Shown in pieces: positions 1 to 64,000 of a stretch of DNA of 64,000 nt; within the stretch, counting starts at the first letter, position 1; every line of letters begins with the position of its first letter. The notes below the pieces were generated by a model. It saw only the letters and a program-made list of their open reading frames with translations. It searched no databases and was not told the origin of the DNA. The translations under genes and the position numbers were made by a program. The stretch is taken from assembly GCA_951406725.2 (NCBI GenBank), contig OX597826.1:58962001-59026000 (forward strand), given 5' to 3'. This DNA comes from Octopus vulgaris. Taxonomy: Eukaryota.

Positions 1-2732
1 TCATAGATTATATTCTGATCAGAAAACGTGATATGAAAGACGTTTCTAGTGTTCAGGCCATGAGAGGAGCAGTAGACTAGACTGACCATCATGCAGTGCG
101 TGGAATAATAGATTTTTTGATAATGCTTAAAAATCGACAGTCTGGTTCTAAGGTACCCAAAAATGTTGCAAACTTTAAATTATCAAGCAAACTTTAAATT
201 ATCAACTTGCAAAGATTCAACGATGCTATAGAGAGTATCAATCTTCATCCAAACAAAATATGGGAAGATTTCAAAACAAAAATATTTCAGTCTACAAGTT
301 CGTCAGTGGGATTTAAATCACATAAGTCCAGTGATTGGTTCTCAGATAGATCAGAAGAAATTCATGATTTACGTTTAGAAAAACAAGACTTAGGCAATAC
401 ATTTCTTTCCCTGTCCTTGAACCCCAACTCAAACGAAGCTCGCAGAAAGCCGAAAAGGAAAGTGCAGACTGCTCTAAGGAAAATTAAACAGGAGTAGCGG
501 AATGATAGAGAAAAGGGAGCACAAGAAGCAGCTGATAGAAATGATGCCAAGAGTTTGTACTTTTACGTTAATGATGTATATGGCTCAAAATCTTCTTCAG
601 TGAGAACAGCAAACGGACGTTTGCTTCTGATTGACACCGCTTCTAATCATAAGCGCTGGGTAGAGTTGACATGGGGACGATAGAAAACATCGAACACCTT
701 CCAGTTATAGAAGAAAGTGCATTTGAACCAGTTCTAAATGATATTTATTTAGCTGTGAATAAGCTGAATAACAATAAGTTTCCAGGGTCTGATGGAATCC
801 GTGCAGAGGTTTTGAAATATGAGGGTGACAAAATGTTTGAACTCTTAAATATATTAATTTGTCACTGTTACAGAACTGAGAAAGTGCCTCAAGACTGGAT
901 TGATACCATTTTAGTATCCTTGTATAAATCATGGCCAAAGGATCTGTGTGGTAATTTTCGCGGGATTTTGCGTTTGTCTGTGGTTGGAAAGGTGCATGCC
1001 CGCATTTTGTTAGAAGGTTTAAATACCTTCATAGTTCCAAATATAGTGCCTGAGTCTCAGTGTGGCTTTCGTTCCTACAAAGGCACAGCTGATTGTATCT
1101 TTACTGTCAGACAATTACAAGAAAAGTGCATTGAACTGAATCTTGCTCCAAACCATTGGTTTGTTGATTTGAACAAAGCATTCGATACTGTTAATCGAAA
1201 TGTTCTGTGGCTAGGTTGCCCCCAAAATTTGTAAACATGATCAGGGCTTTGCATCAAGATATGAAAGCTAGAGTTAACCTTGGCGGTAGGCTCTCTGGAT
1301 CTTTTGACGTAAAAAATAGAATAAAGCAAGGAAACCTTGATGCACTCACCCTCTTTGCAATATACTTTGTTGTTGTGTTGTCAAATGATTTTCAAAACTA
1401 CGAGGAGAGTATTTACATAAAATATCGAACAACCAGGAATGTTTTTAATCTGAACAGACGGAAATTCAAAACGAAGGTTTTTACTTCACTAATTAGGGAA
1501 CGTTTTTACGCTGACGGTTGCAATCTTGTCGGTCATTCTGAAACAGGCCTGCAATCTCTTGTATCTGCATTTGTCTCGGCTTGTGATGGTTTTGGCTTGA
1601 CCATCAACTTGAAAAAAGCAGTTGTAATGCACCAACCTGCGTATGGTGCTGTTTGTAACCCCACCAAAACTTTTGTGAAGTGTAAGTTACTTGAGGTTGT
1701 CAATTCGTTCATCTACGTTGGAAGCTCTGTTCAAAATGATAGAAATCTTGATACAGAAATACACCTGCAAATTCAAAGGGCAGCAAAAGTATTTGGTGAC
1801 TTGGTGTCACGCGTTTGGTGCCAGTGACATATAAATAAGAATACAAAGCTGGCTCTTTACAAATCATTTGCCTTACCATCCTTGTTGTTTTCCTTTGAAA
1901 CTTGGACTTGTTATGAAAGTCATTTTAAATTGTTAGAACAACTCTACCAAAAATACCTTCATCGCATTTTGAAAATTAAATGGAATTCTTTTACACAGAT
2001 GTCTTTGCATCTGCAGGCATCACCTCAATTGAAGCTATGATTTTGAGGAACCACATAATATGGTGTGGCCATATTGTTCGAATGGCAGATGAACGCATGC
2101 CGAAACAACTGTTTTATGGTGAGCTTGCAGAAGAGAACCGCTATCGGCGTAAACATATAAAAAGTTTTAAGGACAGCATAAGGACTACTATGAAGTTATT
2201 TGGAAAGGATCCAGAAGACATAGAAACACTTGTTTCGGATGGAGTTGGTTGGCGAACAAAAGTGTGGAGTGGAGTGAAAGCATTTGAAGAGGCCAGGATA
2301 ACGCATGTAAGACTCAAAAGAAATCTAAAGAAGATTGTAACGATCGAGAAAGTGAATGTCAACGACCTTTTTTTTTGTGCAGTCTGTGACAGACTATACC
2401 TGTCTATTGCTGGACTCAAATCTCATCTGTGAACACATGGAAAACAAACCTCCACCAACTAATCAATGCACACCTTTGTCTGCGCACACTTTTGAATGCA
2501 GTATATGCCAGAATGTTTGTAAAATCCAACGGAGGCCCCAAAAGATATTTTAAGATTCAGAAAAATCAGAACTTATCTACAGCTCTTCGTGGTTCAAATC
2601 AGATGTGCAATCTATGTGGTTGGCTTTTCAGAACGTTGTCTGGTTTAAAAAGCCCCATCAGATGTGCTAAAGTGCTAAGGTGTAGGTACAGGAGGTGGTC
2701 AAACTCTGCATAAGGAGTAGACGACCACCACA

Positions 2733-2735
<3 letters not shown>
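1..2735 (+). mobile_element. Decayed RTE-clade non-LTR retrotransposon (end of APE domain, RT, C-terminal C2H2 fingers); 5' part lies outside the window
   Basis: Frame from nt 3 reads IDYILIRKRD...*TDHH (APE C-terminus). ORF 671-1234 has KFPGSDGI, NFRGILRLSVVGK, PESQCGFR and FVDLNKAFDTV. ORF 1207-1827 has IKQG..ALTLF, YADG (degenerate YADD), GLTINLKK and FIYVGS. ORF 1980-2432 has WCGHIVRMADERMPKQLFYGEL, typical of RTE. Several stops and frameshifts, including a 19-bp tandem duplication at 168-205. Ends in (TA)n. Confidence 0.93.
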
Positions 2736-2768
<33 letters not shown>

Positions 2769-2838
2769 GTCTACTCATTTATATACAACTATATACATTT
2801 ATTTCTATTTAAGCGTGTATATATGTATATGCGTGTGA

Positions 2839-2890
<52 letters not shown>

Positions 2891-3253
2891 CATATATGTT
2901 AATATAAAACATTACATACGTTCATATTTGTGTGCGCAGGCGTGTCTGTGTGGGGTCGTTGACAAACACAGCATGTGTTGTAACGTGTGTTTGTCGGAAT
3001 AGTGACGCGAAGCATGCCGGAAGTTCAGCTTGTAATCAATCCTAATTGTCTTGTAGTCTACCGGAAGCCGCCTTGTCAATCAATTACCGGCTAAGACTTG
3101 TTAATTTAAATGAAAATAAATACCAGTATGCTATATCTACAGCCATAAGGACAAGTATATATATATGTATTTACAGACCAAGTCGAAAATATACTCTCAC
3201 ATATACACACTCTCACACACACCCGCACACGAACACATATTTGCATATACATA

Positions 3254-3322
<69 letters not shown>

Positions 3323-3477
3323 GTGCGCGCACATACAGACACATATATGTGTACACACTGACGTACACATATACGCATAAATGTACGCAATACATACTTA
3401 TGTATCTATTTATCTACTTGTCTAGCTAACTACTTATCCATCTCTATAATTTATGAATTTGTATGTATGTATGTATG

Positions 3478-3521
<44 letters not shown>

Positions 3522-3621
3522 CGTATGTTTCTATGTATACGTGTATCCATATATACATACACATATATACATATATGCATACAAAAATACATACATACAT
3601 GCACACACGCGCGCACACACA

Positions 3622-3689
<68 letters not shown>

Positions 3690-3706
3690 CGACGGGTTTC
3701 CTTCAG

Positions 3707-3875
3707 TGAAAGGAGGATGAGTTATTTATGATTTTATTCAACATACTTCCTTCTTTGATTTACACACTTTTCGCAGCGGTTCTTCAGCTTTTCCAACTCC
3801 CAGCCCAATAAAAGAACTTGGATCGTTGCCTTCCAGCCAAGCCTTTCACTGTACCTTTAAATCCAGAAACTCTTC
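3707..3875 (-). mobile_element. Short mariner transposase C-terminal fragment
   Basis: Minus strand reads EKLKNRCEKCVNQRRKYVE*, matching the mariner end L..RW.KC....G.YVE*. Confidence 0.55.
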
Positions 3876-3989
3876 AGGCACCGCCTCTTGTATGTCTATA
3901 TATAGATAGATTTGTGTGTATGTACATAGAGAGATATGTGCGTATGCCGCATGGCACCTGTGAGAGAACATGGCTTGCTATCGTGGTTT

Positions 3990-4540
3990 CTGTCCATAGA
4001 CCCAGTGGTGCCTTGTGTTCTTGAGCAAAACACTTCATCTCATGTTGCTCTGCGATCCGTTTAACACCTGCCGTGTGGTACACCTCTGCACCTGTTCCGA
4101 CACCGTCGATTTGATGGAGAAAGTGAGCTAATGTGCGGCACGAACACTTGACCGCTATAAAAAAAAAAACGATAAACGTCACCCTTACCAAGACTAACCA
4201 GGCTCATGCGCCAGTTTCTGTGACGTATGTGTTCCCCACAGCTGGACAGGACGCAGCGTTACTCAAGAAACAGGAACAGAGAGTGAGAGAAAGTTGTGGC
4301 GAAAGAGTACAACAGGGGGCGCCACCCATCCCCCTGCCGGAGCCTCGTAGATCTTTTAGGCGTTTTCGCTCAATAAACACGCACAACGCTCGGTCTGGGA
4401 ATCGAAACCGCGATCCTTCGACCGCGATACCGCTGCCTTAACCACTGGGGCCATTGCGCCTCCACACTTGACCGCTATAGACCAGACATTTGTGCAGGTC
4501 GTTCGGCAAAATCTGACTGCTCATACGTCACCTTCGACGG
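3990..4540 (+). mobile_element. Older SINE-like element interrupted by a younger SINE
   Basis: Contains the SINE-type motif gtgttcttgagcaaaacactt (related to 16370-16545) and continues on both sides of the 16-bp duplication at 4144-4159/4464-4479. Confidence 0.5.
4160..4463 (-). mobile_element. tRNA-derived SINE (family C) with 16-bp target-site duplication
   Basis: Minus-strand head tggaggcgcaatggccccagtggttaagg...ggtttcgattccc has Pol III A- and B-box-like motifs. TSD acacttgaccgctata at 4144-4159 and 4464-4479. Confidence 0.85.
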
Positions 4541-4833
4541 GAGTGTCCATCAGCATATATGGCCACCATCCAGTTTCCGCTGTCCAAGTTCATTTAGACG
4601 GCATTGGTGACTCCCGATCAAAACTAGAACACACACAAATTGCCGCACTGCAGTGGGACCGAAACGTATCTCACATGAGCTTCTTAACTGCAGAGTCATA
4701 CCGAATAAGCCATTCAGCAATCTTATCATGAAATCATTCAAGTTCGCTACATCTGATTAGAACTCATTCCATTCAAACGATATACATATACGTACATACA
4801 TACATACATACATACATACATACATACATACAT

Positions 4834-4917
<84 letters not shown>

Positions 4918-4964
4918 GTATATATATACACACATATGTGTATATATGCATGTATATATGGGGT

Positions 4965-5023
<59 letters not shown>

Positions 5024-5135
5024 GCAAATATATACATTATACATATATATGTATGCATGTATGGATGGATGGATGTATGTATATATGTATGCATGTATGT
5101 ATGTATGCATGTATGTATGTATGTATATATGTATG

Positions 5136-5169
<34 letters not shown>

Positions 5170-5749
5170 TGTATATATGTATGTATGTACGTACGTATGG
5201 ATGGATGGATGTATGTAGAGACAGAGAGCTCTGCCAACCATAATAGAGTTTTATTGGGAATATATGTCACTGATATTTTAGAAGCTGGCACTGTATGACG
5301 TCTGACGATAAATGGGAGATTCTAGAGATGAAAGTTCTATCTGCAACGGAATATAACATCGTAAGCGTACTCAAAGAATCACACACAGAGAGACACACAC
5401 ACGCACACAAAAACATATACATATATATGCATCTATCTATATAATTATGTATGCATAATGTCTATATTTTTGTGAATGTGCGTGCGTGTGTTTTAGTGTG
5501 TGCGTGTGAATACCGTGAATCTATATAAAGAATTGAGAACGAAGAAAAACGAAAACCAACTGTTTAATAAGTTCGGTAGAGAAATCATTGTTAAATGGTT
5601 GCTGAATTTGAAAAATGCTAATTTTAACGTTTCGGATATTTAACTTTCTTCGAAATAATGAATAGAGCGAAAATTGGGGGGGGCAGTACCAGGAAAAAAA
5701 CGAAATAGACGCATATACCTTTGTTTCTTCCTGTGTCTTACGCTCTCTC

Positions 5750-5803
<54 letters not shown>

Positions 5804-5989
5804 CACTTAGATACTCTGTGCATGCATGTGCAAGCGTAAGATGGATACGTATACACTATTTCATACTCAAACTGCTACGTCTAATATATCTAATCTGTTT
5901 ATCCGCATAATTGCCTCTATAGATGTATGTATATACGTAGGTATATATGTATATATGTATGTATATATGTATATATGTGTGTATATATA

Positions 5990-6170
5990 GGGAGAATTCA
6001 CGAAAAAATACGAAGACAGGTGTAGAAAACAAACAGATGTATTAGTATAACGCTCGGGAATTGAAAAAGTATTTTACGTTTCGAGCCTACGCTCTTCCGC
6101 AGAAAGGAACGGAAAAAGAAACAAGGAGAGAAAAAAATGTGTGTAGTGGCTACCGATCAATCATGGCGAC
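5990..6170 (-). mobile_element. PLE pseudo-LTR-like short repeat carrying a hammerhead-like motif (copy 1)
   Basis: Homologous to 44520-44690 and 50980-51150 (shared ttttacgtttcgagcctacgctc and gaagacaggtg). Flanked by TA/TG microsatellites. Confidence 0.7.
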
Positions 6171-6259
6171 TGTGTGTGTGTACACACACACACACATATA
6201 TATATGTATGTGTATGTATATATGTATGTATATATATATATATGTAAACATATATACAT

Positions 6260-6296
<37 letters not shown>

Positions 6297-6659
6297 CATA
6301 TACACACATACACACACACACTCATCTATATATACATAACTTTTTCTGTCTCTAACTCTCTCTAACGATAGATAAATAGATAGATAGATAGATGTACATA
6401 TAAATGTATATACGCACGCACTTAATACACAAACATATATAAATATACTTATGCATGCATGAATTCATACGCATAAAATCTCCAGTGGCGTTATGCTTTC
6501 ATTGCACACACCACCAACTTGCCATCCACGTTACATTATATTAGATTGTTATTATACACACCTTAAATAAACATTATTAAAACTAAATTATCATCATTTT
6601 TACAGAGAATTACAGCCGTTTTGTGAAGAACGTTTAAGCGTAGATGTTGTTTGTCACTG

Positions 6660-7510
6660 CATGAATGTAATGGTGGTGGTGGTGGTGGTGATATTGGTTG
6701 TGTTTGCGCGGGTGATAATGATGGTGGTCATAGTGGTGATCGTGAGATTGTAAGTGGTGATGATGGTGGTGGTGGTGGTGATGGTGGTGATGATTTTTAT
6801 TTCTTCGTAATGATGGTGGTGGCGGGTTTGGTGATAAGCTTAGTAGATGTGTTTAGTATGTGTCGTGGCGGTGTTGGTAGCGATAGAGTCATTGATGGTG
6901 GTGGTGGTGGTGGTGGTGGTTTGTGGCGGAGGCGGTGTTGGTGGTGTGGAAGATGGTATAGGGGGTTTGGTGGGTTTTTTTTGTAGGTGGAGTGGTGTGG
7001 GTGTTCTGAGTGATTATTGGTGGAATGGTGGTGCAGTGGAGCAGTGGTGGAAATGTGATGGTGGCGGTGGTAGCTTGGTGGTCTTGTTGCAGTGGCGTTG
7101 CTGGAGTGCTACTGGTGGTAGTGGCGGTGATGGTGGTGCTGGTGATGGTTGGTGGTGGTGGTGGTGTGGTGGTAGGATGGTTGGTGGAGTTTGTAATGTT
7201 TACTAGTAGTCACATTGTTTCGAGTATTAGTAATGCTTTTGATGTTGGTTGTGGTGTTGGTGGTGGCGGTGGTGTGCTGGTGGTGGTAGTGGTGGTTGTG
7301 GTGTTGTCATTGGTGGTACTGATATTGATGGTGTTGGTGGTGGTGATACTGATGGTATCGGTGTTGGTGTTGGTATTGGTGGTGGTGGTGGAAGTAGTAG
7401 TGGTGGTGGACGTAGTGATGGGTTTGGATGTAGTGGTGGTAGTGGTGATGGTGGCGATGGTGGCGGCGGTGGCGGTAGTGGTCGTAGATATTGGTGATCG
7501 TGGATGGTAG
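6660..7510. repeat. Degenerate (GGT/GAT)n low-complexity tract
   Basis: Imperfect trinucleotide repeats; all frames translate to poly-G/V/W. Confidence 0.85.
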
Positions 7511-7700
7511 CGAGCTGGCAGAAACGTTAGAGGCATTTCGTCCGTCTTTACGTTCTGAGTTCAAATGCCGCCGAGGTCGACTTTACATTTCATCGTTTCG
7601 GGGTCGATAAATTAAGTACCATTTGAGTACTGAGGTCAATCTAATCGACTGGCCCACCCTCCCCCAAAATTTCGGTCCTTGTGTCTAGAGTAGAAAAGAT
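7510..7700 (+). mobile_element. tRNA-derived SINE family B
   Basis: gcgagctggcagaaacgttag...gagttcaaat...gaggtcgacttt...ggggtcgataaattaagtacc, homologous to the other family-B copies. Confidence 0.85.
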
Positions 7701-8114
7701 AGTGGTGATCGTGGTACTGGTTGTTGATGTTGGTTGTAAAGGTAGTAGTACTCATGGTCCTATTGTTGGCAAAGTCGATGGAGGTTTGTAATGGCGATGG
7801 TTGTAGGTGTATTGCTGTCGGTGATGGCGAAGGTAGAGGCGAGATATCAGTGGTGACGCTATTGGTATAAGCAAAAGCTGCGTTGGTTTCAATGGTGTTG
7901 GTGATAATGGTAATGACGTTTAATGGCACTTGTAGACACTGCAATGGTGATCATGACATTCGTAAGTGATACAAGGCTGTCTCAGCCATGTTTTCCAGCT
8001 TGCTGTTAAGCCTGAATTGTCTTTTCCATTCGCGCAAACACTTCGCATCATGAGAAACACTATTGTCTCTTTCTTATTCATCAAGATTTTACATTGCTGA
8101 GTTAATTTCCTCGC

Positions 8115-8335
8115 TTACTCTTTTACTCTTTTACTCTTTTACTTGTTTCAGTCATTTGACTGCGGCCATGCTGGAGCACCGCCTTTAGTCGAGCAAAGCG
8201 ACCCCGGTACTTATTCTTTGTAAGCCCAGTACTTATTCTATCGGTCTCTTTTGCCGAACCGCTAAGTGACGGGGACGTAAACACACCAGCATCGGTTGTC
8301 AAGCAACGCTAGGGGGGACAAACACAGACACACAA

Positions 8336-8369
<34 letters not shown>

Positions 8370-8533
8370 GCATATATACGACAGGCTTCTTTCAGTTTCC
8401 GTCTACCAAATCCACTCACAAGTCATTGGTCGGCCCGGGGCTATAGCAGAAGACACTTGCCCAAGGTCCCACGCAGTGGGACTGAACCCGGAACCATGTG
8501 GTTGGTTAGCAAGCTACTTACCACACAGCCACT
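8115..8533 (-). mobile_element. tRNA-derived SINE family A (internal TA/TG microsatellite, (GTAAAAGA)n tail)
   Basis: Minus-strand head gtggctgtgtggtaag...gggttcagtccc (A/B-box-like). Body matches 23553-24027 and 43898-44313. Confidence 0.9.
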
Positions 8534-9249
8534 AAATTTAAATTAAATTATACTAATTGCATCGGCCAAATCTTATTCGCAAATCTGTTAGAGAATATAA
8601 AAATATGTCGACTGAACACACGGGTTTGTGTGGACTGTACAATGTTGCACTATACTGAAGAGGTCTAAGAGACTGAAACAAGCTCTTAGATGGCCTATAA
8701 TTTAAAGCAAAGTGCGATGATATTTCTTGCGATTATTGATATAAAATTTAAGAGAATAATCTCTTAATATCTTGAAATTATTCCCCTTTTTATGGATTTA
8801 GTTGATAATAATTGCCATTAGCGTTTCTTTTTCTTTTTCCTCCTAATACAGAAATTTTTATCAATCAAACTTTTATTGCGTACGAACGACATCAAGTATA
8901 GAGCCACTTAACTTGTTTTTACAGACAGGTAGTCTGTGTAGACGACGTAGAGACAGACAGGACAAAGGCAAACAGACATTTATGTTTTTATGTTGTTTAA
9001 TGTTTGTTTTATTTCTTCGCGAATCTGTGTTAAATGAGACAATTGAAATGCTGTCATTAATATGTCTGTCTGCGTGTATGACTGTAGGTTAAAACAACTT
9101 TGAAAGTACTGGCAGCTGTCTATCAGTCTAACATGGAAGACAGAGTCTTTCGTAGGTTTTGTTGTTCTTAGGCTTTGGATAAATAATTCTTACAATGGTC
9201 AAAGCAGGTGAAGAGGGAGGTGGTGATGGAGGCGCAACAAGCGGCCGGA

Positions 9250-9284
<35 letters not shown>

Positions 9285-9975
9285 AATATATATATATACT
9301 CAAGCACATCTCTCTCTCTCTCTCCATATGTGTGTGTGTGAGAGTGTGTATGAATAAGGAGACTGAAAGGAAGAAAAAGAAAAAAAGAAGATAAAGAAGT
9401 GATAGAACTGTAAGAGAAAACAAAGAGGAGAAGGAGAAGAGAGGGAGTGAAAAGGAAGAGAAAAGAAGAAAGTGTGTCAACGAAGCAAAAGGAGTGAAAA
9501 ATGTAGGATTGAAAAAACAGATTGCATACAAAGAGATAGAGACAGAAAGAAACAGATCAAACAGTGAGACAGACAGACAGACAGAGTGGCAGAAGAGCCT
9601 GTATAATTGTGTGTATGCATTTGCACGCATGCTTGTGTGTGTGTGTGTGTGTGCGAGTGCGTGCGAATGATCAAACCATTGAAATACGAATTTTGCCAAG
9701 AGTGTGGTTCAAGTTTAGTGTGGTTCAAGTTTATATAATTACCGTTGATCTTCCTCCACCCAGCCCCTTGCCGCCACGCCCCTACGTCTCCACCATTTTG
9801 AAATGAAGTCTAAGTTATTCTTTCTTGTTTTTTTCAATCATTCTTTACTTCGTAGCATTCGTTGGATAAACTTATACTTGCTTCGCAATTACACACACAT
9901 CAAACACATGCACACACACGCACATGCACTCACATACACACACATACGCACGCATGCACGCACGAAGAAGTATAC

Positions 9976-10913
9976 ACACATACATACACACATGCAAGCA
10001 ATATCTACCGTTCAACACATGCCACCCCAGACACGCTAGAATGAATATCCCTTTCAACCTAGCAAAAACGATTTGTACTGTAGTTCCTAATACAAGCACC
10101 AGAGACACACGACTACATGAACAAAAGGATACACTCATCACCAGAAAGTACCCACATTTACTAATTGATATATGCTTTCAACGTGCCCTACAACTCAACA
10201 TCCACGAACTCAGACATCCCAAATTAAAGAATGATTTACAACCAAAAGCCCTACCTTATATCTCCACACACAACCCCCTTAATAATGAAACCTTCGACAT
10301 CATCCGCCAAAACATTCCTCTACTAAAAGGGGACCACAGAATGAATTTAATCCTCCTAATGCACTCAATCATATAGAGCAAAAGACAACCCTAATCTATG
10401 AAAAGTCTCCTAACACAAGCACGAATAAGCTTAACAACAACACTGAAGCCGACAGTAAAAAAATGCTCAAGACCTAACTGGTATATGCTTCAACCTAATA
10501 GAAGGATCAGAGTTCTCTTTCAAACAGGGTCAACGTTTCACAGTGAAAAGCAATTTCACATGTGCTTCGGAGAATCTGATATATGTATTTATCTGATCTG
10601 GGTGTCGAGAGAAATAGATAGGCCAAACCAAAAACGCCTACGTAACAAAAACGCAAACAAAAAAGCCTACGTAAAAGGATGTCTCTGCACAAATCCCAGA
10701 TCAAAATTCCGAAAAACAGAAAAATAGCATTCAGCGAACACATCGACAATTGCGCCAATAACAGACAACCCAGCTTCATAATCCCCCCCTATCAATTCAG
10801 GGACAATACAACCTGTATTCAGCACATTAGTAAAGAGTCATTCTTTATAACAAAATCTAAACCCCTTTTGAATGCAGCCACCACAAATGACATTATCACC
10901 AGGACCTTAGAAT
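9976..10913 (+). mobile_element. Penelope-like element fragment (RT C-terminus/thumb plus GIY-YIG endonuclease), pseudogenised
   Basis: KQYLPFNTCHPRHARMNIPFNLAKTICTVV resembles the PLE motif YL...S.HP.H....IP...A.RI. Then LPYISTHNP, KCSRPN (Cys linker), and an alternative frame FTCASENLIYVFI*SGCREK*IGQT (GIY-YIG). Confidence 0.85.
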
Positions 10914-11114
10914 AACACCCACGCAAATATTGAAAACGATATATTCAAAACAGTCACTTCACGTGAAATTATTTAGAACAATTCCAACCACAACGGGTAA
11001 CTTTTAGGGCACTTGACCATTTAAGAGGATTCCACCAACATCTTGCTACTGTCACACCACTCTCGCATTCTTCTTCTCCTTCCTCTTCTTCTTCTTCTTC
11101 TTCTTCTTCTTCTT

Positions 11115-11145
<31 letters not shown>

Positions 11146-11199
11146 AGTAATCATCCTGAATCAAATAAAAACCCGTTAATATCCAGCATAGTGGAAAAT

Positions 11200-12560
11200 G
11201 ATATCAAATCTGTAATGTAATGAAAAAATATTTACGGAACATGCAGATTATTACGACATGGCTCTAGCCAAAGCTGGATACAAGAGAAAAGATAAAATAC
11301 CATCAACCTAATGATAAAATTATAAATGATAGAATTAATTATACGACAGAAACTAAAACTGAAAAGGTTGCTAATTCAATCAAAGCTAAACCTATAAGTA
11401 AAAACAAACGTAGAATTAGTAAATCATCTGATAATAAACTATTAAGTGGTAATAATAATAAACTCGAAATAAGTAAACATCATTCTCGAGATAGAAAACA
11501 CAAAATAAAAAATAAAAAAAACTAACATTAAATTATCTCATAAACGTAATATAAATACTAAACAAGAGATAAATAATTATAATTATTCTTATAGCGATAA
11601 ACATGTAAATAATAAATCGAATTATAATAATAAACCGATAACTCTCCTGGAAACTCATATCGTTGATAATCTACGTAGTACTTGTAATACAAAAAAAGTA
11701 CTATATACCCCTTCCATTACTAAATCAAAAATAGACCATAAATTTTCTAAAAATAATTCTGAAGAACCTAATACGATTTGGTTTATTATTTGCTATGCAA
11801 ATTAAAAATTATTTAATCAAATCTGTAGACAAGTTTATTTATAAGCATTTTAAGAATGATAATAAATTTAGTGAAATTATTAATAATAAACATGTCAAAG
11901 TCGGCTTTAGTTTAACTCATAATCTATTTATGATTTTATCATCTTTTACCAATAAAAAATTAGATAGTTTTTACAGAAACAAAAATATCCACTACAAAAA
12001 TTCACCTCAAACCCAACGTAACCCTGAAAACCTAAATAGAAATGTTAAGGGCCATAAATATATTAATGATAGAAGGGAAATAACCCATATTACACCCTTT
12101 GTAATGATACTTCGAATGACATATATAGGGGTGTAACTGAAAATTCTGACTGTAAAGTTAAAATTAATTGTAAATTTAAAAATCTATGTAAGAAAGATAA
12201 CTTAGTCAACCAATGTGTAGATGAATCTCAGGGAAAGAAACTATTATACAGAATCAACAGAAAATAGAATTAAGATTAGAGTGGCTAACCACAAACAGCT
12301 ATAAAATAGACAAAAGGTAGATTCTACTAGATTAAGTAAGTTTATATGGGAATTAAAGGAAAATAGCATTGAATATAATATTAAAGGGAAATTTTTGAGT
12401 TTTGCACACTCATATAAAATCTCCAAAAAAAGAAAAAAGAATAATGGATGTGGGATGTGTACTGCAGAAGCATATAGAATCCTTATATCTAGATAAAATT
12501 TACTGAAGTTAAAAAGGGAAAAGAAATGTAACTTGCCTTCATTCAGCGATATATGTTTTC
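11200..12560 (+). mobile_element. Second, AT-rich Penelope-like element fragment with GIY-YIG-type endonuclease
   Basis: KHFKNDNKFSEIINNKHVKVGFSLTHNL, CKVKINCKFKNLCKKDNLV, IKIRVANHK..STRLSKFIWELKENSIEYNIK and GCGMCTAEAYRIL match the PLE endonuclease region (R..NH...ST.LSK.IW.LK...C.LC..E). Confidence 0.75.
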
Positions 12561-13177
12561 TCTAAGTATATTAAAGTTTATCTTTATAGCATAGGGTAAC
12601 TTCATAGTTATAGCATAGGGTAATATTAAACTATGTAATATACTATACCTATAATATTCCCTAACATATTACTGAAAATGTCTCGTAGTTATATCTATAA
12701 ACAATAATTGAGATAGATACTGTTGATTACACCACGTAAGATACATGATATATTCGACGTTAGTACCTTAAATTAACAACTAAAATTCTAACAATGTCCT
12801 AAACAATAATTATTAATAATCATTAAATATTTTACTGAGATTATTTCATCACCACCTTTTGATTAGATATTGTAGCTATTTCTATCAACATTAGTTAGAT
12901 GACATAACATAACAAATTCATATCTATAAATATCACAACAGTCTATCTGAATTTATAGCTAACTGAATATTTATAACACTTATCTTACAATACATAATAT
13001 TTTTGGCTTATTATCTTAAGGTAAAATTTATTTCATACTATAATTCACAATACTTATTAATTAAATAATGTAGATGAACTAAATTCCCATATATTGATAA
13101 TATCCTGGAATTCTTTCTATAACCTACATTTATGATAACGTAATGCACAAGATTTCTATCTATCAAGAATGTAAACA

Positions 13178-13231
<54 letters not shown>

Positions 13232-13567
13232 ATCGTACCGATATATGGTAGATAATTATCTCTGCTTATTTTATGTAAATGTATTTCAGAGAAGCATTAG
13301 TTAAATCACACTTAAATATAAATAAATGCTACCGAACTAAAGGTTATAATGCGTGTATGTGTGTATAGCTGTATGAATTATGTACTTTACATATATGCGT
13401 GTATTTGCGTATCTGTTTATTTATGTATACATGTGTGTGTACATACGAGCATGTATGCATATATACATATATATATATATATAAATGTTTGTATATATAT
13501 GTATATGTATATATATTTGTATGACTGCATGTATGTATGTATGTATGTATGTATGTATGTATGTATG

Positions 13568-13614
<47 letters not shown>

Positions 13615-14326
13615 ATGTATGTGTACATATGTGTATATATGTATATATATATCTAATAAATATTTGAGCGAGGTATAAACACTAGCAGCACGAGAACGTG
13701 AAGTATATTTGCCACCTAAATGAGACTAACCCTTAAGGGTCGATGCTGCTGTATCTTGTAGCCCCAGGAAGACACACACACACACACACACACATACACA
13801 CACACATACACACACACATACACACACACACACACGCACATATGCATGTATATAAACTTGCTTGAAAATGGATGCGTGATGTATGCATGCGATTTTTACT
13901 GTGAGTCTTTTATTGCCATATAATTCGAAACACGCATATTTTGTGAAACCGCTATGATTTTCTGAAAAGCTTAACCACATGTAAACTAATTTAAATTTAT
14001 CCAACCAATGGGCACTGATCAGTAGATAGAGTCTGTTATATTCTTTTTTGTTTTATTTTTGTTCTACTTTCATTTATTCATTTACTTTATTCTCATCTTA
14101 TTTATTTGATTTTTTATACCTTATATTTTAATTTCTATGTATTTAATTTTATATTACTTTATTTTATTCCACCTTGTCACTTATTTTATTTTATTTCTTA
14201 TATTCAAATTAAACCGTTATCACTCACGCACACACATAACTAAAAAATAAAATAAAATAACTTCATATACTTCGTCTGCCTGTATGAAACCAGAGGTCAA
14301 CATGTAATCATTTATTGTATATCTTT

Positions 14327-14397
14327 TTCCCTGATGATATTGTGTCAATAACTTATTGTAATCTATTTAAAAAGTATAATTGAAACAGCTGTAGGAA
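14327..14397 (+). ncRNA. Type I hammerhead ribozyme-like motif in a PLE pLTR-like region
   Basis: ttcc-CTGATGA-[stem II attgtg/tataat]-GAAAC-agct-GTA-ggaa. Stem I is ttcc/ggaa and helix III is the palindrome acagctgt. The first stem II pair is mismatched. Confidence 0.6.
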
Positions 14398-15180
14398 TTA
14401 TGAAGTATCATTTTCTTAAGAAATAATTATCAACTTTCAACTCTCCTTTTTCCTTTCTGCTATTAAGCGAAAACGGATTATATCCATAATGTATACCTAC
14501 TGATTTAGGGAAATTTTATTCCCTAAAAATAGTCCGCATAGAATCAATGTTTTCTTGGATGTAATCATTTCGTTATGAGGTTAATTTATCCTTTACTTAA
14601 CTTATATATATATATAGATATCACCTCAATATTAGCACCATGCGCTGTTTAGGCATAAGCAAACATTGGGTTAGTTAAAATATGTTTTAAATATTTCGTC
14701 TGCTAAGAGGCAAATTCGCTGCAGTTACCGCAGAGAAAACTTCTCTCCTATGGTAACAAGGTATAAAAACAGCATATATGCGCAGAGTCACCACCTATCG
14801 GATTCCCAGACATTGATGTTTCTAGGTTTTTAGTCGTTATCAATGGGAATTACGTACGAGAGACAACTCTGGACAAACCTTATCAAAGACACAGCTTTAA
14901 CTATGATAAAGTCAACAACGTCAACTGATTTGCTCCAGTAGATCACCGCAGTCGTGGAAATCACCGTAATATCAGCGCCAAGCAATATTCAGGCATAAGC
15001 AAACTTCATGTTAGCTAAAATGTTTAACACAATCTGACGGAAAGGGAATTGAGAGAGACGAAATACCAAATCAAGAGATTATGTGTGAAGGAAAAGATAT
15101 TTTATCGCGTGTGCATGTGCGTCTCTGCCTGACTGTGCATACATGTGTGTGTGTGTGGGTACGTATATATGAGATATGAT

Positions 15181-15223
<43 letters not shown>

Positions 15224-15279
15224 CATCTATATGTATCTGAGTCTCTTTCCTCTCTCTTTTCTGTCTGTCTGTCTATCTG

Positions 15280-15428
<149 letters not shown>

Positions 15429-15772
15429 ACGCGCTCACAGAATATACACATTACTGACATCTACGGTAGAAAGTGTGAGTTCTTTTGGAAAAAAAACATC
15501 TGTTTGTAATACAGCCTCACAACAGTGATTCCTGACACGTGTGGAGATCTTAACGTAAAAAATAAAACGGAAGAAGAAAAACCAATTTAGAAGAATACAA
15601 AATAGTGCGTTAAGAGATGGGATAAGCGGGGAAAAGTTATTCCGCCTTATAGATTTAGTCAAAGGTTTTAAAGTACAGGGGAATGCTTTTGATTCCTACT
15701 ACAATGCTCTCTCATTCATTCTCTCTAACTCTGCCTGTCTGTTCGTCAGTGTGTCTGTCTCTCTTTCACACA

Positions 15773-15837
<65 letters not shown>

Positions 15838-15872
15838 GCACACTAACGAACACGCAAATGTAAACGCGTACC

Positions 15873-16032
15873 GGCGTGGATTTGTGGTAAGAATTTTTGT
15901 TTCTCAACAGCATGGTTCGGTGTTTGGTCTGATTGCTTGGCACCTTTGAAAAGAGTCTTCAACTGCAGCCTTCAGACCGAACACACCCTTGTTTGTGCAT
16001 TTGGTAGACGGAAAAACTGAAAGAAACCCGTC

Positions 16033-16033
<1 letters not shown>
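15873..16033 (+). mobile_element. SINE family A, diverged 5' half
   Basis: Ends in ttggtagacggaaaaactgaaagaaacccgtcg followed by (TA)n, as in intact copies. Confidence 0.7.
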
Positions 16034-16110
<77 letters not shown>

Positions 16111-16317
16111 TGGGCCAAAGCTCGTGAGCTGAAACTAGATGAAATAAAAATAAAAAAAATATATATATATATATATTTAAAATATAAAATATAACCACTA
16201 TTATGCAACTCAAATAGTGATAGACATAAACCAATACATAAATAAATAATATATATTTTTATAAAACATATAACTTATAACTAGATCTCAAAAAGTATAA
16301 AAGGAATGATCAATATA

Positions 16318-16367
<50 letters not shown>

Positions 16368-16369
16368 TA

Positions 16370-16545
16370 CATGTTGTGTTCTTGAGCAAGACACTTTATT
16401 TTACGTTGCTCCAGTTCACTCAGCTGTAGAAATGAGTTGTGATATCACTGGTGCCAATCTGTATCGGTCTTTGCCTTTCCCTTTGGATAACACTGGTGGC
16501 GTGAAATGGGGTGGGTATGCATGGTAGACTGTTGGTCTTCCATGT
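16370..16545 (+). mobile_element. SINE fragment (additional family)
   Basis: gtgttcttgagcaagacactt...ctccagttcactcagctg. Related minus-strand fragments near 24750-24860 and 28310-28410. Confidence 0.6.
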
Positions 16546-16578
16546 ATGTATTAATGCGTGTATGTATGTATGTATATA

Positions 16579-17479
16579 TTGGGTCATCCCATAAATAATG
16601 CGTTTGTTAATACTTTATTTTATTTTTTATTTTTCAAAATCAAAATAAGCAAAGTTCTCTTTTAATCTAAAACATACTTTCCTTCATTTTCTACAATGCT
16701 CTTCGGTCTATCTGGGAGACTTGCAAGGCCCCCTCTTCCCAAATCCACTTGTTCGCGATGAAAAATACTCTTCCAGTACTGTTCTGACCTCGTCTGCAGA
16801 ATTCATATCTTTTCCGTCCAAATGATTTGGAAGACTGCGGAATAAATGTTAATCAGAAGGGGCAATGTCCAGTAGATATGGTAAGTGGGGCATCGTCTCC
16901 TATACAAGATTTTCCAGCCTTTGGAATGTCATCCTCGCTGTATGTGGCCGAACATTACCCTGATGGGAGAATGCATTTCGTCTTGAAACGATACATGGTA
17001 GTTTATCTTCTAGTGTAGTTGGCGATGAATGGTTGAAGGACGAAATCCAAGCTTCTCTGCTAGGTACTCAAGAGTTCCGATGGGATTTGTTTCTAACAGG
17101 GCTTGTAGGACGTCCCCGTCGAGCTCTACAGATCTTTCAGGACGGCTGTAGTTTCCGGCTCGGAATTTCTGAAATGACCGTTGACACGGGACTTACGCAT
17201 ATTTTCCGATCACCATATAATGCATTAATATTCCTCGCACTTTCCTTTGCGTTGTTGGCTTTATTCAACTTATAAAACAAAATATGCCGAATATACTCTT
17301 TTGTCACTTCCAATATAGCTTTGAAAAATGATTATTAAAATCGAACTGCAAACTTCAAAACTTGCACTAAGAATATGTCAAGGTAAAATTACTACATGCT
17401 TTTATAGAAATTGATGCAAGTAGTTTACGCCGCACCCTCCGACTTCATGCAAAACCGCTTTATTTATGGGATGACCCAA
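16579..17479 (-). mobile_element. Internally deleted mariner DNA transposon with both TIRs and TA target duplication
   Basis: TIRs ttgggtcatcccataaata / tatttatgggatgacccaa, flanked by TA. Minus-strand remnants read EYIRHILFYKLNKANNAKESARNI (HTH), HQGNVRPHT (HDNARPH-like) and PYLLDIAPSD*HLFRSL (YSPDLAPSD-like). Confidence 0.9.
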
Positions 17480-17663
17480 TATATATATATGTATGTGTAT
17501 ATATTTACATATATATATATATATGTGTACATATATATATATATACATATATATATACACCGAGTAAACACATAAATGTAAAACAAGGTGGAAAAAAGAG
17601 TACTCAAATACCAGGGGTAGAGTAATATGCTTTATTTCAAAGCAGCAGAAAATTCAACAAAAC

Positions 17664-17701
17664 CTGTTACTCTGAGTTTCACGTTCCCGTTCGTCGGACA
17701 G
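17664..17701 (-). ncRNA. Minimal type I hammerhead ribozyme motif
   Basis: Minus strand: ctgt-CCGACGA-acg ggaa cgt-GAAAC-tcaga-GTA-acag. Stems I, II and III all pair; the core has C at the variable position 4. Confidence 0.75.
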
Positions 17702-17747
17702 TTTTTGCTAGAATAGAATTGGCATATCGGTTCTATTCTGGCAAAAA

Positions 17748-17785
17748 CTGTCCGACGAACAGGAACGTGAAACTCAGAGTAACAG
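17748..17785 (+). ncRNA. Minimal type I hammerhead ribozyme motif
   Basis: ctgt-CCGACGA-acaggaacgt-GAAAC-tcaga-GTA-acag. Stem I ctgt/acag, helix III actc/gagt, GUA cleavage triplet. One substitution weakens stem II. Confidence 0.7.
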
Positions 17786-17856
17786 GTTTTGTTGAATTTT
17801 CTGCTGCTTTGAAATAATATATATATATATGTTTTAGATTAAAAGAGAACTTTGCT

Positions 17857-17923
<67 letters not shown>

Positions 17924-17955
17924 CATATATATCATGTAAATGCGTATATATATTT

Positions 17956-17991
<36 letters not shown>

Positions 17992-18008
17992 CCAAGTAAC
18001 GACTGGGA

Positions 18009-18080
18009 ACGTAAATTTTCCCTCCAAAATTCTGCCATGCGAAGGCGCGCATGGCGGAATTTTGGAGGGAAAATTTACGT
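18009..18080. repeat. 72-nt hairpin with 33-bp arms
   Basis: acgtaaattttccctccaaaattctgccatgcg / cgcatggcggaattttggagggaaaatttacgt, with one G-U-type mismatch and a 6-nt loop. Confidence 0.9.
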
Positions 18081-18535
18081 ATATATATATATATATATAT
18101 ATCTGTTCGAAAGCAATGGTTTCAAGGTGTATTGCCTATCATATATTTATACGTATATATATTTATACATATATATGTATCAATACGTGTGTTTTTATGT
18201 CTGTGTTTGTCCCCCTGCGTTGGTATGTTTACGTACCTGTAACCAAGCGGTTCAGTCGAATAAGTCCAAATTATAATAATGTAGTAATTTGTGTGTGCGT
18301 GCCATTAATTTCTTATTGATATGTATGTATGAATGTGTATCCGTGTTTAGAGTCATGAGTCTCTCCGCAAGATGGCATCCTAGTTTGTATGTGTGTTGTG
18401 TTGCATGTGGATACGTCTATGAAAATTGAATTTTGAATTATATTCGTATAGACTTTATAAGAATATATCATTAAATTTAATTATTTTATTTCACACACAC
18501 ACACACATAAACTAGGAGAAGTTAAAATTAGCCGC

Positions 18536-18795
18536 GTCACACATGCCTTCTGCGCATGCATGCTTACTGATGGTTACGACTGTGGTCACGTGATAGAAGT
18601 AATGGTGAACCGGTTCACCATTACCATCTCTCAGATCATTGATTTTTGTTCCTCTTTGGTGCACATTGCTAATGGCGCGGCCATACTTGCACCGTAAAAT
18701 CAGAAAGAAAAATGACGCGATCAGGCTCTCAAACTTCGATCACGTGACCACAATAGTACCTACTCTAAGTACACATGCGCAGAAGGCAATGTGAC
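18536..18795. mobile_element. MITE-like element with about 65-bp imperfect TIRs
   Basis: gtcaca..tgccttctgcgcatg...tgtggtcacgtgatagaagt is inverted at acttcgatcacgtgaccaca...catgcgcagaaggcaatgtgac. No coding capacity. Confidence 0.7.
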
Positions 18796-19029
18796 AATAA
18801 TCAAGATATACTATGACGAAAGTGCGAATTATTTTTGATCTATACACACACACACACACATATATGCATGCATGCACACACACACACATACATATACATA
18901 CATGCACACACATGCACATACCCGCACATACACACATGAACATATACATGCAAACACAGACACACACATGTGGAGCAAATATTGTTACAGATACTTTGTT
19001 GAATATTACGTCCGGGCTTTTACCTTTTT

Positions 19030-19430
19030 ATGGCTGTAGAGTACGGAATTTGCTTGCCAACTAAAAGGTTCCGAGTTCAGTCCCACTCAGCGGCACTTGC
19101 GGCAAGTGTTTTCCGCTATCGCCTTGTGAATGGATTTAGTAGACGGAACTGAAACAAGTCTCAAGTGTATCTATTTCTCTACCTATATCCATATGTGTGT
19201 GGGCAGAGGGGTGCCTTTATGTTTGTATCTGTCAACACACACTTCTTGACAAGCGGTGTTGGTTTGTTTATCATTAAATTTAACTTAGCGGTTGAGAAAA
19301 AGAAGCCGATAGATTAAGTACTAGGCTTAAAAGGAATTAATTAGTGATGGGATCAATTTGTACGAGAGGAATCCTTCAATTTGCTCCAGCATGGCCATAG
19401 AATATTGGGTAAAACAAGTTAAATGTAAGA
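19030..19430 (+). mobile_element. SINE family A, diverged
   Basis: gagttcagtcccact, gccttgtgaatggattt, aacttagcggtt, gatagattaagtactaggctt and ctccagcatggcc are collinear with intact copies. Confidence 0.75.
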
Positions 19431-19451
19431 GTTATTTTCATATTGTTGTAT

Positions 19452-19917
19452 TTAATCGACCCCCAAAGCGGAATTTGAACTCAGAACGCAGCGGCAGACG
19501 AAATACCTATTTCTTTACTACCCTCAAGGGGCTACACACAGAGAGGAGAAACAAGGATAGACAAACGGATTAAGTCGATTATATCGACCCAGTGCGTAAC
19601 TGGTACTTAATTTATCGACCTCAAAAGGATAAAAGGCAAAGCCGACTTTGGCGGAATTTGAACTCAGAACGTAGCGGCAGACGAAATACCTATTTCTTTA
19701 CTACCCACAAGGGGCTACACACAGAGAGGACAAACAAGGACAGACAAACGGATTAAGTCGATTATATCGACCCCAGTGCGTAACTGGTACTTATTTAGTC
19801 GACCCAGAAAGGATGAAAGACAAAGACGACCTCGGCGGAATTTGAACTCAGAACGTAGCGGCAGACGAAATACTGCTAAGCATTTCGCACGGCGTGCTAA
19901 CGTTTCTGCCAGTTCGG
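19452..19917 (-). mobile_element. Head-to-tail tandem of SINE family B (one full unit, one 183-bp unit, one partial unit)
   Basis: tatttctttacta recurs at 19508 and 19691; gcggaatttgaactcagaacg occurs three times. Confidence 0.9.
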
Positions 19918-21087
19918 CAATAACAATAAAAATAACGATTTAAAAATTGCTTCTTTTTCCTTGTCCTTAGTAAGGTTTCATCTCCAGGGGTCTTTTTACT
20001 CTGCTTTTATTGTTGTTCCTTTTTGTCCTAGGTGGGGGTTTAATTCTACATTCTCATGTAACTGTTGTTAAATGAAATTCTTCCAGCAGCTGTTGCACTA
20101 TATCAGTTTAGATCCATATGGATTTGTCTGTAGAGAACCATTTTCTGAGCAGCTTTCATCACTCTAAAAGGTTCTTCATCTGTATACATCTGTACAGAAT
20201 GGAAAGCCAGTCACTCGTCACCTTCTTATTAGTATTGGAGATGTCCTTTTAGACGAATCGTTTATTTACCATTTTTGATATGGTTGTTCTTAACCATGAT
20301 GTTGTTGTTGTTGCTGCTGTTGTTGTTATTCGTGTATCATGGTAATATTTTCCTGCTCTAGTTCTTGATGATATAGATGTTGATGCTGTTGCTGCTACTG
20401 CTGTTGTTGTTGCAAGTGCTGTAATAGTTGTTGTAGTTCATCATCATCATCATCTTCTTCTTCTTCTTCTTCTTCTTCTTCTTCTTCTTCTTCTTCTTCT
20501 TCTTCTTCTTCTTCTTTATTCTTCTTTTTCTTCTTTATTCTTCTTTTTCTTCTTTATTCTTCTTCTTCTTTATTCTTCTTCTTCTTTCTTTTCCTCTTAT
20601 TATTCCTGTTTTTCTTCTGTTTCTTCTATTCCTCCTTCTTTTCCTCCAGGCTTCTCAAGTTCACGTCGTACACATGTTCGAGCATCTGGTAGCAGTTACA
20701 CACACACACACACATACACACACACACACACATACACACAGACACACACAGACACACACACACACAACAGAGCTAGACGCAAACATTTCTCGCAGTTAGA
20801 GACATTAACAACACCATCTATATACATATACATACATAAGTACGCAGATATGTTTGTATGTATGTATGTATGTATGTATGTAAGTATGCATGCCTCTGTG
20901 TATGTGTATATATATGCATAGAGAAACACACACGTATATGCATGTGTGTATATATGTATATCCACACATACATAAATATATATGCATATATACATATATA
21001 CACATACACACACACATATATATGTATGTATGCATGTATGTATTTATATATATATATATATATATATATACATTTATATATATATAC

Positions 21088-21210
<123 letters not shown>

Positions 21211-21609
21211 CACAGCTAACCACATACACATACAACACTGTGATTAGTTCAAGCATCGTCAGTAATACAAGGTAAAATATGAAAGGAATGTTTTTCTTGA
21301 AAACTATTATGTCTCCTCACCACCGCCGCCACCACTACAACCATGACCATCACCAGCACCCCCCAAGCACCTGGCGCCCCCACCACCACCGCCACCAGTA
21401 CTACTAGTAGTATTTAAGTGAAATTTGGTGTGGGGGAACAATTGTCTGATTGGAACCAATATGTAACTAGTAACTGGAGACATCAATCCAAGAAGGATGA
21501 TAGTAAAAATTTTATTTCTGTGGTACTTGGATGATGTCAATAATGAGATTTAAATAAAATCCCCAGATAAAATTTCTTCGATTTTTTGCCGTTCCTGTGT
21601 TTTTCTTCC

Positions 21610-22030
21610 TAATTTTGGAAGAGGGCCGGGCAGTTTTAATAGCTTGTGTGTGTGTCTGTCATTTATATCAAGCGCAGTGCTTAATTAGTACCTGTTTTAT
21701 CGACTCTGAAAGAATGAATGGCAAAGGGAACAACGGTGGAATTTTAACTCGGGACGTAATGAGTAGGAAGTTATTTTGTGCGATGTTGTAACGATTCGGC
21801 TAGCTTGTCCCATTATGCTTTGAGATAATAAGTATTGGTTTCAAATTTTGGCACAAGGCCAGCAATTTTAGGGGACGGCTTAAGTCGATTACATAGACTT
21901 CAGTGCTCAACTGATACTTATTTGATCGACCCCCAAAAATTTGCCAAAGGTAACACTGGAGGTTGGCGCAGTCTTTTGGGTCACCAGCCGCCGCCAAACA
22001 ACTCAACTCATGCCGGTACGGAATATGGAT
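21610..22030. mobile_element. Two diverged minus-strand SINE family B fragments plus a plus-strand RTE-like tail leading into (GAT)n
   Basis: ttttatcgactctgaaagaatgaatggcaaag and tattggtttcaaattttggcacaaggccagc match family B. caactcatgccggtacggaatatgga precedes the (GAT)n tract. Confidence 0.6.
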
Positions 22031-22485
22031 GATGATGATGACAATGATGATGATGTTGATGATGGTAATGATGGCAATGAAGATGATGATGATGATGTTG
22101 GTGATGATGATGATGATGATGGTAATGATGATGATGACGACGAGAACGACGACGATGATATATGTATATACATTAATTTACAATATGTGTGTGTGTGTGC
22201 AGATATATACGTGTGTCTATCTCTGTATGTATGTGAGTGTGTGTGTGTGCGTATGTGTGTGTGTGTATATACACCCACCCACCCACACCCACACACATAT
22301 ATGTATGTGATACGTGTGTGCTGTACGTGTGTGCGTCAAATTTTGTGGATAATGGAGCACCATGTTGATTTTTCCTTAATATCGAAAGGTGACCTAACCA
22401 ATCGATAAACAGAGTTAGACAAAATAAATACCAGACTGAAGTAAACACCAAGGTCAATACGACCGACTACCGAAAGAAAGAAGGA

Positions 22486-22553
<68 letters not shown>

Positions 22554-23552
22554 AAACAAGAAAGGAATGTAAAGCAAAAAAAAAGAACACCCAGTCAATA
22601 CAGTGCTCCAGCGTGGCCACAATCCAGCTTCTGAAACTTAGTAAATGAATACAAGAAAGTGAAATCACATAGCCTCTTCTTTGGCAAACATCAATGAGTC
22701 ATTTAAAGAAGACACGCCATTCACGCTAATTTAAACAGCTTCTCGACCATTGCTGTTGTTTGATGTGAAACATTTTGCCTGGCGCTATTTCTAGTGATGT
22801 ACTCAACTATTTAAATCAGTATCGAGATTTCATTTCGGCTGAGAGATTTCGAAGACATTCAATTAAATTTTGAACTAAACAGACCTTTGTTTTTAATACA
22901 TATGTTTGTCTCTTTGTCGGTGAGTATGTGCTTGCGTATGAGTGTTGTGTGTGTGTGTGTGTGTTTGTGTGTGTTTGTGTGTGATTGTGTTTGTTGTGTG
23001 TGTGTGTGTATTTGTGTGTGATTGTGTTTGTTGTGTGTGTGTGTATTTGTGTGTGATTGTGTTTGTTGTGTGTGTGTATGTGTGTATGATGTAATGGATG
23101 TGTATTTATTTGGAGTTATATGTATGTACGTTAATGCGTGTATACTTGATGCGTACATGTTCATATATTTCACGGGTGTATCTGCACGACATATTATGTA
23201 TGTATGTGAGTGTGTGTTCGAGTCCACAAATGCACACACACACACTAATATATGTATGTATGTATACACATACACGCAAACACACACGTATACACACACA
23301 TACATATGTACACTTACATAACACAAATTTGTAGTGTGATATTTGGATTCATAGAATCGTGTGTCTATCGGACAAAGCTCCTCTAGCGGACTCGGCGAGC
23401 AGACTACATAGTGATCGAACACAGAGAAATATAATGGTGGGTTAGCTGCAGCTGCATTCTAGGAGATCGGATCGACAAGAATACTTCATGGGGAGTAAAT
23501 AAACCATAAATAATCAGGAGTCGAAAGAGGTGAGTATATTTAATTAACTAAT

Positions 23553-23715
23553 AGGCGCAGGAGTGGCCGTGTGGTAAGTAGTTTGCTTACCAAACACATG
23601 GTTTCAGGTTCAGTCCCTCTGCGTGGCACCTTGGGCAAGTGTCTTCTACTATAGCCTCTGGCCGACGAAAACCTTGTGAATGGAATTGGTAGACGGAAAC
23701 TGAAAGAAGCCCGTC

Positions 23716-23775
<60 letters not shown>

Positions 23776-24027
23776 GACGGGCTTCTTTCATATATGTGTG
23801 TGTGTGTGTATGTGTGTGTGCGTTTGTATGTCTGTGTTTGTCTCCCCAACATCGCTTGACAACCGCTGCTGGTGTGTCTAGGTCCCCGTAACTTAGCGGT
23901 TCGGCAAAAAAACACCGATAGAATAAGTACTAGGCTTCCAAAAAATAAGTCCTGGGGTCGATTTGCTCGACTAAAGGCAGTGCTCCAACATAGCCGCAGT
24001 CAAATGACTGAAACAGGTAAAAGAGTA
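23553..24027 (+). mobile_element. SINE family A, full length
   Basis: aggcgcaggagtggccgtgtggtaag...ggttcagtccc head, internal (TA)n/(TG)n, tail caaatgactgaaacaggtaaaagagta. Confidence 0.92.
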
Positions 24028-24114
24028 CTTATTTTTAGGGTTACAGACGTTTTGCAGCCTTCATCATGTAACAGCAATTTCAACGTGTAATAAATTATTT
24101 TTGCATGACTAATA

Positions 24115-24238
24115 TGCCTAGCGTCATTTCGTTCCATTTTACGTCTTTTGTCTTTCATATTTTCGGGGTCGATAAAATAAGTACCAGATGAGAACTGAGG
24201 TCGAAATACTGGCCGTGTGCCAAAATTTGAAACCAATA
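24115..24238 (+). mobile_element. SINE family B, deleted copy
   Basis: ctttcatattttcggggtcgataaaataagtaccag...ggccgtgtgccaaaatttgaaaccaat. Confidence 0.7.
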
Positions 24239-24929
24239 TAATATTGCTTGCGAAACAAATTGGGCTATGCTCTATATTTGTGAGATCACAATAAAGGAAT
24301 ACGGATGGTGTTTCATTTCAAATTTTAATACCTTGTTGGGAAGTAGTTAGGAAATTCCCTATAAGAATTCGCCATTGTTAAATAGTGCGAGATTATACCT
24401 CCTTTGTTTTTGCGGATATTAAATCATTCATTCAGCAACGTGAATATGTTAATGCTTAATAGTTAGTGGCTGGCTTCAATATTGTTTAGAATATACTCAC
24501 GGAACATCCATCTCACTCTGAGCAGGTTATATATCCCCCAGCATTTAAAGTTCTGCTTAACTATGTGGATAATCTCAGCAAGGTGTTAGAATTTGAATGG
24601 ATACAGAAATCATCAAACAAAACATCAACAGAAATATTAAAAAGGATAGAACATCTTCCCGAGTCATATAGACTCATAAGGTCACGTTTTTGGTTTCTAT
24701 GGCACGTATATTCCCGATTGAACGAGACACCTATCTGTCGTATAATTATTCATTTTTGCTAGCTGAGTGGAGTGGAGCAAAGTGAAACGAAGTATTTTGC
24801 TCAAGAACACAACACATCGTCCAATCGAACAATCATGAGTCCAACGCCATAACGATTAAGCGATGTTTTAATAGAAATATTGTTGAGATATTGGACGTTA
24901 AAAATTATCTGCTCTTTTTACCGATATTT

Positions 24930-25008
24930 GTTGGAGAACATATCAATGATACATTTGATATCAGGATGAACACCTCCGATGCATCTGAAACATGTGAGCT
25001 AGATGGGT

Positions 25009-25045
<37 letters not shown>

Positions 25046-25359
25046 TAAATTTAGATAAATTAAGAACAAAAACAAATGCTTAATGGTAAAACCTGACAGG
25101 ATGGTCATGCAGCGTCATATCCCAGAAAAGCTATATATTATAGATAATTATAGGAAGAACTCATTTGTATACTCAAATTATCCAGCGTTAATATCATAGC
25201 CACCACCAATATAAATTTAGTTGATTTTCTGCGTATGACATTTGAGTTAGAGACTGATAAATATAAAACATATAGATTCAAGAAGAAAACCTCATCCGCC
25301 GGAACAACCTTCTAATAACTAACACCAAGTTTAGATAGACAGACAGACAGACAGACAGG

Positions 25360-25437
<78 letters not shown>

Positions 25438-26270
25438 CACACACTTACAATATAAGTAGAAAACTCAAATATAATATCATATAAGGCTAGGTTTAATAAA
25501 ACTGCCAGTTATTACTATAAATCTTTTTAAAAATCGAGTTAAAAATCAGGGTCTTACTGAATGAGAAGCGGCAAGGGAAAAATATGAGAAGCGTAACATG
25601 TTTCCTAAATATACCAATAAAAACTGAAAATGAAATATAGCTACATATTTCTTAGATTAAATTTCGACACAATTCTCTAGTGGCCTTAATTATTACATCC
25701 TGTTTAACAAAATCGTGCTATTGGTTAGTTACAGCTTTAGGAAAAATATAGGAGGCTCAATAATGTGTGAAATAAGAGGATTAATTTCGACAAAAATTCA
25801 AGTTCAGGCTAAATGTGAATCGAGAGAAACCAGTCTGCTTAACGAAAAAGAGTGAACAGAAATGCTTATCCACGAAGGAAAAACAAATATCTCAGGTGGG
25901 TAGCGCAGAAACTGAAAAAAGACATCTTATATCGGCATGAGCAAAGGCATTTTAATAGTAGTCTGTTCAATTGTAAATCTATATTTCGAAATGAGAAGGT
26001 GTGGAATCACAACATTCTCAAGTTATGTATGACACTAACATTTCGAAATAATCTGAATTACGTACTAATGAAAACGATATACATTTCAAGGTAATGATAA
26101 CAATACACAGCAGCGATATGATGATTATATCGAAAGAAACAAATTCTTTAAACCAAAGATTCTTTAAACGAAAGATTCTTGATTGATTCATTCCCAGAAT
26201 AAACTCTTTATAGTAAGATGTGACGAAGTCATTGTTTTAGACATAAACCTGGTTTTGGATTTTGACAAAT
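24930..26270 (+). mobile_element. Highly decayed Penelope-like element, interrupted by (TA)n and (GATA)n
   Basis: NIIATTNINLVDFLRMTFELETDKYKTYR (VNFLDVT...Y.PYRK-like) and TQFSSGLNYYILFNKIVLLVSYSFRKNIG (FP.....Y.IFN...KVSYS..N-like). Degenerate hammerhead-like tgacgaagtc..gac near 26220. Confidence 0.6.
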
Positions 26271-26621
26271 GTTATAAGTCAAGTATTTAATGTTGTTTGT
26301 GATTATTTTATGTTGCCTACTATCTTGAAAATTATAATCAACTGTTGTATTGGCAATAGAAGGGGTCATATTCCCGTCTACTCAGCATATACTTACGCGG
26401 AAGAATTTCCCTGGTTTACATAAAAAAGGATTGTTAATAAGAAGGGCATCCAGCAGTAGAGACTTTGCGAAAAAAATTGTAATGTATGTATAACATGTGT
26501 CCTTTAACAAATCGCAGAATAAGGACTGACCCATAGTGTTATAAAACATACAATACATGCGAGCATGAAAAAAATTAAACACAAATTGGAGATACGGATA
26601 ATACATACAAAACCATATATA

Positions 26622-26657
<36 letters not shown>

Positions 26658-26678
26658 GTGTGTGTGTGTGTGCGTGTG

Positions 26679-26712
<34 letters not shown>

Positions 26713-27841
26713 CGCACGTGTGGTAACTATAAAGAGTCAGGATATATGAGAGGTGAATATTTTTACCTAAACATTTGTCGTCCTTAAGATTGCGTCAGTA
26801 TCGTAATCATTCTTCATTGAATAATTTAATAAATTATGCTTATAAGTCTGCAGTAATATAGTTGTTGCGTATTATACAGTGCAATTTTTTTATTTGCAGA
26901 TCAATGCAGGTAAATGTAGACCATCAGATCACCAGAACATCATAGTTATACCTATGCTTCATGTATAAGTATACCTAGAAAATTTTCTCATAAAAGATTA
27001 CTGACCTTAATTTTAATTACATTTTCTAACTACACCTCAAGATACTTCTTATCTCAATAAATTGTAGTGAAACCAAAACAATACTTTCACCTACAAGGAG
27101 GCACATTCACATAAGCATTAACCAACCAAAGAGCCCCAGCATGGCCACAGCTTGTGAGCTGAAACTAGATAAAAATTAAAAATAAAAATATTAATACAAA
27201 AATCAACACTCACAGAGCTGTACGCACTTATATCCATTAATGTACACACGCACCACACTGAGACAAACATTATTACACACACAGACATGTATATATACGT
27301 AAGCATTAACACATACTCAATGCCTATTTAAATACACAAATTGAAATAACATCCGTATATCACAATACAAATATACATCAATATGTATATATATTGTGTA
27401 TATATATTTGCGTGTGCGTGTGTACTGTCTCTTGTGTGCGTATGCTTGTGTGTTGAGTGTGTACATGTAGTTTCTGAGAAATCTATAAAAATATATGAAT
27501 AAGATGGCTTGTGTGCTCTGCCAAAAGAAGCAGTGACTGTTAATGGAAGTGATAGGTTCAAAGGAATATTGTCAGCAGGCGATTTAGAATAAAGGACTCA
27601 AAACAAGAGGAATGAAAGTCAAAATTAAAATCTATATTTGTGAGTCCAACAAAATATATTTTGTTTCGCTAAACGGTTTTTTCATGGGGTGGAGAAGTGG
27701 AGTCGCGCACATGCACACACACATACACATACACACACACATATGTATATGTATACATATACATATACATGTACATATATAGGTGTATGCATGTGCATAT
27801 ATATTATACATACATACATATATAGATATAGATATATGTAT

Positions 27842-27907
<66 letters not shown>

Positions 27908-28085
27908 AATAATGATAAGGCTGATGATGGCGATGATGATGATGACGATGATGATGATGACGATGATGACGATGATGACGATGACGATGATGACAATGAC
28001 GATGATCATGATCATGATCATGATGATGACGGCGATGACGATGATGATGATGATGATGATGATGATGAAGATGATGACTAGGCTG

Positions 28086-28129
<44 letters not shown>

Positions 28130-29541
28130 AATGACGACGCCGATAATTACTCGTACTCCGAGAAAGGCGGTGTTGAAATTTCGTACTGAACAATCTGCAC
28201 GAACGATTAGATCATAGGAAATAGCTCTGCTGTACGTTAGCTCTCTCCCTGTATCCAATCAACGTTGCTTGAACAGGTGTACAGTATGCCACACATAAGG
28301 TGTCGAAAAGACCCCAGAGCAATGTGATATGAAATGTTTTGCTGAAGGTCTCAACGCAGAACCTGGTCTACGAATTGAAACCGCTATCTTGCGATCGTGA
28401 ATGCACACTGCTACGCTAAATATTTATTCAGATACATACACAAAGATATATATGATTGCAGACACCGTGTTTAACCCGAATCTCTGAATCCATAGAAAGA
28501 AATCTTAAATTATTTATTTTAATCTTTGAAATTACAACAAATACTCAACTTCAAATGCCGGAGTTGGTAGTTCTAAGACAGCCAAAGATTTTGACTCTAT
28601 CGTTTCCATGGACTTTGAACTTTTCTTAACATCAGATATATTGTACAGATTTTATCGCAAGTATATAACATCGTCTTCTTTATTGCATTGATAGTTCTGT
28701 GTCGATTCATAATATAGACTAATGTAAGCAGATAACCTGGCAGGAAAACAATCAAGAAGTTTTAGTTTTGGAGATGTCAATGAACTTTCAACTGGTTCGC
28801 GTCTATCGATCTACTCCATTGGAAACTTTTCTTCCAATAAATTTTTCTCACAAATTTAAGAAAATTTCATGGTAGACCGTTTTGTTCATACCTCGGTTTC
28901 CGTAGTTTTGATAAACGAATGTATTGTAATTCAGAGATAAGCAAGGTAATATCATATCGATCTATGCTTCTTTTGTTACGATATCGTTAAAAACGAAAAG
29001 AAGTATAGATTAATGTTTCACTAAATAACCTTGGCAAGCCATAATTCTTTAACTCCTAGATAATAATGTAACTTTCCACATGGATCCAGAGTTTTAGAAT
29101 ACCAAATATATTTACTCTTTTTCTCTTTCCTTTTCACATTTCTAACTATTTTGCATGTTCCTGCTAATAGTCGTTCGCCATGATGAGTAACCGTCACCAA
29201 AGCCGTTGTTATATTTGATATATGGTGAAATAGCGGATTTTGATATCGTTGCCCTTATCAGTGTCTCTATTATACGGATATAGGTCTATACATCTTCGAT
29301 CTTCGATGGAAGGATTTGACTCTGATAGTTATTCAACCTCTACCCGTAGTTTAACTGCCAAACAGAAGCAATTTTCTTTGTGTAAGATCGTAGCATTAGT
29401 TTTAATTTTAATAGTGAGATATGAAATATATATTTACGTGCAAATGTGATCACATACGCGCAGGAACACAAATGCACACACACACACAACTCCCATATAA
29501 ATAAAAGCTCATAGAATCCATTCTACAAATGCACCCTCATA

Positions 29542-29579
<38 letters not shown>

Positions 29580-29824
29580 ACCCCCACAGAGACACACACA
29601 TACATACATACATACATTTATGATGTGGGGTACATTTGTAGAATTGATTCTGTGTTTATCTATATGAGTGTGTGTGTGTGTGTGAGTGTTTGTACATTCA
29701 TACATAAGAGTATTATGTATATACATACATACACACATGTGTGTGCGTGCATATATATATATATATACATACATTATAGAATATGCATCCATGCAATTAT
29801 ATACATACATACATACATACACAT

Positions 29825-29856
<32 letters not shown>

Positions 29857-30597
29857 GTGTGTATATATTTATATATGTATATATGTATACATAGAAACAT
29901 ACACACACACACACATATATATATATACATACAAATGCATACATGTATACATGCTTATATATGAAGACATTTATACATTTGCTGAGAACTAATGAGCTCA
30001 CCTTACAATCTTATCTGTGGTGATTAACTACGGCCGGCATAATAGTTATAGTGATATTAAGAGAGCACAATAACGACCACACTACCTCCGTCCACCTTCG
30101 TTTCAATCTGCCATCAACAAACCACACAAGCTTTAAAATCTTAACAAAGGACTGAATCTTATCTGGAAACCAATCTGCAGAGAACACCGAGCTATTTCCA
30201 TTGATCTCGTCGGCCATTAAGTTTTTACGAAATTCTTTAGAATGTTCGCTTAATTAGTCTCCGATTTAATATTCTCTACAAAATGCCTTCTGCTAATAAT
30301 GTTCAGATGGGTTGTATTTGCTGTAATAATACTTTTATTGCTATTATTATGAAAGTCTATTGAGGGCTGAGATAAAATTCCCGATTAGATAACTGTAAGT
30401 AGTGAGTTCAAATCCGACGGGTTTCATCTTCACTCCAATCAGTCACCTTTTTGTAAGATAAAATACCAGAAAAAATACCAGGTTCTTTATAAGATGGAAT
30501 AGTTCAAGACGATGCCTGGTGTTGATCAATTTTAGAATCGATGTAATTTTATACAGATTTACAAAAGACCAATTTTAGAAATCTATATATAATATTT

Positions 30598-30848
<251 letters not shown>

Positions 30849-31022
30849 TGTTATTTTCGTATTTGAAATGATTGGTATAGCAAGCAATTATTTTGATATG
30901 GAGAATATTTATTTGAAATATATCTTTTTGGGCCCCACAAAAAAGTATGAATTGTTCTACTTGAACATATTTCTCTCTCTCTCTCTCTCTCTCATACACA
31001 CACACACACACACAAATATATA

Positions 31023-31198
31023 TATCAGGTGGTGCTATTAAGTTAGACATGGCCTGGACCAATCATTGGTCGAAACACATCTAAGTTTATTTAAGTTTAT
31101 ATATATATATATATATATATATAAACTTAAATAAACTTAGATGTGTTTCGACCAATGATTGGTCCAGGCCATGTCTAACTTAATAGCACCACCTGATA
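31023..31198. repeat. Perfect 176-bp palindrome centred on (TA)n
   Basis: tatcaggtggtgctattaag...aagttt(AT)n aaactt...cttaatagcaccacctgata. The identical ORF start MVQAMSNLIAPPD appears on both strands. Confidence 0.95.
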
Positions 31199-31775
31199 GG
31201 ATTATTGAATCCTGTTTAAGTCAAGTTTTGCTTATGGTCCATTCAAGTAGTGAGTTTTTGTTGGGTGAGTTGTATCCAATTATTGGTGGCTTTATAGGAA
31301 AAATTGTTTTGGGGGTTGAAGTTACACCTAAACCTCAAAACGTGTAGTCGTTTTAAAATTTTGTAATAGATTTATACCAATACCAAACTGCTTTCCACAA
31401 TTTTTTGTTCATAAAGAGTAAAAATATAAATATAAAATTAATTAATCAAGGAAAAACGTTTAGAAAAGTTTAAAGTTAGAAGGGAAAATTTAAACAAACA
31501 AATGGCCATCGATATTCCAATGATTTTCACAGAGACAGACTGTAATATAAGTTTAAGTGTTTATTGTAGTTTATAGCAGTTATACGAGGAGGGTGCTGTG
31601 AAGTTCCTGACTTTGGGTAAAAGAAAATAAGGGTGGATCAATTAATTATGATCGAGGAAGATCACAATCGCCGGCATTGAGGGAAAACAAGCAATAAAGA
31701 GAATACGAAAGAGCACATGAGAGGCATTACTTACCTCAAGTAGCCTCACCTACAGCTGATGTATGTGTATACATA

Positions 31776-31779
<4 letters not shown>

Positions 31780-31863
<84 letters not shown>

Positions 31864-31965
31864 TATATATAGTATATATATATAATATATATATATAATA
31901 TATATATATATATATAATATATATATAGTATATATATATAATATATATATATAATATATATATAG

Positions 31966-31996
<31 letters not shown>

Positions 31997-32102
31997 TATA
32001 TATAATATATATATAATATATATATATAATATATATATAATATATAATATATATATATATAATATATATAATATATATATATATATAATATATATAAATA
32101 AT

Positions 32103-32147
<45 letters not shown>

Positions 32148-32164
32148 TAATATATATATATATA

Positions 32165-32205
<41 letters not shown>
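31780..32205. repeat. Long interrupted (TA)n tract of about 420 bp
   Basis: TA repeats with frequent single-A/G interruptions. Confidence 0.9.
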
Positions 32206-32210
32206 TTTCT

Positions 32211-33184
32211 GATATACGGTGAAGAATTTATTAATTCAATAATTAATAAATTTTACCAAGTAGTTTCGGTATGGAAAAAAAAAACATTATCGGTAAAAAC
32301 TTATACATAAAGATTTTTTTTTATATAATTATAAATATAATTAAGGGTTTAGCAAGCAAGTTGCTTCACCACATACCGAAAATTCAAAAATAGCGGCCAA
32401 AAGACAGCTAATTCTTTTAACAACAAATATGACTCCACAGACAACTATATTTGTAACTCACACAGGCAAAAAGAAAATAAAATAACGAAATCAAACAGTC
32501 TACGATTAATTATGGAGGCGTTTCTTGATTACAAATTTATTTCCTTCATCGGCATAATATTTCGAGAATTATAAATTTTAAAATGCTAGAAACCTACCCT
32601 TGGCATCTTCGACCAAGCACCATCGAAACATAACACAAGGTAGTCAGCACTTCCAAACTTATATATATTTCTTTACTACCCACAAGGGGCTAAACACAGA
32701 GGAGACAAACAAGGACAGACAAACGGATTAAGTCGATTACATTGACCCCAGTGCGTAACTGGCACTTAATTTATCGACCCCGGAAGGATGAAAGGCAAAG
32801 TCGACCTCGGCGGAATTTGAACTCGGAACGTAACGGCAGACGAAATACGGCAACGTATTTCGCCCGGCGTGCTAACGTTTCTGCTAGCTCGCACTTCCAA
32901 ACTTATATAGACGAGTGATTTCATATCTTCCCTCCAAGATTACCATGTGCGTCACAAGATAGTACCGCAGAAAAAACTACAGTTTGCCATCTGGGAGGGA
33001 AATAATCATTACAGATATAGGGTAAAGAATTATTAATTTGATAATTTATAAATTTTACCAAGTAGTTTCAGTATGGAAAAAAACCATTATCAGTAAAAAC
33101 TTGTACAAAAAAGTTTTTTATATAATCATAAATATAATTTAGGGTTTTTCGGTATGTGGTGAAGCAACCTCTTGCTAAACCCTT
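32211..33184. mobile_element. Non-coding PLE-like element with direct pseudo-LTR repeats and an inverted terminal segment
   Basis: 32211-32350 is directly repeated at 33014-33146, and 32343-32382 reappears inverted at 33146-33184. Degenerate hammerhead-like motif on the minus strand (ctgataa..tgg/cca..gaaac..gta) at about 33053-33098. Confidence 0.6.
32666..32890 (-). mobile_element. SINE family B, full length, with about 19-bp TSD
   Basis: TSD gcacttccaaacttatata at 32647-32665 and 32891-32909. Head gagctagcagaaacgttag...gagttcaaattcc. Confidence 0.93.
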
Positions 33185-33833
33185 GTTTACCGTGGCTAAG
33201 CCATTCCTTACGCTGCTTCATATTGATGTACAGGCACCAGTTTTCGTTGCCAGTAACACTTCGGTAAAGAAATCTTTGCTTGTGACCATGAGTTGAGCGG
33301 TGACGAGCAAGCAAACGAGCGGAGATTGTGACTCGTTGATTTTTGTTGTTGTCACTTAAAGCATGCGGAACCCATGCTCCATACTTCTGAACCTTTCCCA
33401 TCGCATTCTATTTTCTTTGCCAGTTCCCTTGTAGTTTGACAAGATTTTTCGTGCAAAAGTTGGTTTAATCGCTCTTCATCGAACTCAACTGGACGGCCAG
33501 AACGAGGTGCGTCTTTGAGGTCAAAATTTCCATTTATGAACTTGGCATATCAATCACGAGCGGTTCTTTCATACACAGCACAAATGCCGCGAGCAGCTTT
33601 TGCGGCCTTACAACCTTGATTAAAAGCAAAAAGAAGGAGGTGTCGAAAATGCTCGTTTTTCTTAACTTTACATTCTATTTTAATGATCTGAAAATAAACA
33701 AAAATTAACTAAAATTGACTAGAAAAAAAAAAACACAAAGCAAAATAGATTCCAAAATGATTCAAAAATAGAATGCTCGAAAAAAATAGATTCCAAAATT
33801 TAAAAGACGGCGTGAACTTAGTTGCCAACCCAA
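33185..33833 (-). mobile_element. 5' half of a mariner transposon (TIR plus N-terminal transposase)
   Basis: TA + ttgggttggcaactaagttc TIR at the right end. ORF has MGKVQKYGAWVPHAL (WVPHEL motif) and SVTGNENWCLY (TGDEKW-like). Confidence 0.9.
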
Positions 33834-33996
33834 TAGTTTAGTTTCGATATAAGCCTAGGGTGCTTTGATCGTCTATATTTCGAACTGCTTTCAAATTTAG
33901 AATTTTATTCAACAATAACTACCATATTTCATAAATTGTAAAAAAGTGTATATCTAAAATGAAATTGCTTACAAAGATTATTAAATTGCTTGTAAA

Positions 33997-34066
33997 AATT
34001 ATTCTCTTGGTTGCAAAGATTATTCTCTTGGTTGCAAAGATTATTCTCTTGGTTGCAAAGATTATT
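33997..34066. repeat. 21-bp tandem repeat (aaagattattctcttggttgc), about 3 copies
   Basis: Direct inspection. Confidence 0.85.
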
Positions 34067-35099
34067 AAGTAGGTAGAAAATTCCTATAACAAGAAAAGTA
34101 TTGACAGTGACTTCGAGGTTTTGGCCAGCTAATCCGTCATCGGACTTTGGTCATTTGTGTTAATCTTGGCATTATATAGTCTGTGAAATTTTGATTTTCT
34201 TGTGTAAGGTGAGTTATTTATAGTTCTCATTAGGATGTTTGGTAGGTTGTGTCGGAGAGGTGTTATGGAGAATTGTTATTGATTAAATTTGGGGTTGTTA
34301 TTGCTAAGAAATTATTCATGCAATGCACGTAGAACTTTGTACCCAAGTGTATCTATTTAGGCATGTCATCTTCAGGTCATAGGGGTTCGTAAACGAATGT
34401 AGTTAGATTGAAGGTGTATATTGATCATCAGATATGTCAATGGGTTTAATTGTTGTTGGTTTTATTAGGATACTAATGTGATATTTAATATCTGGTTTTG
34501 AGTGTGTGAAGATTAAAATTCAGCATTCACTCCTGTATTTAAACCTTTGAAATTAGGTGTGTTCATTTAGGTGTGCCGAGTTTCAGGTAATGGAGTTTTT
34601 CAGGGTTCAAAAGTCAAAAGAATGTAGGCAGGTGGTAAGATTTAATTGGTTAGCTAGCTTCTTACTTTTTGTTAGTGTTATTTAGGTTTTTCACCGATTT
34701 GTATTGGGCAGGTGGAAGTTATTAATTCAGCATATCATGGTGTTATTAATATGGAAAATCTGTTAATTTCATGTTTTAATTTTCACATGAGGATGTATGT
34801 AAGTTTTAAAGATGTTAGTAATCATATTTGTGACTAGCGATCACTGTTCTAGAAGTTATTCGATTGCTTCTTCATTGTTCGGGATTTTAAAATTTCGAGT
34901 TTATTTTTGGTATGAAATATGTCTTTATGATGCCCTTCCTAACTCTTTAGATATTGCGTTATATTTAAATTCCGAGAAACATTGAAATAATTTCTTACTA
35001 TTGTGTATTTTGTGCCTAAGCTTGTGACTTCGTCCTTGTAATTTTTTCACAGCTGTACTATTATTTAAAACCAACTGTTATTGAGCTTTACCTCTTTAC

Positions 35100-35880
35100 T
35101 CCACATGATGAAATCATTATTAAGAAGGAGAGCAAATGTCTTTCTGATTATGGTGGTATCGAGTCCTCAATCTCTCCATGGTGACCACACGTGATAATAG
35201 TGGTAAGAAACAATGAGAAACAATGCTTTGTTATCACCTACTCACATACAATAAATTGCTACAACTTGCTAGATGTGAATCCATTTCCTAATATTGCCGA
35301 TCTCGTGCCTTCTATTTCCTGCAATAAATTCTATAGTAAATTGAATCTGAAAGCAGCATAGCATCAGATTCCGCTACACAATGACAATAAGCGACACAAC
35401 GCGCTTCGAGTTGATGATCGCTTATTCCAGTTTATAAGGTTAACCTTGGGCGTGTCTAATGCCGCAGGAGCTTTTCAATGTGTGATGGATGGTGTAATTC
35501 ACGACAAGGATATCAAAGGAGTTCACGCCTATCTCAACGATGTTATTGTTGTCAGCAAAACTATTGAAAAGCACGAAAGGAACTTGGCTCAATTAATTTC
35601 AGGTACCAAAAGGTTCAAAATTATAATTGAACAATAACAAATGTCTTAACCACCAAACATCCATTTTGCTATCTTGGATACAAAATGGAAAATAATTCAC
35701 TGCACCTTGATCCAGAAATATTAAAAACCGTTCGTTTATTACCAAACACCATAGCAATACTTAACAACTGCAATATCTATGAGGTTTACGTTACCACTCT
35801 AAAATGCATGTTTTCGTTCTTGGAACTAATTCAACCAGTTTTAAATCCTACATATCTTTTACAAGAGGTCGCCTAGAATA
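35100..35880 (+). mobile_element. Ty3/Gypsy reverse transcriptase fragment, pseudogenised
   Basis: One frame reads IESSISPW*PHVIIV...TYSHTIN...LDVNPFPNIADL...FYSKLNLKAA*HQIPL...LFQFIRLTLGVSNAAGAFQCVMD...AYLNDVIV...HERNL, collinear with Gypsy RT motifs (DL..AYHQI, PFG..NA, YLDD). Confidence 0.9.
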
Positions 35881-37135
35881 TATCCATCGGATCAAACTTT
35901 CTATAGATAAGGCTTCTCTCTCCCAATCCCTCTCCATTCTGTCTTTATCTTTCTACCCATCTTTCATATCATCTAAATTCCTCTACATGCCAAAAGTGAA
36001 ACTTCCAGAACCACAATTTTCACAGTTTTCTTCGGAGTTATTTCTCTCTTCGAACAGAATTTCGCATCGATTAAAATAGAAGCACGAGCTATCATAGAAA
36101 TTTCTTGGAAATGAAAAACTTGTATACTTCGATGCTATTTTATAGAGCACACTGAGTGTAATATAAACTCCATTCATACTTAGTAACAAAAGTAGAAGAA
36201 AATTAATTTTTTATCATAGAAACTTCCTAGAGGCATTCGATTTCATCTCCTTTTCGGGACGGAAATATTCAACGACAAATGTGATCTTTATCCTCTACAA
36301 CATAACACCGTTGTGTATAACTATAAACGCATTGAAAGCTTGCATACAGTCAAACAGCAGCATATATTCGTCCATACGTATAGAATTTAGATTAAACAAA
36401 TTCCTTCTTGCGTCTACTTTGCAGTCAGCTACTGAACAAATCACCATATATCTACAACAACACTTCCGACTCATTACTATATAAAATACCATTACGGCAA
36501 AATTCACAAATCTCAATAATAATCAGTCGTAAGTGTGCGTGCATGTTTATGTGCGTTTGTGTGTGTTTGTATACAAGTGTTTTAAAAGCATTAACATGAG
36601 TCAGTGTATGACTCTAACACGGTTATTGAACTGTTTTTATAACCAACTGTTACGGTAGCTTAATATAAGACTATCTGGCTGAAAACGACATGAGGACATA
36701 TTATTTTCTGGTGAGACGTAGCTGATATAAAAATAGCCACAAACCAAACCCAAGAGAAACACACATTTTCCTGTCCAGTTGTCCTTAGGTTAGCACTGTA
36801 TCTTCATATTTATTGCATTCAGTAAAATCTTACATAAGACCCTTCCTCAGTCGCTTCTTCTGCATGTATTTTATGCTTACTTTTATTTTTACGCGTTTAA
36901 AACATTCCTTCACTGATGTTTATCACATGCAATCTCTACTTTTATCGAGCGCAATTCCGCTCTTTTATCACATGCTATATTTGGTTTTACATGACACACA
37001 CACACACACACACACACAGACGCACACACACATACACACACACACTGAATACATACACATACACACGCACATACACGTATGTGTAAATATATTGATGTAT
37101 ATATATATGTATATATACACACACATATATACATG

Positions 37136-37183
<48 letters not shown>

Positions 37184-37236
37184 TATATACATTTATATAT
37201 ATATATATATACACACATATATATATATAAGTGCAT

Positions 37237-37294
<58 letters not shown>

Positions 37295-37320
37295 GCAAGC
37301 ACACACATGCACACACACAC

Positions 37321-37357
<37 letters not shown>

Positions 37358-37440
37358 CATGTGAATATATAGATATATGTATATATGCATGTGTATGCCA
37401 ATGTATATATGTATACATGTATGCATATATGTGTTTATGC

Positions 37441-37498
<58 letters not shown>

Positions 37499-37810
37499 TT
37501 CTCGGTTATCTCATGCAATGCTTGTATAGCTATTATGACCAGTTATTTCCTTCATAGCTCCTTGCTTATTGTTCTTCCTCATACCCAGCCTCTCATGCAA
37601 TATAGCTCTATTCGTGAAATGAACTCTTGTCTTATATCGGGAGATGCATGTTTTTTTTTGTTTTAAACTTGGCACGCGTTATTTTATCTTCGCTTTCTTT
37701 TATAGCATTTATCACTGGTCTTTTAGCAGATATACATGTGCGTGCGTGCATATTACATACACACATACGTATATATATATAGCATATATGTGTGTGTGTA
37801 TCTTTATGCG

Positions 37811-37841
<31 letters not shown>

Positions 37842-37969
37842 AATCCATATGTATAACATACATTATACACATACACACATACACACACACATATATATGA
37901 TACAACTGTAAATTAATGATATTCTTCTGCCTATCTACATACTGCTATATATATCTACCCATTTTGTAA

Positions 37970-38004
37970 ATATTACCCTCATACATCTCTGTGTGCGTAT
38001 GTGC

Positions 38005-38046
<42 letters not shown>

Positions 38047-38074
38047 TACGCACACAGAGTCGTATGAGGGTAAT

Positions 38075-38076
<2 letters not shown>
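37970..38076. repeat. (TA)n-centred palindrome with about 36-bp arms
   Basis: atattaccctcatac..ctctgtgtgcgtatgtgca / tgcacatacgcacacagag..gtatgagggtaatat. Confidence 0.9.
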
Positions 38077-38125
<49 letters not shown>

Positions 38126-38339
38126 ATATATATATGTACTTATATATATATATGTGCGCGTGCGTGTGTGTGTGTGAGTTCGTGTGTGTGTAAGTTTATG
38201 TAGATGTTCATATGTGCCTACATGTGACAGGATGTGAATTTGTTTTTAATTGTTTCAGAGCCATGTCATCGTGCATGTCTCTAGCCACAAGTTTCTATGC
38301 AGACTCTATGTCTTGGGTATACAGCAGTACAGTATGAGA

Positions 38340-39900
<1,561 letters not shown>

Positions 39901-39955
39901 GCTGTTGTTGTTAAGCAACAAGACGGGTAAGGGTGATTAGTTGATGGTCTAGGGC

Positions 39956-40129
39956 TTAGGGGCGGGAGACCCCTGACCTTGGAAAAGAAACAAACTTTGG
40001 TCGTCTTGTTGTAGTCAAGGGCTCTTCTTTGACGCCCGACACCACTGGGAGGTGGCTCTCGAAGTCGCTGGAAATGGAGATCTCCAGGTCCAAATTCTCG
40101 AACGGCTGCTGCTGCTGCTGTTGCTGCTG
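39956..40129 (-). other. Possible coding exon or exon remnant (poly-Q followed by an acidic segment and VKEEP)
   Basis: Stop-bounded 58-codon frame, not in the ORF track (no start codon): QQQQQQQQPFENLDLEISISSDFESHLPVVSGVKEEPLTTTRRPKFVSFPRSGVSRP*. Locally GC/CpG-rich. Splice sites are not convincing. Confidence 0.3.
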
Positions 40130-40240
40130 TTATACTGCTGCTGATTGTAAACACACTAACAGCGGCGACGGAGGACAACCACACACACACACACACACAC
40201 ACACACGACGCGCTCGCGCGCACACACATCTATACATATA

Positions 40241-40400
40241 GGACGGGCTTCTTTCAGTTTCCGTCTAACAAATCCACTCACAAGGCTTTAGTCATCCCAA
40301 GGCTATAGTAGAAGACACTGGCTGAAAGTCCACGCAGTGGGGACTGAACCCCGAACCATGTGGTTGGGAAGAAAGCTTGCCACACAGCCACGCCTATGCC
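40241..40400 (-). mobile_element. SINE family A, 5' half
   Basis: gacgggcttctttcagtttccgtc...gggactgaaccc...ccacacagccacgcc. Confidence 0.85.
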
Positions 40401-40498
40401 TTTAAATATGTAGGCATACCTCAACTTACGTCGGTAATTATTTCCAAGTTATTCGACTTCATTCGAAAAACCACTTAACACAACAAACCATTTAAAAA

Positions 40499-40857
40499 AT
40501 GGTTAGCTTGCTAACCAACCACATGGATCCGGGTTCAGTCCCACTGCGTGGCATCTTGGGCAAGTGTCTTCTACTATGGCCCCGGGCCGACCAAAGCCTT
40601 GTGAGTGGATTTGGTAGACAGAAACTGAAGGAAGCCTGTCGTATTTATGTATGTGTGTGTATGTGTTTGTGTGTCTGTGTTTGTCTCCCTAGCATTGCTG
40701 GTGTGTTTACGTCCCCGTCAATTAGTGGTTCGGGAAAAAGAGACCGATAGAATAAGTACTGGGCTTACAAAAAATAAGTCCCGAGGTCGATTTACTCGAC
40801 TAAAGGCGGTGCTCCAGCATGGCCGCAGTCAAATGACTGAAATAAGTAAAAGAGTAA
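40499..40857 (+). mobile_element. SINE family A
   Basis: gggttcagtcccactgcgtggc...ggccgcagtcaaatgactgaaataagtaaaagagta. Confidence 0.9.
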
Positions 40858-40894
40858 TTATTGGCTCATATTTGTGTTATCAAATGTAATTTTG

Positions 40895-41116
40895 CTTTTA
40901 TTCTTTTATTTGTTTCTGTTATTTGACTGCGGCCATGCTGGAGTAACGCCTTTAGTCGGTCAAATCGACCCCACCACTTATTCTTTGTAAGCCTAGTACT
41001 TATTCTATCGATCTTTTGCCGAACCACTGAGTTATGGAGACGTAAACGCATCACCAACGGATGTCAAGCGATGGTGGTGGAGACAAACAGACATACAAGC
41101 ATATATATATATATGC

Positions 41117-41163
<47 letters not shown>

Positions 41164-41337
41164 TATATATATATATACACACACGACGGGCTTCTTTCAC
41201 TTTCCGTCTACCAAATCCAGTCACAAGGTTTTGGTCGGGCCGTGGCTATATCAAAAGACGCTTGCCCCAGGTGCCACGCAGTGGGACTGAACCCGGAAAT
41301 AAGTGGCTGGTAAGCAAGCTACTTACCACACAGCCAC
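40895..41337 (-). mobile_element. SINE family A
   Basis: Reverse complement of the preceding copy over its full length. Confidence 0.9.
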
Positions 41338-41727
41338 AAATGCATTTTTTTCTTTGATTATTCTTCTTTCGTATTCGATTTCAAGTATTTATTTTCATTT
41401 TTATACTTCTAAATATATTCGCTTCGATCGACGTAAAGTTGAATAAATCAACTGAACACGAGGGATGTTTTAGCTATTAATTTCTTTAAAAAAAAAAAAC
41501 GACGTAAAGCAGAACAAAACTTAACTTGAAACGATGTAATTTGAGGTATACCTCTATATCTATCTGACTGTCTGTCTATCTATTTGTCTATCTGTCTGTC
41601 TGTCTGTTTGCTTGTCTTTCTTTCTAGATATAGATATAAATGTACCTCAAGGCACAATGTTATTTTTCCCTACCTCCAGCTATTTACTTATTTTGCTAAA
41701 TACCTTCCATAGTAGAGAGAGAGAGGT

Positions 41728-41759
<32 letters not shown>

Positions 41760-41789
41760 CAGCAGTAGCAGTAATGACAGCAACTCCAA

Positions 41790-41802
41790 TATCATCATGA
41801 TT

Positions 41803-41857
<55 letters not shown>

Positions 41858-41869
41858 CCACCACCATCG

Positions 41870-41923
<54 letters not shown>

Positions 41924-41954
41924 CCACCATCATCACCATCACCACCATCATCAC

Positions 41955-42023
<69 letters not shown>

Positions 42024-42056
42024 CGTCATCATCATCATCATCATCATCACCACCAC

Positions 42057-42155
<99 letters not shown>
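41790..42155. repeat. (ATC)n/(ACC) trinucleotide tract of about 360 bp
   Basis: Direct inspection. Confidence 0.92.
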
Positions 42156-42844
42156 TTTCAACACCATCGACAACAGCAGAAGAGCAAAATCTACAACCAT
42201 AACAACGAAGCAACGAAACAACGGTTACAACAAAACACACACACACACACGCACACGCACACACGCATGCACACACACACACACACACACACACGTACAC
42301 ACACACACACGTACACACACACACACACACACACGTACACGCACACACACACACACATATACACACACGCACACACACAACAAGCAAGGAAAAAAAATAA
42401 AAAGCCCAAAATAAATGTCAAGTCCATAGAGATTGGAATCCTTCTTAGAATGTTGCAACTGTTTACATAAATAACACATTTCAACATTTACTGTTTTTCT
42501 GTTATTCTTTCCGTGGCCATTTCCAACAGTTCTCGTGGTATTGGGTTTCAATGTTGCTCGCCTTATCTTTTTTCCTTTCTTTTGTTTGTTTCGTTGATAA
42601 TTTGTTTGTTTGTTTGTTGCTTGTTTTTTTTTATTATTATTATTTTCTTTTTTTGTCTTTCATGTCTTTTCATTCCTACGTCCAACTCTTATTTCGTTCT
42701 CCTATTATGTTTTCTTAATATATTTCTTCACACACATACACTTCTAGTTATGCACCACCTGTGTGTAAGTATGTGGAAGTGTGTTTGTGTTTCGTGCATA
42801 TATGTGTACAAACACACACATATATATATGTATACACACTCACT

Positions 42845-42880
<36 letters not shown>

Positions 42881-42961
42881 AAGACAAAGATAGAGACACA
42901 AATACACGCACACAAACATATACACTTACATTTTTATGTATATTAATCTCTCTCTCTGTTG

Positions 42962-43016
<55 letters not shown>

Positions 43017-43052
43017 AAACTCTATCTATCTATCTATCTATCTATCTATTTA

Positions 43053-43108
<56 letters not shown>

Positions 43109-43805
43109 TTTGTGTAGGTATATAGATGTTTGCATCTATATACGTATGTATGTACGTACGTCCGTACACATGTATGTATGTATGTAGAAGAAGCCTGTCT
43201 GGCAATACTAATTTTCTTTTTTTTAATTTGTCCACATACAGCAACAGCAATTTAATATCATATCTTAGTTCCACGTTCTTTCTTGGATTAATCACTTCAC
43301 ATACAAACGCATACTCAAACGCTCGTGCACACTCACATAAACAGAAATCACATGTTTACATATGCCATGTTAGCATGCATCGCTGAAATCTGTAGTAAAT
43401 AAGAGAAGCCTACCACAGAGTCACAAAAGCAATCCCAAGTGATAATAACACTCTAGTAATTGCTGAGTGTTTCATGTTCCATTTACTTAGTGTGTGAAAT
43501 ACACCATGCCCTAATGGGATACTTAAAAGCTTTGACAGGAATGGAAGCCCTATTTTTGGGACCACTAAATTGCTCTATATACACTACATGCAAACGATAT
43601 CGTCGGAAAGTCCTCGTTTGAATATGTGGGCTATGAGGGTCACGTAGATTAGTGCACTCCAACTGTAAACGCATTAAAAGTTATATGTGATCAGGACATT
43701 AGTTATCAGTTGATGAGGCTGAGGTGTGTGAGATTTGAGTGGCTGTTTCTGGATACATATACAGGCAATATATATATATATGTGCGTGCGTGTTTGTGTG
43801 TGTAT

Positions 43806-43895
<90 letters not shown>

Positions 43896-43897
43896 GT

Positions 43898-44313
43898 AGG
43901 CGTAGGAGTGGCTGTGTGGAAAGTAGCTTGCTTACCAACCGCATGGTTCCGGGTTCAGTCCCACTGCGTGGCACCTTGCGTAAGTGTCTTCTACTATAGA
44001 CTAGGGCCAACCAAAGCCTTGTGAGTGGATCCGGCAGATAGAAACTGAAAGAAGCCCGTTGTATATATGCATATATATATATATATGTACGTGTGTGTAT
44101 ATATTTATGTGTCCTCCAACATCGCTTGACAACCGATGCTGGTGTGTTTACGTCCCCATAACTTAGCGTTTCGGCAAAAGAGTCCGATAGAATAAGTACT
44201 AGGCATACAAAGAATAAGTCCTGGGGCACATTTGCACGACTAAAGGCGGTGCTCCAGCATGTCCACACTGTCCAATGACTGAAACAAGTAAAAGAGTAAA
44301 AGAGTAAAGAGTA
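43898..44313 (+). mobile_element. SINE family A, full length
   Basis: aggcgtaggagtggctgtgtgg head; (GTAAAAGA)n tail. Confidence 0.92.
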
Positions 44314-44340
44314 TGTATGTATATATATATATTTATATAT

Positions 44341-44496
<156 letters not shown>

Positions 44497-44519
44497 TATG
44501 CTGGACCTCTGAGCTAAAC

Positions 44520-44690
44520 TCCTTTTTTTTCATGTTCTCTCTATTTATTTCCTCTTACTCCTTTGTGTTTTAGAGCGTAGGCTCGAAACGTAAAAGCCTT
44601 TTCCATTTTCCCCTAGCGTCAAACTATTGTACTTGATAGTTGTTCATACACCTGTCTACGTCTTTGTTTTTCTATAAACTTGAACTACAT
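44520..44690 (+). mobile_element. PLE pLTR-like short repeat (copy 2, diverged)
   Basis: agagcgtaggctcgaaacgtaaaag and acacctgtctacgtctttg are the reverse complement of motifs at 5990-6170 and 50980-51150. Confidence 0.7.
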
Positions 44691-44857
44691 ATATGTGTGT
44701 CTGTGTGTGTGTGCTTGTGTGCGTGTATGTGTGTGTGTGTGTGTGTGTATACACATATATAATTGAATATATTTTTATAGCACATGCTCCACACTAACAC
44801 ATATGCATAAACATACATTCATACATACATTATATAAATATATTATTTGTTTAAGAC

Positions 44858-45213
44858 ATTTGACTGCGGCCATTCTGGAGCACCGCCTTTAGTCGAACAA
44901 ATGTACCCCAGGACTTATTCTTTGTAAACCTAGTACTTATTGTATCGGGCTTTTTGCCGAACCGTTATGTTACAGGGACGTAAACACACCAGCATCGGTT
45001 GTCAAGCGAAATTGTGGGGACAAACACAGACACACAAACACACACACGTTTACATATACGACAGGCTTCGTTCAGTTTCTGTCTACCAAGTCCGTTCAGA
45101 AGGATTTGGCCGCCCTGACGCTATAGTACAATACACTCGCCCAAGCTTCCACGTAGAGCGACTGAACCCAAAACCATGTGTTTGGTAAGCAAGCTACTTA
45201 TCACACTGCGCCC
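44858..45213 (-). mobile_element. SINE family A
   Basis: atttgactgcggccattctggagcaccgcctttagtcg...agcaagctactt. Confidence 0.87.
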
Positions 45214-45896
45214 ATATATATACACACACACACACATGCACATATATATAAATATACATACATGCACACACACATATAAACAGGAAATACGGGACATTTT
45301 TTTGACTGGGTCACTTTGATGCTGCCACCTATACATATATTTGGCGTGTGTGTTTGTATGTGTGTGTGAATGCTTGTGTATGTGTGTTTGTGTATATATA
45401 TATATTTATGTACATATACATTCATATATACGTATATACTTATACATACGTAAATATATATATAGGCATATATATAGGTAAATATGGACGAATGAGTTCA
45501 TTTTTTCTCTCACATATGCACGTCAGTTAACAGGTGCTCACACTCGCATGCACACGCACACACACACACAAACACACACACAAACATACGATGGGTTTGA
45601 TTTATTCCAAAGGAATTTAAGCGCTGAATGGAAGCTACTGAGTAAAGTAGACTATATAATTGTCTTACTCTAGAAACTGCATTGAAAGTAGATTATTATC
45701 TCAGAACACAATATTTATATCATCGAACCTCTGAAGCTATTTTCATACCTGATGATCGCTATTTCATGAAATTCCTGTTAGCTATTAAAAAAACAAAAAA
45801 AAAAAACAAAACAAAAGAACTCGTACAGCTTCAATAAATTATATACATACAAGCATACATATGTAGAAACATAAACATACATATATGCATACATAC

Positions 45897-45954
<58 letters not shown>

Positions 45955-46248
45955 TATATCAAACGTAGTTAAGTGTCTTTGTTTGCACATGCTCATTGTG
46001 CATTCTTTTCTGTGTATTAACATAATTCCCTTTGTATATGAATGCCACAATCGGAATCACGCACACATACATAAAACCATGTCCGTATATACTTTTAATT
46101 TTAATTTCGTTGCACATAACTAAGCAAGTTGAGCAGAAAAATCGAGAGGAAATGTGGAGAATATTTTTGTGTGTATACATATATAAGGATATATATAATG
46201 TTTGTGCATATACATACACACATATATATGTATATATATACATACATG

Positions 46249-46338
<90 letters not shown>

Positions 46339-46429
46339 GTCAATATGAAAGCTGTTAAGCCAACATTCAAATTAATTCAAATTTGAGAGGTCCGGCGGCA
46401 CACACACACATCACACATACACACTAGAA

Positions 46430-46484
<55 letters not shown>

Positions 46485-47312
46485 GTATGCATCTATGTAT
46501 GTATATATGTATGAATATATGTATTTATATATGTATGTGTGTATGACTAAATTCATACATATTTATATAAATGCATATATATTGAATATATGTATATGTA
46601 AATATGTAAAGAAATTCATATATATACATACATATGTATGTATGCCTAATATATTCTTCATCTGGCGAAGTATGTATAATTGAACGTAATCAGAATATAA
46701 ATTAAAATAACGAATTCACCAAAAGAACCCCGAAAATCAAACCCTCCAAGAATCTGAAATGGAACAAAAGAAAACAAACAAAAAAACAAAGAGAGGGTAA
46801 AAAAAAAAACCTAAACAAATAATCCAAGCACAACGGAGAAACAAAACAACCCCAGAAAGAAACAATCAGACAACACCAAGACAACCACCATCAACACAAA
46901 TAAAACACCAAAAAAATCGTATATAATAATAAGAAAGCCTGCAACGACAACGGCGATGGCTGCGTCGACGTCAGCAAATCAAATTATAATGCAATTATAT
47001 GTAACAATATATTGCTCGCAAGTTTTTAATGAAATTACATGTAGAGAGTATAACTGTATTAGTTGTAGGTTTCCGTCTAGCTTTTCAATTATTAATATTA
47101 CCATTGCTTTGCCTTCCCGTCCCACTGCTCCTAGTTGGATTACGAAATATCATTCATATTATCTGTATTTTTTTTCCTATATATTCCTTTTTTTTCTTTG
47201 TATATATATGTTTATGCAGATGTGAATTTCTATATATATATATATATGGATATGTCTGCGCATATATATGTACGTATATACATGTGTGTGTATATTATAT
47301 ATATATATATGT

Positions 47313-47441
<129 letters not shown>

Positions 47442-47536
47442 TATATACTTTCACATTTATTTATGAAATCTATATACGCTTGCATAAGTATGCACATGTA
47501 TATATATATGTATTCCCTTAGGTTTTATGATACATC

Positions 47537-47589
<53 letters not shown>

Positions 47590-47621
47590 AATGCATCCAT
47601 TTCTCTCTCTCTCTCTTTTTG

Positions 47622-47656
<35 letters not shown>

Positions 47657-47717
47657 ATATATGCATATATGTTTGTGTGTATCCATTTCTCTATCTATCT
47701 ATATATATGCAGGCACA

Positions 47718-47757
<40 letters not shown>

Positions 47758-48363
47758 ATGTTTATATGAATTTATATGAATGTTTCCTTTTTATATTATA
47801 TGGCTGCTAACTTCTTTTGCTCATTAAAAATATTGACGGAGAATAGAAATACTCTATATTCTTGTTTTATAAGAATCCAACCGGTGGCTCTGCTTTAGTT
47901 ATTATTTTCTCTTTGTTGCACTTTCGCATCTTGTTGTTCTTTGCTGTTGTTCATCTACTTCTTTTCCGTTTCCTTCTACTCTTCCCCGCTGTCGTCCTCC
48001 TCCTCTCCCTCTCCTCCCCCTCCTCCTCTTCTTCTGCTTCCTCTTCCTCCACTACCTCTTGTTCTCCTTCATCCTTATCGTCATCGTCTTCGTCGTTATC
48101 ATCAACTTCAATAACATCCTCATCCTCATCGTTATCGTCACCATCATCGTAATCTTCATCATCATGATCACCACCATGACCACTTCCATCACTACCACCA
48201 CCACCACCACCACCACCACCACCACCACCACCAAGATCACCAACAACACCAACACAATAACAACAAAGACTTTCACCATACGTAGACTGCCTCCACCACC
48301 ACCACCACCACCAGTACCAACACAATCACACCCAGGCCTAATTACCTACCATCTATCCATTTG

Positions 48364-48400
<37 letters not shown>

Positions 48401-49482
48401 TTATCTACCTATCTACCTATCTACCTACCTATCTAGCTAGCTATCCATCTATCATCATCATCATCATCATCATCATTATCATCATCATCATCATCATCAA
48501 TAATCATTATCATCCTCATTAGCTATCATTATCTTCATCATACATTTAATTATTATAATCAGAACAATCATTATCAATGTCTGTGTTTCTCCTGTTGCAT
48601 GTTGTTACTGTTGTTGATGCTGCTTTTATAGTAGTTGAATCCCTTGCCATCCCTAATACAGTTGCAGACCTATAATGTAAATTTTCCAATTCAGCCATAT
48701 CCCATATCGGTTTATACGTTTGTACTTCAAACATGGCGAAATCTAGAAACATCACTAACCAAAGCACCCTTCCTTCTCTAAAACTGTACGATGTGATATG
48801 AAACAGACCTGACAGCTATTTTTATTACGATTCTTGTCCACCTATATGTTTCTCTCTGGAGCTAATTATTGTTGATTTAGTTTTGTTGTTGCGGTCGTTG
48901 TTTTTGTTGTTGTTAATAATTAACTTTAATTTGAGAAGGATTATTTCGTCGTTATAATTGCTTGTTTGAGGTATAACGCAATGAATATTTTACGTTCGAA
49001 AAAATTAATTTTATTTGTTTATATTTTGAAAAGATCGAAATGGCCATTCTTTTCAATCACCAGTATAGAACTCCAGAACAATCTTGCAATTATCTGGGAA
49101 CACAAATAATACTTAGTAAACACAATACTTTGAATCGTTAGGCCAGCGTTGCAGGTCGATTAGTGAAAACTTTGACAGGACCGATTGTAGGACACTTAAC
49201 TATTTTCAGAAAAAAAAACAAAAACAAAAAAAAGAAATCCATTGAGTCTATTGCAAGTTCTGAAGGGAACTGAACATTGTCATGACTACTAATTTGAAAT
49301 AGAAATTTTAAAGCTACAGAGAGACCCTTATACAATACCAACAAGATAATATGGAAGCTAAAACCTAACGCAACGCTTTTGCTTTTCTTTTTATCGCTCC
49401 TTTCGCAGATTCCCATGACACTTTGTCGCCATCCAGATCCATTGTAATGAACTTGGATTGGGAGCTTGAGTTATAGAGATTT

Positions 49483-49931
49483 TTTCATTAGTCATGGTCA
49501 ATCTTTCTTTAGTCATGGTCAATCTTTCATTAGTCATAGTAAATCTTTCTTTAGTCACAGTCAATCTTTCATTAGTCATAGTCAATCTTTCTTTAGTCAT
49601 GGTCAATCTTTCATTAGTCATAGTCAATCTTTAATTAGTCATAGTCAATCTTTCTTTAGTCACAGTCAATCTTTCATTAGTCATAGTCAACCTTTCTTTA
49701 GTCATGGTCAATCTTTCATTAGTCATAGTCAATCTTTAATTAGTCACAGTCAATCTTTCTTTAGTCATGATCAATCTTTCATTAGTTATAGTCAATCTTT
49801 AATTAGTCACAGTCAACCTTTCATTAGTCATAGTCAATCTTTCTTTAGTCATGGTCAATCTTTCCTTAGTCATAGTCAATCTTTAATTAGTCATAGTCAA
49901 TCTTTCATTAATCATGGTCAATCTTTCATTA
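49483..49931. repeat. 21-bp minisatellite, 21 units (agtcatagtcaatctttcatt variants)
   Basis: Exact 21-bp period; reads (SHSQSFI)-like x21 in ORF 49466-49936. Confidence 0.95.
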
Positions 49932-50699
49932 CATAATCATGGACACCACCCCTATAGATACGTTGCAGTTGGTCTCTTGATAGAGCCTGGTGATCCTGAC
50001 CGGTGTTCTAGGATTCTTACACTCAATTTAAGAATCACTGTTGGCTTAGTTTAGCTCTTCCACTATCTCTTCACAATTCGCCATGCTATGACTTCGCCGT
50101 ATCTATGGCAGGGTGGCTGAACGGGTGCTATGCCTTCCCAAAGTCAGCCCGGTCGTCTCAGAATTCACAGAACTACTTCTGCTTTGAATGTCGTATTAGT
50201 CTTACTCCATGATATGAATTTACAGTAAGGTATAAGCACTTTAAGAGAAAAGTGGCAAGGCTATATGCATACAACCCATTGCAATTCATTACATACGAAC
50301 TGATTGTATCTCAAATCTTTCACCCAGCCTTCCAAATACCTTATCTTACGTATTTGCATTCGGTTTCTTAGTTAAGAGACTGAAGGCACGTAGGTTATAT
50401 CATTGCTATCAGGCAGCCAAAGCGTAATATCGCTCTAGAATCCTAAACATGATTATAAGCCGGTTGATGGAAATTGATGGTTATTTAACATGCTGGTAGC
50501 AAGTACGATTACAATCATGATCCAGGAATAGCAGCAAGGCATAGAAAATGATGATGTTTGGATTTTGAATGAATAATGTTATCACTATTATAATCAAGAT
50601 AAATTAGGAAACAGCGAAGGTACGATTTTAAAGGAAATAAGGAATGGATGTGACCTAAATATTTACAAATATAATATGAAATCATATAGTTTTCAAAAA

Positions 50700-50870
50700 T
50701 TTTTTTGCATGGGGCCAGGAATTTCGGAGAAGGGGATAAAATGATTACTTCAATTCCAATGTGCAACTGGTACTTGTTTTATCGACCTCGATAGGATGAA
50801 AGGCAAAGTCGATCGCGGCGAAATTTGAACTCCGAACGTAATGCCGGGCGAAAACCGGCAAGCATTTGTC
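50700..50870 (-). mobile_element. SINE family B, diverged
   Basis: caactggtacttgttttatcgacc...aggatgaaaggcaaagtcga...atttgaactc. Confidence 0.78.
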
Positions 50871-50930
50871 CGAATTAAGAAAGATAATATAACAGACTAT
50901 CATGTTTTCAGCTTAAACACTTTTCAGATA

Positions 50931-50968
<38 letters not shown>

Positions 50969-50979
50969 TATATATATAT

Positions 50980-51150
50980 AGGGAAAGTTTACGAAAAAAA
51001 CAAAAGACGAAGACAGGTGGTGTACAAAACAAACAGAAAAAAATCTTTTACGTTTCGAGCCTACGCTCATCTACAGAAAGGGACACAGAAAAAACAAGGA
51101 GAGAAACAAGGAGAGAAAAAATTTTCTGTAGTGGCTAACGATCTATCATA
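50980..51150 (-). mobile_element. PLE pLTR-like short repeat (copy 3), adjoined by a GT/GA-rich tract to about 51750
   Basis: Collinear with 5990-6170. Hammerhead-like motif at 51045-51080. Confidence 0.72.
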
Positions 51151-51750
51151 GCGTTTGACTCGGACAGAAGGGTCACACACGAGTAGAAAGTAGGGGAGAT
51201 AACAAAGTAAAGATGACCCCCAACACTAAGGTGCGTGTGTGTATGAGAGAGTATGTATGTGCGTGTGAAAGAGGGCTGGTGGTCTGGACGTGTGCGTGTA
51301 TGTGTGAAAATGTGGGGATGGGAATTGGTCAGTACTGGTGTGTGGGTCGTGTGTTGTGATGTGATGTGTAATGTTGTATGGTGTAGTGTGGTGTGGTGTG
51401 ATGGTGTTGGGAGGTGGGGTGAGAGTGGGGAAAGCACGGGTGGGGTGTGGGTTCGGCTGAGGGTTGGGTAGAGTTGGGGTTTGTGGGTAAGCAGAGGGTG
51501 GGGGTAGAGGTGGGGTATGTGGGATAGGATGGGGGATGGGATTGGGTGATGTGAAGGATAGGGAAGGGGGAGTAGGAATGTGTACGGGTGGGTGGGCTTA
51601 TGGTGGGGAGATGGTTATGTGAGGAGAGAGAGGAGGAGAGAAGAGAGAAAGAGAGTAAGAGAGAAGATGGAAAGAGAGTAGGGGTGAAGAGAAGTAGGAG
51701 TGAAGAGAAGTAGGAGTCGGGGCAAGAGAGGAGAGTTGGGTGGGAGGAAG

Positions 51751-51793
<43 letters not shown>

Positions 51794-51818
51794 CTGACAG
51801 ACAGACAGATAGCTAGAT

Positions 51819-52045
51819 ATATTTCTTTACTACCCAGAAGGGGCTAAACACAGAGGGGACAAACAAGGACAGACAAACGGATTAAGTCGATTAATTCGAC
51901 CCCAGTGCGTAACTGGTACTTAATTTATCGACCCCGAAAGGATGAAAGGCAAAGTCGACCTCGGCGGAATTTGAACTCAGAACGTAACGGCAGACGAAAT
52001 ACGGCTACGGATTTCGCTCGGCGTGCTAACGTTTCTGCCAGCTCG
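51819..52045 (-). mobile_element. SINE family B, full length
   Basis: Nearly identical to 32666-32890. Probable TSD agatagctaga at 51807-51817 and 52048-52058. Confidence 0.92.
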
Positions 52046-53123
52046 ATAGATAGCTAGAAAGATAGATAGATAGACACACACACACACACAGATAGGCAGA
52101 GAAACAAGCAGATAAGTAGAAAGAACAGTGTAATAGAAAGAAAAACATGAAAAGGGTTAACCCAGAAATATAAGTTGTCATATATCTGAACATGGTACTA
52201 GCGTTGGTCGAATGACTGGAAGAGAATGAGAAGAAACGAGGGTTTACACGCAGAAGCGTTACAAAGGTGTTAACTGTCGGTAATACGCCCGTTTATGACC
52301 ATATCTTTACTTAAGTTGTGTGTATGTGTGTTTGCCAGTGTGTATTACAAACGTGCTTGCACACGCGCATTCATGTCTTTATTCCATTCATTTCGTACAT
52401 TAAGCAACTTATATATTTGTCACTTAAGTGACAACTCTACTTGTTGCCTATTGGCAAACAGCCACCTTGATAATCTATAATTCTCACTCCACCATTTTCG
52501 AAATCAGCCAATGTTTCCTATGGTGTTCTCTATAAGGCTAACAAGGAAACTTAGGTTCTTTAACCCTCGGCGATAAAGCAATGAGTCACTAACAGAAATT
52601 GATTAAATCTGAAATCAGTGCTGCTATGACTCCATCTCGCTTGTAGTAGGGATGGAACCTGTCTCCCTTGTCAGCCGTTAGAATAGTGCTCTTACGTGGC
52701 TAAGAGTTGTTTTGACTCTTATTTCTAGCAATGGTGGTGCTTTTTGGCACCCTCTGTCCCTTTAGTGACTACTGTGCTTCTGGCCTATCGGTTCTTAATT
52801 ACTAATAGTCACCTTAATAATTCATATATTTAAATATATATATCAGAAACAATTTAGATTCAAATGAATATGGTACTTAATTTAGATGCACCAGAATTTT
52901 GTATGGTGTTACCCATATAAATATGCGGCGTGATTATAATATAAAATAAGCAACAAGAATGAATCGGGTAATTTAGTACAATTGTTTCATACAACAACAT
53001 TTTATTAAAAGCTGTAAATATTACAGCAGCTAGCAGCTAATTTATATAGGTTTTCCAATAATATAAAGGTTTTCAAATCAAGTAATAACATCTTAGGGAA
53101 GGTAAATATACAGATAAAGATGT

Positions 53124-53178
<55 letters not shown>

Positions 53179-53184
53179 GGGAGC

Positions 53185-53218
<34 letters not shown>

Positions 53219-53566
53219 CAGAGACAGACAGACAGAGACACCGAGAGGGAGGGAGAACGATAAGGCTCTGGGCTTTTATGGACAAAATATACACATACAT
53301 GTATACATGTTCGAAGGCAGACTCAAAATTTCCAGATGACAAAGGATTAAGTATGAATAAATATATATTGTTTTATGGAGCAAACTTACTCAAATTACAG
53401 CCATTCTTTACCCTGCTGAGTTGGTCGTCAGCGAAGTAAGTTCAAATCATTTCAGCGCAACTAAATGTTTTCTATATTGAGATTCTCTCGACGTCATCTA
53501 TTGACTCTCTCTCTTTCTCTCACACACACACTCTCTTTATTTCTGTCTGTCTGTCTCTCTCACTTT

Positions 53567-53637
<71 letters not shown>

Positions 53638-54721
53638 CACACACGTATATGTAAGTGTCATGGATTCAGATACTTATGTATTTTTTGTGCTGTTATATAT
53701 TCATATATATATATATATATAAATATATATATATTTATATTTATATATAAGAGTGTGTGTGTGTGTAAATATATATGGATACTTATACATGCACGCATAG
53801 GGATGCTATCTAAACTTTCAATACGTTTTCGTATTAATGCAGATTTATGTATGTCATTATATTTATGTAAATATATTCATCTAAAAGAATAAGAGAAAAA
53901 AAAATGTAATAATAACAAGCGTTACGTCCATTTGGAAAACCATTTAAATGAGGAGATGGAGGATTATACGATATTTCATTTAAGAATTAGCAAGAATTCA
54001 AAATATCAAAATCGTTAGTTCGATGATGTTTTTAGCATAAATTACATGGAATAATAACTAAAATATCACCATACTCCTCCGCCAACTTCTCCGGTGTAAT
54101 CTTAATAATAATAATAATAATAATAATAATCAGCTGGATGTCTGTCGAATATTCCAGCGCTAAATACGAGTATAAAAATCAATTCATTTCGTTAAAATGA
54201 ATTGTTTTATTTTGATATTTTGAAATATTTAACGTTCGAAAAAGTGATAATATTGTCATTTTGTCATTTTGTCATTTTATAAGTGTTATATTCACGCATG
54301 CGCACAAGTTCAGACAAACACACATATACGCATAAATAGACAAACACACACACATACACATGCACACACACATATACGTGCACGTGTTGCTTTCGAGCTT
54401 TTCATGACGTTCTGGTTAAAACCATAGGAATGTTCAATAGAAGCGCCGTATTAGATGCGTGTTGTGAAAGATTGACATATGATATATTATTGCTATGTGT
54501 AATAAAAACATGATGAGAGATTTTAAACAAATATTTCGTTTAAGCTAAAATGTTGATGTCTGTAAGCGTCTTCATATTAAGAAGACAAGAGTAATAACGC
54601 TACGTGTAGGTTTGAATTGCATTCAGCGAAATTTTAGATAAACACTTGGACGCTGACGTCATTGCTATACATCATAGGACAGGAAGATCTGTTAATACAT
54701 TTAATACGTGAAAGCATCGTG

Positions 54722-55565
54722 CTGCTAGAATCGTTAGCACACACCACACATTTCGTCCGTCCGTCCTTACGTTCTGAGTTCAAATTCTACCGAGGTCGAC
54801 AAAGCATTTCATCCTTTTTAGGGGCGATAAAATAAGTACTAGCCGAGCACAGGGTTCGATGTATTCGAACATAGCATTTCATATCGTTTTAGGGCATAGC
54901 ATTTCATATCGTTTTAGGGGCGATAAAATAAGTACTAGCCGAGCACAGGGTTCGATGTATTCGAACATAGCATTTCATATCGTTTTAGGGCATAGCATTT
55001 CATCGTTTTAGGGGCGACAAAATAAGTACTAGCCGAGCACAGGGGTCGATGTATTCGACTTACACACTCCTCGGAATTGCTTGCCTTGTACCAAAATTGG
55101 AAACCATTAAGGCGGCGAGCTGGCATATTCGTTACTACGCCGAACAAAATGCTTCGCGGCACTTCGTCGCTTTTTACGTTCTGAGCACAAATTCCCTCGA
55201 GAACGACTTTACCTTTCATCCTTTTGGAGTCGATAAAAGAAGTACCAGTTGAACACTAGGTTCAATGTAATTGACATACCCTCTCTCCCGAAATTGATAG
55301 CTTTTTACCAGAATTTGAAACCAATAACATTTAACGCTCTAATCCGGTGAGTTGGCAGAATCGTTACTACGCGGGGCAAAATGCTTAGCGTCATTCTGTC
55401 GGTCTGTATCTTCTGAGTTCAAATTCCGCAGCGATAGACTTTGCCTTTCATCATTTCGCGGTTGATAAAATAAGTACCATTTGAATATTGGGGTCGATGT
55501 ATTCGACTTACCCACTCCTCCGGACTCGGATTTACTGGCTATTTTGCCAAATTTTGAAAACTAGT
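54722..55565 (+). mobile_element. Three consecutive SINE family B copies, the first with an internal 94-96-bp triplication
   Basis: aggggcga(t/c)aaaataagtactagccgagcacaggg at 54820, 54916 and 55010. Further heads near 55112 and 55347. Confidence 0.85.
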
Positions 55566-56019
55566 ATCATATAATACTATACTCAATTCCTAACAAAAGT
55601 TTCGTGCGTTGGCAAAATAATATATTCTCAGTGCCCTTACAAATCTCGAGCTAGTTCTAATTCATATTTGAATCTTTCTCGTGGCATAAAACGTTGGGAC
55701 ATACCAGCAGATGATTTCTAAACCATTTAGCATATAGTCATAGTCGGCAATATGGCATGCAGCAGGCCTTGTTCGGTACGCGGCATTGAAAGGTCAGAAC
55801 AATGACGGAACATTGACGTTTGTCGCTCCGAGAAACGCACCTGAGGTGAGTTGTTTCGCTTGCTTATGACTTACTCTCAGGTGTTTTAAACTCCCAGGCG
55901 CATTGAGAATATATTCTCTTACACCAAAAATGCAGCTGACCCACGAACTAACAAAATACGCAGCAAATATATGTATTCGACTCATCTTGTAAACACCGAG
56001 CTGCTTCTAATGCATACTG

Positions 56020-56077
<58 letters not shown>

Positions 56078-57568
56078 CATAAGCGACATTCTGTATTTCC
56101 GTCTGTGAACCCTGTATCTCAGCCTACATTTGCTCTACATAGATATATTATACCTTTTTCGAATAATGATGATTCCGCGATTGAAAATCTACCCTTCATT
56201 GGGATTGCTATTTCTAGCAGGTAAAGCTTGGCTCATTCGCGTCATCTTGCTTCGTGTTTTGTTAGATGACGTCAGAGATCAAAGGGGAGATAAATGACAT
56301 TCGCTTCGTTAATTTTGCGTCGAGGTAAGAACTTTGGGACAAATTGGCCTACAGTTTGAATTCATCTTAGGACTGGAACGATAGAATGATTGTATTACTT
56401 AATTAATTCTCATTTATCTTTAACCTCTGATGAAACACCACCTGGGCATATAATCATTCAGGACTCGCCCCCCAAGCGCTATAAGCAGCGAGCCGGTAAG
56501 CAGACAAAACACATACGTTAACTATGTGCGGTCGATAATATATATTATATCCAATATATATAATATATTCGTATACACCTTCACAAACACATATATACGT
56601 ATGTAAGTACATACATGTATGGATGTATGAATGTATGGATGTAAATAAAGTTGCATAGCACAGAAGTGAAGAATGAAATCTTTCTAATTTAAGTCGCTAA
56701 GCAGTAATTTGCAGAAAATTTCACTGATAAATTTTCACTGATAAATTTATTTGTTGTTGTTGTTGTTCTTGTCCCGCTTCTTATCAACACTGATCGAATT
56801 GACATACGGCTGAAGCCATTGTATTCATGTACATTATTTCTTTACGTACATACGTACATACATAAATACATACATACATACGTTTATGTATGTATGTATG
56901 TACGACGTCTGGGAAACTAACTGATGAGAAAAATCCGCTGTTCCTTGTATCGTGTTTTTGTCTCAGCTATCTGTTTGTTAGGTTTTCGCCTAATTGTTTA
57001 TATCAATTTTTAGTATAAGCATTAGCATTTCGCTAAATCAGCCATTAATTTTCATGGTAAAAATATATGAACTGACAGACGGAATTAGCCAAACCAGAGA
57101 CAGTTTGAGTAGTCAGTACTTACAATACCTATAAAATAGGTAGAACTAGATCTAGTTTAGTAATTCTAGAAACGATCAAGGGGCGGGTATTTTCCCTGTC
57201 TGTGTATATTATATCACGGTCTTCTCACAACATTAAGAGTTTTTAAGATTATTTCGAGCAACGTAGGTGCTCCAGCACTCTTAGTTACATGCCGTTTGAA
57301 AGGTATTTACATGAAATTTCGTTGAAAAAACCCATTTTACTAAATGTTATGAGAGAAAAACACGGATTTTGTGAATTTTCCGAGGTTCTCTCCCCAACCT
57401 CCCGTGGCTTTACATACCTTTTTCTTTTCCTTTTCGTTTCCTACAAATTTTTTTACACTCGTTGTACTATTTTTTCTGATTTCTGTTTCCGGGTCAAGTT
57501 GCAAGCATTAACCTTTTTAACGATTAAATATTTCGATTATGGTATCACATTGTGCCTAGCTGTCTAGG

Positions 57569-57627
<59 letters not shown>

Positions 57628-57631
57628 ACGG

Positions 57632-57662
<31 letters not shown>

Positions 57663-58009
57663 CATTCATATACATACATACGTATATATATATGTATATA
57701 TATGTATGTATATACATACATACATGAGAGTGTCCGTGTGATGGGTGTGTGTGTAAATATATTGAGAGCTTGGTACACATACACGCATGCATCCATCACA
57801 CCTGCCAGCATTATGATGGATTTCCGAGCTCCCAGAAACAGCTGTTGAACTTGTAACACCTTTCTTCCCTTTAATTTTCTCTGCCGTTTGTATTCTATAG
57901 ATGTTGCATCTATTAATATAAATAGCTATATATTTATACTTAAATATTCATCGTCTGAAAGTCTCCACGTTTTACTTTCTTTCGTTTTATATGCATATAT
58001 GTATGTCTA

Positions 58010-58075
<66 letters not shown>

Positions 58076-58829
58076 TATATATATATTTAAATATGTATAT
58101 GTGTGTGTATGTAAGAATATTTCTCTCTCTCTCTATATATATATATATATGTGTGTTTGTGTTTGTGTGTGTTTATATAGATATGTATCTGTATACATAT
58201 ATCTATAAATGCGTATACATACACCCACGCACACATATATATACATACATACAGATATATATATATATATATATGTATGTATAAATATATGTATATGTAT
58301 ATACGAATGTATATAAGTATATTATATATTTTTTTCTGCCAATTATAACGTATTTATATTTGCAAATCAAAACTAAAAGATAAACAAAGAAACAAACTAA
58401 AACAATAAAAAGAAAAAAGAAAAAAGGAAACAGCATATACGTCTGTCATTAAATTTGTTTAAACTGTTTCATAAATCAACAGCCTGAACGACCCAATATA
58501 ATTCAGTAACAAAAATGACAATAAAACTCAACTGGAAAATAAATAAAAGTAATTAAAATTAATAAAATAAAAAAAAATAGTAAACAAGTGAAAACTCAAC
58601 AAAATGCTATAAATTGTATAAAACGTTTTTCTACTTTATTATGTATTTATTTATTCACTCGCTTATTGATGTTGTTTGATATTTTGTGCAATGCTTCGAA
58701 ATTTGACCATTAAGATCAGAAGCTCAGCATCGTAGGTAATGTGTTGGGACGGTCTCCACCAATCCACCGTCGACACTCTCTTGGGGCTGCCCTTTTCGGT
58801 CTGTCGTGTAAACCTGTATTGGTTTGGAG

Positions 58830-59148
58830 CCAGACCGGGCGTTGTGAGTGTTTATTGAGCGAAAACACCGAAAGCTCCACGAGGCTCCGGCAGGGGATGG
58901 TGGTGATCCCTGCTGTACTCTTTCACCACAACTTTCTCTCACTCTTACTTCCTGTTTCTGTTGTACCTGTATTTCAAAGGGCCGGCCTTGTCACTCTCTG
59001 TGTCACGCTGAATATCCCCAAGAACTACGTTAAGAATACACGTGTCTGTGGAGTGCTCAGCCACTTACACGTTAATTTCACGAGCAGGCTGTTCCGTTGA
59101 TCGGATCAACCGGAACCCTCGTCGTCGTAACCGACGGAATGCTTCCAG
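58830..59148 (+). mobile_element. 5'-truncated SINE related to family C, with a different 3' half and a 14-bp TSD
   Basis: TSD gtattggtttggag at 58816-58829 and 59149-59162. The first ~130 bp match the reverse complement of about 4265-4398. Confidence 0.87.
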
Positions 59149-59606
59149 GTATTGGTTTGGAGGCCTCGGGGTGGAGTGTAGCAAACACTAGGCTGCTCCG
59201 GTCGGCACAAACTCCAGCGTCAAGCGTCCAAACAACTGCGCCGGATCATCTCCTTTCGCCCACATAATCCGGAAGCGGCAAGAAAATTGCAGTCTTCAGT
59301 ATAAACGTAAAGCCACACCTCCGTCCCATCAGATGCCGCTTAGGACGTTTTTAAACTGAAAGCCGACTTTTTATCTCGTACTTTTGACCAGATTATCCTT
59401 TATCCTCCACCTTGTTATCCTCTTCCTCACTGTTTCTATAATTTGGCTTTTCTTTTAACGTATTTCTTTGCTTAATCTTTTCCACATCGTCTCTTTCTAA
59501 ATTCATCCTTTCTTAATTCATCCATTTCGCCATCCTCGCCTGCTCTTTCTCTGTCTGTCACTCTCCCCCTCTCTCTCCCTCTATGTATATATACATCTAC
59601 ATATAT

Positions 59607-59676
<70 letters not shown>

Positions 59677-59882
59677 ATATGTATATATATTTCATATTAC
59701 GTATAAGATGGCGACTTAAAACCTTTTAAGAGACACGAATAACCGATAAAACATGATATACGAGAAGATAATGTTCTCTCCCTTTCTCTCTCTCGTTATC
59801 TTACTCTCCCTCTCTCTAGCCTTCTGCATATTTACACATATATATACATACACACTCATACACACACATATATATATATACT

Positions 59883-59930
<48 letters not shown>

Positions 59931-60059
59931 TACATATATAAACATATATACATATATAAACATATTTATATATATACATATATATAAATATATTTTAATA
60001 TGTATATATATATAAGTATATATATAAACACAAGCACACACGCACACACATACACACAT

Positions 60060-60106
<47 letters not shown>

Positions 60107-60829
60107 GACATCCATCTATTTACACACAATCTAACACACTTGCAGACTCACACACACAAACTAAAAAGGGATATATGCTCTTTCACTTTCTTCTAATTCT
60201 TTTCTTTGTCTTTCTCCGTTATACATATTTATCTATTGTTTTCTTTCCCCAAATATATATACATATACATATATGTTTTTTTGTTATTTATATTTAATAT
60301 ATTTTGGGTTTCTCTTCTGATCTTATTCTTGGTGTTGCTGCTTTTATCACTTCGTTTGATGTATGAATGTATACACTCGTTTCGTGTTTATGTTTCTGTG
60401 TTTTATATTAAGCAGTCACTTAATATATGCGTTTGTATGTGTGTGTATCTGTTTATCTATCTATCTGTGTATATATACATACACATACACACACACACAT
60501 ATGTATACAATTGTATCCGCTTCTATCTCTCTCTCTCTCTCTTTCTACATATAATTATATGTACACATACACACACACAATCAGTTTAACGTATACATGC
60601 TGGGGTAGTCACCCACGCATATTCTTATACATTTGTGTTCTGTGTGTGCGTGGGTGTATTTTCATATCTATATACATACGTATATATATATATATATATA
60701 TATATACATACATACACATATATATATACATACACATATATATATATACATGAATGTATGTATGTAGTCATATACGTATCTATCTATCTATACACACGCG
60801 CGCACACAAACACGCACACACACACACAT

Positions 60830-60894
<65 letters not shown>

Positions 60895-61509
60895 CACATA
60901 CACACACACACAAACACACTCACATACATATACGTGCAGACGCGGACTCTGATTAAAAATCTATCTAAACCTTAAATCTTACCACCCCAGCGTCCACCAT
61001 CCACCCTGTACAGTCACGCCATATCTGTCTATTCTGCATTTCTACCTGCCTACGTACCTACCTGTCTACCTGCCTGGCTGCCTGCATATTTGCCTTCTTG
61101 CCTGTCTATCTCACTGTCTGACTGCCCTAAGATAAACACTGATTGAACAAAACTCAGGAAAAGCAAATCCTCGTTCGTTTCATTCCCTCTATACACTATT
61201 CACAACAATAACGAAAACAGTGAATGTATTTTTTTAATCTGTTAGCTTTTACCTTTTCAGACGTTTCTTGGAAAGTTTTCCTTCTTCACATTTCACTTTC
61301 TGTGAGAATTCAGTCTTTTATATCCTGCTTAATTTTCTTGTATTGCTTTAAATCTTGTCTTCTAATCATTCATCCCTGGCTCTCTGTTATCGTCACACAT
61401 ACATACATACATACATACATACATACATACATACATACATACATACATACATACATACATACATACATACATACATACATGCATGCATATATACACATAT
61501 GAGTGCATG

Positions 61510-61935
61510 TTTCTTATTTCTTTATTGCCCACAAGGGGCTAAACATATAGGGGACAAACAAGGACAGACAAACGGATTAAGTCGATTATATCTATCCCAG
61601 TGCGTAACTGGTACTTAATTTATCGACCCTCGAAAGGATGAAAGGCAAAGTCGACCTCGGTGGAATTTGAACTCAGAACGTATCGGCAGACGAAATACCT
61701 ATTTCTATTTCTTTACTACCCACATGGGGCTAAACACAGAGGGGACAAACAAGGGCAGACAAACAGATTAAGTCGATAACATCAACCCCAGTGCGTAACT
61801 GGTTCTTAATTTATATCGACCCCGAAAGGATGAAAGGCAAAGTTGATCTCGGCGGAATTTGACCTCAGAACGTAACGGCAGACGAAATACCCGCTAAGCA
61901 TTTCGCCCGGCGTGCTAACGTTTCTGCCAGCTCCC
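61510..61935 (-). mobile_element. Head-to-tail dimer of SINE family B
   Basis: Two units joined at gacgaaatacctatttctatttctttactacc. Confidence 0.9.
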
Positions 61936-62338
61936 CGCCTTTTGATGTGGTGTTTCTGTCTGGCTCGGCCACTCTCGCGCGATCTCTCTTTCTGTCGCTA
62001 TCTGTCACTATTCCTTACACACACACACACACACACACACATACACACACACACACACACACGGACACACATACACACACTCTATCTCACCCTCCCACTC
62101 TCTCTATATCGCTCTCTACTTCTATTTTTGTCTCTCTCCACTTCTCTTATTCTCGCTCTGATTTTACTTCTGTTACGTTCGCTCGCCCCCTTCTCTCTCT
62201 TTCTTTTTATCGCTTCTGTTCACTTCTCTCAGTTTCTCTCCTTGTTACTCTGTTTCTTTCTCCGCTATCTTTTTCTCTGTTTCTTTCTGATTTGTCTTAC
62301 TGTTTTATTTCATCTACGCCCTTATCTTAGAATCTTTG

Positions 62339-62480
62339 AATTTGTCGAAGAATTTGACTCCAGCACTTATGTTTTTTTAAAAGCCTGGTGGTTATTTATC
62401 GGCCCACTATTACCGAACAGCAAGGTTACGGCGATGCAAACCAGTCAGCACCAATTGTCAACGCTGCTGGGGGCAACACA
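62339..62480 (-). mobile_element. SINE family A, diverged 3' half
   Basis: Resembles the family-A 3' body (ccgaac..ctaag...accagcat..gttgtcaagcg..gctgggggacaaac). Confidence 0.5.
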
Positions 62481-62514
62481 CACACTCACTTCCCACATAC
62501 AAAACACACACACA

Positions 62515-62555
<41 letters not shown>

Positions 62556-62584
62556 GCACACATACAGACGCACCATTGCATATA

Positions 62585-63436
62585 CAGGGTGCGGTGAATG
62601 AAATGTCATCTAAATTACGCAAAAATGAAAATATCACTGACGTCTCATTTTAACAGAAATATTTAACAAAATTACATAAAAAAATATCTTGAAATAGTAA
62701 AGAGTGAATTTTATCAATAAAACCGCCATTGGCTTCAACGACGGTCTCCAGACGGATTCGGAATCTTACGCAATTCTTCTGGACGCTCTCCTTGTTTAAG
62801 TTGGTGAATGCTGCCATAATCCTTTGCCTTTAGTTCATCTTTGGTATCACAAGGAGTTTTGTTGGTCTCTCGCTCAACAGCACCCATTACATTATAATCA
62901 AGGGGGTTGAAGTATTGGGAGATAGGTGGCCAGATGAAAGGGTTGATGTCACCGAAATTGTCTGACAGCCACGACTGGGTTTTCATGCATGGGTGGCATG
63001 GTGCAGAGTCCTGTTGCTAGGCACAAGGTCTTCCAGAAGCCACCCTCTTGACCCAGAGCAGTACTATCTCCTCCAGGCACTTGATGTAGGCCTCATTGTT
63101 GAGTCTGGGCTGTGTGGGAAGATAAATGGAGGCATAACGTCGCCATCAATACTGATCAGTCAAAATGCTATGATTTTGACTGGATGTCTGATTTTTATCA
63201 CTGTCTGTACATGTCCTCAGATTGACACCCAAACACTCTGAAATGTGTTGGAGCATCCGGCGCGAATGCCAAACAGTACAGGGTATTATTTCCAAATTGC
63301 GTCATGTTGCTGTTTTTCTTACAGACGGTGCCCAACTAACCTTACTACACTTTGCAGTCGACAAAATCAAAAACAGGCAATGGGCATGCGCGAAATTGAA
63401 AATATAAAATGGCGACAATTTACCCAGCGCGCTCTG
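62585..63436 (-). mobile_element. Internally deleted Tc1/mariner-superfamily transposon, probably DD37D (maT)-type
   Basis: Minus strand reads QQDSAPCH and WPPISQYFNPLDYNVMGAVERETNKTPCDTKDELK (WPP.SPDLNPLDY-like). Imperfect TIRs cagggtgcggtgaatgaaatgtc / gacaatttacccagcgcgctctg, with TA at the left end. Confidence 0.82.
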
Positions 63437-63469
63437 TGCACATATGTATACAAAATGGGCATCAACACA

Positions 63470-63600
63470 ATTTCTAATCACCAAATTCACTTAAGCCTTT
63501 GGTCTGGCTGTTGCTAAGTAGAAGACACTCGTCCAAATTACTGCGCAGTGGGACTGAAACCGAAAGTGTATGGTTTCTATAGTTTCTTAAGCACACTGCC
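63470..63600 (-). mobile_element. SINE family A, diverged 5' half
   Basis: aagtagaagacactcgtccaa...gcgcagtgggactgaaacc. Confidence 0.6.
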
Positions 63601-63699
63601 TACATCTGTCAGTAAAATTCGTGCGGCATTTAAGTGCAACGGATAATACAATTAATAATGTGCCGGATCACACATGCAGTCTATCGTAATGTCCGCACT

Positions 63700-63747
<48 letters not shown>

Positions 63748-64000
63748 ACGTCTTTGCCAGTATATATATACAATGAAGCTTTACTATAGCATCGTAAATT
63801 CATCGACTGCTATTTCCAGTAACCATTGGTGCCTTGTTGTACCATTAATCCCTCTCTCTTGCATTTTGAGTTGGATTCATGCAGTTGCTGTAAAATTCTT
63901 CTGCGCTCCTTTCCTGCCAATCTAGGACGGTTGCTTGCTGTCAATTCAGAAATTTTGGTCTGGATGTCTTAGAGTTCTCAACGAGGGAGCAGCTTCATGC

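Follow-up and report, generated by a model that had tools for sequence, protein, structure and literature searches.

Inverted pseudo-LTRs (pLTRs) with a tail on one end have already been described for Penelope-like elements (PLEs; PMC3846280; PMC8557442, Fig. 2 legend), and hammerhead ribozyme motifs have been noted on both strands of DNA as well: dual minimal hammerheads lie 100-700 bp apart on opposite strands in Schistosoma (PMC4209133), and Penelope-13_HM carries a hammerhead on both strands via an attached inverted 5'-truncated copy (PMC8557442, supplement). Hydra-clade PLEs are marked by (TA)n targeting and by the protein motifs RWK, DKT, CxCX5C, CxxC and CxH (PMC8557442), and many published Hydra hammerheads have unpaired bases at positions 10.1/11.1 (supplement of the same paper). 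In vitro, the Poseidon PLE nicks and extends both strands, with reverse transcription starting at two internal sites that bound the tail; this element is predicted to be dimeric, and its hammerhead mutants still insert (PMC11167929). How tandem and inverted PLE structures form has been named an open problem (PMC8557442), and self-priming on an antisense template has been proposed for the junction palindromes of Adineta Penelope elements (PMC3846280; all as given in the accessible portions of these papers).

The palindromic double hammerhead analysed here is a known kind of structure. It lies in a window of Octopus vulgaris genomic DNA (the whole stretch analysed, 64 kb), where the arms at 17632-17718 and 17731-17817 pair as an inverted repeat around a 12-nt spacer with two mispaired sites (17688/17761, C/A; 17709/17740, T/G). 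Folded as RNA, the repeat has an MFE of -156.1 kcal/mol (z = -26.7), matched by 0 of 200 shuffles, and this together with the arm pairing bears out the 87-bp arms with two mismatches given in a preliminary description of this DNA. The right limit proposed there (17632..17817) held as well; the left one did not, as the element reaches 17560, 72 bp further left. The whole insertion, 17560..17817, consists of two head-to-head 5'-truncated pLTR ends between a (TA)n-rich target tract on the left (17477..17559) and a second (TA)n tract after 17817, and no target-site duplication is discernible within these flanks. It aligns to an ORF-bearing copy (L142) as two oppositely oriented segments and has the same outline as loci L002-L030. 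The long distal-end (D) arm occupies 17560..17718 on the minus strand and runs from 21 nt upstream of the hammerhead position C3 via the hammerhead and AATAAAG into a 70-nt tail (17560..17629, minus strand), which lies between the proximal and the distal end site and in tandem copies continues into the 5' leader of the ORF (pLTR plus tail, then ATG, in L140). The short proximal-end (P) arm, 17713..17817 on the plus strand, runs from 39 nt upstream of C3 to AAATAA, followed by (TA)n. Alignment of the two arms as a head-to-head D/P pair supports the inverted pLTR structure suggested earlier. Comparison with the unfolded copy L113 further revealed that both arms have in common a 6-nt junction microhomology, ATAGAA (17713..17718), and that the spacer (17719-17730) is no designed loop but family sequence from the upstream part of the P arm.

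Read in sense, both arms give the series CTGT / CCGACGA / stem II region of 10 nt / GAAA / CTC-A-GAG / TA / ACAG, and a type I hammerhead motif is indeed present on each strand. The left-arm hammerhead (17664..17701, minus strand) has C3 at 17697, a U4C core and a 3-bp stem II with a GGAA loop, and its predicted cut (GUA) falls between 17668 and 17667; the right-arm hammerhead (17748..17785, plus strand) has C3 at 17752, the same U4C core, a stem II damaged at 17761 and a predicted cut between 17781 and 17782. U4C departs from the canonical CUGANGA in both arms, with all other type I core positions present (C3 U4 G5 A6 N7 G8 A9, G12 A13 A14 A15.1 and U16.1 H17 were checked). Stems I to III surround this core: stem I comprises 4 bp, a mismatch and 8 bp, stem III is palindromic as dimer formation requires, and stem II has only 2-3 bp, with CG-GNRA-CG flanked by A and one variable base, and is broken in the right arm by the change at 17761. 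The G10.1-C11.1 pair that closes stem II is absent, with A at 10.1 in 258/258 arms and A (145), T (62), G (45) or C (6) at 11.1; core conservation among the fetched arms is biased by the search patterns and is no proof of selection. A search with hammerhead models, put forward in the preliminary description, came back negative in that none of the 101 Rfam matches at E<=10 in 15000-20500 covers the repeat or belongs to a hammerhead family, which leaves the motif and its published relatives as the grounds for the assignment.

Secondary structure prediction placed the monomeric hammerhead fold above the ensemble by 4.4 (left arm), 7.8 (right arm) and 6.6 kcal/mol (CUGA variant). Two sense CUGA copies cofold into a dimeric hammerhead as the MFE structure (-26.2 vs -24.0 kcal/mol for two monomers), and the dimeric fold of the window left arm lies 1.6 kcal/mol above its cofold MFE, in support of the view that this is the minimal, dimer-dependent kind of type I hammerhead. 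Full-length tandem RNA supplies two sense copies and the palindrome no such pair; within the full palindrome, a ribozyme fold is predicted to cost 92-97 kcal/mol relative to the hairpin. Of the two fates envisaged earlier for a transcript, folding supports the long dsRNA hairpin and disfavours self-cleavage, because motifs on opposite strands offer no sense-sense dimer and the hairpin wins by this margin. U4C lowers activity in vitro, yet is tolerated in a viroid (PMC3088659, accessible portion). Judged from its core and its folding (U4C, and a right arm minus one stem II pair), the ribozyme of the window copy is most likely inert, and a read-through transcript of this copy would at most form a long dsRNA hairpin. 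The hammerhead would instead serve the tandem RNA of the parent as a dimer, possibly assisted by protein, and be inert in the palindrome.

In the 2.8-Gb genome (227 contigs), a DNA search returned 2,611 candidates, 40 of them scored, and exact copies of a 42-mer numbered 2,856. Exact motif counts were 3,622 for the canonical CUGA core and 1,900 for the CCGA (U4C) core versus 0 for reversed controls, giving at least 5,522 exact hammerhead-motif copies, so that the copy number of the arm, for which the preliminary description had proposed a genome-wide check, is in the thousands. All 30 loci fetched with the window query (L001-L030) were head-to-head pairs, with (TA)n flanks in nearly all, a sample biased by the query and for this reason left out of the end tally below; the samples in general are the first coordinate-ordered matches of exact patterns and favour well-preserved arms. 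The preliminary description had called the locus a young non-autonomous derivative. Neither part found support in the comparison: the window copy belongs to the older U4C subfamily (24 arms, 2.4% mean divergence, vs 0.8% for 11 arms of the CUGA group), the centres vary among copies, exact arm pairs are spaced anywhere from 42 bp to 5.4 kb apart, and an identical junction occurs on different subfamily backgrounds. Variable centres and spacing and the mixing of junctions and backgrounds imply that the palindromes are most simply made afresh from the RNA of an autonomous element. Older, diverged relatives of this pLTR with an eroded core are seen at L061:1629-1778 and upstream of the match in L114.

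Walking upstream from longer copies led through a ~1.1-kb 3' UTR to the end of an ORF, and when this endonuclease-coding end served to fetch 20 loci, 19 of them had a sense hammerhead ~1.1-1.2 kb after the stop. The proposed PLE origin is thereby supported and linkage to a PLE ORF shown, the motif lying downstream of an RT-GIY-YIG ORF. Same-strand neighbouring motifs are ~3.4 kb apart with the ORF between them. In the partial tandem L140, a pLTR that contains hammerhead and tail is followed by ATG (206 nt after C3), an open 711-aa frame, 3' UTR, hammerhead, AATAAAG and (TA)n. Read by motif, the 711-aa frame contains YRDD at 344 and VY..YTG at 582, along with RWK at 37, DKT at 113, CxCX5C at 562, CxxC at 667 and CxH at 695; Pfam and PDB sequence searches with the ORF gave no match. 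By motif, a single ORF with RT plus C-terminal GIY-YIG endonuclease is thus linked to the pLTR, as in the Hydra clade, and insertion into (TA)n, another trait of this clade, recurs across the fetched loci. The architecture is that of EN+ PLEs, with partial tandems forming pLTRs in L140, L141, L193 and L194, and with inverted 5'-truncated copies bearing a tail on one end (the D/P pairs tallied below). On its motifs, the parent is a Hydra-clade PLE, its similarity to the listed Hydra proteins being judged by eye, and the family is a new family of a known kind of element. The window locus is a 5'-truncated head-to-head insertion of this PLE in (TA)n, that is, ordinary retroelement debris. Broken ORF pieces of another PLE-like RT family lie beside one fetched copy (L116:5600-7900, plus strand).

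Compared with the accessible portions of the literature, the octopus family resembles Hydra-clade PLEs (Craig et al. 2021, PMC8557442) in its C-terminal GIY-YIG, motif set, (TA)n target and hammerhead in the 3' end, and differs from the published ones in its 1.1-kb 3' UTR, its 70-nt tail and the U4C core of at least 1,900 copies. The coral Hydra-2_aMil (PMC8557442, Supplementary File S2) shares its stem I (ctgt/acag), its stem III (actc-N-gagt) and its GUA site with the octopus family; its stem II has 4 bp, that of the octopus family two pairs plus GNRA. Hydra-1_Obim is set apart by another hammerhead and by an ORF that differs by eye. Head-to-head pLTRs, a junction palindrome and a one-sided tail are common to EN+ PLEs (Arkhipova et al. 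2013, PMC3846280), unlike which the octopus family often leaves nothing but the pair, a large share of its insertions having no ORF. Poseidon_Ac (PAc; Frangieh et al. 2024, PMC11167929) likewise has two RT start sites, an AT-rich target and a hammerhead in the pLTR-ORF region, but belongs to another clade, its tail measures 30-40 nt rather than 70, and its hammerhead overlaps the start codon instead of lying 206 nt upstream of it; pairing of both sites per insertion goes unreported for PAc in the accessible part of that paper. Metazoan PLE hammerheads of the minimal kind (Cervera and de la Pena 2014, PMC4209133) are also dimer-dependent with a palindromic, near-absent helix III, whereas the octopus helix II is shorter than usual, not longer, and is without the G10.1-C11.1 pair. 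Finally, non-LTR retrozymes (bioRxiv 10.64898/2026.07.22.740005) are PLE-related and have type I hammerheads, but consist of head-to-tail non-coding tandem units with a hammerhead in each, an arrangement that we did not find for the octopus stub, which is head-to-head and derives from a coding element.

The stub sits among other repeats, and no host gene was recognised in the 64-kb window, where Pfam matched 2 of 66 ORFs, both RVT_1 (fragments at 653-1231 and 35362-35634). A decayed mariner-type element occupies 16569-17489 on the minus strand (HTH_48, E 3.3e-8) with inverted ends at 16569-16605 and 17453-17489, and the stub lies in (TA)n just past its end. The 33 bp at 17828-17860, between (TA)n tracts and 10 bp from the P end, are identical in inverted orientation to the mariner-internal 16644-16676 and may be an insert templated locally. 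Another small palindrome lies in (TA)n at 17992-18079, its two head-to-head arms again unequal in length. It is a fragment of a different family (327 candidates); the window piece has no ribozyme, and elsewhere this family forms tandem and inverted units of ~555 bp with a canonical type I hammerhead in another part of the unit and is retrozyme-like. Other repeats are found at 19468-19937. At L011:1745-2150, a different repeat family that also targets (TA)n (1,291 candidates) and also makes tandem and inverted copies follows the D end without a gap, and the junction is likely a template jump. We had considered this 3' extension a continuation of the element and rejected it, since it belongs to that other family and since among the matches listed for 30 loci fetched with it an arm stands beside it only at L031, the locus of L011 itself.

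Arms of the family end either at P, after AATAAAG, or at D, 70 nt further out, and nearly every sampled head-to-head insertion has one end of each kind. Among 128 fetched loci (68 behind the first 100 canonical-motif matches, 30 42-mer loci and 30 -17-pattern loci), 71 of 74 head-to-head insertions were D/P, none D/D or P/P, and 3 had one atypical end; the tally leaves aside arms without a partner, inversions that are internal and have no 3' end, and pairs separated by >450 bp of unaligned DNA. This gap rule excludes L204, whose two like ends stand against a strict D/P rule: two identical arms, both starting at -5 and ending 11 nt past P, face away from each other, and the 1.2 kb of other DNA between them includes an inverted repeat of host DNA, so that the locus resembles a later inverted duplication. 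In the 57 D/P insertions with measured 5' reach, the arms were within 10 nt of each other in 33, the P arm was longer in 10 and the D arm in 9, and in 5 a tail-only D arm did not overlap the P arm. At three diagnostic sites 71 of 80 core pairs agreed; the nine disagreeing pairs comprise 2 separate neighbouring insertions, 1 indel artefact, 2 apparent point changes and 4 subfamily-site differences. Of the last four, three (L008, L025 and L070) pair subfamilies that differ at no fewer than two diagnostic sites, suggesting that one insertion can be served by two RNAs. Agreement in subfamily was nonetheless the norm for older-subfamily pairs (30/35; mean 11.0 and maximum 22 in 10,000 shuffles), so a single template fits as well as two and one template is often enough. 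A rule of one site per strand is stated in none of the papers that we found, and subscription papers, figures and some supplements may bear on it.

The upstream ends of the arms are clustered too. Among 118 arms (L144-L211; positions relative to C3, with -4 to +29 required in anchor arms), 38 have their end at -9 to -19 (3.45 per nt) versus 3 at -20 to -60 (0.07 per nt), the others at 0 to -8 (13), inside the core (6), at -61 to -300 (10) or beyond (48). Exact arms with a non-C base just before -17 number 260. Among 30 loci of this type, 2 are point variants in which the family sequence goes on upstream; all others begin at exactly -17, next to the partner arm, (TA)n or other flanking DNA. Position -17 falls on the A in CCATTCT, a word that fits the initiator consensus YYANWYY; the position is also the base of extended stem I in the predicted fold. 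This edge is likely the 5' end of an RNA. A cap-derived extra G before -17 was considered and is not claimed, the preceding base being G in 39, T in 34 and A in 27 of the first 100 arms listed (hand count), with most G explained by the partner arm. In L218/L219 and L224/L225, both arms reach -17 exactly, and the 4-7 nt that link them are copies of family sequence close by. The window arms reach -21 and -39, beyond the edge, so their template must have run further upstream (the 3' pLTR or another start).

The parent ORF with its linkage, the (TA)n target, the two fixed 3' ends with one of each per insertion, the variable junctions and the 5' pile-up are all observed, and the reading that we favour, at a probability of roughly 80%, is that the locus is a truncated Hydra-clade PLE insertion whose two head-to-head ends likely represent one cDNA per fixed start site, made at nicks in (TA)n. 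The enzyme of the element would nick both strands of the (TA)n tract, one cDNA would be primed at each of the two fixed RNA start sites, and the two cDNA ends would then anneal, in the window copy through the 6-nt microhomology; we infer that a dimeric RNP would carry out such twin priming. The published account of PLE head-to-head junctions is a different one (PMC3846280, accessible portion), in which one cDNA (or antisense RNA) folds onto itself at a short palindrome and serves as its own template. Many junctions do lie at the self-complementary words CTAG, ATAT and AATT, small snap-back inserts exist (the -17 pairs above), and the predominant agreement of arms at the diagnostic sites is what a self-copy would give. 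However, a fold-back cDNA cannot copy what the template arm lacks, so that a single such cDNA cannot account for P arms that outreach their tailed D partners or for pairs that do not overlap; subfamily-chimeric arms speak against self-copying as well, and fold-back gives no reason why the second arm always stops at the other fixed site. Non-overlapping and chimeric arms already contradict self-priming as a general route, and we regard it as unlikely; D/P pairing, the fact that either arm may be longer, non-overlap and subfamily mixing favour twin priming over it.

Less probable still is a palindrome that moves as a non-autonomous, retrozyme- or MITE-like unit by means of its ribozymes: the many copies have a fairly uniform size of ~240-260 bp and some junctions (CTAG, GATATC) recur exactly, but arm spacing is continuous over its whole range, an identical junction is found on different subfamily backgrounds in both arms, there are no tandem units, and the ribozyme is locked by the hairpin. 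As for a fold-back artefact of assembly or library, contigs of four public runs contain the family at high depth, but no listed piece extends across the window locus; the different family end positions of the arms, their two base differences and the genuine spacer and microhomology junction make it unlikely, dozens of other loci are built alike, and we give an artefact next to no weight. Beyond twin priming at the window locus, we put at about even odds the wider proposal that asymmetric twin priming is obligatory in Hydra-clade PLEs, with a dimeric RNP opening (TA)n and placing one subunit at each site, at times with two RNAs, and with run-off at -17 of the 5' pLTR giving strong-stop-like hairpins. 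Priming in the 5' pLTR copy would yield run-off cDNAs of ~84 and ~155 nt and hence most mini-palindromes. Against the twin-priming reading, no strand difference in RT start site was seen with the Poseidon PLE (PMC11167929, accessible portion).

The near-strict rule of one long and one short end is likely a record of the way in which RNA is copied by the enzyme into the two strands of a DNA break. The family is useful: its young insertions number in the thousands, its ORF is open, both end sites are mapped exactly and the 5' edge is sharp, and these features together separate twin priming from self-priming and define substrates for in vitro work. The wide spread of subfamilies whose core has U4C and whose stem II has an unpaired base is in line with ribozyme cleavage being dispensable for insertion. 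Obligatory asymmetric twin priming, if true, would account for the inverted pLTRs of all EN+ PLEs and for their tail on one end only, and many hundreds of 85-bp sources of dsRNA against the element's own leader would have been seeded in the genome.
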